DNA from: Patescibacteria group bacterium
GTDB lineage: Bacteria; Patescibacteriota; Minisyncoccia; Phycocordibacterales; UBA918
Length of the DNA stretch: 64,000 bases
Assembly: GCA_019750255.1 (NCBI GenBank)
Contig: JAIEOU010000005.1
Span: 14,078-78,077, forward strand
Direction: 5' to 3'
Shown here: positions 1-64,000 of the stretch, piece after piece
Position numbering within the stretch: position 1 is the stretch's first letter
How the letters are laid out: each line of letters starts with the position of its first letter
The notes under the pieces: generated by a model
The model's database searches: none
Told to the model about the DNA's origin: nothing
Seen by the model: only the letters and a program-made list of their open reading frames with translations
Made by a program: the position numbers and the translations under genes

Positions 1-39
1 CCTTTTGAACCGGCCGTCAGTACGGGCCTGTAGGTTGCT

Positions 40-1872
40 ATGAATCCGCTGTCTCAATTACTTGAACGTGGTGTAATCACTGAGTCATCTGCGCGTCAGG
101 TTGAACAACATGTGGTGGATACTGGACACTCTTACGAGACCGCACTGCTTGAGACAGGTCTCGATGCTAGTGTCGTCCGTACCTTGTATGCCGAGTATTA
201 CCAGGTACCCGCTTTTGCCATCCCGGAAGCTTTTTCTATCTCACAAGAAATCCTGAATTACATCCCTGAGGAGTCAGCCTCTCACTATCGGGTCATTCCG
301 ATTCAGCTAGAAGGTGATGTTCTGACGGTTGGGGTCAATAATCCAGACGACATTGCGCTCCGTGAAGTGCTGAACTTCATTAGTACGAAACACAACATTC
401 CTTACAAAATGGTGTTCATGCTGGACCGTGATATTGCCACCACCTTAAGTTTTTATGAAAATCTCAAGGGCGATGTGAGTGATGCGCTCGGGAATATTGA
501 AAATGACCTGGATGCAGAGATTGCTGCTGGTGCCGAGGAGACCGTCCAGGAGACCAAGAAGGCTCTTGAACATATTGAAGAGGATGCGCCGGTCACCAAG
601 ATTGTGGCGACTATTTTACGCTATGCTGTCGATGGTGGAGCGTCGGATATTCATATAGAACCCCGAGACCAAAAAGTCCTTGTGCGGTTTCGAGTTGACG
701 GGTCGTTAGCGGCTTCGCTGGAGCTTCCAAAGGCTGTGCATATGGCAGTGGTAGCACGTGTGAAAATTTTGTCGTCGATGCGCCTTGATGAACGTCGTCG
801 CCCACAAGACGGTCGCTTCTCGGCGACATTTGATAATCGAAAGATTGATTTTCGTGTCTCGCTCTTGCCGACCAGCTTTGGCGAGAAGGTGGTAATGCGT
901 ATTCTTGATAATACCCGGGGGGTCGCAAAACTCGAGGATACCGGTATTTCCCCGCACTGGCTTACCACTATCAGAAAAATGATTGACGAACCATACGGTA
1001 TTATCCTTATTTCTGGTCCGACAGGTTCAGGAAAGTCGACGACGCTGTACGCTCTTTTGTCAGAGATGGATCGTTTGAGTAAAAACGTACTTTCCCTCGA
1101 AGATCCGGTGGAGTACAACATTGATGGTGTTTCCCAGTCGCAGGTGCGACCCGAGATTGGATATACCTTTGCCAATGGCTTGCGCGCTGCGCTCCGTCAA
1201 GACCCAGACATTATTATGGTAGGAGAAATCCGCGATAAGGAAACTGCGCAGCTGGCTATTCAGGCGGCTCTCACGGGTCACTTGGTGCTTTCGACGATTC
1301 ACACGAATAATGCCATTGGAGTTATTCCACGTTTGATTGATATGGGCGTTGATCCCTACCTTATAGCCCCGACGCTTAAGCTAGCGATTGCGCAGCGCCT
1401 CGCAAAGCGAGTCTATAACGATACTGGTCGAGAAGAGCCGGTATCTAAGAGTATGAAGATAGTGATGGATGAGAGCTTTAAAACACTCCCCACTAAATAT
1501 CATAACCGCATTCCCGAAGCCCGTACCGTCGTTCATCCCGAACCGTCGCCACAGAGCACAACGGGACTCAAGGGGCGTGTCGCGATCATGGAGGTTCTTG
1601 AGATTAATGATGATATTCAAGAACTTATTTTAAAAAACGCATCAGAAGGACAAATCTTCAACGTCGCTCGTTCACAAGGATTCATGACAATGAAAGAAGA
1701 CGCCATCATCAAGGCGCTTGAGCACGTTATTCCGTATCAAGAAATGAATGCATTTGGTTCAAAGGCCGGAAATGAATCGATTCTAGAAGACGTTGTGCTT
1801 GCTGTCGATAACCAACCTCCGCCAGAGGGCGCAGAGGCTATACTTACAAGTGATGAAGATCCTTCTGGTTGA
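40..1872 (+). CDS. pilB: Type IV pilus assembly ATPase (PilB/GspE family)
   Basis: Walker A GPTGSGKST, ASDIHIEP, LRQDPDIIMVGEIRD, TGHLVLSTIH motifs; first gene of pilus locus. Confidence 0.95.
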   Translation: MNPLSQLLERGVITESSARQVEQHVVDTGHSYETALLETGLDASVVRTLYAEYYQVPAFAIPEAFSISQEILNYIPEESASHYRVIPIQLEGDVLTVGVNNPDDIALREVLNFISTKHNIPYKMVFMLDRDIATTLSFYENLKGDVSDALGNIENDLDAEIAAGAEETVQETKKALEHIEEDAPVTKIVATILRYAVDGGASDIHIEPRDQKVLVRFRVDGSLAASLELPKAVHMAVVARVKILSSMRLDERRRPQDGRFSATFDNRKIDFRVSLLPTSFGEKVVMRILDNTRGVAKLEDTGISPHWLTTIRKMIDEPYGIILISGPTGSGKSTTLYALLSEMDRLSKNVLSLEDPVEYNIDGVSQSQVRPEIGYTFANGLRAALRQDPDIIMVGEIRDKETAQLAIQAALTGHLVLSTIHTNNAIGVIPRLIDMGVDPYLIAPTLKLAIAQRLAKRVYNDTGREEPVSKSMKIVMDESFKTLPTKYHNRIPEARTVVHPEPSPQSTTGLKGRVAIMEVLEINDDIQELILKNASEGQIFNVARSQGFMTMKEDAIIKALEHVIPYQEMNAFGSKAGNESILEDVVLAVDNQPPPEGAEAILTSDEDPSG

Positions 1873-2218
1873 TGACGATAATTTCTTGCGTGACATGTAT
1901 GCCACGAAGTTTTCTCAAACCGGCCACACCGTCGACGCTGTTGACAATGGGGCGGCTGCGCTCACGAAACTAAGTTCTACCCAAGACTATGATGTTGTCA
2001 TGCTCGACATGGTAATGCCAGGCATGAGCGGGCTCGAGCTTTTGGTAAAGATTCGCGAAGAATTCCCCAAACTTAAAGCTAAGCTGATTGTTCTCTCAAA
2101 CCAAGGCCAAGAAGAAGATATTCGGGAGGCTACGGCAGCTGGTGCGTGCGCGTATATCATTAAAGCTGAGTCGGTACCAAGTGAGGTGCTGTCTAAGGTG
2201 GAGGCTGTGTGTGGTTAA
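1853..2218 (+). CDS. Single-domain response regulator receiver (CheY-like)
   Basis: MKILLVDDD...DVVMLDMVMPGMSGLELL; start moved to ATG 1853, overlapping pilB end. Confidence 0.9.
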   Translation: MKILLVDDDNFLRDMYATKFSQTGHTVDAVDNGAAALTKLSSTQDYDVVMLDMVMPGMSGLELLVKIREEFPKLKAKLIVLSNQGQEEDIREATAAGACAYIIKAESVPSEVLSKVEAVCG

Positions 2219-2241
2219 TTTAACCGGTAATTTAATTTAGT

Positions 2242-3309
2242 ATGGCCGTCGACTACAAGCGAGAACTGAATACGCTCATTGACCTGGTTATCGAAGAGCG
2301 TGCCTCAGACCTGCATTTTTCCGTCGGTGCACATCCGATTATCCGCGTCTCAGGTTCTCTGATTCCCTTGTTAAAAAAACCCATCCTTACCGATGAGGAT
2401 ATGCTCGGCTTTGCTAAGGCGCTCATCAGAAAAGATATCTATGAACGCTATGAAGGACGTAAAGAGGTGGACTTTTCTTTTGAGAATACCGAATCCGTCC
2501 GCTTTCGTGGCAATGCGTACTACCAACGCGGACGTATGGCAATTGCCCTTCGCCTCATTCCGAATGTCATTCGTACTTTTGCGGATTTAAATCTGCCGCC
2601 AATTCTGGAAAGCTTTACTCAGCGGCCACAGGGTTTCTTTTTGTGTGTTGGGCCAGTAGGGCAGGGAAAGTCTACGACGCTTGCAGCCATGGTAAATCAC
2701 ATTAACCAAACTCGTTCGGAGCACATCGTTACCATTGAGGACCCTATCGAGTACGTGTACACCGAAGACAAGGCGCTCATTGATCAGCGTGAAGTGGGTA
2801 TCGATACTGAAAGCTTCCAGGTTGCGCTCAACGCTGCCTTTCGTGAAGACGTTGATGTGATTTTGGTAGGTGAGATGCGGAATATGGAAACTATTTCAAC
2901 CGCCGTAACTGCGGCTGAAACCGGCCATTTAGTGTATTCGACCCTTCACACAAATGACGCCGCACAGACCATTAATCGAATCATCGATACGTTTCCGGGT
3001 GACCAGCAAAGCCAAATCCGCACCCAGCTAGCAGGGTCTCTCATTGCTATCTTCTCGCAGCGACTCATTCCACACATTGCGGGTGGTCTTGTGCCAGCGT
3101 ATGAGCTGCTTATCAACAACAGTGCGGTAGCTAACCTAATTCGAGAAAATCGCGTTCATGAGATTAATTCCGTCATCGAGACTGGGCTTGAGCAGGGAAT
3201 GATTGACATGAATCGTTCTCTGTTACGTTTGGTACAGAACGGAGATATTACCGTAGAGAACGCATTTACCTACTCAACCAACCCTAAAGGTCTCGAACGC
3301 CTCATGTAA
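2242..3309 (+). CDS. pilT: Type IV pilus retraction ATPase PilT
   Basis: ASDLH, GPVGQGKSTT, TIEDPIEY, AAETGHLVYSTLH motifs. Confidence 0.95.
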   Translation: MAVDYKRELNTLIDLVIEERASDLHFSVGAHPIIRVSGSLIPLLKKPILTDEDMLGFAKALIRKDIYERYEGRKEVDFSFENTESVRFRGNAYYQRGRMAIALRLIPNVIRTFADLNLPPILESFTQRPQGFFLCVGPVGQGKSTTLAAMVNHINQTRSEHIVTIEDPIEYVYTEDKALIDQREVGIDTESFQVALNAAFREDVDVILVGEMRNMETISTAVTAAETGHLVYSTLHTNDAAQTINRIIDTFPGDQQSQIRTQLAGSLIAIFSQRLIPHIAGGLVPAYELLINNSAVANLIRENRVHEINSVIETGLEQGMIDMNRSLLRLVQNGDITVENAFTYSTNPKGLERLM

Positions 3310-3312
3310 TAT

Positions 3313-4530
3313 ATGCTTTTCAAATACATAGCAATCGATAAGGGGAATGTACAAAGGGAAGGCACCGTTGAGGCGGCCAGTATTGATGCCGCTATTTCAG
3401 CTGTACAAAAGCGTGGCTACACAGTAACCTCGATTGATCCAATTGACGAAAAAGGTTCGATAACTGATTTGCTTAATTTTGATTTTGCAATATTTCACAG
3501 CGTGTCAAACAAAGACATTGTTATTTTGTCTCGACAAATTTCCACGTTGTTTCAAGCGCATGTTTCACCACTGCGTATTTTCCGTCTCCTGTCGGCCGAG
3601 GTAGGAAATGCACAGCTGCAAATTGTAATGAATAAGATTGTTGATGACTTGCAAGCGGGGAGTTCAATTTCTCGGGCTTTGGCGGCCCATCCAAAGGTAT
3701 TCTCTTCCTTCTATGTCAACATGGTGCGGGCGGGGGAGGAATCGGGATCGCTCGAGAAATCCTTTGCCTACCTAGCCGACTACCTGGACCGTTCGTATGA
3801 AATTGTTGCAAAAGCCAGAAACGCTCTAGTCTACCCAGCCTTCGTGGTCACTATCTTTTTTGGGGTGATGGGCCTGATGCTCACCCTAGTAATTCCAAAG
3901 ATTGCCAAAATTTTGACTGACTCTGGGCAGGAGCTGCCGATTTATACAAAGATTGTTATTGGTCTTTCCGAGTTCTTAATTGGCTATCTTCCGTTTATAT
4001 TTATCGGTGTGGCTGCGACTGGGGTGGGGATGTGGCGTTTCGCCCGAACTGATGTTGGGCGCCGGACCATAGACGAGCTGAAAATCTCGCTCCCTGTTTT
4101 CGGTAATCTCCAGCGTAAGTTGTTGCTCACCCGCATCTGTGACAACCTCTCGACGATGCTTTCAAGTGGCGTATCGATGGTGCAAGCGCTCGAGGTGACA
4201 GCTGATGTGGTAGATAATACGGTCTTTAAAGAAATTGTTCAGTCGGCTCTCTTTGAAGTGAAGGGAGGACGGTCGTTTGCTGATTCCATCGCTGAGTATC
4301 CAGAAATTCCAACGGTTCTGTCACAAATGGCGCGCGTGGGTGAAGAAACCGGAAGTCTGTCGGAAATCATGACCACACTCGCCAATTTCTACCGACGTGA
4401 AGTGAACCAAGCAGTGGACACCATGATTGGGCTCATTGAACCAGCTATGATTGTGATGTTGGGTCTCGGTGTGGGTGTGCTCTTGGCATCGGTTTTGATG
4501 CCGATTTATAACCTCACCGGCAACTTCTAA
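3313..4530 (+). CDS. pilC: Type IV pilus platform protein PilC/GspF
   Basis: Two T2SSF repeats (AGEESGSL, VGEETGSL), IEPAMIV..., MPIY C-terminus. Confidence 0.93.
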   Translation: MLFKYIAIDKGNVQREGTVEAASIDAAISAVQKRGYTVTSIDPIDEKGSITDLLNFDFAIFHSVSNKDIVILSRQISTLFQAHVSPLRIFRLLSAEVGNAQLQIVMNKIVDDLQAGSSISRALAAHPKVFSSFYVNMVRAGEESGSLEKSFAYLADYLDRSYEIVAKARNALVYPAFVVTIFFGVMGLMLTLVIPKIAKILTDSGQELPIYTKIVIGLSEFLIGYLPFIFIGVAATGVGMWRFARTDVGRRTIDELKISLPVFGNLQRKLLLTRICDNLSTMLSSGVSMVQALEVTADVVDNTVFKEIVQSALFEVKGGRSFADSIAEYPEIPTVLSQMARVGEETGSLSEIMTTLANFYRREVNQAVDTMIGLIEPAMIVMLGLGVGVLLASVLMPIYNLTGNF

Positions 4531-4630
4531 GGAGAAACAGGAAGCGGCGAAGCCGCGACCATGTTTTCCTTATGCAGACGCCTCGTTACTTTCGAGCCTC
4601 AAAGCGAGGAAAGTAACGGCGGCGACCTGC
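4528..4630 (+). repeat. Structured repeat module starting at the pilC stop codon (homologous to valS-downstream array)
   Basis: 4570-4630 matches the reverse complement of 56837-56897 at 56/61 by manual alignment; two hairpins. Confidence 0.85.
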
Positions 4631-4642
4631 GAAAGGAGACTT

Positions 4643-4770
4643 TGGATTGCTTCGCTGCGGCTCGCAAAGACGAATGCTGAATACGACTGCTTCGTCTCTG
4701 CGAGTTTACGAAGCAGTCCAGGGTTCCATACCCTTCTTTCGATTACATCACTAAGGCTCGCAAAGACGAA
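4643..4770. repeat. Three REP-like palindromic units (GGATTGCTTCG...CTCGCAAAGACG type), alternating orientation
   Basis: 4643-4673 (+), 4691-4723 (inverted), 4741-4770 (degenerate +); another copy at ~54959-54992. Confidence 0.75.
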
Positions 4771-4979
4771 ATATAATTTAACCCAATCCTACTAAGTAAT
4801 AGGTGCAGGGGCTTACGGTTTATACGGGAGGTTGTCCCCAGGTCTAGTTTTGTAAGCCGAAGCTGGTCGTATAATTGAGGCTAGCTACGCTACAACGTAG
4901 ATCTGTCGTTTACTATTCAGGTACACAGCTGATATCTGAATATAAAAAGACTTTATTTCAAAACGATTAATTTTAATTC

Positions 4980-5477
4980 ATGATCAAAACCATGCGGACC
5001 CGCGGTTTCACCCTCATCGAACTTCTCGTTGTAATCGCTATTATCGGTATCTTGGCCGCAACGGTACTTGCCGCCCTTGGTAACGCGCGAAGTAGCGGAA
5101 ACGACGCTTCGACGCAGTCGCAAGTTAATTCTGCCAAGGCTCAAGCTGAAGTGTATGCTAATGGTAATACAACAGCTCCCGGAAGTTATGTAGGCCTCTG
5201 TACTGCTGCGAACCCCAACAGCTTGGGTACACTCCTAACGGGTATCGCTCGTACTGCGCCCGGTACCGATGCTGCTGTATTGACTGCCACTGTACAGACT
5301 GCTAACACAGACGGTACTGGGGGTTCGATTAATTGCAGGGATGCCGCAACTACTTGGGTCTTGTCTGCGCCTCTTGCTCGCTCTACGGGAGGTTTCTTCT
5401 GTGCGGACAGTACTGGCTTTAGTGGCGTAAGAACCACGCCACTACCAGCAGCCAATACTGCTTGTCCAGCTTCTTAA
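4980..5477 (+). CDS. Type IV major pilin, copy 1
   Basis: RG|FTLIELLVVIAIIGILA prepilin cleavage/methylation motif; 4 Cys in C-terminal domain. Confidence 0.93.
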   Translation: MIKTMRTRGFTLIELLVVIAIIGILAATVLAALGNARSSGNDASTQSQVNSAKAQAEVYANGNTTAPGSYVGLCTAANPNSLGTLLTGIARTAPGTDAAVLTATVQTANTDGTGGSINCRDAATTWVLSAPLARSTGGFFCADSTGFSGVRTTPLPAANTACPAS

Positions 5478-5491
5478 CAATCTTACTGGAT

Positions 5492-5521
5492 AAAAAAACA
5501 CCCGTTCACGGGTGTTTTTTT
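5492..5521 (+). terminator. Intrinsic terminator after pilin 1
   Basis: aaaaaaacacccg-ttca-cgggtgttttttt. Confidence 0.8.
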
Positions 5522-5604
5522 ATTGAAAAACCTACTGGGGAAATCCTACATAAGCACAATGGACTGTGTCATGATTAGGATAAACAATAATTCAACATAC
5601 CATA

Positions 5605-6102
5605 ATGCTTAAACAAACTTATCAAAAGGGCTTCACCCTCATCGAACTTCTCGTTGTAATCGCTATTATCGGTATCTTGGCCGCAACGGTACTTGCCGCC
5701 CTTGGTAACGCGCGAAGTAGTGGAAACGACGCTTCGACGCAGTCGCAGATAAACTCTGCCAAGGCTCAAGCTGAAGTCTATGCGACGGGGAATAACAATT
5801 CTTATGATGGGGTTTGTACGATTGCAAGCGCCAATAGTCTGGGTCCATTGCTGACAGGAATTGTAAGGACAGCACCAGGAAACAACACTCCTGTTATTGA
5901 CGGAGCGGTACAGACAGCAAACACCGATGGTACAGGTGGGACTATTAATTGTAATGACGCGCCTACCGCCTGGGCAGTGTCAGCGCCGCTCAATCGATCC
6001 ACTGGCGGATTCTTCTGTGCGGACAGTAGCGGATTTAGTGGAGTTCGTGTGACGCCGTTACCGGCGAGCGGTGCTACGGGTAGAGTGTGTCCTTCATCAT
6101 AA
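5605..6102 (+). CDS. Type IV major pilin, copy 2
   Basis: KG|FTLIELLVVIAIIGILA; paralog of 4980-5477, same length. Confidence 0.93.
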   Translation: MLKQTYQKGFTLIELLVVIAIIGILAATVLAALGNARSSGNDASTQSQINSAKAQAEVYATGNNNSYDGVCTIASANSLGPLLTGIVRTAPGNNTPVIDGAVQTANTDGTGGTINCNDAPTAWAVSAPLNRSTGGFFCADSSGFSGVRVTPLPASGATGRVCPSS

Positions 6103-6131
6103 TCTGATTCCGTTAAAAACAGGACTACATC

Positions 6132-6155
6132 AAAGAGCGCCACGAGGCGCTTTTT
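6132..6155 (+). terminator. Intrinsic terminator after pilin 2
   Basis: aaagagcgcc-acga-ggcgcttttt. Confidence 0.7.
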
Positions 6156-6267
6156 GTAAACTCCAGATTATTTGTGCTAAGCCTATAAGTGTTAATGGCG
6201 CAGCAACAGAAGACTCCTATGGTTAACTTTTGGCCACGGGAAGGGATGGATGGGCTATAATAGGAAC

Positions 6268-7125
6268 GTGTTTAGTCTAGCTACGCTCGGTCTGTCGACC
6301 CTCGTTCTTTCCATTATTGCCTTTGGCTTTGGAGCTATCGTCGGTAGCTTTCTTAATGTGGTGATTTATCGGTTACATACTGGCCGCTCTCTGCAAGGTC
6401 GGTCCCATTGTCTCTCGTGCGCAACTCCGCTCCGAGTGTGGGAGCTCATACCACTTTTTTCATATCTCGGTCTGCGGGGTCGTTGTAGTCACTGCCGGTC
6501 ACGGTTTACTGCGCGCTACTTTGGGGTTGAGCTTTTGACGGCGCTATTGTTTGTGTTGACGATGCTTTATTTTGCGACTGATGTGGTACTGGTCGGTATA
6601 TTTCTCTTTGTGATGTCACTGCTTGTGGTCGTATTTGTCTATGATCTTCGACACATGATTATTCCTGACGAATATGTCGTGGCGCTTACGCTTGCGGCGC
6701 TCGGCCGAGAATTTTATAGTGCGGTCGTTGTGCTCGGAACATGGGTACCGTTTCTCTACAGTGCATTCGCCGCTTCGACTGGGGCACTATTTTTCTACGC
6801 CCTCTGGTTTATGTCTGGAGGAAAATGGATTGGCTTTGGTGATGTTAAGCTCGCTTGGCCACTGGGACTTCTCCTTGGCAGTGGGGGAGTGTTCTCAATG
6901 GTGGTGTTTTCGTTCTGGATAGGGGCGGGGATAAGTCTATTGCTTCTTGCGCTCATGAAGCTCTCTGCCCGCAGTGGGGGAAAACCGTTCTTACCTTTCG
7001 GTCTCGGAACGCTTACAATGAAGAGTGCTGTTCCGTTTGCTCCTTTCTTGATTGTTAGTTTTCTTACAGTTCTTTTTTTCCAAGTTGATGTGCTCGCCCT
7101 TTTATCCTATGACTTCTTCCTCTAG
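6268..7125 (+). CDS. pilD: Prepilin peptidase (A24)
   Basis: GSFLNVVIYR, CxxC...CxxC, GFGDVKL, PFAPFL; GTG start 6268 inferred from upstream TATAAT (ORF track starts 6250). Confidence 0.93.
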   Translation: MFSLATLGLSTLVLSIIAFGFGAIVGSFLNVVIYRLHTGRSLQGRSHCLSCATPLRVWELIPLFSYLGLRGRCSHCRSRFTARYFGVELLTALLFVLTMLYFATDVVLVGIFLFVMSLLVVVFVYDLRHMIIPDEYVVALTLAALGREFYSAVVVLGTWVPFLYSAFAASTGALFFYALWFMSGGKWIGFGDVKLAWPLGLLLGSGGVFSMVVFSFWIGAGISLLLLALMKLSARSGGKPFLPFGLGTLTMKSAVPFAPFLIVSFLTVLFFQVDVLALLSYDFFL

Positions 7126-7726
7126 CACGAAGCCATGCAGAGCGCGTCTGCGCGCAGGTTTTGGTCTCATAGAACTCCTTGTGAGCATCAGTATCATGGT
7201 ACTCGTTACCTCGATTGTGCTCGCGCGGCACTCCGCCTTTAGCGGTACCGTACTTCTGAAATCACAGGCATATGAAATAGCGTTACGGCTACGCGAAATA
7301 CAGCTCTCGGCGGTGAGTGTAGCGACTTCGACTGTCGGCATCCGCTCGCACTATGGTATGCGTTTTGGTACAGCGGCTTCAGAAAATAGCGTCTACCCGG
7401 TTTTTGCGACTCCTATCCCAGCGGTCAATGGCTTCTACACTAATAATGCTTATTCTCTTGTTGGGACTCCGGGGTTACTCGATCAGCGCTTTGTGATTAA
7501 AGGAATTGACCTGAACTGCAGTTCTGTGCAATCAGCTACGGGAGTTATTATTATGTTTAAGCGTCCAAACTATGACGCTGAATTCCGAAGTGGGACTGGC
7601 GGAGCGCCGGCCTGCGCGGCTGAGTCAGTGAGTATTAGGATTGGCCCACGTGGTTCCCTCGTTGGTGATACCGCCTCGGAACGACGTGTTGTTGTTTCGA
7701 GCTCAGGTCAAATCACTGTAGAGTAA
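7109..7726 (+). CDS. Minor pilin / pseudopilin
   Basis: AG|FGLIELLVSISIM N-terminal motif; ATG 7109. Confidence 0.85.
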   Translation: MTSSSSTKPCRARLRAGFGLIELLVSISIMVLVTSIVLARHSAFSGTVLLKSQAYEIALRLREIQLSAVSVATSTVGIRSHYGMRFGTAASENSVYPVFATPIPAVNGFYTNNAYSLVGTPGLLDQRFVIKGIDLNCSSVQSATGVIIMFKRPNYDAEFRSGTGGAPACAAESVSIRIGPRGSLVGDTASERRVVVSSSGQITVE

Positions 7727-7730
7727 TTTT

Positions 7731-8402
7731 ATGATTCCAACAAAGCTTTCACAGCGACGCGGTTTCACTCTCATCGAGATGATTGTTTCGTTGGGAGTGT
7801 TTTCGGTGGTGGTGACCATTACGGCCGGGGCGCTTATTACCTTAATTGCAACAAACCAGCGCTTTCAGCGTGAGCAAAATACGACAACGAACTTGGCCTT
7901 TGCGCTTGACAGTATGACTCGTGAAATTCGCACCGGGTCAAATTTTTACTGTGCGACCGGCACGGGAACACCTTTTGATAATGGAGCCCATGAACATCTT
8001 TCTGGTGGAGTCATTGACGCAGGGGTTGGCTCATCGTTGCTACGGCGCGATTGTCCAGACGGAAGAAATGGAGAAAGTCTCCATGGGATATCTTTCTTTG
8101 AGGGGGGGAATAGCATCACGACGGACCCGGGGGTTAGGCGTATCCTCTATTATTTTGACCTGACGGCCGGTACTATCTATCGACGTGTCGGGGATGAAAG
8201 GCCAGAACAGATTATTTCAAATACCATTGAAATTGTTGATGCTGATATTTATGTTACCGACACCAACATTATGCTTGCCACACCTGCGGATACAAAACAG
8301 CCCACAGTAACCATTCATATCGAAGCTCGGGATCGTTCTGAGCCAAGTAGTGAGACGTACCTCATGCAAACGACTGTAACGCAGCGGTCACTTGATATAT
8401 GA
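7731..8402 (+). CDS. Minor pilin (PilW/PulJ-like)
   Basis: RG|FTLIEMIVSL, MTREIR motif. Confidence 0.85.
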   Translation: MIPTKLSQRRGFTLIEMIVSLGVFSVVVTITAGALITLIATNQRFQREQNTTTNLAFALDSMTREIRTGSNFYCATGTGTPFDNGAHEHLSGGVIDAGVGSSLLRRDCPDGRNGESLHGISFFEGGNSITTDPGVRRILYYFDLTAGTIYRRVGDERPEQIISNTIEIVDADIYVTDTNIMLATPADTKQPTVTIHIEARDRSEPSSETYLMQTTVTQRSLDI

Positions 8403-8993
8403 AAAATCTACTACCCAGCTTATTACAGTTAACGAGACATAAAAATGGTTTTTCACTGGTGGAAACGCTGGTCGCAGTCTCCATCCTTCTCCTTGTTGTG
8501 GTTGGTCCCTTGACGATTACGTCGCGGACGGCGAAAAGTAGCACCTTTTCGAGTGAGCAATTGACTGCTCAATTACTCGCTCAAGAAGGACTGGAACTGG
8601 TGGAAAAAGCGCGTAATGACTACATTCTTGAGAATTTCACCAATGCAGCTAACGGTGGCTGGGATGCATTCACCTCAGGAAGTGGTGTTTTTTCACAGTG
8701 CTTTGACACCGATGGTTGTGGTATCGACATTGAAGATTCTGGTGACATTAACTTTCCATTAAAGGCATGTGATATCGCCGGGAGTCCAGATCCGTGCGCA
8801 CTCTACCAAGGAGCGGCAGGTGAGCGGGCGCGGTATTCGCACACTACCGGTGGTACCCTGACTCCGTTTACTCGCACTGTGCGCTTTTACTCGACCACAA
8901 ATCCTGATCAGATTCGCGTGGAATCAACCGTTACCTGGCGTACGGGTTCCCTGATTGCCAATCAACGGGTAGAGCTCGAGACGTATTTATTTA

Positions 8994-9010
<17 letters not shown>
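8399..9010 (+). CDS. Minor pilin (PilV-like)
   Basis: NG|FSLVETLVAV, LAQEGLE motif. Confidence 0.85.
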
Positions 9011-11673
<2,663 letters not shown>

Positions 11674-11691
11674 TTTTGCTATAGTTGCGCC

Positions 11692-11988
11692 ATGACAAAA
11701 GAGGAAATTGAGCACTTAGCCAGGCTATCACGGATTGCCCTGTCGCCAGCAGAAACGGTCAGTTTTCAGTCCGAAATCACATCGATACTCGATTATGTGA
11801 GTGTGGTTAATGCTATGGCTGCAGATGAAACACCCCATGCACCAACAGTTCCCGAACACATCAATATCTTCAGGGCTGACGAGGTAACCAATGAGCCAGG
11901 GAGCAATACCGAAGTCCTCCTCGCGGCAATGCCCGAGACACATGGTCGCTTTATGAAGGTGAAAAAAATCCTCAACCAAAATGACTAA
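11692..11988 (+). CDS. gatC: Asp/Glu-tRNA amidotransferase subunit C
   Basis: EEIEHLARLSRI...FRADEV...KVKKIL. Confidence 0.92.
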   Translation: MTKEEIEHLARLSRIALSPAETVSFQSEITSILDYVSVVNAMAADETPHAPTVPEHINIFRADEVTNEPGSNTEVLLAAMPETHGRFMKVKKILNQND

Positions 11989-13420
11989 CCACAAACCCCT
12001 CCATAACACTGTTAGTGAATTACGCGCTGCGTACCTAGCAGGTGACACTACTCCAACCCAGGTGGTGGCTGAAGCTCTAGGGATAATAGAGCGGACAGAT
12101 AAGGACATACATGCCTTCCTAGATGTGTACAAAGAGCAGGCCACAGCCGCTGCAGCAGCGGCTACTGCGCGGTTTGCCGCAAAAGAAACTAATCTACCTC
12201 CACTGCTTGGGGTCCCCGTTGCAATCAAAAATAATATTCTTATTAAAGGTGAGCGCGCTACTGCCGGCTCCAAGATGCTCGAGCACTACCGGGCAAGTTA
12301 TGATGCTACTATCATCGAGCGTCTACGCGCGGCGGGTGCCATTTTTATCGGAGCTACCAACATGGACGAATTTGCGATGGGTGGATCAACGGAACATTCT
12401 GCCTACGGTCCCACTCGAAATCCTCTCGCTCCAACCCGTGTGCCGGGCGGGTCATCGGGCGGGTCGGCGGCAGCGGTTGCAATGGGAGCGGCTCCTGTAG
12501 CAATTGGTACTGATACTGGCGGATCCATCAGGCAGCCAGCTAGTTACTGTGGACTTGTTGGCTTCAAGCCGACGTACGGTGCAGTCTCTCGGTATGGCCT
12601 CGTGGCCATGGGTTCGTCACTCGACCAGGCTGGGCCTCTTACACATACTGTTGCTGACGCCAAACTGATTCATGAGGTTATGGTCGGGCGCGATAGTTAC
12701 GACGCGACCTCGCGTGACTATCCTGTCTCTAGCTATGTGAAAGGTACACCGCTCACTTTCGGGGTGCCTCGTTCATTTCTAAAGGACGGCGTTGATGCAG
12801 ATGTGTTGGCGCTATTTGATAAACATTGCGCGGCCATTACTGCTGCTGGTCACAAGGTTGTCGATATTGAACTGCCGCTCTTCGAACAAGGTCTTGCTGC
12901 GTACTACATTGTCATGCCAGCAGAGGTTTCGTCGAACCTAGCGCGCTACGACGGCATCCGTTACGGTTTATCAGTACCCGGCAATGATCTCCTTGCTGTC
13001 TATGAAAATTCTCGTGCGGAGGGATTGGGGGCCGAAGTAAAACGACGCATTTTGCTGGGTACTTACGTGCTGTCGTCCGGATACTACGATGCGTATTACA
13101 AAAAAGCTGAGCTTGTGCGCACAAAAATGCGAGCAGAATTAGCCCAGGTATTTTCTTCGGTTGACGTTATAGTAACTCCAACCGCTCCAACGCCAGCGTT
13201 TAGGTTGGGCGAACAGGCCGACCCTCTTTCAATGTATCGTCAGGATATTTTTACGGTCCCTGTCAATTTAACTGGAATCCCCGCCCTGACTTTTCCAATG
13301 GGGGAGGTCAATCGTGACGCCGATTGCCTGCCGGTTGGGGTACAATATAGTGCACCGCTCGGCCATGACACCCGTCTTCTTGAGATTGGTATCGCCCTTT
13401 ACGACGAGCGGAGTCTCTAA
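11981..13420 (+). CDS. gatA: Asp/Glu-tRNA amidotransferase subunit A
   Basis: Amidase signature [33 protein letters not shown]. Confidence 0.97.
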
Positions 13421-13422
13421 CC

Positions 13423-14055
13423 ATGGACCCAATAACATTGACCGACCCGGCCATTACTGCTTCTTCAGGCGATGGTGTCGGGCTTATCGGATATGACATT
13501 CTCTCGCCACTACTCGCGTGGCTTTTTGGTTCTGGTCCTCTCAGCGGAGGGACCGCCGGAGTGTTTGGATTTTTAAGTGCTTTATGGTCCATTTATGCCG
13601 TACTTGCCTACATTTTTGCGGCCGCTTGTCTGTATTTGTATGTCTACGCCAGTGTACGTAAGGGGCAATTAGATGAGCTCCGCGATGAACTCTTAGCCCA
13701 TAGTGAGCAGTTGTATGATGAGCAATTCCGTACTGGTCCCAAAAATGACCGACTTGCCGACGTGATTACTCACATCGCTACCGACAATCCGAACGATTGG
13801 AAACTTGCCATCATTGAAGCCGACATTATTCTTGACGACAGTCTTAAGCGAGCTGGTTACAGCGGTGCTTCCTTAGGCGAACGTCTGCGCGCCATTTCAC
13901 CCGCGCAGTTACAAACGCTCGATGACGCCTGGCAAGCGCACAAAGTGCGCAATTTGGTAGCCCACGGTAATGATGACTTTGTCCTTACTCGTCGCTTGGC
14001 CGAAGATACCATTAAGCAATACCGCCGCGTGTTTGATGAATTGGGCGTGAGTTAA
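13423..14055 (+). CDS. Hypothetical membrane-anchored protein
   Basis: TM segment then WKLAIIEAD...GERL...AWQAHKVRNLVAH (HEPN-like RxxxxH tail); coupled to gatA. Confidence 0.75.
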   Translation: MDPITLTDPAITASSGDGVGLIGYDILSPLLAWLFGSGPLSGGTAGVFGFLSALWSIYAVLAYIFAAACLYLYVYASVRKGQLDELRDELLAHSEQLYDEQFRTGPKNDRLADVITHIATDNPNDWKLAIIEADIILDDSLKRAGYSGASLGERLRAISPAQLQTLDDAWQAHKVRNLVAHGNDDFVLTRRLAEDTIKQYRRVFDELGVS

Positions 14056-14144
14056 AAGCGCTTCCGCAACGCTGATAGTAAATAAACTTTTCCAGTATCT
14101 GGACAGTTGGTGTTTCTCATGTATAATTCTCGGGCTGTATATAT

Positions 14145-14215
14145 AGCGGGGTAGAGGAGCGGTACCTCGGGAGGCTCATAACCTCCAGACCCCGGTTCGA
14201 TTCCGGGCCCCGCAA
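14145..14215 (+). tRNA. tRNA-Met(CAT), probably initiator
   Basis: Cloverleaf; anticodon arm ggagg-ctCATaa-cctcc; unpaired 1:72 (A:A); TATAAT upstream, terminator 14221-14254. Confidence 0.9.
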
Positions 14216-14320
14216 CACGATAGAAAACCCCAGGCAAAAGCCTGGGGTTTTCTAGTATTGCATGACTAAGATCCAGCTACATAAGCAGGTGAATTTGTTG
14301 TAAGACCGGTTGAGGTCGTT

Positions 14321-14998
14321 CTAATTCTGATTGGTGAGGTGGCGAGTCTGAGCTTCAATTACATCCTGAAGCGTTTTAGTTGCCAAGCCATCAAGGAGCC
14401 CTTGTGCTTGAAAAAATGAAATCTCCTCAGACAGATGTTCAAGTGAGGATGTCGAGGCCGCTGCAGTAATGTTGTTACTCAGCAGCAAGCTAGCTCTGTC
14501 GCGCAAATACTCCCAGGTTGGCATAAAGTCATCAGTGCTCATTCTTCCCTCCGCAACCTCATTTCGCAGCAGTGCTAGCGCTCCCATGACGTCATCTGGA
14601 TCAGTTAGTGCATCAAGGTCATTTGTGAGTATTGCAAGAGCTGGTTGCTCGGTTGAAGGAGCCGGATTTCTGGCTTCTTCAATGAAAGATTCTAGTTCGC
14701 TCAAGAACTCTTCGGTGGTCTCTGGGATTCGATAATCCTTTACTTCTGCCGCTATCGCCTGGTCTCTTTTATCTTTGACAACTAACGCAAAACTAACTAT
14801 GTGACCCCTGTCGGCTTCGGGTAACTCGCTCGCACCTGTATCGCGAAGATTACTGATTATTTGCGTGATATAAACAGCATTATCAACGAGGTCGCTGCGG
14901 TGTCCTTGTACCATATCGGGATGAACGCACTTTAATAAGGAAGTACATCTTTTTCTTTTCTCCACTTGTTCATTACGAGGCTGTATGGCTTCAGGCAT
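14321..14998 (-). CDS. Hypothetical protein
   Basis: 225-aa ORF from ATG 14998, acidic and helical; no recognised motif. Confidence 0.6.
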   Translation of the reverse strand: MPEAIQPRNEQVEKRKRCTSLLKCVHPDMVQGHRSDLVDNAVYITQIISNLRDTGASELPEADRGHIVSFALVVKDKRDQAIAAEVKDYRIPETTEEFLSELESFIEEARNPAPSTEQPALAILTNDLDALTDPDDVMGALALLRNEVAEGRMSTDDFMPTWEYLRDRASLLLSNNITAAASTSSLEHLSEEISFFQAQGLLDGLATKTLQDVIEAQTRHLTNQN

Positions 14999-15057
14999 AT
15001 GGAAACAGTGTACCAGTCTCATAACCAAGCGTCGAACCGTCTTGTTATAATGACCAT

Positions 15058-15735
15058 ATGCAATGCGTTATTTTAGCGGCCGGAAAAGGTACACGACTAC
15101 GTCCATTAACTGAACATACACCGAAGCCACTCGTGAAGGTGCTAGGAAAGCCTCTGCTCGACCATGTTGCTGAGGCGTTGCCGAGCGCTGTTGAAGAAAT
15201 TATCCTGGTGATTGGGTACTTGGGAGAGCAGATTCGCGAGCACTGTGGTGAGACATATTATGGTCGAAAGGTTACCTATGTTGAACAGGTTGAACAGAAA
15301 GGAACCGGACACGCACTATGGTTGTGCAAAGATTTAATCAAGGGCCGTTTTCTCTATATGTTTGCCGACGATATTCACGGTAAGTTGGATATCACTCGGG
15401 CATGTTCATTCACCCGTTCAATGCTCACGTTAACTACCGAAACCCCTGAACGGTTCGGTATCGTACTGCGTAATCCTGATGGAACTCTCGGTGAGTTTAT
15501 TGAAAAGCCCATCCATGCTCCGTCAAATCTCGCGTCCACCGGGGTCTTTGTCCTTGATCAGAAGATCTTTGAATTCAAACCTGAAATTGAAACAAACGGA
15601 GAGTTCTATCACACTAATGTTATTAAGGAGTATGCGAAGCACTACCCAATAGCGGTGGTTGAACAGTCGCTCTGGATACCGATTGGCTACCCAGAAGATA
15701 TAGAGAAGGCAGAGCATCTATTAGCGCATACATAG
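15058..15735 (+). CDS. Sugar-phosphate nucleotidyltransferase family protein
   Basis: ILAAGKGTRLRPLT...PKPL, GTGHAL, FIEKP. Confidence 0.9.
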   Translation: MQCVILAAGKGTRLRPLTEHTPKPLVKVLGKPLLDHVAEALPSAVEEIILVIGYLGEQIREHCGETYYGRKVTYVEQVEQKGTGHALWLCKDLIKGRFLYMFADDIHGKLDITRACSFTRSMLTLTTETPERFGIVLRNPDGTLGEFIEKPIHAPSNLASTGVFVLDQKIFEFKPEIETNGEFYHTNVIKEYAKHYPIAVVEQSLWIPIGYPEDIEKAEHLLAHT

Positions 15736-15765
15736 TAAAAGACCCCAGGAGGGGCCTTCTACATG

Positions 15766-15839
15766 CGCGAGCGAAGGGATTCGAACCCTCGACCTCTTCC
15801 GTGACAGGGAAGCGCTCTAACCAGCTGAGCTACGCCCGC
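15766..15839 (-). tRNA. tRNA-Asp(GTC)
   Basis: Reverse complement cloverleaf; cttcc-ctGTCac-ggaag. Confidence 0.95.
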
Positions 15840-15909
15840 AAACTACTTGTATGTAGGTGGCACGAGTATATAAGGTTTACGTACAAAATTCAATAGCGGC
15901 CGTCCAGGG

Positions 15910-15983
15910 TGTCGATGGGAGGAATTGAACCTCCGACCTTAGCTTTATGAGTGCTACGCTCTAACCAACTGAGCTACATCGAC
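15910..15983 (-). tRNA. tRNA with CAT anticodon (elongator Met or Ile2)
   Basis: gtcgatg/catcgac acceptor; tagca-ctCATaa-agcta; Met vs Ile2 not resolvable by eye. Confidence 0.88.
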
Positions 15984-16064
15984 AATTATGTAGGTCGTAG
16001 AGTACTACATAATTGAGCTGTTATCAACGGACCAAGAGGGAAGGAGTACCGGGCTGGTAGAATA

Positions 16065-16706
16065 ATGTATATGCTTACCAAACATCACTATTACGTAATC
16101 GCTTTTTCAGCGCTCTATCTAATCCTTGGCGGTATCTTCTTCGCCCGTGATTTTAACCTCGAATTTATCATCTATGTCGGGGTAATTATCGCCATCTTTG
16201 CGGGTGTGTTTGCTTCGTTGCGACATACCCAATTCCCAGTGTGGATGTTGTGGCTCTTGTCGGTGTGGGGACTTATGCACGTCCTCGGTGGGGCGGTTGA
16301 TACCAGAGACGGAGTACTCTTCGCCTATCGTATCTACCCGTTTCTTGATAGTGGTGGAGATTTTTATATTCTCAAATATGATCAGGTTGTCCATGGCTAT
16401 TTATACGGCTTGGTCGCGCTCATGAGTTACCACCTCCTTCGGGTGCCCTTCGGTGTTTCCAAAAATACGGTACTGGTGGCATTGGCAGCAGCGCTCATTT
16501 CACTGGGCGTGAGCGGTCTGAACGAAATCATGGAGTTTCTGATTGCGGTTAATCTTGAGAATAATGGTGTGGGAGGGTACGAGAACGCTATGCTTGATCT
16601 CTGTTTTAATTGGGGTGGGGCAGTGTTGGCGGTTGTCATCTATGCATTCCTAGAGAACCGAAGTTGTGATTGTAAATCAGAGACGCTACTAGCTTTGCGG
16701 GAATAA
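16065..16706 (+). CDS. DUF2238-like membrane protein
   Basis: HVLGG, YDQVVH, NEIMEF, MLDL motifs; multiple TM helices. Confidence 0.75.
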   Translation: MYMLTKHHYYVIAFSALYLILGGIFFARDFNLEFIIYVGVIIAIFAGVFASLRHTQFPVWMLWLLSVWGLMHVLGGAVDTRDGVLFAYRIYPFLDSGGDFYILKYDQVVHGYLYGLVALMSYHLLRVPFGVSKNTVLVALAAALISLGVSGLNEIMEFLIAVNLENNGVGGYENAMLDLCFNWGGAVLAVVIYAFLENRSCDCKSETLLALRE

Positions 16707-16753
16707 GGAGTCCATCAAGTTAACAAACGGAAGTCTACGATAAGTAGTCTTGT

Positions 16754-16829
16754 TGGAGCCGACCCGGGGATTCGAACCCCGGACCTACGATTTACGATAC
16801 CGTTGCTCTACCATCTGAGCTAGGTCGGC
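16754..16829 (-). tRNA. tRNA-Thr(CGT)
   Basis: acggt-atCGTaa-atcgt; encoded CCA. Confidence 0.95.
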
Positions 16830-16940
16830 AATGGTAAAAATAATAGCACAAATAAAAAAGTAGATGTGACGGTGGTTTGAATCTATAAACTTTTGTTTTG
16901 TTAAATAGTAGACTAATATTACAATATAGTATCGCTCTGT

Positions 16941-17558
16941 ATGATAAATAAAAGTACCTTACAAAAGTTATATGGTGAAAAAAAGTATTCTTCTGTTCAG
17001 ATAGCTAAGGAGCGTGGCTGTTCACCGGGACAAGTTAATTACTGGCTGTCTAAGTATTGTATTAAGAAGCGATCAATTTCCGATGCGGTATATGAGAAAT
17101 CTAACCCTGGTGGGGATCCATTTAGTTTACTTAAGGTGCGCTCTAAAGAGGAGTGGTTTTTGTATGGTCTTGGTCTGGGGTTGTATTGGGGAGAAGGTAA
17201 TAAAGCTAATCGCCTAGCTGTTCGACTTGGTAACACTGACCCTGGTCTTGTCCGAACGTTTCTTCGTTTTCTCTCGACCATTTACCGTGTTGACACCAGT
17301 CGTCTACGATTTGGTTTACAAATTTTCTCAGATTTAGATCCGGTGGAAGCAAAAGCATTTTGGTCAAAGGAACTTGGTGTAAGTGCTACGCAATTCCAAA
17401 AAACAGCTACAGTCTCTCGAATCCGCCGCGGAACGTACACGCATAAGGCTGCACATGGTGTACTCACTGTTTATTTTTCAAATACTAAACTTCGTGCTAC
17501 TATCATGGCCGCAATTGAAAAATTGCAAAAGCAACAGAACAGTACACTGCCGATGTAG
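16941..17558 (+). CDS. HTH plus LAGLIDADG-like domain protein; stop codon inside tRNA-Thr
   Basis: N-terminal HTH-like (SVQIAKERGCSPGQVNYWL), GLGLYWGEGNK, NTDP, FW motifs; paralog at 53323. Confidence 0.75.
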   Translation: MINKSTLQKLYGEKKYSSVQIAKERGCSPGQVNYWLSKYCIKKRSISDAVYEKSNPGGDPFSLLKVRSKEEWFLYGLGLGLYWGEGNKANRLAVRLGNTDPGLVRTFLRFLSTIYRVDTSRLRFGLQIFSDLDPVEAKAFWSKELGVSATQFQKTATVSRIRRGTYTHKAAHGVLTVYFSNTKLRATIMAAIEKLQKQQNSTLPM

Positions 17559-17819
17559 CTCAGCTGGTAGAGCACTTCCATGGTGGGTCGCATGACCTTG
17601 CCCGTGCTTGCGGTAACGTGAGCAACGAATCCCGAATAACGGTTAATAGCCATGTGTTGGCCAAGACCGTGGCCTTCTTTGCAAGAAGGCCCGAACGACT
17701 GCCAAGGGAGCACCAATTAAATGGTGCAAGATACAGTCTAGCCCCTCGATATGCACATAAATAAACGAGGGTGTAAGCGAAGGAAGAGGTCTCCGGTTCG
17801 ATCCCGGACATCGGCTCCA
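17549..17819 (+). tRNA. tRNA-Thr(GGT), split: exon 1 17549-17584, exon 2 17780-17819
   Basis: Joined exons give a 76-nt cloverleaf with cttcc-atGGT^aa-ggaag and CCA. Confidence 0.93.
17585..17779 (+). ncRNA. Group I self-splicing intron (195 nt) in tRNA-Thr(GGT)
   Basis: Exon ends in U, intron ends in G; P7 gactg 17697-17701 / cagtc 17734-17738; S-like aagatacagtct; P1, P2, P4-P6, P8, P9 stems foldable. Confidence 0.9.
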
Positions 17820-17820
17820 C

Positions 17821-17844
17821 ATAAAACCCCGCAAGGGGTTTTAT
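17821..17844 (+). terminator. Intrinsic terminator after tRNA-Thr
   Basis: ataaaacccc-gcaa-ggggttttat. Confidence 0.8.
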
Positions 17845-17890
17845 TTATCTCAAAAAGCGAGAAGGCCGCCCGGTTGGGCGGCCTTGCATT

Positions 17891-18376
17891 TTAATGATCC
17901 ATGAACCTTCGAGATCGAGCGAGGTTGAATAGTTTGCTGGCTGCCCGGCGAAGGATTGAGCACGTCAGCGAGTGGTCGTTGAGTATGCCGGCATCGAGCC
18001 ACCCTGCTTCTTCCGGTCCACGAGCCAGCGTGTGTTCTTCTGCTGGGGTAACGATGACGATAGGCAAATGTATGCGATAGGGAATGTCAGCTGCGATAAC
18101 ACTCGTGGTCCCCTCAAATGGCGATTGTTGCGGAATTACCCCCGCCGTACCAATGTCCTTTCCGGTGAAGCGAAGTGCGTGTGGCCCGACTTTTTCTACT
18201 ACTAGTCTTGTAACTGTATTCAAAAGAAAGTGAGGCGGTAGTTCCTGCTCAATGTGGACAACTCCCGCCATCAGTAGACGCCAATGATACCCCGGGCTAC
18301 GCACAGCCAATAATTTATAGTTTGGGTGGGGTGAGTCCGAGTTGATGCACATCGGCATGAAACGATGACTAATCAT
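17891..18376 (-). CDS. Hypothetical protein
   Basis: 161-aa ORF with GGAGG 7 nt upstream of ATG and a downstream hairpin. Confidence 0.55.
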   Translation of the reverse strand: MISHRFMPMCINSDSPHPNYKLLAVRSPGYHWRLLMAGVVHIEQELPPHFLLNTVTRLVVEKVGPHALRFTGKDIGTAGVIPQQSPFEGTTSVIAADIPYRIHLPIVIVTPAEEHTLARGPEEAGWLDAGILNDHSLTCSILRRAASKLFNLARSRRFMDH

Positions 18377-18468
18377 TGTTCTTCCTCCACAAATCCTCTT
18401 CTACGCTACGCTTCTCTAATGTCTTTGTCAAAGCAGATCTGGGCTCTTTTTGGTATACTGGGTGACTT

Positions 18469-19350
18469 ATGAAACCTGAAGAAAAGAGCGCCCGAATTGC
18501 CGAAATTGAAGCGGCCATGCTGGCGCCAACGTTTTGGAGCGACCCTCGGGTCGCGCAGTCACTCATCAAAGAGCTGCAAGATTTAAAGGATGTATCGGAT
18601 GGGAAGGGTAAATTTGATCGCAACGACGCCGTCTTTACGATTGTCGCGGGTGCTGGCGGTGATGACGCAGAAGACTTTGCACGTATGTTGGTTGAAATGT
18701 ATCAGCGGTATGCGCTCGGTCGGGGATGGCCAGTGACTATTCTTGATAGTAATGCTAATACCGAAAATGGCTACCGTAACATTACCTTTCAGGTGGGAGG
18801 AAAGGGAGCGTACGGTAGTTTACGGAGCGAGTCGGGCGTCCATCGACTCGTGCGCATCTCGCCATTTAACGCTAACGACAAACGACAGACTTCCTTTGTT
18901 CTCGTTGAGGTGTCACCCTATTTTGCTCAGGTAGAAGCGAGTGTCCTGGCTGACGATGATCTTGAGATTTCTTTTGCTCGGTCGGGCGGGGCTGGGGGGC
19001 AAAACGTTAATAAGCGGGAGACTGCCGTGCGCATCGTTCATACACCGACAAACATTTCTGTTAACGTTTCAACCGAACGATCACAGCAGCAGAACCGCGA
19101 GCGGGGGTTGGCACTCCTAGCTGGAAAGGTGTTCGCTTTTGAAGAGTTGCAACGAGCGCGTGAGCTTCAGGGACTGTCGGTAGAAAAGACAGTAAAGATT
19201 GAGTGGGGGAGTCAAATCCGTTCGTACGTCCTCCATCCCTACCAGCTGGTTAAGGATCACCGAACAAACTTAGAAATTCGGGATGTGGAGCGCGTACTGG
19301 GGGGCGATATCCAGGCGTTTATCGACGCTGCTAGCGAGGTGATTTTATAG
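18469..19350 (+). CDS. prfB: Peptide chain release factor 2 (short form)
   Basis: SPF specificity tripeptide (VRISPFNA), GGQ motif, [13 protein letters not shown]. Confidence 0.93.
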
Positions 19351-19368
19351 CGTGGTATACTTTAGTGC

Positions 19369-20052
19369 ATGATTTATTTTGATAACGTTTCTAAGCTCTA
19401 TAGCGACGGTCGGTCGGCGGCGCTTCAAGAAGTTACGTTTCAAATTGCTCCTAAAGAATTTGTATCAATCGTCGGGCATTCGGGTGCCGGAAAGACTACG
19501 CTTCTTAAAATGATTATTGCCGAGGATAGACCGACGTCTGGTCAGGTATATTTTGAATCACTTGATGTTCACAAGATTCCGCGTTCGCGTCTACCACACT
19601 ATCGCCGTAAGATTGGTACGGTCTTTCAAGATTTTAAGCTCCTGCCTAATAAGACCGCATACGAAAATATCGCCTTTGCCATGGAGGCTAACGGTCGCAC
19701 TGACGAAGAGATTGCCGAAAATGTTCCCCAGGCCCTTGCCCTGGTAGATCTCGACGACAAAGCCTGGAATTTTCCTAGTGAACTGTCCGGTGGAGAAAAG
19801 CAACGGGTCGCGATTGCGCGGGCGATTGTTAATCAGCCTGACATCATTGTGGCGGACGAGCCAACAGGTAACCTCGACCCCATCGCTACCTACGAGGTAG
19901 TACAGATTCTTCGTAAAATTAATGACCTTGGCACCACGGTGATCATGACCACTCACAATAAGGGAGTGATTGACGAGCTTGGCCGGCGCGTTATTACTAT
20001 GGACGAAGGTCGCATTGTTCGTGACGATGAGACAGGTAAGTACGTGCTATAG
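19369..20052 (+). CDS. ftsE: Cell division ATP-binding protein FtsE
   Basis: GHSGAGKTT, VFQDFKLL, LSGGEKQR, ADEPTGNLD; upstream of ftsX. Confidence 0.93.
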   Translation: MIYFDNVSKLYSDGRSAALQEVTFQIAPKEFVSIVGHSGAGKTTLLKMIIAEDRPTSGQVYFESLDVHKIPRSRLPHYRRKIGTVFQDFKLLPNKTAYENIAFAMEANGRTDEEIAENVPQALALVDLDDKAWNFPSELSGGEKQRVAIARAIVNQPDIIVADEPTGNLDPIATYEVVQILRKINDLGTTVIMTTHNKGVIDELGRRVITMDEGRIVRDDETGKYVL

Positions 20053-20060
20053 TTTTGTCT

Positions 20061-20981
20061 ATGTTCACTGGAATACGTCGCGTGGTGCGGGCAGGGTTTG
20101 TGGGGTTCTGGCGTAGTGCCTATGTAAGTTTGGCGTCAATTTTTGTCATGATGGTGGCGTTGTTTGTGATTGGGTCGACAATGCTTATCGAGCAACTACT
20201 GACTTCGTCGCTGTCGACACTTCAGTCGAAGGTAGATATTAACGTCTACTTTGAACCGTCAGCTCCACAGGAGGAAATCGATGCGGTACGCAAGGCAGTG
20301 GCAGCGCTACCAGATGTCGCGCACGTTACCTATCTTTCCCGAGAAGATGCACTCCAGCGGTATCGTGAACGCTACCAAAATAACGAGATTGCCATGCAGG
20401 CATTAAACGAACTTGGCGAAAACCCCTTGGGGGCTACCATCGCTATCCAGGCTCGAGAAACTTCACAGTACGAAAGTATTGCTCGCTTCCTCGAAGAGCA
20501 GCGTACTCAGACCGCAGCGCAAAATCCAATCATAGAAGACATTAACTACGCTCGCAATAAAGAATCAATCGATACGCTCACTTCAATTATTGCTGCCGTT
20601 GAGCGAGCGAGTTTTATCACAATGCTCGTGCTGCTAATTGCGGCTGTCCTTATTTCGTTTAATACAATTCGTCTCGCTATATACACGTCGCGAGAAGAAA
20701 TTGGCATCATGCGTCTTGTGGGAGCATCGAATACGTTCATTCGCGGTCCCTTTATGCTGCAGGGTGTTATGTATGGTGTGATTTCTGGTGTGCTTGCGCT
20801 CCTCATTCTTTACCCTGTGCTCGTGTGGCTTGGTCCACGCACAGAACTCTATTTTGAGTTCAATCTCTTTACCTACTTCGTCGGGAATTTCACCTACTTC
20901 TTCGTCACACTGGTCGGTATTGGTGTGGCTATCGGCCTCATTTCGTCGACGCTCGCGGTAGCTCGGTATTTGCGCGTGTAG
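20061..20981 (+). CDS. ftsX: Cell division permease FtsX
   Basis: NTIRLAIY..REEIGIMRLVGAS..FIRGPF motif, 4 TM helices. Confidence 0.93.
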   Translation: MFTGIRRVVRAGFVGFWRSAYVSLASIFVMMVALFVIGSTMLIEQLLTSSLSTLQSKVDINVYFEPSAPQEEIDAVRKAVAALPDVAHVTYLSREDALQRYRERYQNNEIAMQALNELGENPLGATIAIQARETSQYESIARFLEEQRTQTAAQNPIIEDINYARNKESIDTLTSIIAAVERASFITMLVLLIAAVLISFNTIRLAIYTSREEIGIMRLVGASNTFIRGPFMLQGVMYGVISGVLALLILYPVLVWLGPRTELYFEFNLFTYFVGNFTYFFVTLVGIGVAIGLISSTLAVARYLRV

Positions 20982-20991
20982 CTGAACGTAT

Positions 20992-22677
20992 ATGAAAAAA
21001 CTTTCCCGTACCGCAAAAAAGCCAACTGATACACCGATCACTCCTAAGACACCAAAGTACATTTTTGTCGTGGGTGGGGTCATGAGTGGGGTGGGGAAGG
21101 GAGTTGCTGCGTCATGTATTGCGGCAGTGCTCAAAGGTCGTGGACTTACCGTAACTGCGCTAAAAATCGACCCGTACATAAATGTAGACGCGGGTACGAT
21201 GAATCCGACCGAGCACGGCGAGGTGTTTGTCTTAAAGGATGGTCTGGAGACGGATCAAGATATGGGTAACTATGAGCGTTTTCTAAACACCGACCTCACG
21301 AGCCAAAACTATATGACCACCGGAAGTGTCTACCTTTCGGTTATTAAGAAAGAACGCAACCTTGAATACGGAGGCAAGAATGTTGAAGTGGTACCTGATA
21401 TCCCACTTGAAGTGATTCGTCGAATTAAAGAGGCGTCAAAATCGGCCAACGCCGACGTGGCGCTCATTGAAATTGGCGGTACGGTAGGGGAGTATCAAAA
21501 CATTCTTTTTCTAGAAGCAATACGCATGCTCAAGTCAGAACATCCTCAGGATGTGGTCACGGTGATGGTAAGTTATCTCCCGGTCCCTGGTTCAATCGGC
21601 GAGATGAAAACCAAACCCACGCAAACTGCAGTGCGCACTCTGAACAGCGCTGGGGTGTTTGCCGATATGATTATTGCGCGGAGTCCCGTCGGCGTTGATG
21701 ACAAGCGCAAGGAAAAAATTGCCACGTTTTGTAACGTCCGAAAAGAGAATGTAATCTCCGCTCCGGATGTAAGTAGTATCTACGATATTCCGCTCAATTT
21801 TGAAAAAGATAATCTATCATTCCGCCTCTGTGAACTCTTAAACGTACCGTGCTCTAAAACATCTGATTTGGCTGCATGGAAGCGCTTTGTTACTCGTACA
21901 AAAGACGCTAAGAGCGAGGTGACGATTGCGGTTGTCGGCAAGTATTTTTCCACGGGGGACTTCGTTCTCTCTGATGTGTATCTTTCCGTACTAGAAGCAA
22001 TTAAGTACTCAGCTTATCATCTCGATCTTAAGCCGAAGATTGTGTACCGCTCAAGCCTAGATTTTACTGACAAAAAAAAGTGTAAAGAGCTTGATGCGTA
22101 TGACGGGGTGCTCGTGCCGGGGGGATTTGGAAGTACGGGGATTGAAGGGAAGCTCAATGTAATTGAGTATGTTCGTAAGCGAGGAATTCCCTACTTCGGT
22201 ATCTGTTACGGCATGCAGCTTGCTGTGCTCGAGTACGCTAGAAATGTCGTCGGCCTAAAAAATGCGAGCACTGAAGAAATTGACGCTAGTGCAAATGATT
22301 TAGTTGTACACACCATGGCGGAGCAAAGGCTAAAAATAGCCTCTGCTGATATGGGGGGCACGATGCGTCTTGGTGAGTCTGAGGCTATACTCAAATCGGG
22401 CAGCGTGGCACGGCAAGCGTATAAAGCAGCAAAGGTTACCGAACGCCATCGTCATCGGTACGAGATCAATAATGCGTTCGTCGAGCGCCTTACCGATAAA
22501 GGTCTTGTATTTAGTGGCACCTCACCCGACGGTTTACTGATGGAAATCATTGAACTACCCCGGGGTATGCACCCGTTTTTCGTGGGTACACAGTTTCATC
22601 CGGAATTCTTGGCGCGCCCCCTCCGTCCCCATCCACTATTTACCGCTTTTGTGAAAGCCGCCTACGAGCAAAAATAG
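20992..22677 (+). CDS. pyrG: CTP synthase
   Basis: KIDPYINVDAGTMNPTEHGEVFV, GICYGMQ, ERHRHRYE, QFHPEF. Confidence 0.98.
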   Translation: MKKLSRTAKKPTDTPITPKTPKYIFVVGGVMSGVGKGVAASCIAAVLKGRGLTVTALKIDPYINVDAGTMNPTEHGEVFVLKDGLETDQDMGNYERFLNTDLTSQNYMTTGSVYLSVIKKERNLEYGGKNVEVVPDIPLEVIRRIKEASKSANADVALIEIGGTVGEYQNILFLEAIRMLKSEHPQDVVTVMVSYLPVPGSIGEMKTKPTQTAVRTLNSAGVFADMIIARSPVGVDDKRKEKIATFCNVRKENVISAPDVSSIYDIPLNFEKDNLSFRLCELLNVPCSKTSDLAAWKRFVTRTKDAKSEVTIAVVGKYFSTGDFVLSDVYLSVLEAIKYSAYHLDLKPKIVYRSSLDFTDKKKCKELDAYDGVLVPGGFGSTGIEGKLNVIEYVRKRGIPYFGICYGMQLAVLEYARNVVGLKNASTEEIDASANDLVVHTMAEQRLKIASADMGGTMRLGESEAILKSGSVARQAYKAAKVTERHRHRYEINNAFVERLTDKGLVFSGTSPDGLLMEIIELPRGMHPFFVGTQFHPEFLARPLRPHPLFTAFVKAAYEQK

Positions 22678-22687
22678 CAGGACGCCT

Positions 22688-22987
22688 ATGATCAAAGAAC
22701 AGCAAGTGCTCGACGAGTGGTTTAAGGCAAAGGGCTGGCCTTACTGGTCTCCGCATGAGATATTGGCGCGACTCATGGAAGAAACGGGAGAATTTGCTCG
22801 TCTCGTTAATCACGAGTATGGTCCGAAGAAGAAAAAAGACGGTGAGGCAACACAAGATTTTGAAGATGAACTAGGGGATATTCTCTATACTCTGGCTTGT
22901 TTTGCGAACACTCACCACATTGACCTCGACAGCGCCCTCGCGCGCAGTCTTGAAAAGGTAGCTGGTCGGGACAAAGACCGCTTCTAA
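22688..22987 (+). CDS. MazG-like nucleotide pyrophosphohydrolase (YpjD-like)
   Basis: LMEETGE...YGPKKKK...EDELGDIL. Confidence 0.88.
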   Translation: MIKEQQVLDEWFKAKGWPYWSPHEILARLMEETGEFARLVNHEYGPKKKKDGEATQDFEDELGDILYTLACFANTHHIDLDSALARSLEKVAGRDKDRF

Positions 22988-23041
22988 GGCCGGCACTTTT
23001 ATGGTAGTCTTTCGGAGCGCAAATTGCGCACCGAAGCAGAT

Positions 23042-23165
23042 TTGGGATATCGTCTAATGGAAAGCAAAGCTTCCTTGAACGGCGCTCGCACAATGGATGT
23101 AAGTACTCTTCCATCCCCGTGCTCGCTTGTTCAAGTAGGACAGCGAACTGCCTTTCCATTAGACG
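23042..23165. repeat. Hairpin element containing sense and antisense copies of the tRNA-Gln 5' end
   Basis: 23042-23060 identical to 23185-23203; 23051-23064 and 23152-23165 are a 14-bp inverted repeat. Confidence 0.85.
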
Positions 23166-23185
23166 GACGGCAGGGTGAAACGTAT

Positions 23186-23256
23186 TGGGATATCGTCTAA
23201 TGGTAGGACAGAGGCCTTTGAAGCCTTTAATTGGGGTTCGAATCCCTGTATCCCAG
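23186..23256 (+). tRNA. tRNA-Gln(TTG)
   Basis: tgggata/tatccca acceptor; gaggc-ctTTGaa-gcctt. Confidence 0.93.
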
Positions 23257-23295
23257 CTCATAGAAAAACAACCACTCTTGTGGTTGTTTTTCGTT

Positions 23296-23533
23296 TATGA
23301 GCTGGGATACAGGGATTCGAAAAGCGCAGCAATGTGAGGAGCTTTTACTAAAGCGACGAACCAGCGAGCTGGGGTCGAGAGCACTTACTAGAATTGGAGC
23401 GTCAGCGAACAATTATAGTTAGTGACTCGTGACCGAATCCCTGTATCCCAGCTCGAGTAAAACACCCGTCAGGGTGCTTTTACGTAGTGCTGGGATACGT
23501 AAGGTCTGGGAGACCTTGCGTCAGGGATTCGAA
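23296..23533 (+). repeat. tRNA-end-bracketed structured element (Gln copy) plus start of a second cycle
   Basis: Antisense tRNA 3' end 23296-23321 (26/26), core 23322-23433, sense copy 23434-23454, interrupted antisense copy 23489-23533. Confidence 0.88.
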
Positions 23534-23719
23534 ACCCGATTGAGCATAATTTTGCGCGAAGTGAACTATATGTACGATTGCAATAGTCCCTATGGATTTT
23601 TAGAGCCCTTCAGCTCGTTGGATTGTAAAAAATATCGGTCTTAACTGGTGATACACTGATTACTCGAACAGGCACATGTTGATATTCTTTAAATCATACC
23701 GACTCCCACTTTGAAACTC

Positions 23720-25243
23720 ATGAGACAAATATTATTTGGCTTTTTACTGCTCCTCGTTTTACCGCTTCCGTTTTTGGCCGATGCACACAGTAATGAAGAT
23801 TTAGAACCGGTCACAATTATAATGACCGAACGCGGCTATGATGTAAAAACTTTAGAAATTGAAGTCGGGCAAAGGGTCATATTTAAGAATGAAGGGTCTG
23901 AGGGCCTTTGGCCGGCATCAAACATTCATCCTACTCACGAAATATATTCAGAATTTGACCCGAAAAAACCTATTCTGCCTGGTCAGTCGTGGGAGTTCAC
24001 CTTCGATAAGGAAGGAGAGTGGAGATTTCACGATCACCTGCTTCCGACCATTGTCGGCACCATCAGAGTTGTGTCCTCAAATGATGTGAGTGTGGAGAGT
24101 AAAGAAGTTCACGGTGAGCGCTCTGGCGTCTTCAGTAAAGTAAAAACATTTTTTGTAAATTTGATTAACTCACTTTTTGCATCCAATCGGTCGACAAGTG
24201 AAGTCGCTGAAAACACTCTGAATCTGCCAACGGTAACAAGGGACACTAAGGAGATTTTTTCAAACGACGAACTCCTTAAGTCATATGTGCAAAGCTTTGG
24301 ACCTAAAGCGACTGTCGAGTATTTGCATGAGCTTTCAGCTGAGTTTGGCGACTGCCATCAAAGCGCCCACGCTGCTGGTCATTTTGCGTATGAACTTTAT
24401 GGTAGCGAAGCGTTTCAAGCTTGTAGCGCTCAGTGTCACTCAGGTTGCTACCATGGAGCAACCGAAGCCTATTTTGGTGAACATGGTACCAAGGACTTAG
24501 CAAAAAATTTGGGTATTATCTGTGGCTCAGTATCCAATCCATTTTTTAGCCATCAGTGCATTCATGGCGTAGGTCATGGTTTAACCGCCTGGACCAGTTA
24601 TGATGTGCCTGAAGCCCTTAGGGCCTGTGACTTGCTTCCAAGCGGGCATGAGTCTTGCTACACGGGTGTTTTTATGGAAAACGTAGTTGGTGGAATTGCT
24701 AAAGATGAAGCAAAAAACAGTGAGGAAACTGCCCATGTTACCCAATACCTAAGTCAAGACCCGCAGTTTCCCTGCACTGTGGTAGATGAGAAATATAAAG
24801 CTTCATGTTACATATTCCAAACGTCTCGAATGGTCCAGTTGTATGATGGGGATTTTTCTAAGGTAGCTAAAGCCTGTCTTGCTGCTCCCGAGCTGTATCG
24901 AGCACATTGTTTCCAGAGTATGGGGCGTGATGTTGGTGGAGTAAATCGGGGAAATCCGAGCAGAGCGATTGCTGAATGTAAACATGTACCAGATGGAAAC
25001 TTCCGTAGTGATTGTTTGGTGGGGGCGGTACAAGATTCATTCTGGGACTCGTCAGGACACGATGTGGCCATAAATTTTTGCAAACTTTTAGTCGATAGCA
25101 CTGAAAAACATCACTGCTATAAAACAATTATTGAACGAGCGCCGCAGGTAATTGAAGCTAAAACCGACCGCCACATATTCTGCAATAAAGTTGAAACTCC
25201 TTTTCAGCAGGACTGTGCTGCAGTCATTGATCTAAACATTTAA
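23720..25243 (+). CDS. Exported cupredoxin-like domain plus Cys/His-rich repeat domain protein
   Basis: Signal peptide; WPASNIHPTH...FHDHL cupredoxin-like region; CHQSAHAAGH, GCYHG, CIHGVGHG, CYTGVFMEN motifs. Confidence 0.7.
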   Translation: MRQILFGFLLLLVLPLPFLADAHSNEDLEPVTIIMTERGYDVKTLEIEVGQRVIFKNEGSEGLWPASNIHPTHEIYSEFDPKKPILPGQSWEFTFDKEGEWRFHDHLLPTIVGTIRVVSSNDVSVESKEVHGERSGVFSKVKTFFVNLINSLFASNRSTSEVAENTLNLPTVTRDTKEIFSNDELLKSYVQSFGPKATVEYLHELSAEFGDCHQSAHAAGHFAYELYGSEAFQACSAQCHSGCYHGATEAYFGEHGTKDLAKNLGIICGSVSNPFFSHQCIHGVGHGLTAWTSYDVPEALRACDLLPSGHESCYTGVFMENVVGGIAKDEAKNSEETAHVTQYLSQDPQFPCTVVDEKYKASCYIFQTSRMVQLYDGDFSKVAKACLAAPELYRAHCFQSMGRDVGGVNRGNPSRAIAECKHVPDGNFRSDCLVGAVQDSFWDSSGHDVAINFCKLLVDSTEKHHCYKTIIERAPQVIEAKTDRHIFCNKVETPFQQDCAAVIDLNI

Positions 25244-25765
25244 GTTACCTGATAACCCTTCAAATTTTAGATAATATTAATACTTTGAAACGTTTTTTGT
25301 GAGCACTTCTGAAGAGTAATAATACACAGTGTGAGAGGGACAATAGTTGTGCGCTGAATGACTGTACCTAGCTCAAGTGACCAGAACTCCGGTGTGGTGC
25401 AGGTCTCGGCCGTCTCTTCTCACTGGCCACAGAAAAAGATTGCGCTATCGATTGATTTCACTGGTAGAGACCGTAAAGCTCAAAAAGCTGACCGATTAAC
25501 ACGTGTGCGTAATGGAAGTAGAGGCTCAACGGCTGTAATAAAAAGAAACATCCACCCGCTATTACTATACGGTTCGGATTCATCACCTGCGTTTGTCTTT
25601 GGCGCAGGCGTACGGGAGCACTTTTCGGTAACATGGAAGACGCAAAGAGCATATTCTTTTGACTCTTTGTGTCCGACTTCTGCAGTTATGAATTTATTTA
25701 TGCTAATCCCTGCTTAGCAAGGACGCATAGTGTTGAGTATTACCCATAATATATTTCCACCTTTT

Positions 25766-26266
25766 ATGAAAAACGAACTCCAGAATAGAGATGATCACAA
25801 TCAACCTCACTCGCGTCGTGACGAATTCGCTAACCCGTTATCTCTGATTGATAAATTTTTTGAAGCTTCATCGGAGCCGTTTTCTCTGATGCCGCCGAGC
25901 CTCTTGCGTAATCGGGGATTTGGCACTGTTTCATCAATATTTCCTAAAGTAGATGTTGAAGAGACTGATCAGGAAATCAGGGTTGTCGCCAATGTTCCAG
26001 GCATAGATGCGCAGAACATTATTGTGGAGGTGGGGGACGACTACCTGTCGCTATCCGGTACGATTGATAAGGAAACGAAAGATGAAAAGAAAGGTAAGGT
26101 CTACCGCTACGAGCGCGAAAACGGTGAGTTCAGGCGCGAGTTTGCTCTTCCAGCTCGAGTGAATAAGAACGAAATAGTGGCAAGGTCAAAAAACGGGGTA
26201 CTTACCATCACCTTACCGAAGTCGGAAGAGGAACAGAAGAAACGCGTCAAGATACAAGTGGAATAA
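25766..26266 (+). CDS. Hsp20/alpha-crystallin small heat-shock protein
   Basis: PKVDVEET, ER.NGEFRREFALP, NGVLTITLPK. Confidence 0.93.
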   Translation: MKNELQNRDDHNQPHSRRDEFANPLSLIDKFFEASSEPFSLMPPSLLRNRGFGTVSSIFPKVDVEETDQEIRVVANVPGIDAQNIIVEVGDDYLSLSGTIDKETKDEKKGKVYRYERENGEFRREFALPARVNKNEIVARSKNGVLTITLPKSEEEQKKRVKIQVE

Positions 26267-26492
26267 ATTTACGTATTACTGCGGGGCGGGTCATGTATAG
26301 ACGTTGGGTAAAGAAATAAAATATCTAAAAGTAGTTAATGATTTCTTGCGTGGTTCAGGGCGTTATTCGGTTTACGATGTTCAGAGAACCACACCACATG
26401 TATGGATGTGGCCATTACTTACGCGAATCGTTGGAAGCAGGCAGCGTGAACCAAGTGCTGATCTGAGAATGATTTTGGTATAATTACTGAGT

Positions 26493-26771
26493 ATGACAAC
26501 GCTTGCTGCAGGAGTAATTCATTCAGTGCCGGTTGATATGCGGCGCGCCTTGTTGCAGTCAGGTAAGGTGAGTACTGCTTGGAACAGCCTTACGCCGCTC
26601 GCACGAAACGAGTGGATTTGTTGGACAACCTCAGTTAAAAGATCAGAGACGAGAGCGGCGCACATCGAGCGGCTGGTGTACGACATCACTCACGGTAAGC
26701 GGCGACCATGTTGCTGGCCTGGGTGTTCGCATCGAAGCAAAGTTCAGGCATCGATTAAGTCTAGGAAGTAA
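26493..26771 (+). CDS. YdeI/OmpD-associated family protein
   Basis: LTPLARNEWICW...ETR..HI...GKRRPCCWPGC. Confidence 0.85.
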   Translation: MTTLAAGVIHSVPVDMRRALLQSGKVSTAWNSLTPLARNEWICWTTSVKRSETRAAHIERLVYDITHGKRRPCCWPGCSHRSKVQASIKSRK

Positions 26772-26802
26772 AGTGGTATGGCTTGGCTCACGCCACACCG
26801 AT

Positions 26803-27186
26803 CTACTGCTTGCTGCGTTTGAAGCAGTCGAGACACTTGAGGTTGCTTGTGTTTCGTGGAGTGAACGGAAGGGAGGCAATTGATCCGCCACAGCTTGAGC
26901 AGACCCAACTGCCCTCGACCTTCGGCTTTTCTGTGCTCATGGGAGATTCTCCAAGACCAAGGTCGTCGCCGTGCGCCGGTTCGCTGGCGAGTGGGGCGTC
27001 AAAAGGGAAGTCGGGGGCCTCGGATGCGACTGTCATCATCGGTTCAGATGATTCTGTTGGCTTGGCGCCGTTTTTGCCTTTGGCGTAGCAGGTGCGGCAG
27101 GTGAGACCTGAATCGCTCCGGGGTGTAAAGGGTAATTCGGTAATGGTTCCTCCGCATTGACTGCACTTCCAGTTTCCTTGTGGCAT
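26803..27186 (-). CDS. Protein with two CxxC-x17-CxxC zinc-ribbon domains
   Basis: CSQC...LPFTP...CRTC and CSSC...LPFTP...CLDC; ATG 27186. Confidence 0.85.
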   Translation of the reverse strand: MPQGNWKCSQCGGTITELPFTPRSDSGLTCRTCYAKGKNGAKPTESSEPMMTVASEAPDFPFDAPLASEPAHGDDLGLGESPMSTEKPKVEGSWVCSSCGGSIASLPFTPRNTSNLKCLDCFKRSKQ

Positions 27187-27541
27187 ATGTTGTAAATTAT
27201 TGTGGGCACAGTATACGCCATAACCCCAGAAGCAGTCAGGGTTTGGATGGTAATTCTGGGGTAGAAGCGAAGTCAACACAATAAAGCGGAGATGCAATGA
27301 TAGTCTCATCATGTTCTTAAGCCCCTCACCGTTGCTTAAGGAGGATAGCTGCTGTAGCGGATTTTAATATATAAACTGCATAAAGAGCCTAATGCTGTGG
27401 GGGTTGCGAAGCATATGCATCGGGTACTAGTGATCAATGGTCCGATTTGACCGTCAGTAACCTTGCGCAAGGATGGCTGGTTTATGGATACTCCTTTATC
27501 CCCGGGTGTAATTCCGCAGGTTTGTTATATTGGTGCACGTT

Positions 27542-28504
27542 ATGTTACTTACCACAGTTTTGTTTTTTATTGGATTTGTTTTATTAATCAAGGGAGCTGA
27601 TTTATTGGTAGAAGGAGCTTCTTCGCTTGCTACTCGCCTTGGGGTTTCGGCGCTGGTGGTCGGTTTAACTATTGTGGCCTTTGGTACATCGGCCCCGGAA
27701 TTAATCGTTAATCTCCTCGCGAGCATTAATGGTAATACTGATATAGCGATTGGAAATATTCTTGGAAGCAATATTGTTAACATTCTGATTATTCTTGGTG
27801 TAACCGCGGTCATTTATCCACTCACTGTTGGCCGGGGTACTGTCTGGAAGGAAATCCCGTTCGCGTTACTCGCAGTGGTGGTGCTTGGCTTTGTTGCCAT
27901 GGATACCGTCATTGACGGCGCGGCTACTTCGACCATAACCCGTGGTGACGGGCTGGTGCTTATTGCGTTCTTTGTCATCTTTCTTTATTACATCTTTAGC
28001 CTTGCTAAAAGTGATGCCGGGAGCGCGTCAGAACCGGTACCCGTTAAGCACACCTATACTCGCTCGGCCGTGATGATTGGTGTTGGGTTGGCAGGGCTGG
28101 TGGTGGGTGGTAAGTGGATAGTGGATGGAGCGGTAACGTTTGCGACGGCTCTTGGGGTAAGTCAGGCGCTTATTGGTCTGACGGTGGTGGCTATCGGGAC
28201 GTCCTTACCTGAACTTGCGACCTCAGTAACGGCGGCGCTTAAGAGAAATATCGATATTGCGGTAGGAAATGTGATCGGTTCAAACATCTTTAATATATTT
28301 TGGATTTTGGGCATCTCCGCATTTATTACTCCCTTACCATTTTCACCAGCCCTGGCGGTCGATTTAGCAGTAACCCTGGGCGCCACACTCGTGCTCTTCA
28401 TGGCCCTATTTGTGGGAAAGCGACACACGCTTGAACGCTGGCAGGGTGTGCTGTTCATCATTACTTATGTCGTTTACGTGGTCTTTCTCATTGCTCGAGG
28501 ATAG
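27542..28504 (+). CDS. Calcium/sodium antiporter (YrbG-like)
   Basis: Two alpha repeats GTSAPEL / GTSLPEL with GSNI.N. Confidence 0.93.
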   Translation: MLLTTVLFFIGFVLLIKGADLLVEGASSLATRLGVSALVVGLTIVAFGTSAPELIVNLLASINGNTDIAIGNILGSNIVNILIILGVTAVIYPLTVGRGTVWKEIPFALLAVVVLGFVAMDTVIDGAATSTITRGDGLVLIAFFVIFLYYIFSLAKSDAGSASEPVPVKHTYTRSAVMIGVGLAGLVVGGKWIVDGAVTFATALGVSQALIGLTVVAIGTSLPELATSVTAALKRNIDIAVGNVIGSNIFNIFWILGISAFITPLPFSPALAVDLAVTLGATLVLFMALFVGKRHTLERWQGVLFIITYVVYVVFLIARG

Positions 28505-28603
28505 TGTCCGTGATGCGCGCCAGGATGGGAAATAATACGTCCATTAAAGGGTGTGTTGTGGCTTTATTGTCAAAGTTATATTTATATGATATAATCCGAA
28601 ACA

Positions 28604-29200
28604 ATGAAAAACTTTAAATCAGGCGGCTTCCGTAAGGAGCGCGGTGGAGACGGGATGTTTCCGCGAGGTGGGGGAGCAAAGCGACCGGGGGGAAGTTACA
28701 CAAAGCGTCCTGAACGGTCGTCCGGAGGAGATCGTGAGAACCGAGAAATGTTTACCGCTCAGTGCACAATGTGTGGCAAGTCCTGCGAAGTGCCTTTCCG
28801 TCCAAGTGGTGATCGGCCAGTGCTCTGTCGTGATTGCTATGTCCGTAAGGATGGTGATGCGCCGCGCGAGGATCGTCGTCCAGACGCGCGAGCTAATGAC
28901 GGAGCTCGTCCCCAGCGTCGCGATGAGCGTGCCCCAGCCGAGTATCCAACCGTTCGTGTTGATCGGGGTATGGAAGAGGTCAAGCAAAAACTTGCGACAC
29001 TTGAAGCTAAGCTCAACCGAATTCTAGATCTGATTAATCCACCACAGCCTCGAGCGATTGTTCCTGAAGAAGCGGCTCCAGCAAAGGTGGTAAAGGTGGC
29101 AAAGGTTGCAGCAGAAGTGGTAGAAGTAAAAAAAGTGCGTAAAGAAAAAGTCGAGAAAGTTGCTCCAAAGAAGAAAGTGACCAAAAAATCCACGAAGTAA
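28604..29200 (+). CDS. CxxC-x17-CxxC domain protein with basic tail
   Basis: CTMCGKSCEVPFRP...VLCRDC, coiled coil, Lys-rich C-terminus. Confidence 0.88.
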   Translation: MKNFKSGGFRKERGGDGMFPRGGGAKRPGGSYTKRPERSSGGDRENREMFTAQCTMCGKSCEVPFRPSGDRPVLCRDCYVRKDGDAPREDRRPDARANDGARPQRRDERAPAEYPTVRVDRGMEEVKQKLATLEAKLNRILDLINPPQPRAIVPEEAAPAKVVKVAKVAAEVVEVKKVRKEKVEKVAPKKKVTKKSTK

Positions 29201-29260
29201 TAAAGGCCCCTGCGGGGGCTTTTATCGTGCTTGCCTGATTCAGTGTTACAATTAAAACGT

Positions 29261-31147
29261 ATGCTGCAAGCGCTCTGGTCTCACCGCTCGTTCGTTGTTC
29301 TGACAGCAGCCATCATGCTCCTGGCGTTCTTTAGCGCGCGGTGGGTATTTCTATCTATGACACCTCCTCCGCCTAAGGAAAATGCAGAGTATAAAGACAG
29401 CACGCTGCCAGCATCAGTGCGTGCACTCGATCTCCTTTCCTACATGTCACTCGAAGAAAAGGTGGGGCAGATGGCTCTGGTTGAGAAGAACAGTGTGGCG
29501 TCATCAAACGACATTGTTGCCTATGGTTTGGGCGGATTGCTGAGTGGTTCGGGAGCAAGGCCCGTGGACAACTCATTTAGTGGGTGGCGCACGATGATCG
29601 ATGACTATATGGATACCGCCCGTAGCTCACGCCTTGGTATTCCATTACTGTATGGGGTTGATGCGGTCCACGGACATGCGCATGTGCCGGGGGCGACCAT
29701 TTTTCCGCATGCTATTGGTTTGGGGGCTGCGGCTGATCCGGCGCTTGTCGAGGCGATTGGCAGAGCAACTGCTCGTGAGCTTTCCGCTACGAGTATTAAC
29801 TGGAATTACGCACCTACACTCGACCTGCCTCGCGACATACGCTGGGGGCGTGTATATGAAAGTTTTTCTGATGATGCGGAGCTTGCTGGAATTCTGGGGG
29901 CGGCCTATGTGCGCGGGCTTCAGGGTGCTAACACTGCGGGCGAAGAAAAAGTGGTGCTGGCGACACTGAAGCACTACATCGGTCTGGGTTCCATGCAGTG
30001 GGATACCTCGAGCAATAAAAATTTTCGAATTGATCAAGGCCTTACCGTTGCGGATGATGCTGCCTTGCGCAGTGATTACCTGCCGGCTTTTGCGACCGGC
30101 GTTGCGGCCGGAGCGGGGAGCGTGATGGTGGGATTAAATACCTGGGGCAAAAAGAAACTGGCGGCCGAATCATATTTGATAACTGATGTGTTGAAGGGAG
30201 AGCTCGGCTTTAAAGGGTTTGTTGTGTCTGACTGGTACGGTGTGTATGAAATTCCTGGCCCCCGCTTTTTCGCGACGGCAGAAGCGGTTAATGCAGGGGT
30301 GGATATGGTTATGTTACCGTTTGACTATAAAGCCTTCACTCGCCATATGAAGATTGCCGTATGGCTGGGGCTCGTGTCACAAGCCAGAGTTGATGATGCT
30401 GTGGTGCGAATACTGGAAGCCAAGTTCGCCTTGGGTTTATTTGATGATAGGGAAGTGCCGGTGTCGTACGATGAGGTAGCGCACAGCAACCTCGCACGAA
30501 CCGCAGTGGCAGCGTCGCAGGTGTTACTTAAAAATGATAATTCGCTCCTGCCGCTTAGCTCAAACACTCGCCATATTAGGGTGGTTGGGAGCGCCGCCAA
30601 TAACGTAGGGATGCAAGCTGGCGCCTGGACAGTGGAGTGGCAGGGAGTTGATGGGAACTGGCTGCCAAACACTACTTCAATCCTGGCTGGGATAAAAGAA
30701 GCGGTGGCGCCGGGAGTTATTGTTGAATACGATGAGCGGGGCGAGTTTGCTCCGGGTAGTAAACGAGCACCCGTGGGGATTGCGGTTGTGGGTGAGCGGC
30801 CGTATGCAGAAGGGTGGGGTGACAAGGAATACCCCATGCTTGATGAGGCAGATCGCGAGGCAATCAAAAAACTCCAAGCGTCCACTGAACAGGTGGTGGT
30901 GGTGATTGTGTCGGGCCGGCCGCTTTTTATTTCGAATGAAATTGATTCGTGGGACGGGCTTGTAGCTGCCTGGTTGCCGGGCGGGGAAGGAGCAGGGGTC
31001 GCTGATGTGTTGTTCGGCAAGGTACCCTTTACGGGCACCCTACCACTGCCGTGGCCGCGCCACGCAGAACAACTACCACTGACGGCCGACGGCGTAACGG
31101 CTGACGGGACACCGATATTGTTCCCTCGTTTCTATTCGCTGCGTTAG
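29261..31147 (+). CDS. Membrane-anchored glycoside hydrolase family 3 (beta-glucosidase-like)
   Basis: DAVHG, RWGR.YES, KHY, GFVVSDW nucleophile motif, AWLPG.EG. Confidence 0.95.
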   Translation: MLQALWSHRSFVVLTAAIMLLAFFSARWVFLSMTPPPPKENAEYKDSTLPASVRALDLLSYMSLEEKVGQMALVEKNSVASSNDIVAYGLGGLLSGSGARPVDNSFSGWRTMIDDYMDTARSSRLGIPLLYGVDAVHGHAHVPGATIFPHAIGLGAAADPALVEAIGRATARELSATSINWNYAPTLDLPRDIRWGRVYESFSDDAELAGILGAAYVRGLQGANTAGEEKVVLATLKHYIGLGSMQWDTSSNKNFRIDQGLTVADDAALRSDYLPAFATGVAAGAGSVMVGLNTWGKKKLAAESYLITDVLKGELGFKGFVVSDWYGVYEIPGPRFFATAEAVNAGVDMVMLPFDYKAFTRHMKIAVWLGLVSQARVDDAVVRILEAKFALGLFDDREVPVSYDEVAHSNLARTAVAASQVLLKNDNSLLPLSSNTRHIRVVGSAANNVGMQAGAWTVEWQGVDGNWLPNTTSILAGIKEAVAPGVIVEYDERGEFAPGSKRAPVGIAVVGERPYAEGWGDKEYPMLDEADREAIKKLQASTEQVVVVIVSGRPLFISNEIDSWDGLVAAWLPGGEGAGVADVLFGKVPFTGTLPLPWPRHAEQLPLTADGVTADGTPILFPRFYSLR

Positions 31148-31214
31148 CGGGCGAAAGAAAGTGGCTTTCGTACCGTAGTAAGGGTGCTCAGCTGATTTAT
31201 TGTTAACATCTTTT

Positions 31215-31739
31215 ATGTCAATTTCATATTACGACACTACCGTACCGGTTTTTATTAAAAATCTCGAGAACCTCAAAGCCTTTATGGCCAAAGGTGTGGC
31301 ACATGCGGCACAGAACAGTGTAGCCGAAACAGATTTTCTTGCCCTGCAACTTTCGCCTGATATGTTCCCACTCATCCGCCAGATTCAGATTTCAACTGAC
31401 AACGCGAAGGGGGCGGTAGCACGACTTACTGGTGCTACTCCACTGGCTCTCCCGGATACCGAAACTACCTGGGCTGAACTGTCAGCTAGAGTTGATACGG
31501 TGATCGAGCATCTACGTACGTTTACTCCCGGGCACTTTGAAAAGGCTGGTGAAGCCGAGGTGTCTCTGCCATATTTCCCGGGTAAGTACTTTACCGGCCA
31601 TGACTATCTCGTTGAGTATGTCCTCCCAAACTTCTTCTTCCATATCAATATGGCGTACGCCATTATTCGCAGTAGTGGGGTACCCCTCGGAAAGGGTGAT
31701 TACCTTGGGTCGCTTACCCTCCACGATGTTAAGGCTTAG
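31215..31739 (+). CDS. DUF1993 family protein
   Basis: PDMFPL..QIQI, LPNFFFH..AYAI.R..GVPLGK.DY. Confidence 0.9.
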   Translation: MSISYYDTTVPVFIKNLENLKAFMAKGVAHAAQNSVAETDFLALQLSPDMFPLIRQIQISTDNAKGAVARLTGATPLALPDTETTWAELSARVDTVIEHLRTFTPGHFEKAGEAEVSLPYFPGKYFTGHDYLVEYVLPNFFFHINMAYAIIRSSGVPLGKGDYLGSLTLHDVKA

Positions 31740-31756
31740 CTAGCGCTGAACATACT

Positions 31757-32341
31757 ATGATAACTATTAAAATAATTAGTGGCTCTAGTCGTCCTCTGCG
31801 CTTTAACGATCAGCCGGTTCGGTTTGTTGAGCAGGTTGCGCGCGAGGCACTGATGAGTAAAGAGGTTACTGTTGAGGTGCTTGATCTAGCTTCCATAAAC
31901 CTCCCGTTTCTAGATGAGGCTAAGCCTCCGATGATGCAGGACTATGCACATGACCATACGAAGGTCTGGTCAAAGACCATTGCTGAGGCTGACGGCTTCA
32001 TTATGGTGACGCCCGAGTATAATCACTCCTATTCACCGGTACTGAAGAATGCTATCGATTATTTGTTTAAAGAGTGGAACCATAAGCCGGTGTCGTTTGT
32101 TAGTTACGGTTCTCTAGCGGGTGGGTCAAGGGCAGTCGAGCATTTGCGAGGTGTCGCCGGAGAGCTCAAAATGTATGACTTGCGGGAACAAGTGATGCTA
32201 CCCAACTATTGGGATCATATGACAGAAGAAGGAACGTATGATTTTACGGAACGTCACAAAGAGAGCGTGAAGGAACTCGTAGAACAGCTCACGTTTTGGG
32301 CAACGGAGATGAAGGCTGTCCGTGCCAAGATGGTCGTGTAA
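31757..32341 (+). CDS. NAD(P)H-dependent FMN reductase
   Basis: GSSRP, TPEYNHS...LKNAIDY, EWNHKP..FVSYG. Confidence 0.92.
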   Translation: MITIKIISGSSRPLRFNDQPVRFVEQVAREALMSKEVTVEVLDLASINLPFLDEAKPPMMQDYAHDHTKVWSKTIAEADGFIMVTPEYNHSYSPVLKNAIDYLFKEWNHKPVSFVSYGSLAGGSRAVEHLRGVAGELKMYDLREQVMLPNYWDHMTEEGTYDFTERHKESVKELVEQLTFWATEMKAVRAKMVV

Positions 32342-32436
32342 ATTGAATTAAAATCACTCCCTCTAATCTATTGAGGGAGTGATTTTTTTGTGGTGATAAA
32401 GAGCATGGAAGGAAAAGGTGGGAGTATAATCTAACA

Positions 32437-33465
32437 ATGCAAGGAAAAAAATATGGGCTTGGTTTTTTGGTACTTCTCGCTGCTGCCATTACCATTGGAC
32501 TTCTGGTGTATGCGTATCAGGTTAAGACGGGCCAGAATTTTGACGAACAAGACGGGACGCAGCCAGTACCTATTACTTTGTCGGGTAAGCGTGAGTGCTT
32601 GCCTCGTAAAGATACGGGTGGTGCAGAGGCGAAAGAATGCACACTAGGATTTCGAACGGAAAGTGGGGAGTACTACATATTTGATACAGAAAGTGCGGCA
32701 GAGGTACCTGACTTTATGAAGGAAGAAGTATTTACGGCCATCGGGACCATTAAGCCGATAGAGCGGTTAAGTACAACCACGTGGAATGCCTTCGATGTGG
32801 TTGGCGTATTTTCGGTAAATGAAATTAAGATGGTCGCGGGTGCAAAACCAGAACCAGAACCAGAACCAGTTCCTGTCGCGCCTGCGCCACCCACACCGCT
32901 ACCACCAGTGCAGGGGTGCTTTGTGGGAGGGTGCTCGAGAGAGGTGTGCGGTAGTGAGCCGGAGGTGGTCACAAACTGCATGTACAAAGAAGAATACGCC
33001 TGTTACCAGACCGCCGTATGTGAGCGTCAAGCGAGTGGTGTGTGTGGATGGACCGAGACCCCCGGTTTGGTTTCGTGTCTCAGTGCTGTGGCTGATGGAG
33101 ATTCTGAAGTGCCGGCAGTCAATTCATCGCTCACTGTTAAGTCGTGGGAATGGATAACGGCAGAATACAGTGATGGACGTACTGTTGTGCCTAAGGAGTC
33201 GGGGCGATTCGTACTCAGCTTTGATGCTAAGGGAACTTGGTTTGCGCGCACCGATTGTAATGGGGTAGGGGGAGAGTACGTACTTGGTGCAAATGATCAG
33301 CTCACCTTTTCAGAGATGATGCGTAGCACGCTCATGTACTGTGGCGACTCGCAGGAAGTGGTATTTCAACAGCTGCTCCGGGATACTGTGGTCTATCACA
33401 TTACCGGCGCAGGTGAGTTGGTCCTTACCCTCAAGGCGGGTGGTGGAACTGTTCTCTTTCGCTAG
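32437..33465 (+). CDS. Membrane-anchored protein with Cys-cluster and META-like domains
   Basis: N-terminal TM; GGCS..VC...C....Y.CY....C.....CGW cluster; DCN...STLMYC META-like region. Confidence 0.75.
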   Translation: MQGKKYGLGFLVLLAAAITIGLLVYAYQVKTGQNFDEQDGTQPVPITLSGKRECLPRKDTGGAEAKECTLGFRTESGEYYIFDTESAAEVPDFMKEEVFTAIGTIKPIERLSTTTWNAFDVVGVFSVNEIKMVAGAKPEPEPEPVPVAPAPPTPLPPVQGCFVGGCSREVCGSEPEVVTNCMYKEEYACYQTAVCERQASGVCGWTETPGLVSCLSAVADGDSEVPAVNSSLTVKSWEWITAEYSDGRTVVPKESGRFVLSFDAKGTWFARTDCNGVGGEYVLGANDQLTFSEMMRSTLMYCGDSQEVVFQQLLRDTVVYHITGAGELVLTLKAGGGTVLFR

Positions 33466-33539
33466 ATGGACGCGCAACGTACGGTGAGGCAGCAAGGCGC
33501 ATTCATTGGGTTGCTTTTGCTTCTGCTACAATAGTAGGT

Positions 33540-33998
33540 GTGAAAGAACGATTTCCTTTCGTCAGTGCGGTGTACCTCCTTCACATCAAAGATGGTCAGA
33601 TACTGCTCGCGAGGCGGTGTAACACTGGTTATAAAGATGGTGAGTACGGAGTGCCGGCTGGGCATCTGGACGGTAATGAGACAGCTCGTGCGGGTATGGT
33701 ACGAGAGCTTAAGGAGGAGATAGGAATTACCGCTTCCCCCGATGATCTTCAGGTCGTACATGTCCTCCAGCGTAAAGCGAGCAACGAGAGGATTGAGTTT
33801 TTCCTCACCCTCAGTCGTCATGAGGGCGAGATTAGAAACACCGAGCCAGATAAGTGTGATGACCTACGGTTCTTTCCATTAACAGCCCTCCCTGAAAACA
33901 CCATTGATTTTGTCAGGTTTGTTGTAGAACGCTATCAGGTCGGTGAGTTTTACTCAGAGTTCGGGTACTCGTCACAAGAGCATACTGACAGTGTATAG
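33540..33998 (+). CDS. NUDIX hydrolase
   Basis: PAGHLDGNE...RELKEEIG Nudix box. Confidence 0.92.
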   Translation: MKERFPFVSAVYLLHIKDGQILLARRCNTGYKDGEYGVPAGHLDGNETARAGMVRELKEEIGITASPDDLQVVHVLQRKASNERIEFFLTLSRHEGEIRNTEPDKCDDLRFFPLTALPENTIDFVRFVVERYQVGEFYSEFGYSSQEHTDSV

Positions 33999-34007
33999 TT
34001 GTGTGTT

Positions 34008-34457
34008 ATGTCTTTAACTTCAAAGTTTGTAGTTCGTAGTCGTGCGGTTGTTGTTCATGATGGTAAGTTGTTGGTCGTACGCCACGCACATAATCCCTCA
34101 TACGCAGCCCTTCCCGGGGGACATCTCGAGTTTGGTGAATCACCTGAAGAGTGTTTGATTCGCGAGATTATAGAGGAGCTCGGCGCAACGCCAGTGCTCG
34201 GTCGCTTGCTGTACGTAAACACTTTCACCATCACCGTCGACGGAGTTCCTACCCAACCGCTAGAGTTTTTCTTTGAGGTTACAAATTCCGTTGATTTCCT
34301 CGACATTACAGAAGAGGGACGTAGTCATGCCCACGAGCTTGCCGCTATCGAGTGGGTGGAGGCCGACTCAAGTGTTACCATTTTACCGACTCGCATTGCT
34401 GAAGATTTGAGAGCGGGGAAGCTCCTTGCTGAAGGTGTTCGTTTTAATAAAAATTAA
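34008..34457 (+). CDS. NUDIX hydrolase
   Basis: LPGGHLEFGE...REIIEELG Nudix box. Confidence 0.92.
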   Translation: MSLTSKFVVRSRAVVVHDGKLLVVRHAHNPSYAALPGGHLEFGESPEECLIREIIEELGATPVLGRLLYVNTFTITVDGVPTQPLEFFFEVTNSVDFLDITEEGRSHAHELAAIEWVEADSSVTILPTRIAEDLRAGKLLAEGVRFNKN

Positions 34458-34462
34458 TTACT

Positions 34463-35179
34463 ATGGAGTTCCTTCCGGTAATGACGCGGGTATTGCTTCC
34501 GCCACAAGACGATTTACGTGCCGTGTTGAAAGAGTCACTCCCGCCTTTAAGGGAACGTGATATTGTCGTCATTTCTTCAAAGGTGGTGGCGATTCACGAG
34601 GGGCGCTGTGTTGCGAAATCTGGTTTTGACAAAAATGCGCTCATTAAACAGGAAGCTGAGTTGGTTATTCCGCGCGGGTACGCTAAGTGGCCGCTTGTCG
34701 TATCCCGGCACGCCTTTGTCAGCGGCGCTGGTATTGATGAAAGTAATGGTAATGGCTACCATATATTGCTACCCGAGGACGTTTTTAAGAGTGCGCAGTC
34801 TCTCCACGAACACCTGTGTGTTACATACGGAATTGCCGATCTGGGCATAATTATTACTGATAGTGCCTCGGCACCCTTTCGTTACGGCGCACAGGGGGTT
34901 GCGCTTTCATGGTGGGGAATGGAACCACTCCAAAACCACATTGGCCGAACAGATTTATTTGGTCGTGAGATTCGCTACGAACGTTCAAACGTGGTTGATG
35001 GTATCGCGGGGGGAGCAACAGTCGTCGGTGGTGAAGTGGATGAGGCAACGCCAATTGTTATCGTGCGCGGTGTCCCGCGGGTAACGTTCGTGGCGGGCGA
35101 TACTCGCGATCAATTACTGGCACCATTTAGTGAGGACCGGTTCCGAGTTTTGTATGAAGAGTGGCTCCCTAAGGATTAG
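34463..35179 (+). CDS. CofE-family gamma-glutamyl ligase-like protein
   Basis: VISSKVV, AGIDESN, IITDS, DLFGR, GE.DE.TPIVIVR. Confidence 0.85.
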   Translation: MEFLPVMTRVLLPPQDDLRAVLKESLPPLRERDIVVISSKVVAIHEGRCVAKSGFDKNALIKQEAELVIPRGYAKWPLVVSRHAFVSGAGIDESNGNGYHILLPEDVFKSAQSLHEHLCVTYGIADLGIIITDSASAPFRYGAQGVALSWWGMEPLQNHIGRTDLFGREIRYERSNVVDGIAGGATVVGGEVDEATPIVIVRGVPRVTFVAGDTRDQLLAPFSEDRFRVLYEEWLPKD

Positions 35180-35259
35180 ATTGATTTTTCAGTCAGTTGT
35201 GACATAGTAGCTGTAGAAACATCCTGCTACCTGCACGGGCGGTGCTGAAAGGATATGCG

Positions 35260-35694
35260 ATGTCCGCTGTTGATAAACTAAACAATAGTGAGAACGTTTA
35301 CGCTCAGCTGCTTGGGGCGCCAGAAAAAATTCTGCAGGCGCTCACGGCGTTGCATCAATTCTCAGCAACCTTAGCTCCTCCTCATCGCCTCACGAGTAAT
35401 GAATTCGCAGAGGAGGTTTCTCGTGCCGTCAATGTAGGTGCCCCTCGCAACAGTGGCCCGTTCATTGCGCTATTAAAGGCGCTCAAGAAAATGGGTCTAA
35501 TTGAAGAGGCGGTATTAGCACTTACGTATAAGTATCCCGCAAACAAGCGGTACATTCAGGTGAGTGCGCTTGGAATAAAAATGGTTGAGTGGGGACTTGA
35601 TTTTTCACGAAAAGAGAAAGCACTCACAAGCATCAAGGAGCTGGTCGGAAAAAATGTTCCGCTATACGCTCCGCCCCCGTCAGGAAGTTCCTGA
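35260..35694 (+). CDS. Hypothetical protein (possible winged-helix)
   Basis: LKALKKMGLIE...KRYIQVSALG resembles a wHTH wing; weak. Confidence 0.55.
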   Translation: MSAVDKLNNSENVYAQLLGAPEKILQALTALHQFSATLAPPHRLTSNEFAEEVSRAVNVGAPRNSGPFIALLKALKKMGLIEEAVLALTYKYPANKRYIQVSALGIKMVEWGLDFSRKEKALTSIKELVGKNVPLYAPPPSGSS

Positions 35695-35759
35695 CGGGGT
35701 ATCTTTAATAAAAGACCTCGTACGGTGCCCTGTCAGATTTGTGCTGTATAATGTCACCT

Positions 35760-37136
35760 ATGCCTACCACATCATCCCTTGCAGCCAATTACCTTCAAGC
35801 CTTTAAAGAAGCCGATATTCGCGGCGTCTACCCAAAAGAGATTGACGAAGAAGTGGCGTATTTAATAGCGCGCGCCTTTGTTGAGGAATTTTCCTATAAG
35901 CAAGTAGTGGTCGGGCGTGACATGCGACTATCATCACCCCAGCTTAGGGACTCTTTTGTTCGAGGTGTCATTGATGCGGGCGCAAGGGTGGTTGATATCG
36001 GCCTCGTAACCACCCCTATGCTGTATTTTGCGTCAGCTACGATGAAGCTTCCGGGGGTAATGATCACCGCATCGCACAGCCCTAAGGACCAGAACGGACT
36101 CAAGCTCGTTTCGACTGGAGCGGTACCTCTGACCGAAAAGACCGGCTTGCGCGCGATCCGTAACCGACTTACAAAAGGAACGTTCTTGCCCGATGCTGCG
36201 CGACCGGGAACGGTGGTGGAAAAAGACATCATAGCTGCGTTTGCTCGGTATGTACTTAAGGGGAACAAAATTCCTAAAGGAGCGGCCCAGGTGCGGGTGG
36301 TGGTGGACTGCGGGAACGGCATGGGGACGCTCCTGTTGCCAATACTCAGGGATCTTGGTTTGGACGTGACGCCTCTCTTTGTCGAGCTTGATGGAGCCTT
36401 TCCGCATCGTGGTTCCAATCCAACCGTGCCAAAAAATCAAAAGGCGATAGCAGCTGCGCTCAAAGCGGGAGAGTTCGATTTTGGTATAGCGTTTGATGGG
36501 GATGCCGATCGGGTGGCTTTCTTTGATGAGCGTGGTCAGTTCATAAACTGTGGAGCAATTGGGGCTCTGATCGCAGAGACGCTTCTACCGAAGAATCCAA
36601 AGGCGGTGTTTGTGGGTACGGTACTCACCAGTCGCGCCTTTCGTGAGGCGGTAATTACCCACGGTGGGCGATACAAGGAAGCGAGAGTAGGGCACTCGTA
36701 TGTCAAAGAGGTGATGCATAAAAACGACGCAGTGTTCGGGTGTGAGCACTCGGGACATTTTTTCTTTAAAGATTTTTTCCATACTGATACGGTAGAGCTC
36801 ACTATCCGAAGCGTCCTACATGCATATCGTACGGCTGGGGTCGCGTTTTCTGCACTGGTCTCACCGTATACTCAGTATTATCAAACTGAAGATTTGATGG
36901 TGGCAGTGTCTGATGAGAAAACGGCGTTGGCGGGAATGGTGGCGCAGGCACAGAAAGAAGCGGGAGCGAGGATGGTACTGCGGGACGGACTGACGCTCAA
37001 TTATGGAGATGCTTGGGTGGTTATTAAGCCGAGTGTTACTGAGACAGCCCTCAATATCATAGCTGAAGGGACTAATAAAAAGCGAGTCATTACTCTGCGT
37101 GACGCGGCAGTTGCGCAAGCGCGTCTCCTCGCGTAA
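35760..37136 (+). CDS. Phosphomannomutase/phosphoglucomutase
   Basis: DIRG, ITASHSP, FDGDADR, CEHSGH. Confidence 0.93.
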   Translation: MPTTSSLAANYLQAFKEADIRGVYPKEIDEEVAYLIARAFVEEFSYKQVVVGRDMRLSSPQLRDSFVRGVIDAGARVVDIGLVTTPMLYFASATMKLPGVMITASHSPKDQNGLKLVSTGAVPLTEKTGLRAIRNRLTKGTFLPDAARPGTVVEKDIIAAFARYVLKGNKIPKGAAQVRVVVDCGNGMGTLLLPILRDLGLDVTPLFVELDGAFPHRGSNPTVPKNQKAIAAALKAGEFDFGIAFDGDADRVAFFDERGQFINCGAIGALIAETLLPKNPKAVFVGTVLTSRAFREAVITHGGRYKEARVGHSYVKEVMHKNDAVFGCEHSGHFFFKDFFHTDTVELTIRSVLHAYRTAGVAFSALVSPYTQYYQTEDLMVAVSDEKTALAGMVAQAQKEAGARMVLRDGLTLNYGDAWVVIKPSVTETALNIIAEGTNKKRVITLRDAAVAQARLLA

Positions 37137-37146
37137 GGTACCGTAC

Positions 37147-37977
37147 ATGGAGAAAAAATTCCGCCGTCCGGCCACTAAGGGGAGCGCATCTTTTACCGGT
37201 CAGCCTCTTCGCAAAAGTAAACCCAAAAGTGCACTTGAGTTTATTTTTGGCAAACACGCGGTTTTAGAAGCGGTAGAGCGGCGTCCCGATGTAGTGAGGG
37301 AGCTGTATGTGTCAGCTGATTTTACGGACGGTGCGTACCTGGAGCGTCTTCTTAAAACTGGTCTGTCACCTCGGCCACTTAATCCCAAAAATCCACCGCG
37401 CGGTATTTCTGCCAATGCCCCACACCAAGGGGTGGTGGCCGGAATCATGCCCGAGCGGCTCATGGTACCGTATGCGGATTTCATTACTACCTTCACTCCG
37501 GACGCACACACGGCACTCCTTCTTCTTGGGGAGGTACAAGATCCACATAATGTAGGGGCGGTGATTCGTAGTGCTGCTGCCTTTGGTTTTGCGGGCGTGC
37601 TTATTCCGCCACACAACCAAGCGCCAGTAACGGGAACTGTGGTTAAAGTATCTGCGGGGATGGCGTTTCGAATTCCGCTTGTGGCTATCGGTAACGTGAA
37701 CACCACTATGCGCGATTTAAAAGACCGCGGTTTCTGGATGTATGGTCTTGAGGGGGAAGGGAACGCTTCGACCACCACCGAGAAATTTACTCACCCCACC
37801 GTATTTCTCCTCGGAAACGAAGGAGAAGGTTTGCGCGAGAAAACCAAAGAGCTGTGTGACGGTCTGATTTCTATTCCGATTCACCCGAGGTGTGAATCTC
37901 TAAATGCGGCGGCGGCGGCGGCAATTGTTATGGCGACGTGGAGTGCCCAGCACCCCAAGGCCCTCTCGCGCAGATAG
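37147..37977 (+). CDS. rlmB: SpoU/TrmH family rRNA methyltransferase (RlmB-like)
   Basis: HQGVV, QDPHNVGAVIRSA, GNEGEGL, ESLNA. Confidence 0.88.
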   Translation: MEKKFRRPATKGSASFTGQPLRKSKPKSALEFIFGKHAVLEAVERRPDVVRELYVSADFTDGAYLERLLKTGLSPRPLNPKNPPRGISANAPHQGVVAGIMPERLMVPYADFITTFTPDAHTALLLLGEVQDPHNVGAVIRSAAAFGFAGVLIPPHNQAPVTGTVVKVSAGMAFRIPLVAIGNVNTTMRDLKDRGFWMYGLEGEGNASTTTEKFTHPTVFLLGNEGEGLREKTKELCDGLISIPIHPRCESLNAAAAAAIVMATWSAQHPKALSRR

Positions 37978-38059
37978 GGGGAATTGTAGTACAATAGCGC
38001 CACGATTTCGCCATGAGGCTCCTCATCGTGATACGTTTAGTAATGTAACTGTTTTGAAT

Positions 38060-38845
38060 ATGGATGATCAGCAACAGCAGCCTGCTGAAACAACTACAGC
38101 AGCGGCAGCACCAACAGTCGCTGCGTCAGGAGCGCGCACCAGTCGACAGGGCATGTGGTATGTCCTCGCCTTTGTTGTAGTCGCGCTCATTGGCCTTGGG
38201 CTGTGGTTTATGATGGAAAAGGATGGTCGGGTATCGACGGGAGTATTTAGCGGTATTACTGCATACATGAAGAGTGGTGAGGCGGCTGCAACGGTAAATG
38301 GTGCTGATATCTCAGTGCTCGATTTCGAATCAACTTTGCGCCAGCTTACCGCCAACACTGCCGAACAAGGAGTTGATGTGGCTGACCCAACAATTGTAGA
38401 GGAGCTTCGTACTCAAGCGATCGAATCTCTTGTTAATACTGAGGTACTGCGCCAAAAGGCCGAAGCGAGTAATGTTACCGTAAGCGATGAGGACATCCAG
38501 GCACGGTACAGCCAGATCGAAGCGGGTCTGGGCGGAGCAGAGGGTTTGGCGGCACGCATGGTTGAGCTAGGTGTTACGGATGAAATGCTAAGGCGCGATA
38601 TCAAGAATGATATTCTCATTCAGTCACATCTTGAAGCGTCTATCGATCGTTCGGCGGTTACTGTTAGTGATGAAGAAATCCAGTCACTCTATAATCAAGC
38701 GACGGCCGGTGGTGCCGACGTACCGCCACTTGCCGATGTGCGGGAACAAGTAGAGATGCAGATTCGTAGTGAGAAGGAGCAGTCTCTCGTAGCGCAATAT
38801 GTTGAAGAACTGCGTGCAGATGCTGCGATTGAAGTTAAGATTTAA
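38060..38845 (+). CDS. SurA N-terminal domain membrane chaperone
   Basis: TM then AATVNGADI...ELRADAAIEV. Confidence 0.8.
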   Translation: MDDQQQQPAETTTAAAAPTVAASGARTSRQGMWYVLAFVVVALIGLGLWFMMEKDGRVSTGVFSGITAYMKSGEAAATVNGADISVLDFESTLRQLTANTAEQGVDVADPTIVEELRTQAIESLVNTEVLRQKAEASNVTVSDEDIQARYSQIEAGLGGAEGLAARMVELGVTDEMLRRDIKNDILIQSHLEASIDRSAVTVSDEEIQSLYNQATAGGADVPPLADVREQVEMQIRSEKEQSLVAQYVEELRADAAIEVKI

Positions 38846-38862
38846 GTAGACGCGACACGTAA

Positions 38863-38901
38863 AGAAAACGCCTCTCCCCAAAAAGGGGGAGGCGTTTTCT
38901 T
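38863..38901 (+). terminator. Intrinsic terminator
   Basis: gaaaacgcct(c)tcccc-aaaaa-gggggaggcgttttc hairpin. Confidence 0.7.
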
Positions 38902-38980
38902 GTGGTTTTTCGCTAGTCGACTTCACAAACACCCCAGAGACTTTCGAGTGTTTAAACAGGGTATACTTATCTGGTATTGT

Positions 38981-40234
38981 ATGTCGCCTGATCTTTTACA
39001 GAAGTCTAAACAACTTACCCGAAGTGCCCGGGAACGCATGAGTCTTTTGCGCGCACTTACCTTGCCAGAGCAGAGTGTGGTGCTGCTCGCGCTCACCCCA
39101 CACGTGCAGCAAAGTATTCTCACCCAGCTAAAAAATCATGAGCTGGTCGATATTCTTGACCATATGGATGTGAGAAGTGCCGAGTCGCTTCTCTCCCGTA
39201 TTTCCAGTATTAAGCGTCGCGATCGCATTGTCGCAGCGCTTAAGGGGGCCGTTAAAGATAAAATTGAATACTTCCTTCGCTTTCATCCAAAAGCAACGGT
39301 GGCGCTGATTAACTTTAATTATTTACTTCTCCCCGCCTCGCTTACTATTGGAGCAACGGCCGACGCAATTGATGAGCACTACAATGACACCGGGAAATTT
39401 CCTGAAGTGTTAGTACACGAAGCGGGGGTGCTCGTAGGTGAGGTGCCTATGAGTAACCTTGTGCGTGAGCGTAATACTACCTTATTGCGTAAGCAAGTGG
39501 TGCCGGTAGCAACTGTTCCGTATCAGGCCGAAGTGGCTGATATTGTAAATGCCCTCGCTGGATCACAAAAGCGGAAGGTAGTGGTGCTCGACGTCGATGA
39601 TAGTGTCCTCGGTATTATTTATGCTGACGAAGCCTTGTCACTATTTGGGGATCGCCTGGATGAGTCGCTCTATGATGTTGCGGGTGTGGCTGATAATGAG
39701 CGACCGTTTGACGGAGCTCTCACTAAGTTTAAAAATCGGTACCGCTGGCTTATGCTGAATCTCCTCACCTGTTTTTTTGCTGGGGGAGTGATTTATCTGT
39801 TTGAAGATACGATTGATACGCTCGTGATTCTCGCTATGTATATACCCATTGTGGCGGGTATGGGTGGGAATGCGGCAGCGCAGACCTTCGCGGTCACATT
39901 GCGCGGCATAACGCTGGGCAGTATTTCTCTAAAAAACTGCTGGCCGGCCATTTGGCGAGAGGTGGGTGCGGGTATGCTAAACGGAGTTGTTATCGGTATT
40001 ATCGTGGCAGCTATTTCTGTCATTTGGAACGAGAGCTGGTTACTGGGCCTTGCCGTCGGACTCACAATGGTTGGGGCACACATGATAGCCGGGTTCTTCG
40101 GTGGGGTAGTGCCGCTTATTATGAAGCGTCTGGGGTACGACCCGGCCGCCACATCTAGTATTTTTATCACTACAGCGACTGACGTCGGTGGGCTTGTGTT
40201 GCTGCTTGGTCTGGGTACCCTCCTCTTGATGTAG
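38981..40234 (+). CDS. mgtE: Magnesium transporter MgtE
   Basis: CBS-like region, GMGGNAAAQ, DPA..S..FITT.TD. Confidence 0.9.
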   Translation: MSPDLLQKSKQLTRSARERMSLLRALTLPEQSVVLLALTPHVQQSILTQLKNHELVDILDHMDVRSAESLLSRISSIKRRDRIVAALKGAVKDKIEYFLRFHPKATVALINFNYLLLPASLTIGATADAIDEHYNDTGKFPEVLVHEAGVLVGEVPMSNLVRERNTTLLRKQVVPVATVPYQAEVADIVNALAGSQKRKVVVLDVDDSVLGIIYADEALSLFGDRLDESLYDVAGVADNERPFDGALTKFKNRYRWLMLNLLTCFFAGGVIYLFEDTIDTLVILAMYIPIVAGMGGNAAAQTFAVTLRGITLGSISLKNCWPAIWREVGAGMLNGVVIGIIVAAISVIWNESWLLGLAVGLTMVGAHMIAGFFGGVVPLIMKRLGYDPAATSSIFITTATDVGGLVLLLGLGTLLLM

Positions 40235-40245
40235 AGAGGGTGCGC

Positions 40246-40605
40246 TTATTTTTTTGCGTGACTGCGGCAGCGGCCACTGATAGATACCTCAAGGTCGCTA
40301 ATGATAAAACCGGGTAGCGAAAACTCCTTCGCCAGTTCGGCGTCGTTCGTCGTAAAGTGGATAACCTTTCCACACTCCGTACATACCGCATGGTGATGGG
40401 GTTCGTGCTGCACTTCAAAAAACGCCTCATCTCCCGCTAGGTGAACCTTTTTAACCGCTGACTCTGCCACGAGGTAGTCAAGGGCGCGGTAGATGGTAAC
40501 GAGGTTGATGTGGGGGAGGGCGCTATGGAGGGCGCTCGCTGAAAGTGCCTCACGAGAGTGGGTGAGGTAATCGAGGATTTCTTTTCGATGGGTAGTAAGT
40601 CTCAT
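40246..40605 (-). CDS. Fur-family regulator, probably Zur
   Basis: LVTIYRAL, HHHAVCTECG; ATG 40605; near ZIP and COG0523 genes. Confidence 0.9.
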   Translation of the reverse strand: MRLTTHRKEILDYLTHSREALSASALHSALPHINLVTIYRALDYLVAESAVKKVHLAGDEAFFEVQHEPHHHAVCTECGKVIHFTTNDAELAKEFSLPGFIISDLEVSISGRCRSHAKK

Positions 40606-40878
40606 GAGTGTTTCCTGGTGGTTGTAGCCCGTCGCTTCCGCTCGCAGCGCAGACACAGTGTTACTAAGGTGAGGCGCGCACCGAGATATATGGTCAAGTC
40701 TCCTAATAGAAGGCTTATGGTGCCACGTGTCATCAAGAGGCTGTAATGGGTGCTCGGTAGTCCACACACAGTGCGCATAGGTAGATGATACAAAAGATTT
40801 AGGGATTTTAATAGTTCTAGTACTTCGATATAAAAAAGTGGGTGCGCGTCCATAGAGGTTGGCGCGCACCCGACTCGT

Positions 40879-41667
40879 TCAGACGCTTTCTGCGATGAAT
40901 CGACCCCTCGGTTTTAGGAGGGCCTGAATGGCGGCCGATTCCTCGGAGATGCCGTAGGCGAAGGGCAGGCAGTCTTCTTGTAGCTTCCAGGTCTCAGCCA
41001 GGAGATGGGTGAGCAGACTAGCAGTCATTCCGGCAACGTTTGATCGGGCCGGAGAAAATGCCATGGTCGGTGTACTGCAGGCCTCCACGGACACGAGACT
41101 GCAGTTGCAGTCGCAGTTGTGGTTGAGGACCATCCCGGTACGTTGCTGGAACACCGACTGCACATGGAGCATGAACGTATAGACCAGGCCAGCAGCGTGG
41201 AGGCAGCTATCGACGATGGTGTAGTGGGCTGGCAGTTTCCCACCACCCGCTTCGCGAAGAATCGACTGCTCTTCGGTAGGGTTTTCGCGCAAAGCGATGT
41301 GTGCGAACGAATGCCAGACGATTGAGGGCACTCGATCCCCATAAAAATCTGCGAGTTCGTCGAGGGCTGCCAGGACTTGCCTTGAGAGGGGGTTCGTGGC
41401 GTTGGGGTAGCTCGCAGTATCGAACCGCACTGCAAAACTGTGCCCGATGACGGCCAGGGTCGCCTGGGCGTTCGCTGTCCGGCCACGCTGTGCAGCGTAG
41501 GCTGCATGGGCACGGGCCCGCTCCACAAGATCGGGGTAAAAACCCTTGGCTTCGAGTTCCTGCCACTCGGGCGGCAGGCTGGCTGCGGCGCGGTCCTCTT
41601 TCTGTAGGAAGATATAGACCGGCTTGATGGTCTCACTGCGTTTACGCAGGTCGCACTTGATGCACAT
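40879..41667 (-). CDS. Hypothetical Cys-containing protein
   Basis: 262 aa from ATG 41667; N-terminal CxxC and HNCDCNC; GC-richer than neighbours. Confidence 0.55.
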   Translation of the reverse strand: MCIKCDLRKRSETIKPVYIFLQKEDRAAASLPPEWQELEAKGFYPDLVERARAHAAYAAQRGRTANAQATLAVIGHSFAVRFDTASYPNATNPLSRQVLAALDELADFYGDRVPSIVWHSFAHIALRENPTEEQSILREAGGGKLPAHYTIVDSCLHAAGLVYTFMLHVQSVFQQRTGMVLNHNCDCNCSLVSVEACSTPTMAFSPARSNVAGMTASLLTHLLAETWKLQEDCLPFAYGISEESAAIQALLKPRGRFIAESV

Positions 41668-41764
41668 TCGTTTTGGTCTCCGCAAAGAACGGTTGAAGAA
41701 CAACTGGCACGTTGCCAGCCCGCTGTGCACGATGATTATCATGAACGGTGGGCTGGGAACGTAC

Positions 41765-42601
41765 TTACGCGCGTGCTTGTAGGCGAGCTGCTTCAAATTT
41801 TTGCACCCGAGCCAGTCCATTTCCTGTAGGTGCATGTTTTCTGATATTTTCTAGCGCTATGGCCATGGCTTCCGTGGTGGCAGCGTTTAATTGTGTGCTA
41901 TCGGCATGGCGTATACCCTCGTCATTTGGAATGGTGCCAATAATAGGTAATGAAAGGGTCGGAAGAGTATCGGAGGCACTGTGCTTGTTGATAAGTGCAA
42001 AGATAGGAAGCTGAGTATGAAGAGCGATGCGTGCTACTTCATTCGCGACACGAATACTGTTTGGGTGATTCTCGATTACCGTAACAATAGCATCAACACC
42101 ATTAAAGAGGCCAAAATTCATCATGTCTACTCCAGCTACCCCGTCAACTATCAGTGATTCCTGTGCTGCTAGGTGTAGTAATGGTAAGTAGAACTTGAGT
42201 GGCGCACTATGACCATGGGCACATTTTCCAGAGAAAAGAATATCTTCGGCCCCGAGACCGACGACAATTAGGTCGGTAGTATTGTTGATGGCGATAGTGA
42301 TACTGCGGGTAAAATCATCTTTGGGGTTGAGGGTGAAGGCGGGTAAGGTGCGACCATCAAGTACAATGTCGCTCCAACGTGCAGAGGCAGACTGTCGGAC
42401 AGCGACAAGAAATTCCGGGTGTGAGCGGTGCAGAGTAGGAGTTTGTTCGGAAACGGCAGCTCCCAGATTATGGGCTAGGTCCATATTATGGTCGGCGTCA
42501 ATTAAGAGGACGCGCTCATTGTCTCTATGTAGTACGGAATAAGCGAGCCAAGCAAGGCTACTTTTACCACTACCACCCTTGCCGATAAACGCTATTTTCA
42601 T
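41765..42601 (-). CDS. CooC-like (MinD/ParA superfamily) P-loop ATPase
   Basis: MKIAFIGKGGSGKS, IDAD.N.DL, D..AG; CAHGH at the position of CooC CxC. Confidence 0.82.
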   Translation of the reverse strand: MKIAFIGKGGSGKSSLAWLAYSVLHRDNERVLLIDADHNMDLAHNLGAAVSEQTPTLHRSHPEFLVAVRQSASARWSDIVLDGRTLPAFTLNPKDDFTRSITIAINNTTDLIVVGLGAEDILFSGKCAHGHSAPLKFYLPLLHLAAQESLIVDGVAGVDMMNFGLFNGVDAIVTVIENHPNSIRVANEVARIALHTQLPIFALINKHSASDTLPTLSLPIIGTIPNDEGIRHADSTQLNAATTEAMAIALENIRKHAPTGNGLARVQKFEAARLQARA

Positions 42602-42604
42602 AAC

Positions 42605-42657
42605 TGCAAATGATTTGCATTATAGCGGGAACTAAGATAAAATGCAAATCATTTGCA
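42605..42657. promoter_or_regulatory. Two perfect 7-1-7 palindromes, putative Zur boxes
   Basis: TGCAAAT-G-ATTTGCA 42605-42619 and TGCAAAT-C-ATTTGCA 42643-42657 in a 72-nt divergent gap. Confidence 0.85.
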
Positions 42658-42673
42658 AATTTAAATAATACCT

Positions 42674-43579
42674 ATGTTAATTGAGATCTTGATTGCGGCG
42701 TTTAGTATCATGCTCGCATCGCTTGTGGGTGTCCTTTTCCTCTCGAGTGTAGCCCAGCAGTTCCTTAATGAGCGCCTCTCATACCTGGTGGCCTTTTCGG
42801 CGGGTGTCTTCTTGGTAACCGCAGGGGCTCTCGCGCTTGAAGTTTTTCATATTTACGAGACGGCACTGTGGTGGGGTCTTGGACTTATTATCGGCGGCTA
42901 TGTCCTCGGTTGGGTACTACAGGTGCTTTTGCCTGAATCCCACCATCATCATGATCCAGCGTGTGGTCATGGTCACGGTAAAGGTGCCCGTAAGCTCATG
43001 GTTGGTGATGCCATTCATAATATTGGAGACGGTATTATTTTGGTCCCCGCCTTCCTCGCTTCTCCCGCTATCGGCATTGCGGTGACGATCTCAATTTTGA
43101 TTCACGAAGCCCTACAAGAAATATCTGAATTCTTCGTGTTGAAGCAAGCGGGCTATAGCACCAAGCGAGCTTTGGCAATAAATTTTGGTATTTCCAGCAC
43201 CATTTTAATTGGTGTTGGGCTTTCGTATTTTGCCCTCGCAACACTTAACCTCGAGGGCGTGTTACTTGCTCTTAGTGCCGGATTTTTCCTCCACGTTGTG
43301 GTCCACGATCTTCTTCCGAAGCGGTCACAGCATGAATCATTTGGCGACTTTCTGAAGCACATGGTGGTGGTCGCGTGCGGACTTGCCCTCATGGCCGCGG
43401 TCAACAATGTCCTGGGAGATTCGCACGTACATGGTGATTCACATGATCATGGTGAAGCGCACGACCCTGAGCATCACGGTGCGCACGAAGGCACTCCAGG
43501 GGGAGCTGTGGTCCCAAAGCCAGCTGAGGAACATCATCATGGTGAGGGGTCTGATCATCATCACGAAGCTCCGCACTAG
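42674..43579 (+). CDS. ZIP family metal transporter with His-rich tail
   Basis: GDAIHNIGDG, HEALQE motifs; His-rich loop and C-terminus. Confidence 0.92.
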   Translation: MLIEILIAAFSIMLASLVGVLFLSSVAQQFLNERLSYLVAFSAGVFLVTAGALALEVFHIYETALWWGLGLIIGGYVLGWVLQVLLPESHHHHDPACGHGHGKGARKLMVGDAIHNIGDGIILVPAFLASPAIGIAVTISILIHEALQEISEFFVLKQAGYSTKRALAINFGISSTILIGVGLSYFALATLNLEGVLLALSAGFFLHVVVHDLLPKRSQHESFGDFLKHMVVVACGLALMAAVNNVLGDSHVHGDSHDHGEAHDPEHHGAHEGTPGGAVVPKPAEEHHHGEGSDHHHEAPH

Positions 43580-43585
43580 ATTCAC

Positions 43586-44644
43586 ATGAGTAATCCAGCT
43601 CCAGTTCCAGTAACAGTTCTCTCGGGTTTTTTGGGTGCAGGGAAAACCACGCTCTTAAATGCCTTGTTAAAAAATCGTGATGGTCTACGCCTGGCGGTGA
43701 TTGTGAACGATATGAGTGAGGTAAATATTGATGCCGAGTTAGTGGCGCGCGGAGAAGCCGCGTTTGACCGAACAGAGGAACGCTTGGTTGAGATGAGTAA
43801 CGGATGCATTTGTTGTACCCTGCGCGAGGATTTGTTACTAGAGGTTAGGGCGCTTGCTGCCGAGGGGCGATTTGATGCCATTGTCATTGAATCAAGTGGT
43901 ATCTCAGAACCACTTCCGGTCGCTGAAACCTTTACCTTTACCGACGAAGCCGGGCAGACACTCAATGAGGTCGCGCGACTTGATACGATGGTGACGGTCG
44001 TAGACGTAGCGCAGTTTTTAGACCTCTACCGTAGTAATGCTACTTTGGCTGATCAGGGTCAGGGTACAAGCGACACCGACGAGCGGACTATCGTACATCT
44101 TCTTACCGACCAGATTGAATTTGCCGACACCATTGTACTTTCCAAAGCTGATTTGGTTGCAGAGGAGAGGCTGGTTGAGCTACGAGCATTTGTTACTCGA
44201 CTTAATCCGGGCGCCCGTATCTTGGTTTCGGCTCACGGAATTGTACCGATTAAAGAACTCATCAACACGGGTCGTTTTAATTTTGAGTCGGCAGCGAGTA
44301 ATCCTGGGTGGCTAAAGGAGCTGCGCGGAGAACACCAGCCCGAAACCGAAGAGTATGGTATTTCTAGCTTTGTGTACACAGCACACAAGCCCTTTGACCG
44401 AAGCCGGCTGACGTCCCTGCTCGAAGCAGGAGTGTTTGCGTCGGTATTGCGCTCAAAAGGGTTTGCTTGGTTTGCTGACCGGCCCAAAGTTGCACACGTG
44501 TGGTCACAAGCAGGCAATATAATTAATCTTGACCCGTACGGTAGTTGGACTAGCGAAACCCCCGAGCAGAAGATTGTCTTTATTGGGCAACGTCTTAAGC
44601 GAGAAGAAATTGAAAAGTCATTGTCGAGCGCGCTTGTTGGGTAG
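43586..44644 (+). CDS. COG0523/CobW-family zinc metallochaperone GTPase
   Basis: SGFLGAGKTT, NGCICC, ESSGISEP, PETEEYGI, RSKG. Confidence 0.95.
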   Translation: MSNPAPVPVTVLSGFLGAGKTTLLNALLKNRDGLRLAVIVNDMSEVNIDAELVARGEAAFDRTEERLVEMSNGCICCTLREDLLLEVRALAAEGRFDAIVIESSGISEPLPVAETFTFTDEAGQTLNEVARLDTMVTVVDVAQFLDLYRSNATLADQGQGTSDTDERTIVHLLTDQIEFADTIVLSKADLVAEERLVELRAFVTRLNPGARILVSAHGIVPIKELINTGRFNFESAASNPGWLKELRGEHQPETEEYGISSFVYTAHKPFDRSRLTSLLEAGVFASVLRSKGFAWFADRPKVAHVWSQAGNIINLDPYGSWTSETPEQKIVFIGQRLKREEIEKSLSSALVG

Positions 44645-44799
44645 TACGCCAGGCTAACAATCTGATGGGTAGTGAATAAGTCATGATGATACGCGTCGTT
44701 GCTTGTAACCCTAGAGCGCAAAAAATAGCCCGGAACAACTAATGTCGTTATGCGAGGTATGGTGCCGAGGTGAGGTAAAATTAGACGCCACAGATACCT

Positions 44800-45405
44800 A
44801 TGATACAAATCATTCTTGTTGTTTTTATAATGCTAGGGGCAAGCGTCTGGTGGTTTGAGGGTGGACAGTCCCCGTTCGGGGGGAGTGTGGCCACCACGAC
44901 GAATCCGGTTGCGGTGGTCGAGTCCGTAGAAACACTCCTAGAAGATATCGCTACAAGGACGGCAGTACGCAGGGAGGATGTGCTGGGGGAATCTCTTGGG
45001 TTCGTTGATGGAGATCTGCCGGCTGCCCTAAACGAATTTCCGGTGCGTTACCCAATGCAGATTGGAACGACTGCTGTAGAGGCTTCCGTTGCAACGTCCT
45101 TACCTGATCGGGTGCGCGGACTTTCTGGTACTAAAAACTTGCCTGACTCCGTTGTTAAATTGTTTATCTTTGAAACCGACGAACCCCACGGTATCTGGAT
45201 GAAAGACATGAACTATCCAATTGATATCCTTTGGGTTGATGGGACAGGTACGATTGTACATATAGCACCAAATACGCTTCCTGACACCTACCCGGAGTCA
45301 TTCTCTTCACCCGTCCCGGCTCGGTATGTCATTGAGGCTGTTGCCGGTTTTGTCGCAAAGCACAACGTCGCTGTCGGCACTCGCGTAGAGTTACCTACCT
45401 TGTAG
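44800..45405 (+). CDS. DUF192 family protein
   Basis: RGLSG, IWMKDMNYPIDILW, YVIE..AG. Confidence 0.9.
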   Translation: MIQIILVVFIMLGASVWWFEGGQSPFGGSVATTTNPVAVVESVETLLEDIATRTAVRREDVLGESLGFVDGDLPAALNEFPVRYPMQIGTTAVEASVATSLPDRVRGLSGTKNLPDSVVKLFIFETDEPHGIWMKDMNYPIDILWVDGTGTIVHIAPNTLPDTYPESFSSPVPARYVIEAVAGFVAKHNVAVGTRVELPTL

Positions 45406-45431
45406 CAGAAAGCTTTCCATTGTATAATAGG

Positions 45432-45780
45432 CAAGTATGATGATCGCCCTTTCTTCGTAAGAAGGTGGGGAGGAAAGTCCGAACACGTCCTGGGTGACCA
45501 GGAGTAGGGTAGCGGGTAACCCCCGTCCGCCGCGAGGCGCGAGGTGCGAACAGAGACGCCCAAAGTGAAAATGATGGGCTTCCTTCGTAAGAAGGAAGAG
45601 TCGTCACGGTAACGTGTCGGGTGAAACGGCAAAATCCTTACCTACGTGCAAGGCCGTGCTATCGGTAACGGCGGCAACGCCCGAACTGATAGAGAGCCGC
45701 TTGAGGGTGATGGTAACATCATTCCTAGGTATATGATCATCCTGTACGCATGTGCAGACAGAATTCGGCTTATATACATG
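45432..45780 (+). ncRNA. rnpB: RNase P RNA
   Basis: Universal GAGGAAAGUCC (45470-45480) and ACAGAAUUCGGCUUA (~45758-45772); TATAAT upstream, terminator downstream; ends approximate. Confidence 0.95.
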
Positions 45781-45865
45781 AAACGCTGCGCCACTTAAGG
45801 CGCGGCGTTTCTTTTGTGATAAAATAGTATCCGTACTTTATCAAGTAGCGTGGCGTGATTTATAT

Positions 45866-48412
45866 ATGATGAATATGACCTTTTCTCCCAAGTTTCGCTC
45901 GGGCAAAGACACTATAGAGCAGTGGTTACTATCAATTGCGCAGTATGTGCTCATTGTTACCGTCGTCGTCACCCCGTTCTTGTTCTTACCGCAGGCACAG
46001 TTATCGCTCGGTTTTACCAAAGGCTTTGTTGTTTTGGTGGGTGGACTGGTGGCGGTCATTGTTTTCAGTCTCTTCATGCTGCGAATTGGGGTGGTGCGTA
46101 TGGTCGCTCCTGTCGTGCTCATTCCATTGTGGACTTTCGTTTTGCTCGCCTTCGCGTCAGCGTTGCTGTCGGGTGACCGGCTTGATGCGCTTGTGGGCGA
46201 CACAGTGCAAATTCATACCGCTACGTTTATTGCGCTGATGGCGCTTGTTGTGTCGGCTACTGCGCTCATTTTGGAAGGGAAGGGCGTCATAATTCGTTTT
46301 TTTATGGCGTTCAGTATCATTAGCTTTGTCGTGCAACTTTGGCACGTGCTGAGACTATTTATTGGTCCGGAATTTTTATCATTTGGCATTTTTACCGCCA
46401 ACACTGTTTCACCACTAGGTAGCTTTAACGATGTTGCCCTTTTCTCAGGGTTAATAATTATGGTTTCAGTGGTCGCTCTTCAACAGCTCCCGCTGCGTGG
46501 CGTGGCGTTTTGGTTTGTTACCGGACTGGTTGTTTTGTCGCTCATCATGCTTATGGTGGTTAACTTCTTCCTGGTCTGGTTGGTGGTTGGGTTTTTCGGG
46601 CTAGTGGTATTTCTCTATACTCTGACTCGTGATCGACTGCTCTTGAAAGAACAAGTGGAAGGCGGCGTGCCGCCTAGTCCCACCGTTTCGCGCCAGGTGC
46701 TCGTTATTGTTGGGATGATCTGTGCTATTTCAGCAGTGTTTGTTGTAGCGGGAAATTTTGTGGGAGCAGCAATCAGTACAGCATTTAATGTCCAGTACAT
46801 TGAGGTACGACCATCCTTTGCAACTACACTTGATATCATTGGTGCCACGTATAGTAATGATAATGCAATACTTGGTATCGGACCTAATCGTTTTGAAGAC
46901 GCGTGGCGTCAGTACAAGAACCCGGTCATTAATGAAACTCTTTTCTGGAACACCACCTTCGTAGCAGGAAGCGGATACGTGCCAACACTGTTTGCAACGA
47001 TGGGCATTGCCGGCGGCCTGGCCTTTCTGGTATTTTTGGGCAGTTTTTTGTTTGTGGGATATCGTATGCTTGTCGCCTCTGTCCAGGGTGAATCATTCTG
47101 GTACTTTGTGGGAACGGCAGCCTTTACTGCAGCGGTGTACGTCTGGGGTATGGCTCTACTCTATGTTCCTGGAACGGCAGTCTTGCTCCTGGGGGCGTTC
47201 TTTACCGGACTTACGCTGGTGGCGTATGCCCAGCTCATGCCGCAGTCGCTGCGCGTGATGAACTTTACACAAAACCGTCCGCGTGCCTTTGTTCTCATAG
47301 GACTCGTGATGGTTGTTATCATTGCAGCAATCGCTTCATTGTTTGTCATGAGTAAACAATTCGTAGCTCATGTGGTGTATGCGCAAGCAGTGGTGGAGGC
47401 GGCAAACACCGCCGACGCGTCGATGGCTGCGGCCAATGCAGACGTAGCGCTCGATCGTGCCTACACATTGTTCCCGAGCGATCGCTATATATCGGAGCGC
47501 GTACAATTACGCCTTGGGGTAATTGGGGAGCTGCTTAATCTTCAGTCTCCATCAGAAAATGATATCGCTCGATTTAACACGGCGGCCGCTGAAGCGTTGC
47601 GGCTTTCAGTAATGGCAGTAACGGCTGACACTTCTAACCCTGCTAATCATGCGTTGCTTGGCAGCATCTATGGCATTCTGTCTGTAGCTGGTGCGACCAC
47701 AACGAAGGATAGTGCCACAGCGAGCTTCGAGAAAGCTCGTGCCCTCGATCCGCAAAATCCAGAATATGGTCTTATCGAGGCTCAGATTGCGACCAGAAGT
47801 GGTGATTTGGCTGCTGCCCGAACATCTCTTGCTCAGTCATTAACCGTAAAGCCTAATTATATCGACGCCCTCTTCTTGCTTTCACAGATTGAAGTAACAG
47901 AAGGTAATGCTGAAGGGGCGCTTGCAGCTACCCGTTCAATTGTAGCTATTGAACCACAGAATCCTGTGCGGTACTTCCAGCTCGGCTCACTACTTGTAGC
48001 TAATCGTGATCTTGTTGCTGCTCGGCAAGCTTTTGAGACAGCCATTGCGCTGGATCCGAACTTTGCTAACGCTCGGTACCTTCTCGCGCTCGTACATCTT
48101 GAAGAGGGTCGCCGCGATGAAGCGCTCGTACAGTTGCGGGTTGTGCAGTCAACTAATAGTGATAATGCTGATCTGGCGACCCTCATTACTCAGTTAGATT
48201 CGGGAGGTGCGGTTCCTCCGCCTCTCGGTCTGTCGACGCCGGTCGATGAACCATCGGTCGAAGTTGATGGTGAAGGTGTAACTACTACAGACACTGCGCC
48301 AGAAACAAATCTTATTGTGCCGGTCAATCGAGGCGGCGAAGAGACTGGTGACGCAGAGGCGGAAGCTGCGTCCGTACCGGTGGGTGACGCAACCAGCGCT
48401 CCTGCCGAGTAG
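45866..48412 (+). CDS. Multi-pass membrane protein (O-antigen-ligase-like) with C-terminal TPRs
   Basis: About 12 TM helices, GIGPNRF loop, TPR repeats (AIALDPNFANARY). Confidence 0.8.
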   Translation: MMNMTFSPKFRSGKDTIEQWLLSIAQYVLIVTVVVTPFLFLPQAQLSLGFTKGFVVLVGGLVAVIVFSLFMLRIGVVRMVAPVVLIPLWTFVLLAFASALLSGDRLDALVGDTVQIHTATFIALMALVVSATALILEGKGVIIRFFMAFSIISFVVQLWHVLRLFIGPEFLSFGIFTANTVSPLGSFNDVALFSGLIIMVSVVALQQLPLRGVAFWFVTGLVVLSLIMLMVVNFFLVWLVVGFFGLVVFLYTLTRDRLLLKEQVEGGVPPSPTVSRQVLVIVGMICAISAVFVVAGNFVGAAISTAFNVQYIEVRPSFATTLDIIGATYSNDNAILGIGPNRFEDAWRQYKNPVINETLFWNTTFVAGSGYVPTLFATMGIAGGLAFLVFLGSFLFVGYRMLVASVQGESFWYFVGTAAFTAAVYVWGMALLYVPGTAVLLLGAFFTGLTLVAYAQLMPQSLRVMNFTQNRPRAFVLIGLVMVVIIAAIASLFVMSKQFVAHVVYAQAVVEAANTADASMAAANADVALDRAYTLFPSDRYISERVQLRLGVIGELLNLQSPSENDIARFNTAAAEALRLSVMAVTADTSNPANHALLGSIYGILSVAGATTTKDSATASFEKARALDPQNPEYGLIEAQIATRSGDLAAARTSLAQSLTVKPNYIDALFLLSQIEVTEGNAEGALAATRSIVAIEPQNPVRYFQLGSLLVANRDLVAARQAFETAIALDPNFANARYLLALVHLEEGRRDEALVQLRVVQSTNSDNADLATLITQLDSGGAVPPPLGLSTPVDEPSVEVDGEGVTTTDTAPETNLIVPVNRGGEETGDAEAEAASVPVGDATSAPAE

Positions 48413-48415
48413 AAC

Positions 48416-50101
48416 ATGGTCCGGCGCGCGCTGTCACTTATGTATAGCGAGATACGCGGCCTTCACCAGGCTGCGTATCTTTTAGCGCTGTTTGCGCTCG
48501 GTTCGCAAATCCTAGCAATTGTTCGAGATCGCACGCTCACACACACCTTTGGTGCAGGAGAGGAACTGGATCTCTACTATGCCGCCTTTCGTATACCGGA
48601 TCTCCTGTACGTGTTATTCGTATCAGTGCTTTCCGTATATGTCCTCTTACCGTTTGTTGATCGGGCAAGGACGAGCGGCGGTAACGCTGCGGGGGCACGA
48701 GTGCTCGGCCAGTTTTTCTCGCTGTTCCTGTATGTCTATGTTGTTGTGGCGGGGGCTTTATTCCTTCTTGCTCCACTCTTCATTCCCTGGTTGTTTCCGG
48801 GATTGACCGAAGAGGCGGATACGCTGACGCTTCTTACGCGCATACTGCTCGTGCAGCCGTTTCTTCTTGGACTATCAACTTTGTTTGGAGTGATTACGCA
48901 GGCTGAGCGGCGGTTTGTGCTCTATGCTATCAGTCCTCTGCTTTACAACCTCGGCATTATTTTTGGAGTGATGGTGTTGTATCCTTATTTTGAATTATCA
49001 GGTCTCGTCTGGGGTGTGGTGTTGGGAGCTGCGGGACATATGCTGGTGCAGTGGCCGCTCGTGCGCAAAAGTGAGCTGTGGTTTCGTTTCATTCCCCGTA
49101 TCGAGTGGCCGCTCGTTCGGGAGGTGTTGTTCGTTGCGGTACCGCGCGCGCTCACCCTGTCAGTCCATCAGCTTATTCTCATTATCCTCGTTGGAGTTGC
49201 CACCACCATGACAGCTGGGTCGGTTGCTGTCTTTCAACTTGCATTTAATCTGCAGTCCGTGCCGCTCGCGATTATTGGTATGAGCTATTCGGTTGCTGCC
49301 TTCCCGATGCTGGCTGAATCTTTTGCTAAGAATGACCGGGTCACGTTTAATGCTCACGTTGTCAGTGCGCTCCGGCATATTATATTTTGGTCGCTACCAA
49401 TTGTGGGTCTCATTATTGTCCTGCGTGCACAGCTTGTCCGTACACTTTTTGGCAGCGGTTCGTTTGATTGGAGTGATACGCGGCTCACTGCGGCGGTACT
49501 TGCCTTATTTGTGTTGTCGCTCCTTGGGCAATCAATTCTTCTCCTCATTGTACGAGCGTTTTATGCTGCGAGTAAGATGTTTGTTCCATTGTGTGTGGCA
49601 GCGGTGGGGGTGGTAGTAACACTTGGTTCGGCTCTGTGGCTTCACAGCGCCTACGCAACCTCTGAAGGGTTTCGTACCAGGCTCGAAACCCTGCTGCGCC
49701 TATCGGACGTCCCTGGAACCGAAGTTTTAACCTTGTCGCTCGCGTTTACACTGGGAGTATGGGCCGAAACTATAATCCTTTTAATCCTTTTTATTCGCGG
49801 ATTTGAGGTGCAGCTTGGAGCATTGTGGCGCCAGACGTTACAGGCAGTCTGTGCGGCTCTCGCGGGCGCGCTCGCTGCGTACGTTACGCTCAACTTTATT
49901 GTTGATGGCGTTAATCAGGAAACGTTCATCGGCATCTTTTTGCAAGGTGCAGTAGCTGGCACAGTTGGCCTCATAGCGGTCATTCTTGCTTATATAGCAG
50001 TAGGATCACGTGAGCTTAATGAGCTCTACCGTTCGTTTAAAACCAAGCTCTTCAAGTCTGATGTTATTGCGCCTCAGGTGGATACTATCGACGCTCTCTA
50101 G
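48416..50101 (+). CDS. murJ: Lipid II flippase MurJ
   Basis: LAIVRD...FGAG...YAAFRIPD, RAFYA motifs. Confidence 0.9.
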   Translation: MVRRALSLMYSEIRGLHQAAYLLALFALGSQILAIVRDRTLTHTFGAGEELDLYYAAFRIPDLLYVLFVSVLSVYVLLPFVDRARTSGGNAAGARVLGQFFSLFLYVYVVVAGALFLLAPLFIPWLFPGLTEEADTLTLLTRILLVQPFLLGLSTLFGVITQAERRFVLYAISPLLYNLGIIFGVMVLYPYFELSGLVWGVVLGAAGHMLVQWPLVRKSELWFRFIPRIEWPLVREVLFVAVPRALTLSVHQLILIILVGVATTMTAGSVAVFQLAFNLQSVPLAIIGMSYSVAAFPMLAESFAKNDRVTFNAHVVSALRHIIFWSLPIVGLIIVLRAQLVRTLFGSGSFDWSDTRLTAAVLALFVLSLLGQSILLLIVRAFYAASKMFVPLCVAAVGVVVTLGSALWLHSAYATSEGFRTRLETLLRLSDVPGTEVLTLSLAFTLGVWAETIILLILFIRGFEVQLGALWRQTLQAVCAALAGALAAYVTLNFIVDGVNQETFIGIFLQGAVAGTVGLIAVILAYIAVGSRELNELYRSFKTKLFKSDVIAPQVDTIDAL

Positions 50102-50333
50102 TTCCTCATCAAAACATGACATGATGTTATTGTCAGCTTGCTGCTTCCAGCCTATCTTGCGGTCTGTCATTTTCTTTGATTGTGCTTCGGTTATTGCGAC
50201 TTCTTTCCATAATATTGACCCAGAACATCAGTAGTGCTGGTTTTTGGATAATGAGGCGCTACAAGTAGTTCCTTAACTCACCTGACTAGTCTTTTGGCCT
50301 AAATAAGGTAGAGTATGCTCACTAATACCTCAC

Positions 50334-52133
50334 ATGAACACCACTATTCGCAATTTTAGTATTATCGCTCACATCGACCATGGAAAGTCGACCTTGGCTG
50401 ATCGTATGCTCGAAATCACCAAGACCGTCGAGGCCCGCAAAATGAAGGATCAGGTCCTTGACTCGATGGAGCTCGAGCGAGAGCGGGGTATCACTATCAA
50501 AATGCAGCCGGTGCGTATGCGTTACGATTATAAGGGGCAACCGTTTGAATTAAATCTCATCGATACTCCCGGACATATCGATTTTTCCTACGAGGTCTCT
50601 CGTGCGCTAAAAGCAGTTGAAGGAGTGTTGCTGCTTGTTGACTCTACTCAAGGCATTCAGGCGCAGACGCTTACTACCCTGCAAATGGCCAAAGACCAGG
50701 GTCTCACTATCATTCCGGTGCTGACTAAAATCGACGTGCCGCACTCGCGTGTTGCGGATGTGAGTGACGAGGTGGTGACGCTCCTTGGCTGTGCGCCGGC
50801 AGATATCATGTGTGTGTCTGGCAAGACGGGAGAGGGGGTTAGGGAGCTCCTGGAGGCGCTCTGCGAGCGTATCCCACCACCGCGTCCCAGCGAAACCACG
50901 ACAGGTTTCCGAGGACTAATTTTTGATTTTCAATACAGTAACCATCGTGGAGTGATTGTGTATTTCCGTGTCTTTGACGGTGAGGTAAAGAAGGGTGATG
51001 TGTTACGGTTTATCGCTAGTGGCAAGAGCTTTACGGCGCTTGAGGTAGGGATTGTTACCCCTGAACAGCAGCCCGTGTCGTCACTCCTCGCTGGCGAAAT
51101 TGGCTACATCGTGACTGGGATAAAAGAGCCTGGAGTGGCGTCGGTAGGTGACACCCTTACGCAAGACAAAACTCCACTTCCGGCACTCCCTGATTATGCC
51201 CAAGCGCGACCGGTAGTGTGGGCGTCGGTGTTTCCCGATAACCAAGATGACTTTACTATGCTTCGCCAGGCTCTCGATCGTCTTAAACTCTCCGACTCAT
51301 CGTTGTCGTATGAAGAAGAGTCTTCTGGAGTACTTGGTCGTGGTTTCCGTTGTGGCTTTCTCGGCATGCTCCATCTTGAAATTGTCACCGAGCGTTTGCG
51401 TCGGGAATTTGATATTGAAATCATCATTACGGCGCCATCGATTGCCTACGAAGTCACCTACCTGGACGATGGGCGAATTGAGCATATATATGCCGCTTCG
51501 CGTTTCCCTGATCATGGTGACAAGGTTTCGGTACGTGAACCTTGGATTCTGGGCCAAATCTTTCTCCCCCCTCTGTATATGGGTGGTATTCTCACCCTGT
51601 TGTATGAGCATGAAGGAAGTGTGATCGATACTGAAGTGTTTCGGGATGGGCGCAATCTCCTAACGCTCGAGATGCCTCTGCGCGAACTCATGCGAAACTT
51701 TTTTGACAAACTAAAAAACGTCTCAAGTGGCTACGCTTCGCTTTCCTACGAAATTGCTGAGATGCGTCCGGCTGATGTGGTGCGACTTGATATTTTGGTT
51801 TCAGAAGAACTTATCCCGGCATTTTCACGAGTGGTTGGGGCGCGCAAGGCTGAATTTGATGCGAGGGCAATGGTTGAAAAACTTCACGACACCATGCCGC
51901 GACAACAATTTGTGCTTAAGATTCAAGCGATGGTGCGAGGTAAGGTCATTGCATCGCGTTCACTCTCGGCTTTGCGTAAAGATGTAACGGGGTACCTCTA
52001 TGGTGGCGACATTACTCGAAAAATGAAGCTCCTGCAAAAGCAGAAGGAAGGGAAGAAGAAAGCCCTCGAACGGGGTAAGGGTAATGTGCACATTCCTCAA
52101 GAAGTATTCATGAAAATGGTTAAATCAGACTAA
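50334..52133 (+). CDS. lepA: Elongation factor 4
   Basis: IRNFSIIAHIDHGKSTLADR, GFRCGFLGMLHLE, YGGDITRK. Confidence 0.98.
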   Translation: MNTTIRNFSIIAHIDHGKSTLADRMLEITKTVEARKMKDQVLDSMELERERGITIKMQPVRMRYDYKGQPFELNLIDTPGHIDFSYEVSRALKAVEGVLLLVDSTQGIQAQTLTTLQMAKDQGLTIIPVLTKIDVPHSRVADVSDEVVTLLGCAPADIMCVSGKTGEGVRELLEALCERIPPPRPSETTTGFRGLIFDFQYSNHRGVIVYFRVFDGEVKKGDVLRFIASGKSFTALEVGIVTPEQQPVSSLLAGEIGYIVTGIKEPGVASVGDTLTQDKTPLPALPDYAQARPVVWASVFPDNQDDFTMLRQALDRLKLSDSSLSYEEESSGVLGRGFRCGFLGMLHLEIVTERLRREFDIEIIITAPSIAYEVTYLDDGRIEHIYAASRFPDHGDKVSVREPWILGQIFLPPLYMGGILTLLYEHEGSVIDTEVFRDGRNLLTLEMPLRELMRNFFDKLKNVSSGYASLSYEIAEMRPADVVRLDILVSEELIPAFSRVVGARKAEFDARAMVEKLHDTMPRQQFVLKIQAMVRGKVIASRSLSALRKDVTGYLYGGDITRKMKLLQKQKEGKKKALERGKGNVHIPQEVFMKMVKSD

Positions 52134-52310
52134 ATGTCTGATTTAAGACCTTACCAGATACTTTTGAGTTTACGAAAAAGTAGCGACAAGGTGTACTGGC
52201 ACCTGTAAGGTGAAGAGTGACTAGATGTCACTCTGCCAGACTCATTGAGAATTTTGCGAGTGGGCGAGCAAAAGTCCAATGAGTGGACAGGCCGCTGTAA
52301 GCGGAAGGGT
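52120..52310 (+). repeat. Structured element at the lepA 3' end, homologous to 54799-54916
   Basis: 11-bp inverted repeat of the gene end around the stop; shared blocks agactcattgag and ccaatgagtggacag; covarying hairpins. Confidence 0.8.
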
Positions 52311-52447
52311 GACTAAAAATTGTGTATAATAAGGGGTGTAACGACTTTGTTTTTCATATATAGAATGTTCTCCTAGCAGAGAAAATCCTATGCTTCGCTT
52401 GGCACTATCCTGAAATAACGGAGAGTGAAGCTCCGTGGTCTTCGGAG

Positions 52448-52558
52448 CTATACTCCGCTTGAGTAGGCCAAAAGCATGCTGAGAATAATCACAATAGCAA
52501 TTGCACCCCAAATCCATTTAATGGCCGTTTTTGTGTTTTTGTGAAAAAGGAAACTCAT
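52448..52558 (-). CDS. Small single-pass membrane protein (36 aa), absent from ORF track
   Basis: MSFLFHKNTKTAIKWIWGAIAIVIILSMLLAYSSGV; basic N-terminus plus TM; -10-like TGCTACTAT upstream. Confidence 0.65.
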   Translation of the reverse strand: MSFLFHKNTKTAIKWIWGAIAIVIILSMLLAYSSGV

Positions 52559-52597
52559 ATCAGCAAGCTATTTTTGTAAGTGCTACAATAGTAGCAC

Positions 52598-52918
52598 ATG
52601 CTAAGTTTTAACCAAAAACGGCAATTACGGCGAGTTGCCACTTCGCCGATTATGCAAGGGGTACTCCTCCTTGTGTGTATCTTTATGGCCCACAGTGCCT
52701 ATGGCCGCTACGCGATTGCCCGAGATATGGCAGAGCGTCGTATTGCTGCTGAGCGAGAAGTGGCAGAGCTGGAGGGCCGTCGGGCCGCGCTTAAAGAACA
52801 AGTGCAGTACATCACGAGCGAGCGGGGAATTGAGGCTGAGATGCGCCGGCAATTTGATATCGCTCGTGAGGGCGAACGGGTCGTTATTATTTTGGACGAG
52901 CCTGTGGCTGCAGAGTGA
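52598..52918 (+). CDS. Septum formation initiator (FtsB/DivIC-like)
   Basis: TM plus coiled coil, GIEAEMRRQFDIAREGE. Confidence 0.8.
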   Translation: MLSFNQKRQLRRVATSPIMQGVLLLVCIFMAHSAYGRYAIARDMAERRIAAEREVAELEGRRAALKEQVQYITSERGIEAEMRRQFDIAREGERVVIILDEPVAAE

Positions 52919-52985
52919 AAGAAGCTACCGTAAGGCTGCGTATATTTGGTATACTAGAAAGACTTAGCCATAAATCAATCTGATC

Positions 52986-53225
52986 ATGTCAAAGACCGTA
53001 ACTATTTACAGTACCCCCGTTTGTCACTTCTGTCACAAGGCGAAAGAGTTTTTTAAAGAGAACAACATCGCCTACACGGAGCATGATGTGGCGTCTGATG
53101 CCGACAAGCGCACCGAGATGATTGATATGACTGGCCAAATGGGCGTGCCAGTGATTCAGGTCGATGAGGATGTAATCATTGGGTACGACGAAGATAAGTT
53201 GAAGGAGTTGCTCGAGATTAAGTAA
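52986..53225 (+). CDS. Glutaredoxin-like protein (NrdH/YruB type)
   Basis: YSTPVCHFC, GQMGVPV. Confidence 0.93.
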   Translation: MSKTVTIYSTPVCHFCHKAKEFFKENNIAYTEHDVASDADKRTEMIDMTGQMGVPVIQVDEDVIIGYDEDKLKELLEIK

Positions 53226-53283
53226 ACAGTTCTGTAAAAGCCAAAAAGCCACCCTAGAGAGGTGGCTTTTGTGTTGACAACTG

Positions 53284-53306
53284 TATCTATAAATAATCTA
53301 TAGATA
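53284..53306. promoter_or_regulatory. Palindrome upstream of LAGLIDADG-like ORF, possible operator
   Basis: TATCTATA-N7-TATAGATA just downstream of TTGACA (53274-53279). Confidence 0.5.
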
Positions 53307-53322
53307 GTATTATGGTTCATAC

Positions 53323-53982
53323 ATGGCAAGTCGCCTTACAAGTGAAGCCGTAGAAGAGATTATAAACTTAAGAAAAACTGGTCATAGTTTGCCAGAGATA
53401 CGGCGAATTACAGGTCGTTCAAACGGTACCGTTTATAATTTGATCTCAAAAACTAATGTTCTGCCAGAATTCGCGTCACTTTTAAAATCAAAGCAAGGTG
53501 GTAGTAAAGAAAGGGCACGAATAGCATGGGAAAGTGCACGCTCTCATGCAAGCAGTATCATTCCCGAAATTTTTTCGCAACAGAGTATTCTTTTAGTGCT
53601 TGCGGCACTATACTGGGGTGAGGGGACGAAGCATGAGCTCAACATAATAAATGGTGACCCTTGTCTGCTACGCACAACCGTTATTGGACTTCGTGCGCTA
53701 GGCGTTCATGATGATGAATTCCGCGTTACGGTTAGGTTGTTTGGAAAGATGCCCGAAGTAGATGCTATAAACTACTGGTCTACAGCTGTTGATGTTCCAA
53801 AACACCAGTTCATAGGTATTGAACGATTGCCGGGTAACGAAAGTAAAAAGCTCCCTCGTGGAATGTGTCGTATCCGAGTTGCAAAAGGAGCAAAGTATTT
53901 CAAACTTATTATGAGTATGATAGATTTGATCAAATCTCAAAATTGCCCTGGTAGTTCAATGGATAGAACTTCGCACTCCTAA
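53323..53982 (+). CDS. HTH plus LAGLIDADG-like domain protein; reads 38 nt into tRNA-Arg
   Basis: LRKTGHSLPEIRRITGRSNGTVY HTH; LAALYWGEGTK, NGDP, YWS, GMCRI; paralog of 16941-17558. Confidence 0.75.
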   Translation: MASRLTSEAVEEIINLRKTGHSLPEIRRITGRSNGTVYNLISKTNVLPEFASLLKSKQGGSKERARIAWESARSHASSIIPEIFSQQSILLVLAALYWGEGTKHELNIINGDPCLLRTTVIGLRALGVHDDEFRVTVRLFGKMPEVDAINYWSTAVDVPKHQFIGIERLPGNESKKLPRGMCRIRVAKGAKYFKLIMSMIDLIKSQNCPGSSMDRTSHS

Positions 53983-54016
53983 CGCGAGAATTCAGGTTCG
54001 ACTCCTGACTAGGGCA
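53945..54016 (+). tRNA. tRNA-Arg(CCT)
   Basis: gccctgg/ctagggc acceptor; tcgca-ctCCTaa-cgcga; GTTCGA T-loop. Confidence 0.9.
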
Positions 54017-54037
54017 CAGAGCTGGTATACTAAAGTT

Positions 54038-54331
54038 ATGAAAGACATCCCCGATGTGGTGACAAACGAGCAGCTAAAAACCTTGCTCGAGGAAAATAAG
54101 CGTCTTCTGTCGGAGAATAACGAAATGCTTCACAAGCTCCGTCGGGGAGCACTATGGGCGACCGTCTTTAGGGTGGTCTGGTTTGCCTTTATTGTAGGGC
54201 TTCCCATTGCTTTGTACTACATGATATTAGAACCTAACCTGGCGACGCTCGAGCGTGCCTGGGGAGTGATTGAATCAAGCGTGCAAGACGTATCTGGGTG
54301 GCAGCGTTTCTTTGATCAAGCGGGTTCGTAA
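54038..54331 (+). CDS. Small hypothetical membrane protein
   Basis: Coiled coil (LLEEN..L..ENNEML) plus TM; extended -10 6 nt upstream. Confidence 0.75.
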   Translation: MKDIPDVVTNEQLKTLLEENKRLLSENNEMLHKLRRGALWATVFRVVWFAFIVGLPIALYYMILEPNLATLERAWGVIESSVQDVSGWQRFFDQAGS

Positions 54332-54476
54332 CCGCAGGAGAGGAGTGGTTGAAAATACTGTCAAAATAGGTACAATACTCCATACCGAAGTAGAGGTGCC
54401 TGCGTGGGTAAGAGGAAACTTACCCAAGCTGCATTCAAACAGAATGTATGCCTAGCATCCATTTCGGTTCTCATTT

Positions 54477-54549
54477 GCTTGGGTAGCTCAGTTGGTAGAG
54501 CATTTCCCTGAAGAGGAAGGGGTCGCCGGTTCGAGCCCGGCCCCAAGCA
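54477..54549 (+). tRNA. tRNA-Phe(GAA)
   Basis: gcttggg/cccaagc acceptor; tttcc-ctGAAga-ggaag. Confidence 0.93.
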
Positions 54550-54578
54550 CAAGAAAAGCGCCTTCGGGCGCTTTTTGC

Positions 54579-55119
54579 GTGCTTGGGGCCGGGCGTGAAG
54601 GGGGTCGGGGAAACAGTTGTTTCCCCGTGGAGGAAGGCAGTGAGCGACGTTAGGAGCGAGCGTTGGAAAACCGTGGGTTTCCAAAGTGCCTGGGCCCTAA
54701 GCTATATTACAAACTAATGCACCTTTCGTCCGGGCTCGAACGCCGGAGCGTTGTCACGAGCGTGCTTCCTAGCGCGAGTGATCACGAGGCGCGTCCAGCG
54801 GTCGTAATGACCGTAGCGTGAGAAGTGAATAAATGTCACTTCGCAAGACTCATTGAGGCACTATATGAGCGGTAGCGAAATATAGAACCCAATGAGTGGA
54901 CAGCTTCTGTAAGAAGTTAGAAAAAGCGGGACGAGCCCGGCCCTAATATGTAACCAAGCCCTGGATTGCTTCGTTGCGACTCGCAAAGACGAGGACCTCG
55001 CCGAGTGGAGGTCGAGCGAGTGAGATAGATTGTGAGCGAAGCTAAACAAAGTATGCACAAGAGTGACCGAGCCCGGCCCAACATTCTCGTGGGTTTCCAA
55101 AGTGCCCAGGCCCGAAGCA
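54579..55119 (+). repeat. Nested array of tRNA-Phe-end-bracketed structured elements
   Basis: Antisense 3'-end copies 54579-54594 and 54730-54741; sense copies 54932-54943 and 55068-55079; 19-nt direct repeat 54672-54690 / 55088-55106. Confidence 0.82.
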
Positions 55120-55198
55120 AATGTATCCTACTAACTTCGAATAAAAAAATATGATATCCGCAAAAAGAAACCGCTCCTTTAGGAGCGGTTGTCTCGTA

Positions 55199-55711
55199 TT
55201 ACTTCTGTACCGCGTTTGTCCGAACTCTAAGCTGCGTACTCCTTTGCTTATCGAGCTTTGGTAGGCGAATCTCAAGCATGCCATGCTTTTCCTGTGCTTC
55301 TGCCTCGTCAATTACAATTTCTTCGGGAAGAAGAATCGACCTCGAGAAGCTGCCCCAGAATAGCTCCCGGTTCTGGTAGTTGTCTTCATGTGTTTCTTGG
55401 AACTCTTCGCGCACGCCACGAATAGTAACCATATCCCGGGTGATTGAAATATCTAAATCTGTTGGACTAACACCGGCCACCAGGGCGCGAATGACGATAG
55501 TGTCGTTTGTTTGGTACATGTCGACGGGAAGTTCGCCCTCTTGTGGGCTACGGGCTGCGCCGGGTTCGCTTTGCCAATTGTCGTCTTCGTCTTGGGTCTC
55601 ATCCTCGGCACTATCGTCGTCACCAAAATGGCGATTATCATCCAGGATGCGGTCGTAATCTTCGCCAGGTGTGGCGCCGGTGAGTCGTTCTAAGAATGAC
55701 GGTTTTTTCAT
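55199..55711 (-). CDS. Hsp20 family protein
   Basis: LPVDMYQT, ELFWGSFSRSILLP, GMLEIRLPK. Confidence 0.92.
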   Translation of the reverse strand: MKKPSFLERLTGATPGEDYDRILDDNRHFGDDDSAEDETQDEDDNWQSEPGAARSPQEGELPVDMYQTNDTIVIRALVAGVSPTDLDISITRDMVTIRGVREEFQETHEDNYQNRELFWGSFSRSILLPEEIVIDEAEAQEKHGMLEIRLPKLDKQRSTQLRVRTNAVQK

Positions 55712-56436
55712 AGTGATGATGGCGCGGGGTTAGTGTCTGATGACTCAAGCAATTTTACTTTTTCAAAGAGAAGAAACAGCATGATGATGCCCATCCAGAC
55801 GAACAGAAATACTCCGAGAATCGTCTCTCCGCTTGCGTCTAGTATAAAAAAGTTAAAGAGCGCATGCAATACGATGGCAATGAATAACCCAACGGTGGCA
55901 TAGACGAGTCTCATGAAGGGTCGTTTATAAAAACCGAGCGCTAGAGCCATACCAACGGTTCCGGAGGCAAGGACGTGAAGTAGGGTGGCGCCAAGGAAAC
56001 GGAAGGTGCCCGCGAGCGCAGAGTCGAGATAGGCTCCTTCGCCCAATGGTCTAAAGATAAAGAGTGCGTTCTCTAGGGCAGCAAACCCAAGCGCAATCAC
56101 AATCATATAAATGACCATATCAATCGGCTCATCGACTTCACGGCGCCACAAGATCACGATGAGCGCGACGGCGTACTTGAGCACCTCTTCAATAATTACC
56201 CACAAGGTCATCAAATTATCACTAGGCGGATAGCACATGCCGGCCTGCATTATGTCGCAGGCAAATTTCTGCAGCGGTAGAGCCAGGGGTACTACCATCA
56301 TGCCCGCGATAAAGGTAATGGCGATAAGGAGGTATGGTTCAGGACGGGTACGGTCCTCTCGCAGCCAAAACCACAACCAAAATAGGGCGGGAATAAGACC
56401 GCCGAGAAAGGCTATGGCAAAGACGGTTGACGTCAT
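55708..56436 (-). CDS. PrsW-family intramembrane protease
   Basis: EEVLKY, LGFAALEN, LLH, LHALFN. Confidence 0.9.
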   Translation of the reverse strand: MTSTVFAIAFLGGLIPALFWLWFWLREDRTRPEPYLLIAITFIAGMMVVPLALPLQKFACDIMQAGMCYPPSDNLMTLWVIIEEVLKYAVALIVILWRREVDEPIDMVIYMIVIALGFAALENALFIFRPLGEGAYLDSALAGTFRFLGATLLHVLASGTVGMALALGFYKRPFMRLVYATVGLFIAIVLHALFNFFILDASGETILGVFLFVWMGIIMLFLLFEKVKLLESSDTNPAPSSL

Positions 56437-56452
56437 GGGTGTAGGTATTGTA

Positions 56453-56488
56453 ACAAGCGCGGCGGCCCTGTAGGGCCGCCGCGCTTGT
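56453..56488. terminator. Strong GC hairpin between the valS-downstream array and the prsW-like gene
   Basis: acaagcgcggcggccc-tgta-gggccgccgcgcttgt. Confidence 0.7.
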
Positions 56489-56515
56489 GTTCTGGGGACG
56501 TGGCTATGATGTAGA

Positions 56516-56940
56516 GTAGCTCGCCACCGCTACTTTTTTAGTATTGAGACAGAACTCGATTCCTTAGTAAGTCGCTGCCACTGGTTTTTTCGCTCCGAAG
56601 CTTAAAACCAGTGAAGCGATTACATAAAGAAAACATAGTCGGTACTTCGTACCTTCTTGTTTCTCCTTAGTAAGTCGCTGCCACTCGTTATCTCGCTTTG
56701 AATCTCGAAACGAGTGAAGTGATTTCACCACAAGGGTACTTCATTTTTATAGTCGCTAGGCTCCTTAAAAATTGGTCGCATAAGGAAAGTATAGTCGGCC
56801 TGTGGCCTCCTTACTTCTCCTTATTATTTCTGCACAGCAGCTCGCCGCCGCTACTTTCCTCGCTTTGATGCTCGAAAGTAGCGAGGCGCCTGCATAATCA
56901 AAATATAGTCGTAGCTGCGCTACTCCTTATTTCTGCACAG
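56516..56940 (-). repeat. Tandem array of structured modules downstream of valS
   Basis: 14-nt duplication of valS end (56824-56837 / 56927-56940); 22-nt direct repeat 56561-56582 / 56664-56685; four ATAGTCG-hairpin units. Confidence 0.88.
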
Positions 56941-59158
56941 GCCACTTCGCAACCATAAGGATTTCACGATCTTTGAGGTTTTTTGGTAGTTCTTGCCAAA
57001 TCGTTTCAGTAACAAACGGCATGAACGGGTGTAGTAATTTTAGGGAGGTGACTAGACATTCAGCTAATACGGCTTGTCTCGATTGTTTTGCTGCCCTGTC
57101 GTTACCGCTAAGAATGGTTTTAGACTCCTCTAAAATCTGATCGGCTAATTCGTGCCAGACGTAATGGTACGCTTTTTCAGCAGCGAGGTGCAAAGAGAAT
57201 TTTTCAATATCGGTTGTTATTTCATTGACCGTGCTCTTCAGTTGACTAAGTATTTCTGTGTCACGTTCAGTTAGCGGTATCGATTCCTGTGGCGTGTAGC
57301 CTTCAATGGAGGTCAAAGTAAAGCGTGTGATGTTCCAGAGCTTGTTGGCAAAGTGTTTGTAGCCTTTAGTCTTTTGCTCAGAGAGAGGGAGATCGTTTCC
57401 GGGAGCGACACCAATGATAAGCGAAAGGCGCACGGCATCTGCACCGTACTTGGCAATCATGTCGAGCGGGTCGATGATGTTACCTAGACTCTTGCTCATC
57501 TTGCGATTCTGCTCATCTCGAACCAGTCCGTGAAGGTACACGTTCTTGAACGGCACTTGTCCTAGGTGGAATGTGGACATAAGGACCATTCGAGCCACCC
57601 AGAAGAAGAGAATGTCATACCCGGTTTCAAGAACACTCGTCGGGTGGTAGGTGGCAAGATCTTTCGTTTTTTCTGGCCAGCCTAATGTTGAAAAGGTCCA
57701 CAAACCAGAAGAGAACCAGGTATCGAGTGTGTCGTTATCTTGTTCCCAGCCATCGCCCTCAGGTGCCGTGGTGTCGCAAAAGACTTCACCGTTTCTGTAC
57801 CAGACTGGTATTCGGTGTCCGTACCAAATCTGCCGTGAAATACACCAGTCTCGTAGGTTTTCAATCCAGTGGTAATAGATACGCTTGAATCGCTCGGGGA
57901 AAATATCGGTTCCACCGTGCTCTACCGCAGCGACCATAAGTTCCTTTAAGGTTACCGAGCTGCCACTTGCGACGCCAGGGATTTCTGAGTGTGGAAGAAT
58001 AAACTTTTTATTGACGTCTATGAACCACTGCTCTTTAATTTGCGGTTCGATAGTACCGCCACCGCGACTATTGGTGGCGACATTGTGTACATATTTTTCG
58101 TCGATTTTATCCACTAAGCCCTTTGACTGTAACTTTTCGATAATAGCAGCACGAGCTTTTTTGATGTGGGTGCCAGCAAACTCTCCGGCAATAGGGAGCA
58201 ATAATCCACGCTCATCGATTACTTGTTGTGTATCGAGTTTGTGTCGTTCAGCAATTTCAAAGTCGGTTGCATCATGCCACGGAGTAATCGTCATTACGCC
58301 CGTACCAAACTCCATGTCGATACTTTCGTCCTTGATTACCGTTGCGGTAATCGGACCGTTAATCCACTCGACCTCTAGCGTTTGTCTGTGGACGTAATCT
58401 TTGTAGCGCTGGTCTTCTGGGTGCATGACCACGTACTTATCGCCAAACTTTGTTTCGGGGCGGGAGGTACCAATGACAAATGGTCCGTACTTGAGGTAGT
58501 AAAACTGATCAGTTTGCTCAACGTGTTCAATTTCGTCGTCAGACACCGTGGTCTGCATCTTTGGGTCCCAGTTTACAATGCGGGCCCCGCGGTAAATGAG
58601 ACCAGCTTCATACATGTTCTTAAACGCCGTCATAACTGCCTTGTATCGCGGTTCATCGAGCGTAAAGGCATACCGTGACCAATCAAGGGAAGATCCCATG
58701 CGTTTGGTTTGGTTGATGATGGTGTCTTTACTCGCTTCAGCAAAGGCGTACACGCGCTTCAAGAACTCTTCCCGTCCAAGGTCGTGCCGGGTTTTTCCCA
58801 CTGCCTTATAAATTTCACTTTCCACTTTTGATTGTGTAGCAATGGCTGCAGAATCAGTACCTGGTATCCATAAGGTACGCTTTCCGAGCATTCGGGAATA
58901 ACGAACAAGGATGTCTTCAACAGCGAGCATAGCGGCGTGTCCCATATGAAGAGTGCCTGTAACATTTGGAGGCGGAAGGACAATCGAAAAGGTATCTGCG
59001 TCTGGTGCCGCAACGCCATGTTCTATGCAGATATCCGGATTAAAAAAACCGCTCTTTTCCCAGTGCGTATAGATACGGTCTTCGTGATCTTTAGGTTCAA
59101 ACGGTTTAAGAAAAACTTCGGGAATGTTTGGGGCGGAGGGCTTTGTTGAATCGCTCAT
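56927..59158 (-). CDS. valS: Valine--tRNA ligase
   Basis: PPPNVTGTLHMGH, DWCISRQIW.GHRIP, KMSKS; ATG 59158. Confidence 0.97.
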   Translation of the reverse strand: MSDSTKPSAPNIPEVFLKPFEPKDHEDRIYTHWEKSGFFNPDICIEHGVAAPDADTFSIVLPPPNVTGTLHMGHAAMLAVEDILVRYSRMLGKRTLWIPGTDSAAIATQSKVESEIYKAVGKTRHDLGREEFLKRVYAFAEASKDTIINQTKRMGSSLDWSRYAFTLDEPRYKAVMTAFKNMYEAGLIYRGARIVNWDPKMQTTVSDDEIEHVEQTDQFYYLKYGPFVIGTSRPETKFGDKYVVMHPEDQRYKDYVHRQTLEVEWINGPITATVIKDESIDMEFGTGVMTITPWHDATDFEIAERHKLDTQQVIDERGLLLPIAGEFAGTHIKKARAAIIEKLQSKGLVDKIDEKYVHNVATNSRGGGTIEPQIKEQWFIDVNKKFILPHSEIPGVASGSSVTLKELMVAAVEHGGTDIFPERFKRIYYHWIENLRDWCISRQIWYGHRIPVWYRNGEVFCDTTAPEGDGWEQDNDTLDTWFSSGLWTFSTLGWPEKTKDLATYHPTSVLETGYDILFFWVARMVLMSTFHLGQVPFKNVYLHGLVRDEQNRKMSKSLGNIIDPLDMIAKYGADAVRLSLIIGVAPGNDLPLSEQKTKGYKHFANKLWNITRFTLTSIEGYTPQESIPLTERDTEILSQLKSTVNEITTDIEKFSLHLAAEKAYHYVWHELADQILEESKTILSGNDRAAKQSRQAVLAECLVTSLKLLHPFMPFVTETIWQELPKNLKDREILMVAKWPVQK

Positions 59159-59235
59159 AAATACGGTTAATTTAAAGCGCATCGTAGCATAAAACAGGCT
59201 ACGCTTGAAGTGTCTAATGAAATTTTATTTTGGTC

Positions 59236-60396
59236 TTACGAAAGAGATTTGTTCCCCTGTGCCCGAAGCTCCCGGGCACCGATCGGAGTGAGCGATGACG
59301 AAAGGTGGGCATGGGCCGCGAGCGCAATCATTACGCTATTATCAGTCGAAAGAGCGATACTCGGTAGGTGGACCTGAAGGTGGGGAAAGGCCAGGGTGGT
59401 GCCAAGAGCGCTAATGCTTTCCCGTAGACGCGCATTAGCAGCGACGCCACCACCAAGAATGACGCTGGCTGCTCCATGCGTCTCTACTGCCTTGGTTAAT
59501 TTAGCAATAAGAACGTGAACGGCTGCATCCTCAAAATCGCGCGCCAGCGCTCTGACCTCGTCGTCAGTGAGGGACTTTTCAGCAATACCGTAGCGGACGG
59601 CGGTCTTGAGTCCAGAAAAAGAGAAGTCCAGGTCCCCTGAATGCAGCATTGGCCGGGGGAGGGAAATATACTCCGGTAGGGAAGCTTTGCGCGCTTCGTC
59701 CGCTCTACGGCTGATTTCTGGTCCTCCGGGATACGGAAGTCCGAGCAGTCGCGCTACTTTATCAAAGGCTTCGCCAACGGCGTCATCGCGCGTCTGTCCG
59801 ATAAGTTCATAGCGGCCCCATTCCTTCATGAGTACTAGTTCGGTGTGGCCACCTGAGACGAGGAGGGCAACGGATGGGAAGGAGAGGTTTGCTAAGCTGC
59901 TTCCGTCAAAGACGGAGGCGAGGATGTGCCCTTCCATATGATTGACGGGGATTACTGGAACATTCCACAGGTGAGCTAGCGCTTTGGCAAAGTTTATGCC
60001 AACCCAGAGGGCGGGCTCAAGCCCGGGTCCATTCGTAACACCGATAGCGTCGATGGGCGGAACGCCATGCTCCTCGTGAAAGGTGAGAAGTTGGTGACAG
60101 AGACCTGGTTCACGGGTGAGTAGGTCTTCTAGCAGAGATTCATCCCGGGTACCGTGCGGATGGGCACCGGTTAACCCGGCTTCCTTAATCGCTTTCTCCA
60201 GCATCGGAACGACCGTCGCTATATGTTCGCGTTTTGCAATAAGCGGAAAGACGCCGCCGTACTCACGATGTATATCAATCTGTGAAAACAGCGCGTTACC
60301 AAGCACCTTATATCTAGCATGAGGAAAATCGCCCGCTGCTTCGACTATACTGATAGCGGTTTCGTCGCAACTGGTTTCGATAGAAAGGAGAAGCAT
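59236..60396 (-). CDS. tsaD: tRNA threonylcarbamoyltransferase TsaD
   Basis: IETSCDET, NHMEGH, VSGGHT, DDAVGEAFDK, FSFSGLKT. Confidence 0.97.
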   Translation of the reverse strand: MLLLSIETSCDETAISIVEAAGDFPHARYKVLGNALFSQIDIHREYGGVFPLIAKREHIATVVPMLEKAIKEAGLTGAHPHGTRDESLLEDLLTREPGLCHQLLTFHEEHGVPPIDAIGVTNGPGLEPALWVGINFAKALAHLWNVPVIPVNHMEGHILASVFDGSSLANLSFPSVALLVSGGHTELVLMKEWGRYELIGQTRDDAVGEAFDKVARLLGLPYPGGPEISRRADEARKASLPEYISLPRPMLHSGDLDFSFSGLKTAVRYGIAEKSLTDDEVRALARDFEDAAVHVLIAKLTKAVETHGAASVILGGGVAANARLRESISALGTTLAFPHLQVHLPSIALSTDNSVMIALAAHAHLSSSLTPIGARELRAQGNKSLS

Positions 60397-60417
60397 GGGT
60401 GCTACTCTAGCGTGCTC

Positions 60418-61263
60418 TTAGAGGAAGGTAAAGGGGAGGTCGTTAAACGTGGCGACGCGGATACTGGCCGCATGTTTGTGTCCACCTGCGTTATATTTTT
60501 CGGCGATTGCTCCGACGTCTATATCACCTTCGCTCCGCAACGAAAGGTGAACCGCACCGCCATAATGATAGTAGACAATACCAAGGGGGATTCTTCCTTC
60601 GGCTGCATTGAGCTTTGCGAGGTGGTGACCGACAATTGACCGGTGTGGTCGAGCTATATTAACGGCGTACACTTCATGGCCTTCAAAAAGCACACGTTCA
60701 CGATAGGTAAGAAGTTCAAGAACGAGGGCGTCAGAAACTTTTGCAGCGGTGGTGCCGGTGGTGACACATTGTCTAAATTCCTGATCGTCTTCTAGTAGTG
60801 TCGCGAGCTGGTCCCAGCGTTCAAAGGATACAGGCTCGAGTGCGACGGCGGCGTTTATTTCGCGGTTATATGGCAGTACAAATTTCCATAAGTCGTGGTC
60901 TTCGACGTAGGTGAGTAATCGGGGAACTGGAGTGTTGGGATGGAAATAACGCCAGGCAAGGACCGCTCCAGAGTGGTCTAGGTCGAAAACGTTTTCAGAA
61001 AAAGCAGTGACGGCTGACTGCGCAGTTGCGTGATGGTCAATGACGACCATTGATTTGTTTACCGAACGTAGCCTGGTAAGTGTCGGAAGGTCAAAGCTGT
61101 AATCGACGACGTAAAGTTCCTTTTCAGTAATTCCGTCCGGCAGGGGTGCTTGTGTCTTCTGTGGTATATAGGTGGCAGTGTCACCAAATTTTTTCCAGGC
61201 TGCAAAGGCAGCACCGAAACCATCTTTACATTGGTCGTGGTAGATAATGACGATGTCTTTCAT
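60418..61263 (-). CDS. DHH/DHHA1 family phosphoesterase
   Basis: YH..C.DG, IDHH, SLRS, GGHKHAA. Confidence 0.9.
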   Translation of the reverse strand: MKDIVIIYHDQCKDGFGAAFAAWKKFGDTATYIPQKTQAPLPDGITEKELYVVDYSFDLPTLTRLRSVNKSMVVIDHHATAQSAVTAFSENVFDLDHSGAVLAWRYFHPNTPVPRLLTYVEDHDLWKFVLPYNREINAAVALEPVSFERWDQLATLLEDDQEFRQCVTTGTTAAKVSDALVLELLTYRERVLFEGHEVYAVNIARPHRSIVGHHLAKLNAAEGRIPLGIVYYHYGGAVHLSLRSEGDIDVGAIAEKYNAGGHKHAASIRVATFNDLPFTFL

Positions 61264-61361
61264 TAGTACAGGGTAGCGCGTAAGTGAGTGGAGTCAAGGA
61301 AGGGTGCGGGACTCGACCCGCAATCGCGGATTTTGTTGCGTCTTTAAGAGTAATTATTTAC

Positions 61362-61504
61362 GGACTCGGTCACGAATCACTAAGTATATTTGTTCGTCTG
61401 CGACTCCAAATCTACTAAGTGTTCTTGACCACGGCTCACTGGTTCGTCGCCCAAGGGAAGGGGCGACTCACATCGCTGCGCCTTTCGAGTCCTGTGTCGC
61501 GCAC
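61362..61504 (-). repeat. tRNA-end-bracketed structured element (Val copy)
   Basis: Inverted tRNA 3'-end copy 61484-61504 (20/21); core homologous to 23322-23433; short sense T-arm copy 61362-61368. Confidence 0.88.
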
Positions 61505-61553
61505 ATAAAGCAAAGAAGGGTCATGCTGTGCATGACCCGACTTATTGCTTTAG

Positions 61554-61626
61554 TGCGCGATACAGGACTCGAACCTGTGACCTCCACAATGTCAATGTGA
61601 TGCTCTACCAGCTGAGCTAACCGCGC
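61554..61626 (-). tRNA. tRNA-Val(GAC)
   Basis: Reverse complement cloverleaf; tcaca-ttGACat-tgtgg. Confidence 0.95.
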
Positions 61627-61840
61627 AAATGTGTCCACGATGGTAGCATAATAAATAAGGCACGTAAAACCAGAGTAAGCGGTCAGGACTGGGTTTGTCG
61701 GGGTCCGAAAAAAGTCACCTTAACATCGAAACCTCGATGGATTATGAGAGGTGTGGCTAAGAATTGATATTTTTTATTCACCAGTACTGGCACAAGAACA
61801 GCTCGTTTCACTCTTTGTCTTGATATAATAGAAATGCATT

Positions 61841-62632
61841 ATGATTCGTTTACCGCATCCGTTTCTTCGAGGAATGATCGCTGGTATTTTTGTTATCGCA
61901 TCAGGCCTCGCTTCGGTTAGTACATTTAATTTTGCCCGTACCGGCGAGGCGTGGCAGCAGTGGCAAGCAGGAAGACTGAGTGCGTCTAGTTTCTATTTTC
62001 AGCGCGGCAATTATTACTTTGGTGGTACAGAATATGACGTTGATAAGGCGCTTGCCAGCTTTGAAAAGGCGCTCAGGTACGATAATGTTCATAATGACCC
62101 GATTAGATATCAGATCGGCAGGGTTTATTTTATTAAAGGCGATTTAACGAAAGCGCTCAGCGAGTTTGATGCGCAGCTCGCGGAGGATCCGGACTATGTG
62201 AAGGCATATTATATGCGCGGTCTCACCTACGGCTACCGGCATCAGTTTAAACAAGCTGAAGAGGATTTTTTACGGTATATAGAAGTCGTGCCAGAGAGTT
62301 GGGCAGCGCATAATGATCTTGTCTGGGTGTACTTTCGCTCAGGTCAGTATGAGAAAGCAGAAAAATACGCTCGGGCGGGATTACAATTTGCTCCGGGTAA
62401 CGCCTGGCTCTCTAACGCGCTTGGAGCAATTTTAATTAATCAGAAGCGCTACGCTGAAGCTAAAGAGCCTTTAGAGGTTGCCTTGGCCGGGTTTACTGGT
62501 ATGGGAGCGGAAGGATGGGGAGTTGCCTATCCGGGTAATGACCCGGCGATATACCAGCAGGGCTATGAAGCATCTGTTAAATCGGCAGAGGACAATTTGC
62601 GAGTAGTGCGGGAGAATGTAGAAGTCGAGTAA
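61841..62632 (+). CDS. Membrane-anchored TPR protein
   Basis: N-terminal hydrophobic segment, several TPR repeats (AYYMRGLTY, LSNALGAIL). Confidence 0.88.
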   Translation: MIRLPHPFLRGMIAGIFVIASGLASVSTFNFARTGEAWQQWQAGRLSASSFYFQRGNYYFGGTEYDVDKALASFEKALRYDNVHNDPIRYQIGRVYFIKGDLTKALSEFDAQLAEDPDYVKAYYMRGLTYGYRHQFKQAEEDFLRYIEVVPESWAAHNDLVWVYFRSGQYEKAEKYARAGLQFAPGNAWLSNALGAILINQKRYAEAKEPLEVALAGFTGMGAEGWGVAYPGNDPAIYQQGYEASVKSAEDNLRVVRENVEVE

Positions 62633-62763
62633 TTTCAAGATCACGTCCGCATAGTTCTGGTTGTTGATATATAAAGGTGTATAAGCATTATTTATACGTT
62701 CGCGACTTGCTATATAATAAATCAGTGGCTTTCTTCTCTATAAAATCAGGGGTATGTGCAAGA

Positions 62764-64000
62764 GTGATTGCATTGCGTAATCAGGAGGCACTGTTTTTGG
62801 GCGGTGTTATAAGCGTCCTTGTTCTTTTTTTGTTTATAGTTTTTTTTATACAGTAGTACAGTCGGACCCGGTCCCAACAGCTTGCATACGGCTGAGCTTG
62901 AATATGCGACCTACTCCCTCGCTACCGGTGAGTCGGGTGGTTCAGTCATTCCTGCTTCGTGCGATTCAAATCCAAGGGAGGCACACAGAGCGGGGGACTT
63001 AGATGGTTGTCTTAATTGGATACCTTATTGCACCGGTGCAGAAGGAGGGGCGAATGATTGGCAGTGGTGGGAATATACCGATTCTGATCCTTTTGTGGGA
63101 CGTCAGACAAGATTTTTAAGGGCGGGTGACGGCTCTTGTGTGCCCCCGACTGTTGTAAACTGGACCACGTACTGCACTGGTGGCGCTGATGTTAATGGTA
63201 ATAATTGGCAGTGGTGGCAATACTCTGATCAGCAACCTCCTCAGTATAGATTTTTGAGGCCAGGGGATGGGTCGTGTGCCCCCGGTCCGCGGGGTGACGT
63301 GCCATGGATTAACGCTTCATGTTACAACGCGCAAAATAACATGTACTTTGATTGGGGTCCCGTTGTGGCTGATCGGTACGGCTTAAGCTTTTCGGGCTTA
63401 TCAGCTGGTGAGTGTGCGGCGATGGGTTGGACATATGAAACGGTAGGAAATTCTTGCTACCACCTTAACTGGCCGACTGCGTGGACCGCGGTTTCTTTGG
63501 GAGCAGGAGGGTCATATAATCTTGGCAACATGACCGGACGTACGGTAAGTCTATCAGTTATTGCTGGATTACCCTGGGGTAACTGGACTGGAAGGTGGTT
63601 AACCTGCCGTCCGCCGACAGTTGCTCCTACTGGCCTCGCGCGTACCTGTGGGGCTGGGGGAACTAGCGCCACCATTACCTGGAATCAAGTACCGGGGGCG
63701 GTCCGTTATCTACCCCGCCTGCAAGGAATGACTCCCGCTCAGTGTGCAGCTAATGGGCTGACTTTATGGACTGATAACGTTACGTGCTACCACAATAACT
63801 GGACGTCTACATCCCTGACGGTAGCAATAACTCCTGATACCTGGCACAGCTTTTGGGTGCACGCCGGTGATTCGGTGGGTGATGCTAGTGTGGGACTGGG
63901 CTTCTCGTGCCCGTCGACGGCACCACCCATACCACCACCTACAGCGGTTACTGGGTCATGCAGTGCTGATGGTCGAACAGGTACGTTTTCGTGGACCGCT
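62764..64000 (+). pseudogene. Cys/Trp-rich repeat surface protein, frameshifted at T8 (62840-62847); runs off window end
   Basis: GTG 62764 frame encodes a TM/signal segment and stops at 62854-62856; the +1 frame is open from 62840 to 64000 with internal repeats. Confidence 0.7.

Follow-up and report, generated by a model that had tools for sequence, protein, structure and literature searches.

Behind the tRNA-Gln(TTG) gene of the source genome, a 950-kb assembly in 16 contigs, the 3′ end of the tRNA occurs twice more, once inverted and once direct, together with a hairpin and a structured non-coding core. What is this arrangement, where does it begin and end, and by what route do such copies come to lie behind a gene? 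We analysed it in a 64,000-nt stretch of one of the contigs (the window), and followed its relatives in the source genome, the genomes of the order and metagenomes. Very probably, the unit is a mobile element that carries its own gene end and a guide.

Layout of the units in the window

At tRNA-Gln we observed the following. A hairpin occupies 23263-23292, and 23296-23321 is the exact reverse complement (26/26) of 23237-23262. The core, 23322-23433, is 112 nt long, and the 21-nt copy that follows it (23434-23454) is identical to 23239-23259. An earlier note on this DNA had described just this hairpin, 26-nt antisense copy, core of ∼112 nt and 21-nt sense copy, and these coordinates were confirmed. 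Its boundaries of the element, however, have to be moved. The unit begins inside the tRNA, at C56, and the sense copy lies outside it, being the start of an older, type B unit (Table 1). On folding, the z-score was −12 and 0 of 200 shuffles were equally stable. The suspicion that the repeats might be an assembly artefact was removed by contigs of run X5 from a second study (P2, separate from the possible source study), which showed 0 differences over 23219-23402 and 23404-23720. A contig of run X2 also matches 23063-23401; the independent contigs reproduce the repeats in pieces, no single listed piece covering the entire stretch.

Table 1. Positions of the units and their parts in the window
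Feature	Position	Strand	Details and basis
Type E unit at the tRNA-Gln 5′ end	23041..23185	+	tRNA 5′-end copy, core, copy of the next tRNA bases, antisense D-arm piece
tRNA-Gln(TTG), intact	23186..23257	+	sequence
Target triplet T54-T55-C56 of the T-loop	23237..23239	+	complementary to the 3 guide bases beside the core
Replacement 3′ end (C56-C74), probably supplied by unit 1 as its left end	23239..23257	+	sequence; polarity from empty/filled and stacked loci
Turn hairpin h, terminator-like, varies among units	23258..23300	+	inner hairpin 23263-23292; loop census
Antisense guide arm	23301..23321	+	complement of positions 57-74 (23301-23318), then GAA, complement of 54-56 (23319-23321)
Core hairpin H1	23323..23370	+	3-bp stem, G(G/C)A over GA internal loop, variable upper stem; covariation
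Core hairpin H2	23373..23433	+	GGTC base, bulged A, T-T mismatch, variable tip; core end GTGAC; covariation
Displaced older tRNA end (the sense copy), also left end of unit 2	23434..23454	+	
Unit 2, sister family type B, truncated	23453..23575	+	own hairpin, hairpin-split antisense arm, core start ACCCGATTGAG; right boundary approximate
tRNA-Phe (54477-54550) and array behind it	54477..55079	+	antisense arm near 54576-54593; type C unit about 54729-54942
Divergent core at the end of the Phe array	54995-55067	+	displaced end 55068-55079
Displaced Val end, truncated (CGAGTCC)	61362..61368	-	sequence
Val unit	61369..61552	-	hairpin 61505-61552, antisense 61487-61504 (17/18), guide GAA 61484-61486, core 61369-61483
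tRNA-Val(GAC)	61553..61626	-	61553-61571 is the replacement end of the Val unit

The unit behind tRNA-Val(GAC) has the same arrangement, as had been claimed, but its antisense arm matches positions 57-74 at 17 of 18 and its sense copy comprises merely 6–7 nt. Aligned over 124 columns, with 3 gap positions, the Gln and Val cores are identical at 100, and a 47-nt block of them is alike at 85%. The three compensatory pair changes reported previously are all visible in this alignment, together with a fourth at the H1 base (A-T to G-C). The divergent copy assigned to tRNA-Phe (55063-55079) is present as well, but it closes an array, ∼510 nt behind the tRNA, and is devoid of an antisense arm of its own. 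Throughout the source genome, iterated nhmmer gave about 30 core-like matches, mostly behind tRNAs; a stricter profile gave 17 cores, 13 of them behind 10 tRNAs.

Sister core families were also observed. In types B and C the arm layout is the same and the T-loop junction almost so, and they occur at ftsZ ends too; besides the copies in Table 1, they lie at C8:24805, C10:33363 and C15:76943 of the source genome. A type D insert is found between T55 and C56 of a partial tRNA sense copy (contig C13, near 115114; also L183), and this same insert occurs nested within H1 at L467. The type E core recurs in a copy of the 3′ half of tRNA-Thr(TGT) on contig C13, and both copies end before TAGG. The tRNA-Gln(TTG) itself is 100% identical in genome G046 (L152) and 77–84% identical in the other eight genus matches, with differing flanks; the tRNA gene may thus itself have been transferred. 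A different hairpin repeat family with co-varying stems is present at 4527-4770, 54959-54993 and 56510-56940 of the window, and 5004-5449 and 5629-6065 form a tandem paralogous ORF pair (165 aa). The source genome further holds a tRNA-Ser with anticodon ACT and a tRNA-Pro call with AGG (C15:76432, C9:26645).

Register of the arms and fold of the core

The order of parts in a unit is replacement 3′ end, turn hairpin, antisense guide and two-hairpin core. That the arms follow the host tRNA, as the earlier note held, was evident from 89 loci, at which the identity of the sense and antisense arms to the tRNA of the same locus was above that in each of 10,000 permutations (in all the arm, distribution and association counts given here, related genomes are non-independent). 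The antisense arm follows the 3′ strand of the tRNA, and not the 5′ strand, at 25/25 wobble or mismatch positions, on which ground a minihelix origin of this arm was rejected. Of the differences between gene end and sense copy, 39 were scored (a further 12 were unaligned); the arm agrees with the gene end at 30 of them and with the sense copy at 8. This arm is often split by a hairpin after position 64, and 31 of 126 start with the same three bases there. Sense copies are full-length in 55/126 cases. CCA is found at 9/55 gene ends and 5/55 displaced ends; because there is no enrichment, the mature tRNA is not the template, and this origin of the arms was rejected.

At the junction, the target triplet is complementary to the three bases that precede H1. 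Among 208 units scored for this register, an arm was found in 119 and none in 89; the duplicated end was scorable in 71, and the offset of 3 is kept in 70 of these. The guide also tracks variant T-loops (TCC with GGA, TGC with GCA). The base after the GAC of the core equals the third target base in 148/151 cases, including 4 of the 6 non-C cases. As this last base follows the host, the displaced end begins at C56, in agreement with the earlier note, and the guide extends two bases past the duplication, and the view that both joints follow a core-encoded C was dropped. The register is fixed, the antisense arm running two bases beyond the duplicated segment, or three when the shared C is assigned to the core. 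Of 35 pairs whose cores are ≥85% alike, 28 have arms that differ at ≥5 of 14 positions. Cores that are even 93–96% alike carry unrelated arms, and arms must therefore be rewritten at times.

The fold of the core is conserved, as had been proposed from the two window copies, and the cores show strong covariation. H1 could be parsed at 178 of 232 loci. Its four anchored pairs give 712 cells, of which 679 are Watson-Crick, 21 are G-T and 6 are A-C; at two of the pairs all four types of base pair occur. RNAalifold, given an alignment of 34 sequences (the two copies in the window and 32 out of 62 candidates), returned 26 pairs, 15 with two-sided changes; 0/500 shuffles reached the covariation score, and slid control alignments dropped to about 35% paired. 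The invariance of the H2 base is no evidence in this respect because the base is fixed by the search pattern. A mini-hairpin reading of GCGCAGC in H1 was dropped in favour of an internal loop, as indicated by covariation.

In a loop census, cGNAg tips were found in 34/123 H2 and 21/123 H1, and GNRA tips in 3 H2 and 1 H1. The tips of the turn hairpin h are GNRA or cUUCGg in 14/91 and cGNAg in 2. In the 232 H2, CGNAG occurs on the folded strand in 110 and on the opposite strand in 9. GNA triloops have been described as a stable DNA mini-hairpin motif, the RNA counterpart tested there being much weaker (PMC13037366). These loop types point to a core that folds as DNA. The conserved bulges and mismatches of the core would suggest recognition by a protein, or catalysis. 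In an in silico fold of the putative circle, the guide GAA is predicted to be unpaired with RNA parameters and nearly unpaired with DNA parameters, and the arm stem to be closed.

Distribution, direction of insertion and protein-gene ends

A pattern scan detected at least 120 loci in species genomes and at least 121 rows in metagenomes. Among 80 titles from the former, 71 name Patescibacteria lineages and 9 say 'bacterium' only. With a shorter pattern, 46/151 genomes of the order were positive and the control gave 0 matches; viral contigs gave 0 matches with two patterns. The element family is widespread in one lineage. A same-strand tRNA or tmRNA is located within about 600 nt upstream at 168 of 232 distinct loci, covering all 20 amino-acid types, a share that is inflated because the search pattern ended in the T-loop junction. 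An Rfam match, which the earlier note had named as a possible refutation, was not obtained for the window or the core, with nothing at gathering score beyond tRNAs and RNase P. We found no description of the element in the literature searched, where supplementary tables could hide such a family, and the Minerva preprint contains no CPR terms. The family is not known from this literature, and we regard it as new inasmuch as it falls outside each family compared below, judged by that family's membership test.

The direction of insertion was read from orthologous loci. About 11 of 26 tRNA-Val(GAC) loci carry a unit (by eye), with several core types, and others pass directly into the next gene. 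An empty orthologous locus, of the kind that the earlier note had named as a check, is L184, where tRNA-Val(GAC) has no unit; L163 has a sister-family unit with the same trailer after its sense copy. It follows from these Val loci that the sense copy is the older end and that the unit supplies the current end of the tRNA. Units stack by insertion upstream of older ends, and are present or absent at orthologous sites. In the three genomes checked, there are no copies at different loci more than 91% alike, and hence no recent burst was seen. At L159 (G012), the displaced end behind tRNA-Gln(TTG) is a Gln(CTG)-type allele and the trailer begins as in a unit on Gln(CTG) at L155, for which a cross-isoacceptor jump between Gln(CTG) and Gln(TTG) is a possible explanation.

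The same core is present at the ends of ftsZ, rpsI, rplL, clpP, fusA and a topoisomerase zinc-ribbon gene (last codons; Pfam). Because of these protein-gene insertions, the term tRNA-targeting is too narrow; of the non-autonomous mobile element restricted to tRNAs that had been suggested, the first part stands but not the restriction. At one ftsZ locus (L389, G007), the incoming and displaced ends have 12 differences in 37 nt and 0 protein changes. Three rpsI loci, one of them found by a pattern requiring the peptide, have 2–4 differences in 10 nt, and the antisense arm agrees with the incoming end at 7/8 positions. It had been proposed that the terminal stem is copied from its target; as a general rule this fails, since at ftsZ and rpsI both the incoming end and the antisense arm differ from the displaced end. 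The displaced peptide differs from the incoming one at clpP and fusA, and the displaced end of the source genome's own ftsZ has decayed. The rpsI junction pattern matched 37 loci, consisting of 1 clear rpsI unit and 36 unmatched to the rpsI end.

The incoming ftsZ ends of L439 and L444 have 1 difference in 37, with gene cores 82% alike; the background at this locus is a median of 11 differences at 80% core likeness (378 pairs). The incoming end of L439 has 11–13 differences from its closest kin, and its displaced end has 2 from the current end of a relative, L442. Since the ends differ mostly synonymously and incoming ends are common to distant species, the arms are carried in and not freshly copied. 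Not every low-distance pair is a transfer, because one such pair (L449, L457) includes an empty locus. One ftsZ unit has a core 93% identical to the Val core of the window; this, together with the like cores with unrelated arms (28/35), shows that arms and cores are also reshuffled.

The guides of ftsZ units were read in 28 of the 30 best matches to G007, 20 with a guide and 8 without (two of these cut off). The first guide found equals the host triplet in 20/20, with three triplets represented (GGC, CGC, TGC), although at two loci its distance is 130 and 195 nt and it may be part of a unit other than the first. Of seven guides that come later in ftsZ arrays, 3 match the host triplet and 4 mismatch it (one maybe not an ftsZ unit), a hint that a newly arriving unit alters the upstream base of the host. 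The triplet matches would fit guide-directed site choice.

We searched for an enzyme that could move the units. The source genome has a single match each for a Y1 transposase, an Xer-like recombinase and a large serine recombinase, three for GIY-YIG, and none for RT or IS110. The core profile had 0 matches at its Y1, Xer and serine loci and at one of the three GIY-YIG loci. The co-occurrence with HUH (Y1) or RT genes that the earlier note had in mind did not appear over the 151 genomes of the order. Y1 genes are present in 31/46 element-positive and 60/105 other genomes (p = 0.28), RT genes in 19/46 and 43/105 (p = 1.0) and serine recombinases in 30/46 and 66/105 (p = 0.86), presence profiles being weak tests for old, enzyme-less units. 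Cores were found at 0/30 Y1 loci (30 of >200 Y1 matches) and at 0/30 serine recombinase loci, and no autonomous copy or recurring enzyme was found among 270 neighbouring ORFs. The element strand has positive GC skew in 15/30 long loci, i.e. no replication-strand bias by this indirect, local proxy; the Gln and Val units of the window sit on opposite GC skews.

Several neighbours deserve description. The sole Y1 gene of the source genome and two small downstream ORFs (C9:10100-11500) are bracketed by a different, GC-rich hairpin repeat; the two ORFs may be a toxin-antitoxin pair. Directly behind a unit at tRNA-Ala (L469, G161:C2) lie a 311-aa reverse transcriptase and an upstream HTH-like ORF. 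This RT, ∼500 nt from the core, was considered as the mover and set aside as separate cargo, being a single case beside an HTH-like gene. Integrase-less gene cassettes are located between a tRNA or tmRNA end and a unit at L207, L215, L218, L247, L265 and L281, where the right border is often GTTCTAAC or GTCGAACC, followed by about 10 nt and then the tRNA tail; the source genome has such cassettes at C15:74258-76432 and C16:2589-4439. A 224-aa ORF between tRNA-Met and an intron-containing tRNA-Asp (L349, 624-1298) is, as we take it, similar to a LAGLIDADG endonuclease.

Route of movement and relation to known systems

How the units move can be proposed with less confidence. We lean towards a non-autonomous element of about 150–250 nt that is moved as folded single-stranded DNA by guide-directed strand transfer. 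The unit would exit as one strand, or as a circle, with its replacement end paired to the guide and the guide bases next to H1 left unpaired. Where the sense strand of a matching gene is unwound, at the T-loop, the acceptor end or the last codons, these free bases would anneal to it. The target would then take the place of the replacement end on the guide, and the 3′ end of the core would be linked to the target by a single-strand transesterase acting in trans, of HUH type or similar. The carried end would complete the interrupted gene, and therefore the host would survive. New specificities would be rare; a unit could acquire one by capturing a different end, through correction of its guide with the hairpin as template, or when units swap cores. 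We offer tentatively, and with some doubt, the wider view that this is natural DNA-guided insertion, where a constant core for a candidate enzyme, a changeable guide and a carried end allow harmless insertion in conserved gene ends and move alleles between species. The chemistry may prove to be a variant of HUH transposition. The missing replication-strand bias and the missing link to Y1, serine recombinase or RT argue against the classic IS200/IS605 route, and one clean cut and join leaves the apparent change of the host base with the newcomer unexplained, which argues against strand transfer, as do the lack of an autonomous copy among the neighbouring ORFs and of a recent burst in the genomes checked.

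The strict sense orientation at highly expressed genes is compatible with an RNA step too. The unit would in that case be co-transcribed with the host gene and copied back by an RT in trans, primed at a target nick in the manner of R2, with a precise right junction and a left junction derived from pairing with upstream gene sequence. The balance between replication strands, an upstream base apparently imported with the newest unit and the RT genes in 62/151 genomes of the order agree with this route; we nevertheless consider it unlikely in view of the DNA-type loops and few G-T pairs, the lack of an RT in the source genome and of any RT association, and the CCA counts, by which the mature tRNA is not the template. 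It is equally improbable that no dedicated enzyme is involved and that single-stranded DNA, acquired by natural DNA uptake, is joined by host recombination or repair while template switching at hairpins perfects the inverted arms. In its favour are tandem duplicates with identical hairpins on contig C14 and two equal-scoring cores 159 nt apart at L346; the upstream base changes with the newest unit and the fruitless enzyme search suit it also. It would hardly yield a right junction that is base-fixed across tRNAs and protein genes, or displaced ends that keep recipient bases from the first codon, and the homology at rpsI is imperfect and goes down to 10 nt. The bulges and mismatches conserved in the core, suggestive of protein recognition or catalysis, speak against it as well.

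The cargo cassettes without integrase between some units (L207, L247, and C15 and C16 of the source genome) would fit a reading in which the unit is an attachment site, folded from a single strand and used by a tyrosine recombinase of the host or a serine integrase in the style of integron attC or IMEX, and the units are minimal cassettes. The Xer-like and large serine recombinases of the source genome, and the tRNA or tmRNA call at 20/30 serine recombinase loci, are in keeping with this possibility. We give it little credence, as no fixed core is common to the targets (TTC, NGC, GTC, CAC, CTG and others) and the serine recombinases show neither association with the element nor a core at their loci. 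We also considered a cis-acting RNA module under selection, in which the antisense arm sequesters the 3′ strand of the tRNA for processing, a role that the earlier note had contemplated, or the unit loops out like an intron. The lowest-energy RNA fold is indeed predicted to pair the tRNA 5′ half with the downstream copy and to loop the unit out of the T-loop, and the antisense arm keeps to the gene end rather than the sense copy in most scored differences. This is very improbable to our judgement. The patchy presence, the stacking and the interchangeable core types at the same tRNA-Val locus disfavour such a regulator, full-length sense copies are found in only 55/126, the same core lies behind protein stop codons, and displaced ends decay, as in the source genome's own ftsZ.

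The units rewrite the last codons of essential genes and the acceptor ends of tRNAs across species, and these rewritten ends affect phylogenies, tRNA annotation and island callers in Patescibacteria. The mapped junction rule and the substrates make the mechanism directly testable with oligonucleotides.

Integrative elements and islands enter the 3′ ends of tRNA, tmRNA or protein genes and restore them, with crossover in the T-loop region. The units resemble them in the carried replacement end, the displaced end downstream, the newest unit next to the gene and the T-loop region, and here too the gene is restored while its 3′ end stands as a direct repeat. They differ in being ∼200 nt, non-coding and without integrase, in the inverted guide copy and the variable targets, and in that one core serves 20 tRNA types and protein genes, with a junction at T55/C56 and no fixed 7-bp overlap. 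Prokaryotic MITEs are likewise short, non-coding and structured, with empty and filled sites; as described, they have fixed terminal inverted repeats and short target duplications (PMC3184786, PMC10969869), whereas the inverted repeat here is target sequence and lies at one end only. R2 and its SIDEs are site-specific, lie in sense orientation in conserved, highly transcribed genes and include non-autonomous units moved in trans, but according to PMC3414825 they are eukaryotic, with one fixed site, a ribozyme and a poly(A) tail, none of which was seen here. Among retroelement features more widely (R2 SIDE, group II intron, retrozyme), we obtained neither an Rfam ribozyme or intron match nor a linked RT.

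REP/BIME sequences with TnpA-REP (RAYT) are, like the units, multi-copy, lineage-restricted, non-coding hairpins at gene ends that form stacked mosaics (PMC6006769, PMC3733652). Their foot tag is given there as GTAG, GTGG or CGTC, and copies flank the RAYT gene; here the bases before H1 vary with the target, each target has arms of its own, the unit inserts within the gene end and repairs it, and the source Y1 gene is flanked by other hairpins. The closest guide geometry is that of IS200/IS605. In IS608, single-strand hairpins have guides 5′ of the hairpin foot that pair at the junction, as is the case here (PMC5934647, PMC6006769); changing the guide retargets insertion, extended pairing does so in engineered IS608, and C is favoured at +1, next to the cut (PMC5934647). 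As far as described, those elements have one subterminal hairpin per end and a fixed left tetranucleotide and prefer the lagging-strand template (PMC5027513), whereas here H1 and H2 are adjacent at the right end with variable triplets, and the skew proxy (15/30) shows no lagging-strand bias. The guide here is naturally long and target-specific, the unit carries a replacement gene end, so that the target end occurs twice, and a TnpA partner with the same ends was not found at the Y1 loci examined (0/30 of >200; p = 0.28). By analogy, the element appears to work like an IS200/IS605 guide joined to a gene-restoring integrative element, yet it fails the defining features of both. If the guide reading is true, these units are a natural counterpart of engineered IS608, in which insertion is directed by long, programmable DNA-DNA pairing; they would add a built-in repair of the target gene, and the enzyme would be a candidate tool for programmable integration.

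Follow-up and report, generated by a model that had tools for sequence, protein, structure and literature searches.

The stretch of DNA that follows the tRNA-Val(GAC) gene is a partly eroded member of a real repeat family, whose copies share a protein-less core of about 115 nt made up of two hairpins and, in this genus, occupy tRNA genes and ftsZ at their 3′ ends. We favor, with a probability of roughly 55%, the reading that this copy is the now-fixed insert of a small site-specific mobile element, which would have split the tRNA gene at its T-loop, brought its own replacement for the last 19–21 bases of the gene, and relied on an inverted copy of this gene end to find or hold its target. The copy lies in the window, i.e., the whole 64,000-nt stretch of DNA that was analyzed, and belongs to a genome of 950 kb (99.9% complete, 16 contigs).

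All parts of the unit lie on the minus strand and are described here in the direction of the tRNA. The tRNA-Val(GAC) gene (61553–61626) is intact (ARAGORN; Rfam tRNA, 68.5 bits), and its last 19–21 bases, from the T-loop to the end (61553–61573), constitute the proximal sense arm, termed X. The following 48-nt spacer (61505–61552) forms the top of a long palindrome and carries a terminator-like hairpin, GGGTCATGC-ACA-GCATGACCC (61518–61538), which is followed by a T-rich tail and flanked by partly complementary A/T-rich stretches. The spacer leads into the inverted (antisense) arm, termed X′ (61484–61504), which is the reverse complement of the last 21 bases of tRNA-Val at 20 of 21 positions, extends to the T-loop TTCGA, and has its start in the gene 2 nt upstream of that of the sense arm (−21 versus −19). 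Then come the conserved core of 115 nt (61369–61483), which ends in GTGAC and is recognized by an nhmmer profile (E = 3.4e-24), by the covariance model R1 (103 bits), by covariation, and by its fold, and the distal sense arm CGAGTCC (61362–61368), whose 7 nt are identical to the tRNA from T-loop position C56 on. In a single strand, X and X′ are able to pair as inverted attachment copies with a hairpin between them, at 20 of 21 positions behind tRNA-Val and perfectly behind tRNA-Gln. The predicted single-strand fold of the Val element has an energy of −57.6 kcal/mol (z = −4.55), and none of 200 shuffled sequences folded as well.

Much of this anatomy had been proposed in a sequence-only reading of the window, which our analysis bears out: the inverted copy was recovered by local alignment, the nested hairpin between it and tRNA-Val was found at the same place and also in a terminator scan, and the distal sense arm matches the tRNA over 7 nt only. 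The reading had also linked this copy to the one behind tRNA-Gln. Both cores do end in GTGAC, followed by CGAGTCC at Val where the Gln copy has CGAATCC, and the alignment of the Val core with the Gln core (23322–23433) scores 101 against a shuffle mean of 14.3 (s.d. 2.2, maximum 24), with 0 of 1000 shuffles reaching 101. When the entire downstream stretches of the two copies are aligned with MAFFT, the mean column identity is 80%.

The shortness of the distal arm had been put down to decay or truncation, a view that is plausible but incomplete, as a remnant of a second element and a second copy of the tRNA end lie beyond the arm. Positions 61317–61361 (minus strand) are probably the eroded 3′ remnant of an element with another core type, by virtue of a weak resemblance between their last 22 nt and the tRNA-Leu(TAA) element's 3′ end (score of 22 versus a null of 12.2; 1 of 1000 shuffles). 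A search with the remnant motif returned six matches in the genome versus 3.65 in shuffles, and the matches linked to an element are only those at Val and Leu(TAA). At about 61304–61318 (minus strand), GGGTCGAGTCC and CGCAC, with some 7 nt absent between them, make up a second partial sense copy of the tRNA end, which is weak when taken alone, its 11-nt match being equaled by 4 of 1000 shuffles; it is likely the displaced original 3′ end of the tRNA-Val gene. Based on such short matches, the locus resembles a stack of two units, of which the inner is intact and the outer would be eroded. Having a distal arm of 7 nt, the Val copy has probably lost the ability to leave. On its far side, the insertion site is bounded by a gene of 281 aa with a borderline DHHA1 match (60418–61263, minus strand), whose ATG is located 289 nt from tRNA-Val in the source genome, and no gene fits in the ~290 nt that separate the two.

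An iterated nhmmer profile detected 30 copies of the core in the source genome. As many as 22 of them lie at most 353 nt downstream of, and in the same orientation as, a tRNA gene, thereby occupying 16 of the 41 tRNA genes, while simple arithmetic gives a chance background of ~0.8% of strand-specific positions so placed. When all core types are considered, an inverted copy of the gene's own end lies downstream of 19 of the 41 tRNA genes (18 with an exact inverted match of at least 10 nt, and Val with 20 of 21). The units are flanked by direct copies of the gene end, 7–31 nt in length, and have the general layout gene end X, variable hairpin, X′, core, and X again, where X′ is often split by a second small conserved hairpin. 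Truncated core copies and stacked arrays also occur in this genome. The elements make up a large share of the scarce non-coding DNA of these ultra-small bacteria and, in the source genome, stand behind ~40% of the tRNA genes.

In the rest of the genus, the covariance model R1 finds the core in 37 of 40 genomes, with 0–25 copies each, whereas an evenly drawn set of 150 genomes from the phylum yielded it in only 4. Twenty high-scoring copies from six other genomes were picked regardless of their context: 16 of them lie 47–277 nt behind a co-oriented tRNA, two behind ftsZ, and two behind other genes. The notion, already put forward in the sequence-only reading, that the core is common to the loci and the arms are locus-specific holds at Val, at Gln, at the 16 tRNA genes of the source genome, and in 16 of the 20 copies sampled elsewhere. 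At gathering scores, Rfam 15 matched tRNAs and RNase P only in the entire window and returned nothing for the core; with E values up to 1, the region 61250–61650 gave the tRNA and a chance antisense match on it, and again nothing for the core. The RNase P RNA is of the bacterial class A type (45432–45784, plus strand, 132 bits). Full-text literature searches, conducted at the level of abstracts, did not return a description of such elements.

Variation around the core was observed at further loci. Within the window, tRNA-Phe (54477–54550) is followed, ~190 nt downstream, by an inverted copy of the T-arm and by a weaker copy of the same core (54730–54836, plus strand; C12:68818–68913), and sense copies of the tRNA end are present still further downstream. 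A small hairpin, AG(C/A)AAGC...GCTT(G/T)C, recurs across species and tRNAs immediately ahead of the inverted arm, namely at the loci L037, L047, L048, L049, and L052 of relatives and at Trp and Gly(TCC) of the source genome (G000). The hairpin that precedes this motif and the arm that follows it differ, so that conserved parts of the element are interleaved with locus-specific ones.

The core is composed of a 5′ domain, with a short closing helix, conserved internal loops, and a variable covarying hairpin, and of a long 3′ hairpin. In 43 distinct copies, 97.9% of the cells are paired, versus 26–38% in slid-partner controls, and 19 of the 22 pairs show compensatory change, a result that 0 of 500 shuffles reach; the alignment behind these counts was fitted to the model, which favors pairing, and the genomes are kin. 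An independent MAFFT/RNAalifold treatment of 13 copies found compensatory change in 15 of the 22 pairs. The core contains 24 G-U or U-G pairs versus three A-C or C-A pairs, and this excess assigns the fold to the tRNA-sense strand, whether in the form of RNA or of single-stranded DNA.

A fold of this kind could also belong to a resident functional RNA, whose structured core would be transcribed with or after the tRNA, closed by X′ and X, freed by the tRNA-processing enzymes, and not mobile. Such an RNA would account for the strong covariation and the G-U excess on the tRNA-sense strand as well as for the constant co-orientation with the gene, and, where the arms include the T-loop, the X′/X helix would be predicted to mimic the acceptor/T-stem stack. 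It accords poorly with the terminator-like hairpin that stands between gene and core, with the free decay of the distal X, which would be the closing partner and of which 7 nt are left at Val, and with the copies described below that lie inside the ftsZ reading frame and have a spare gene end. The range of 0–25 copies among congeners, the truncated copies, and the stacked arrays also speak against it, as do the presence or absence of the unit and the different core types at one orthologous locus. We consider a resident RNA improbable and retain the reading of an inserted mobile element.

This orthologous site consists of tRNA-Val(GAC) followed by the DHHA1-like gene. The comparison of the tRNA-Val locus across congeners, which had been proposed from the sequence, revealed both presence or absence of the unit and variant core types. 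The site is empty in G002, G016, and G022, where the ATG comes ~3–12 nt after the tRNA and no hairpin is seen, and it is filled in others, in G020 by a unit of the same core type as here whose arm is split, in G021 by a short variant, and in G007 by another core type. The empty sites of three congeners and the other variants of three more indicate that the element has been gained or lost here. In public metagenome contigs of four runs, compared over 60800–62400, one run matches without any difference, and the contigs of a second study contain the 3′ part of the element and the X′-hairpin-tRNA part. No contig of the four runs joins across the element and no empty allele was seen among them, which is uninformative either way, as contigs drop rare variants. 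None of the 13 public runs listed as holding the locus is on record as RNA. In runs from other studies (X3, X9, and X10), the summed contig depth rises 3- to 20-fold over the 3′ hairpin of the core (61340–61450) and over the tRNA (61553–61626), with many loose contig ends at 61437 and 61549–61553; this pattern fits the presence of many related copies in other contexts in those communities.

The two arms of the element have fared differently. In 11 loci of the T-loop class, X′ matches the tRNA at 225 of 232 aligned nt and the distal arm at 130 nt in all; this measure of the distal arm covers only 45 nt beyond the profile match, so that more remote arms, such as that of Cys, escape it. The match of X′ exceeds that of the distal arm in 10 of the 11 loci and equals it in one, and in four loci the distal arm matches only at chance level. 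A near-perfect X′ beside a poor distal arm implies that X′ is selected or continually corrected against the gene, and that the distal copy is a scar. Instead of being kept for a function, X′ could be maintained by intrastrand correction of the long palindrome.

In addition, X′ crosses the joint. In nine of the 12 scorable units, its start in the gene lies 2 nt upstream of the distal arm's start, and seven more units with arms of 3–4 nt agree. This offset is common to both junction classes, that of the T-loop (−21 versus −19) and that of the acceptor end (−5 versus −3), and it is present in five of seven readable ftsZ junctions. The right junction of the element itself has AC at these two positions, so that the sequence complemented by X′ is that of the uninterrupted chromosome or of the left junction, not that of the element's junction.

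The ftsZ lineage provides a view of the gene ends as coding sequence. The 3′ end of the core, GTGAC, followed by GTN CCN GCN TT was found at 20 junctions in 16 of the 41 genomes of the genus, versus none for a reversed-pattern control in the same 41 genomes. The upstream ORF of one such locus encodes FtsZ (FtsZ_C, E = 2e-15), and the insertion point is placed directly before the last 11 codons, VPAFLRRSKLK-stop. The copy of the source genome is located on contig C6 (C6:22658–23110, L068; relatives within L066–L085), and G007, G191, G201, and G202 have two ftsZ core junctions each. One of the 20 junctions was set aside, as its distal copy was possibly compared with itself, and in eight of the 19 usable ones the distal arm still encodes VPAFLRRSKLK-stop. 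These eight intact distal ends differ from their proximal counterparts at 2–13 of 36 nt, with a total of 63 differences and no amino-acid change. Since the copies differ only synonymously, each has been selected as a working gene end, and one of them came in with the element. The two X copies of the ftsZ members have separate histories as coding sequence. In this lineage, X′ matches the synonymous codons used by the respective genome itself.

Insertion is site specific, affects the 3′ part of the gene, and supplies a replacement end in the ftsZ members. At tRNA targets, the two X copies must be identical, so that the origin of the tRNA-Val end rests on the analogy with ftsZ; by this analogy, the 3′ end X of tRNA-Val was likely supplied by the element. 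A duplication or triplication of the target site at insertion, by hairpin fold-back or template switching, was also envisaged, and it is ruled out by the eight of 19 ftsZ distal arms that are intact and synonymously diverged. Copies located behind arbitrary genes would suit arms created anew from the target at every insertion, but the ftsZ data rule such arms out; most likely, each target-specific lineage of the element passes on its own arms. In genome annotations, the duplicated ftsZ ends and "tRNA fragments" of these bacteria would be junction scars and not pseudogenes.

These properties can be assembled into a model in which the unit would move as one strand, the tRNA-sense strand. This strand would be opened between GTGAC and X and joined into the top strand of the target just upstream of X. 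Being complementary to the uninterrupted target across the insertion point by 2 nt, X′ would act as the complementary strand, a guide or splint, for the new left junction and would align the 3′ end of the target with the X of the element. The old gene end would be pushed behind the core and would then decay. The variable hairpin between X and X′ may be the element's own or the gene's own terminator. For strand exchange, the model borrows from CTX-type and integron recombination (PMC3442271, PMC4792948) and, for base-paired target reading, from IS608 (PMC5934647, PMC3201880).

The same parts could make up a folded single-strand attachment site for the Xer-type tyrosine recombinase of the host, of the CTX-phage or integron-attC type. 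The X/X′ pair of a free single-stranded circle would then mimic a double-stranded target, one pair of strands would be exchanged, replication would finish the process, and X′ would serve the fold of the element itself and not target recognition. The order seen here, X, hairpin, X′, body, X, is also that of an integrated CTX-type element; the strand-specific fold of the core, the persistence of X′ while the distal X decays, and the one Xer-like recombinase of the genome are also in line with it. A single-strand exchange between phage ssDNA and host dsDNA is described in PMC3442271. However, where X′ extends 2 nt beyond X, it fits the chromosome rather than the element's own junction, the targets are tRNA ends and ftsZ and not the dif site, and no common recombinase-binding sequence is evident among the arms. 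We regard an Xer attachment site as unlikely for this family and continue with the reading in which X′ finds or holds the target.

Three enzymes of the source genome are candidates: its only Xer-type tyrosine recombinase, a RAYT-like HUH protein, and a single large serine recombinase. Neither position nor a clean phyletic pattern ties any of them to the cores in the source genome and 40 congeners, and the only tyrosine and only serine recombinase genes of the source genome lie on another contig than the Val locus. The tyrosine recombinase scores 79 bits against the integron-integrase model (cut-off of 265) and higher against the XerD and XerC models, and an integron integrase was not found in the source genome.

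The serine recombinase, a Ccr/XisF-like protein of 528 aa, is encoded outside the window (C16:127027–128613, within the locus C16:126860–128624, L035). Its gene is flanked by GC-rich inverted repeats of ~115 bp that take in, at their outer ends, the last 4 nt of tRNA-Glu(CTC), and the ORF overlaps this tRNA gene, on the other strand, with its own 3′ end. If the units were non-autonomous double-stranded mini-islands moved in trans by this enzyme, the 2-nt offset would be the crossover dinucleotide, a 2-nt stagger being a hallmark of serine recombinases. The gene at tRNA-Glu(CTC) shows the same layout of gene end and inverted copy, and such genes are present in 31 of 40 congeners. Yet the dinucleotide before the distal arm is AC and not that of the target, so that the right junction is not the product of a serine recombinase, and a strand-specific G-U excess would be unexpected for a purely double-stranded site. 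Across the 40 congeners, moreover, the number of serine recombinase genes does not track the number of cores: G009 and G021 have 17 and 15 core copies and no Resolvase-domain match, and G014, G192, and G206 have 0 core copies, yet 1–7 such genes. Mobilization by this recombinase seems to us a doubtful explanation.

The RAYT-like protein (225 aa; C9:10200–10877, i.e., L057:1300–1977) carries an HUH-type motif and matches Y1_Tnp with 32.9 bits (cut-off of 23) and, weakly, the model of REP-associated tyrosine transposases with 33.9 bits (cut-off of 80); similar proteins of 200–300 aa occur singly in many congeners. It could in principle spread the cores as REP/REPIN-like repeats, the arms being by-products of template switching at the palindrome, and the cores, like REPs, are located at gene ends. 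Core counts follow Y1 proteins only loosely: in genomes with a completeness of 90% or more and a contamination of 5% or less, which are kin and not independent, the 15 with a Y1_Tnp match have 8–25 core copies, and eight of the 14 without have six or fewer. On the other hand, five genomes without a Y1 match have 12–24 core copies, and no core flanks the RAYT-like gene itself (best E = 0.14 with model R1, filters off, in 3.2 kb around the gene). Since template switching cannot yield intact gene ends that have diverged synonymously, we consider such an origin very improbable and the arms to be parts of the element, as proposed above.

Other known systems were considered as well. An IS200-type transposase appears unlikely as the mother element: the genes of relatives adjoin cores at only two of eight loci inspected, both in one duplicated segment. 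In G202, two of the three IS200-type copies are ~160 nt from a core, both in this segment, and no core was found within 3.5 kb of the third copy nor of the copies of G007, G009, G201, G203, and G017. The segment, of ~2 kb (L058/L059), contains the transposase gene, a core, a 135-aa ORF, and a tRNA, and has two copies that mirror each other, one of which takes up a whole 3.3-kb contig; the arrangement represents either a segmental duplication or an assembly redundancy. A TnpB/IscB omega-RNA, a retron, and an IS110 bridge RNA were set aside, as searches of the 99.9%-complete genome with the models of TnpB-type proteins (PF07282), reverse transcriptases (PF00078), and IS110-type transposases (PF01548) gave no match.

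More tentatively, the family may represent a class of gene-less mobile elements of ~200 nt whose target is written in a short exchangeable inverted arm, with nucleic-acid-guided, site-specific single-strand insertion by a host enzyme. The class would comprise lineages for tRNA T-loops, for tRNA ends, for tmRNA, and for the ftsZ frame, each with a spare gene end that lets the host survive. If this were true, they would be the smallest known elements that integrate into and repair essential genes. Their anatomy, a folded core and an arm complementary to the uninterrupted target across the joint, would point to target choice by base pairing, and they would be of interest for the biology of ultra-small bacteria and for programmable DNA insertion.

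Among known systems, the islands and prophages of tRNA and tmRNA genes (PMC4383910) share with the present elements a target that is split and regenerated by element sequence and a displaced fragment at the far end. The corresponding features here are the intact tRNA-Val with its sense fragments at 61362–61368 and ~61304–61318, and the eight of 19 ftsZ distal arms that are intact. The junctions are likewise at the T-loop or the acceptor end, and the two gene ends of ftsZ differ only synonymously. Williams is said to have distinguished, in 2002, three sublocations of integration in tRNA genes, and phage 21 and e14 reportedly provide a spare icd end. Unlike such islands, the unit described here measures ~190 nt, has no integrase or other gene, combines a folded core that is conserved with an additional inverted target copy reaching 2 nt across the junction, and stacks in arrays.

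The CTX-phage type of IMEX and the attC sites of integrons (PMC3442271, PMC4792948) resemble these elements in their inverted attachment copies, short loop, strand-specific structure, and likely one-way integration. They differ in that the targets here are tRNA T-loops or ends and ftsZ codons, not dif or attI, with neither phage genes nor a cassette ORF. IS200/IS605 elements (IS608), their gene-less derivatives, and REP/RAYT systems (PMC5934647, PMC3201880, PMC5027513) have in common with them hairpins near the ends, a single-strand logic, recognition of the target by base pairing with a short internal sequence, and abundant non-autonomous copies. Here, in contrast, the complementary arm measures 8–21 nt rather than 4 nt, no transposase is linked, and a direct repeat of the target flanks the element and the gene is rebuilt, whereas IS200/IS605 elements insert without target duplication. 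The bridge RNA of IS110 (PMC11208160) is similar as a structured non-coding part that carries target-matching segments; it differs in that the present genome has no IS110-type transposase, the arms are much longer, and no donor loop is evident. By analogy with these systems, the family would work most like a tRNA-integrating island shrunk to ~190 nt, equipped with a folded core and a target-complementary arm.
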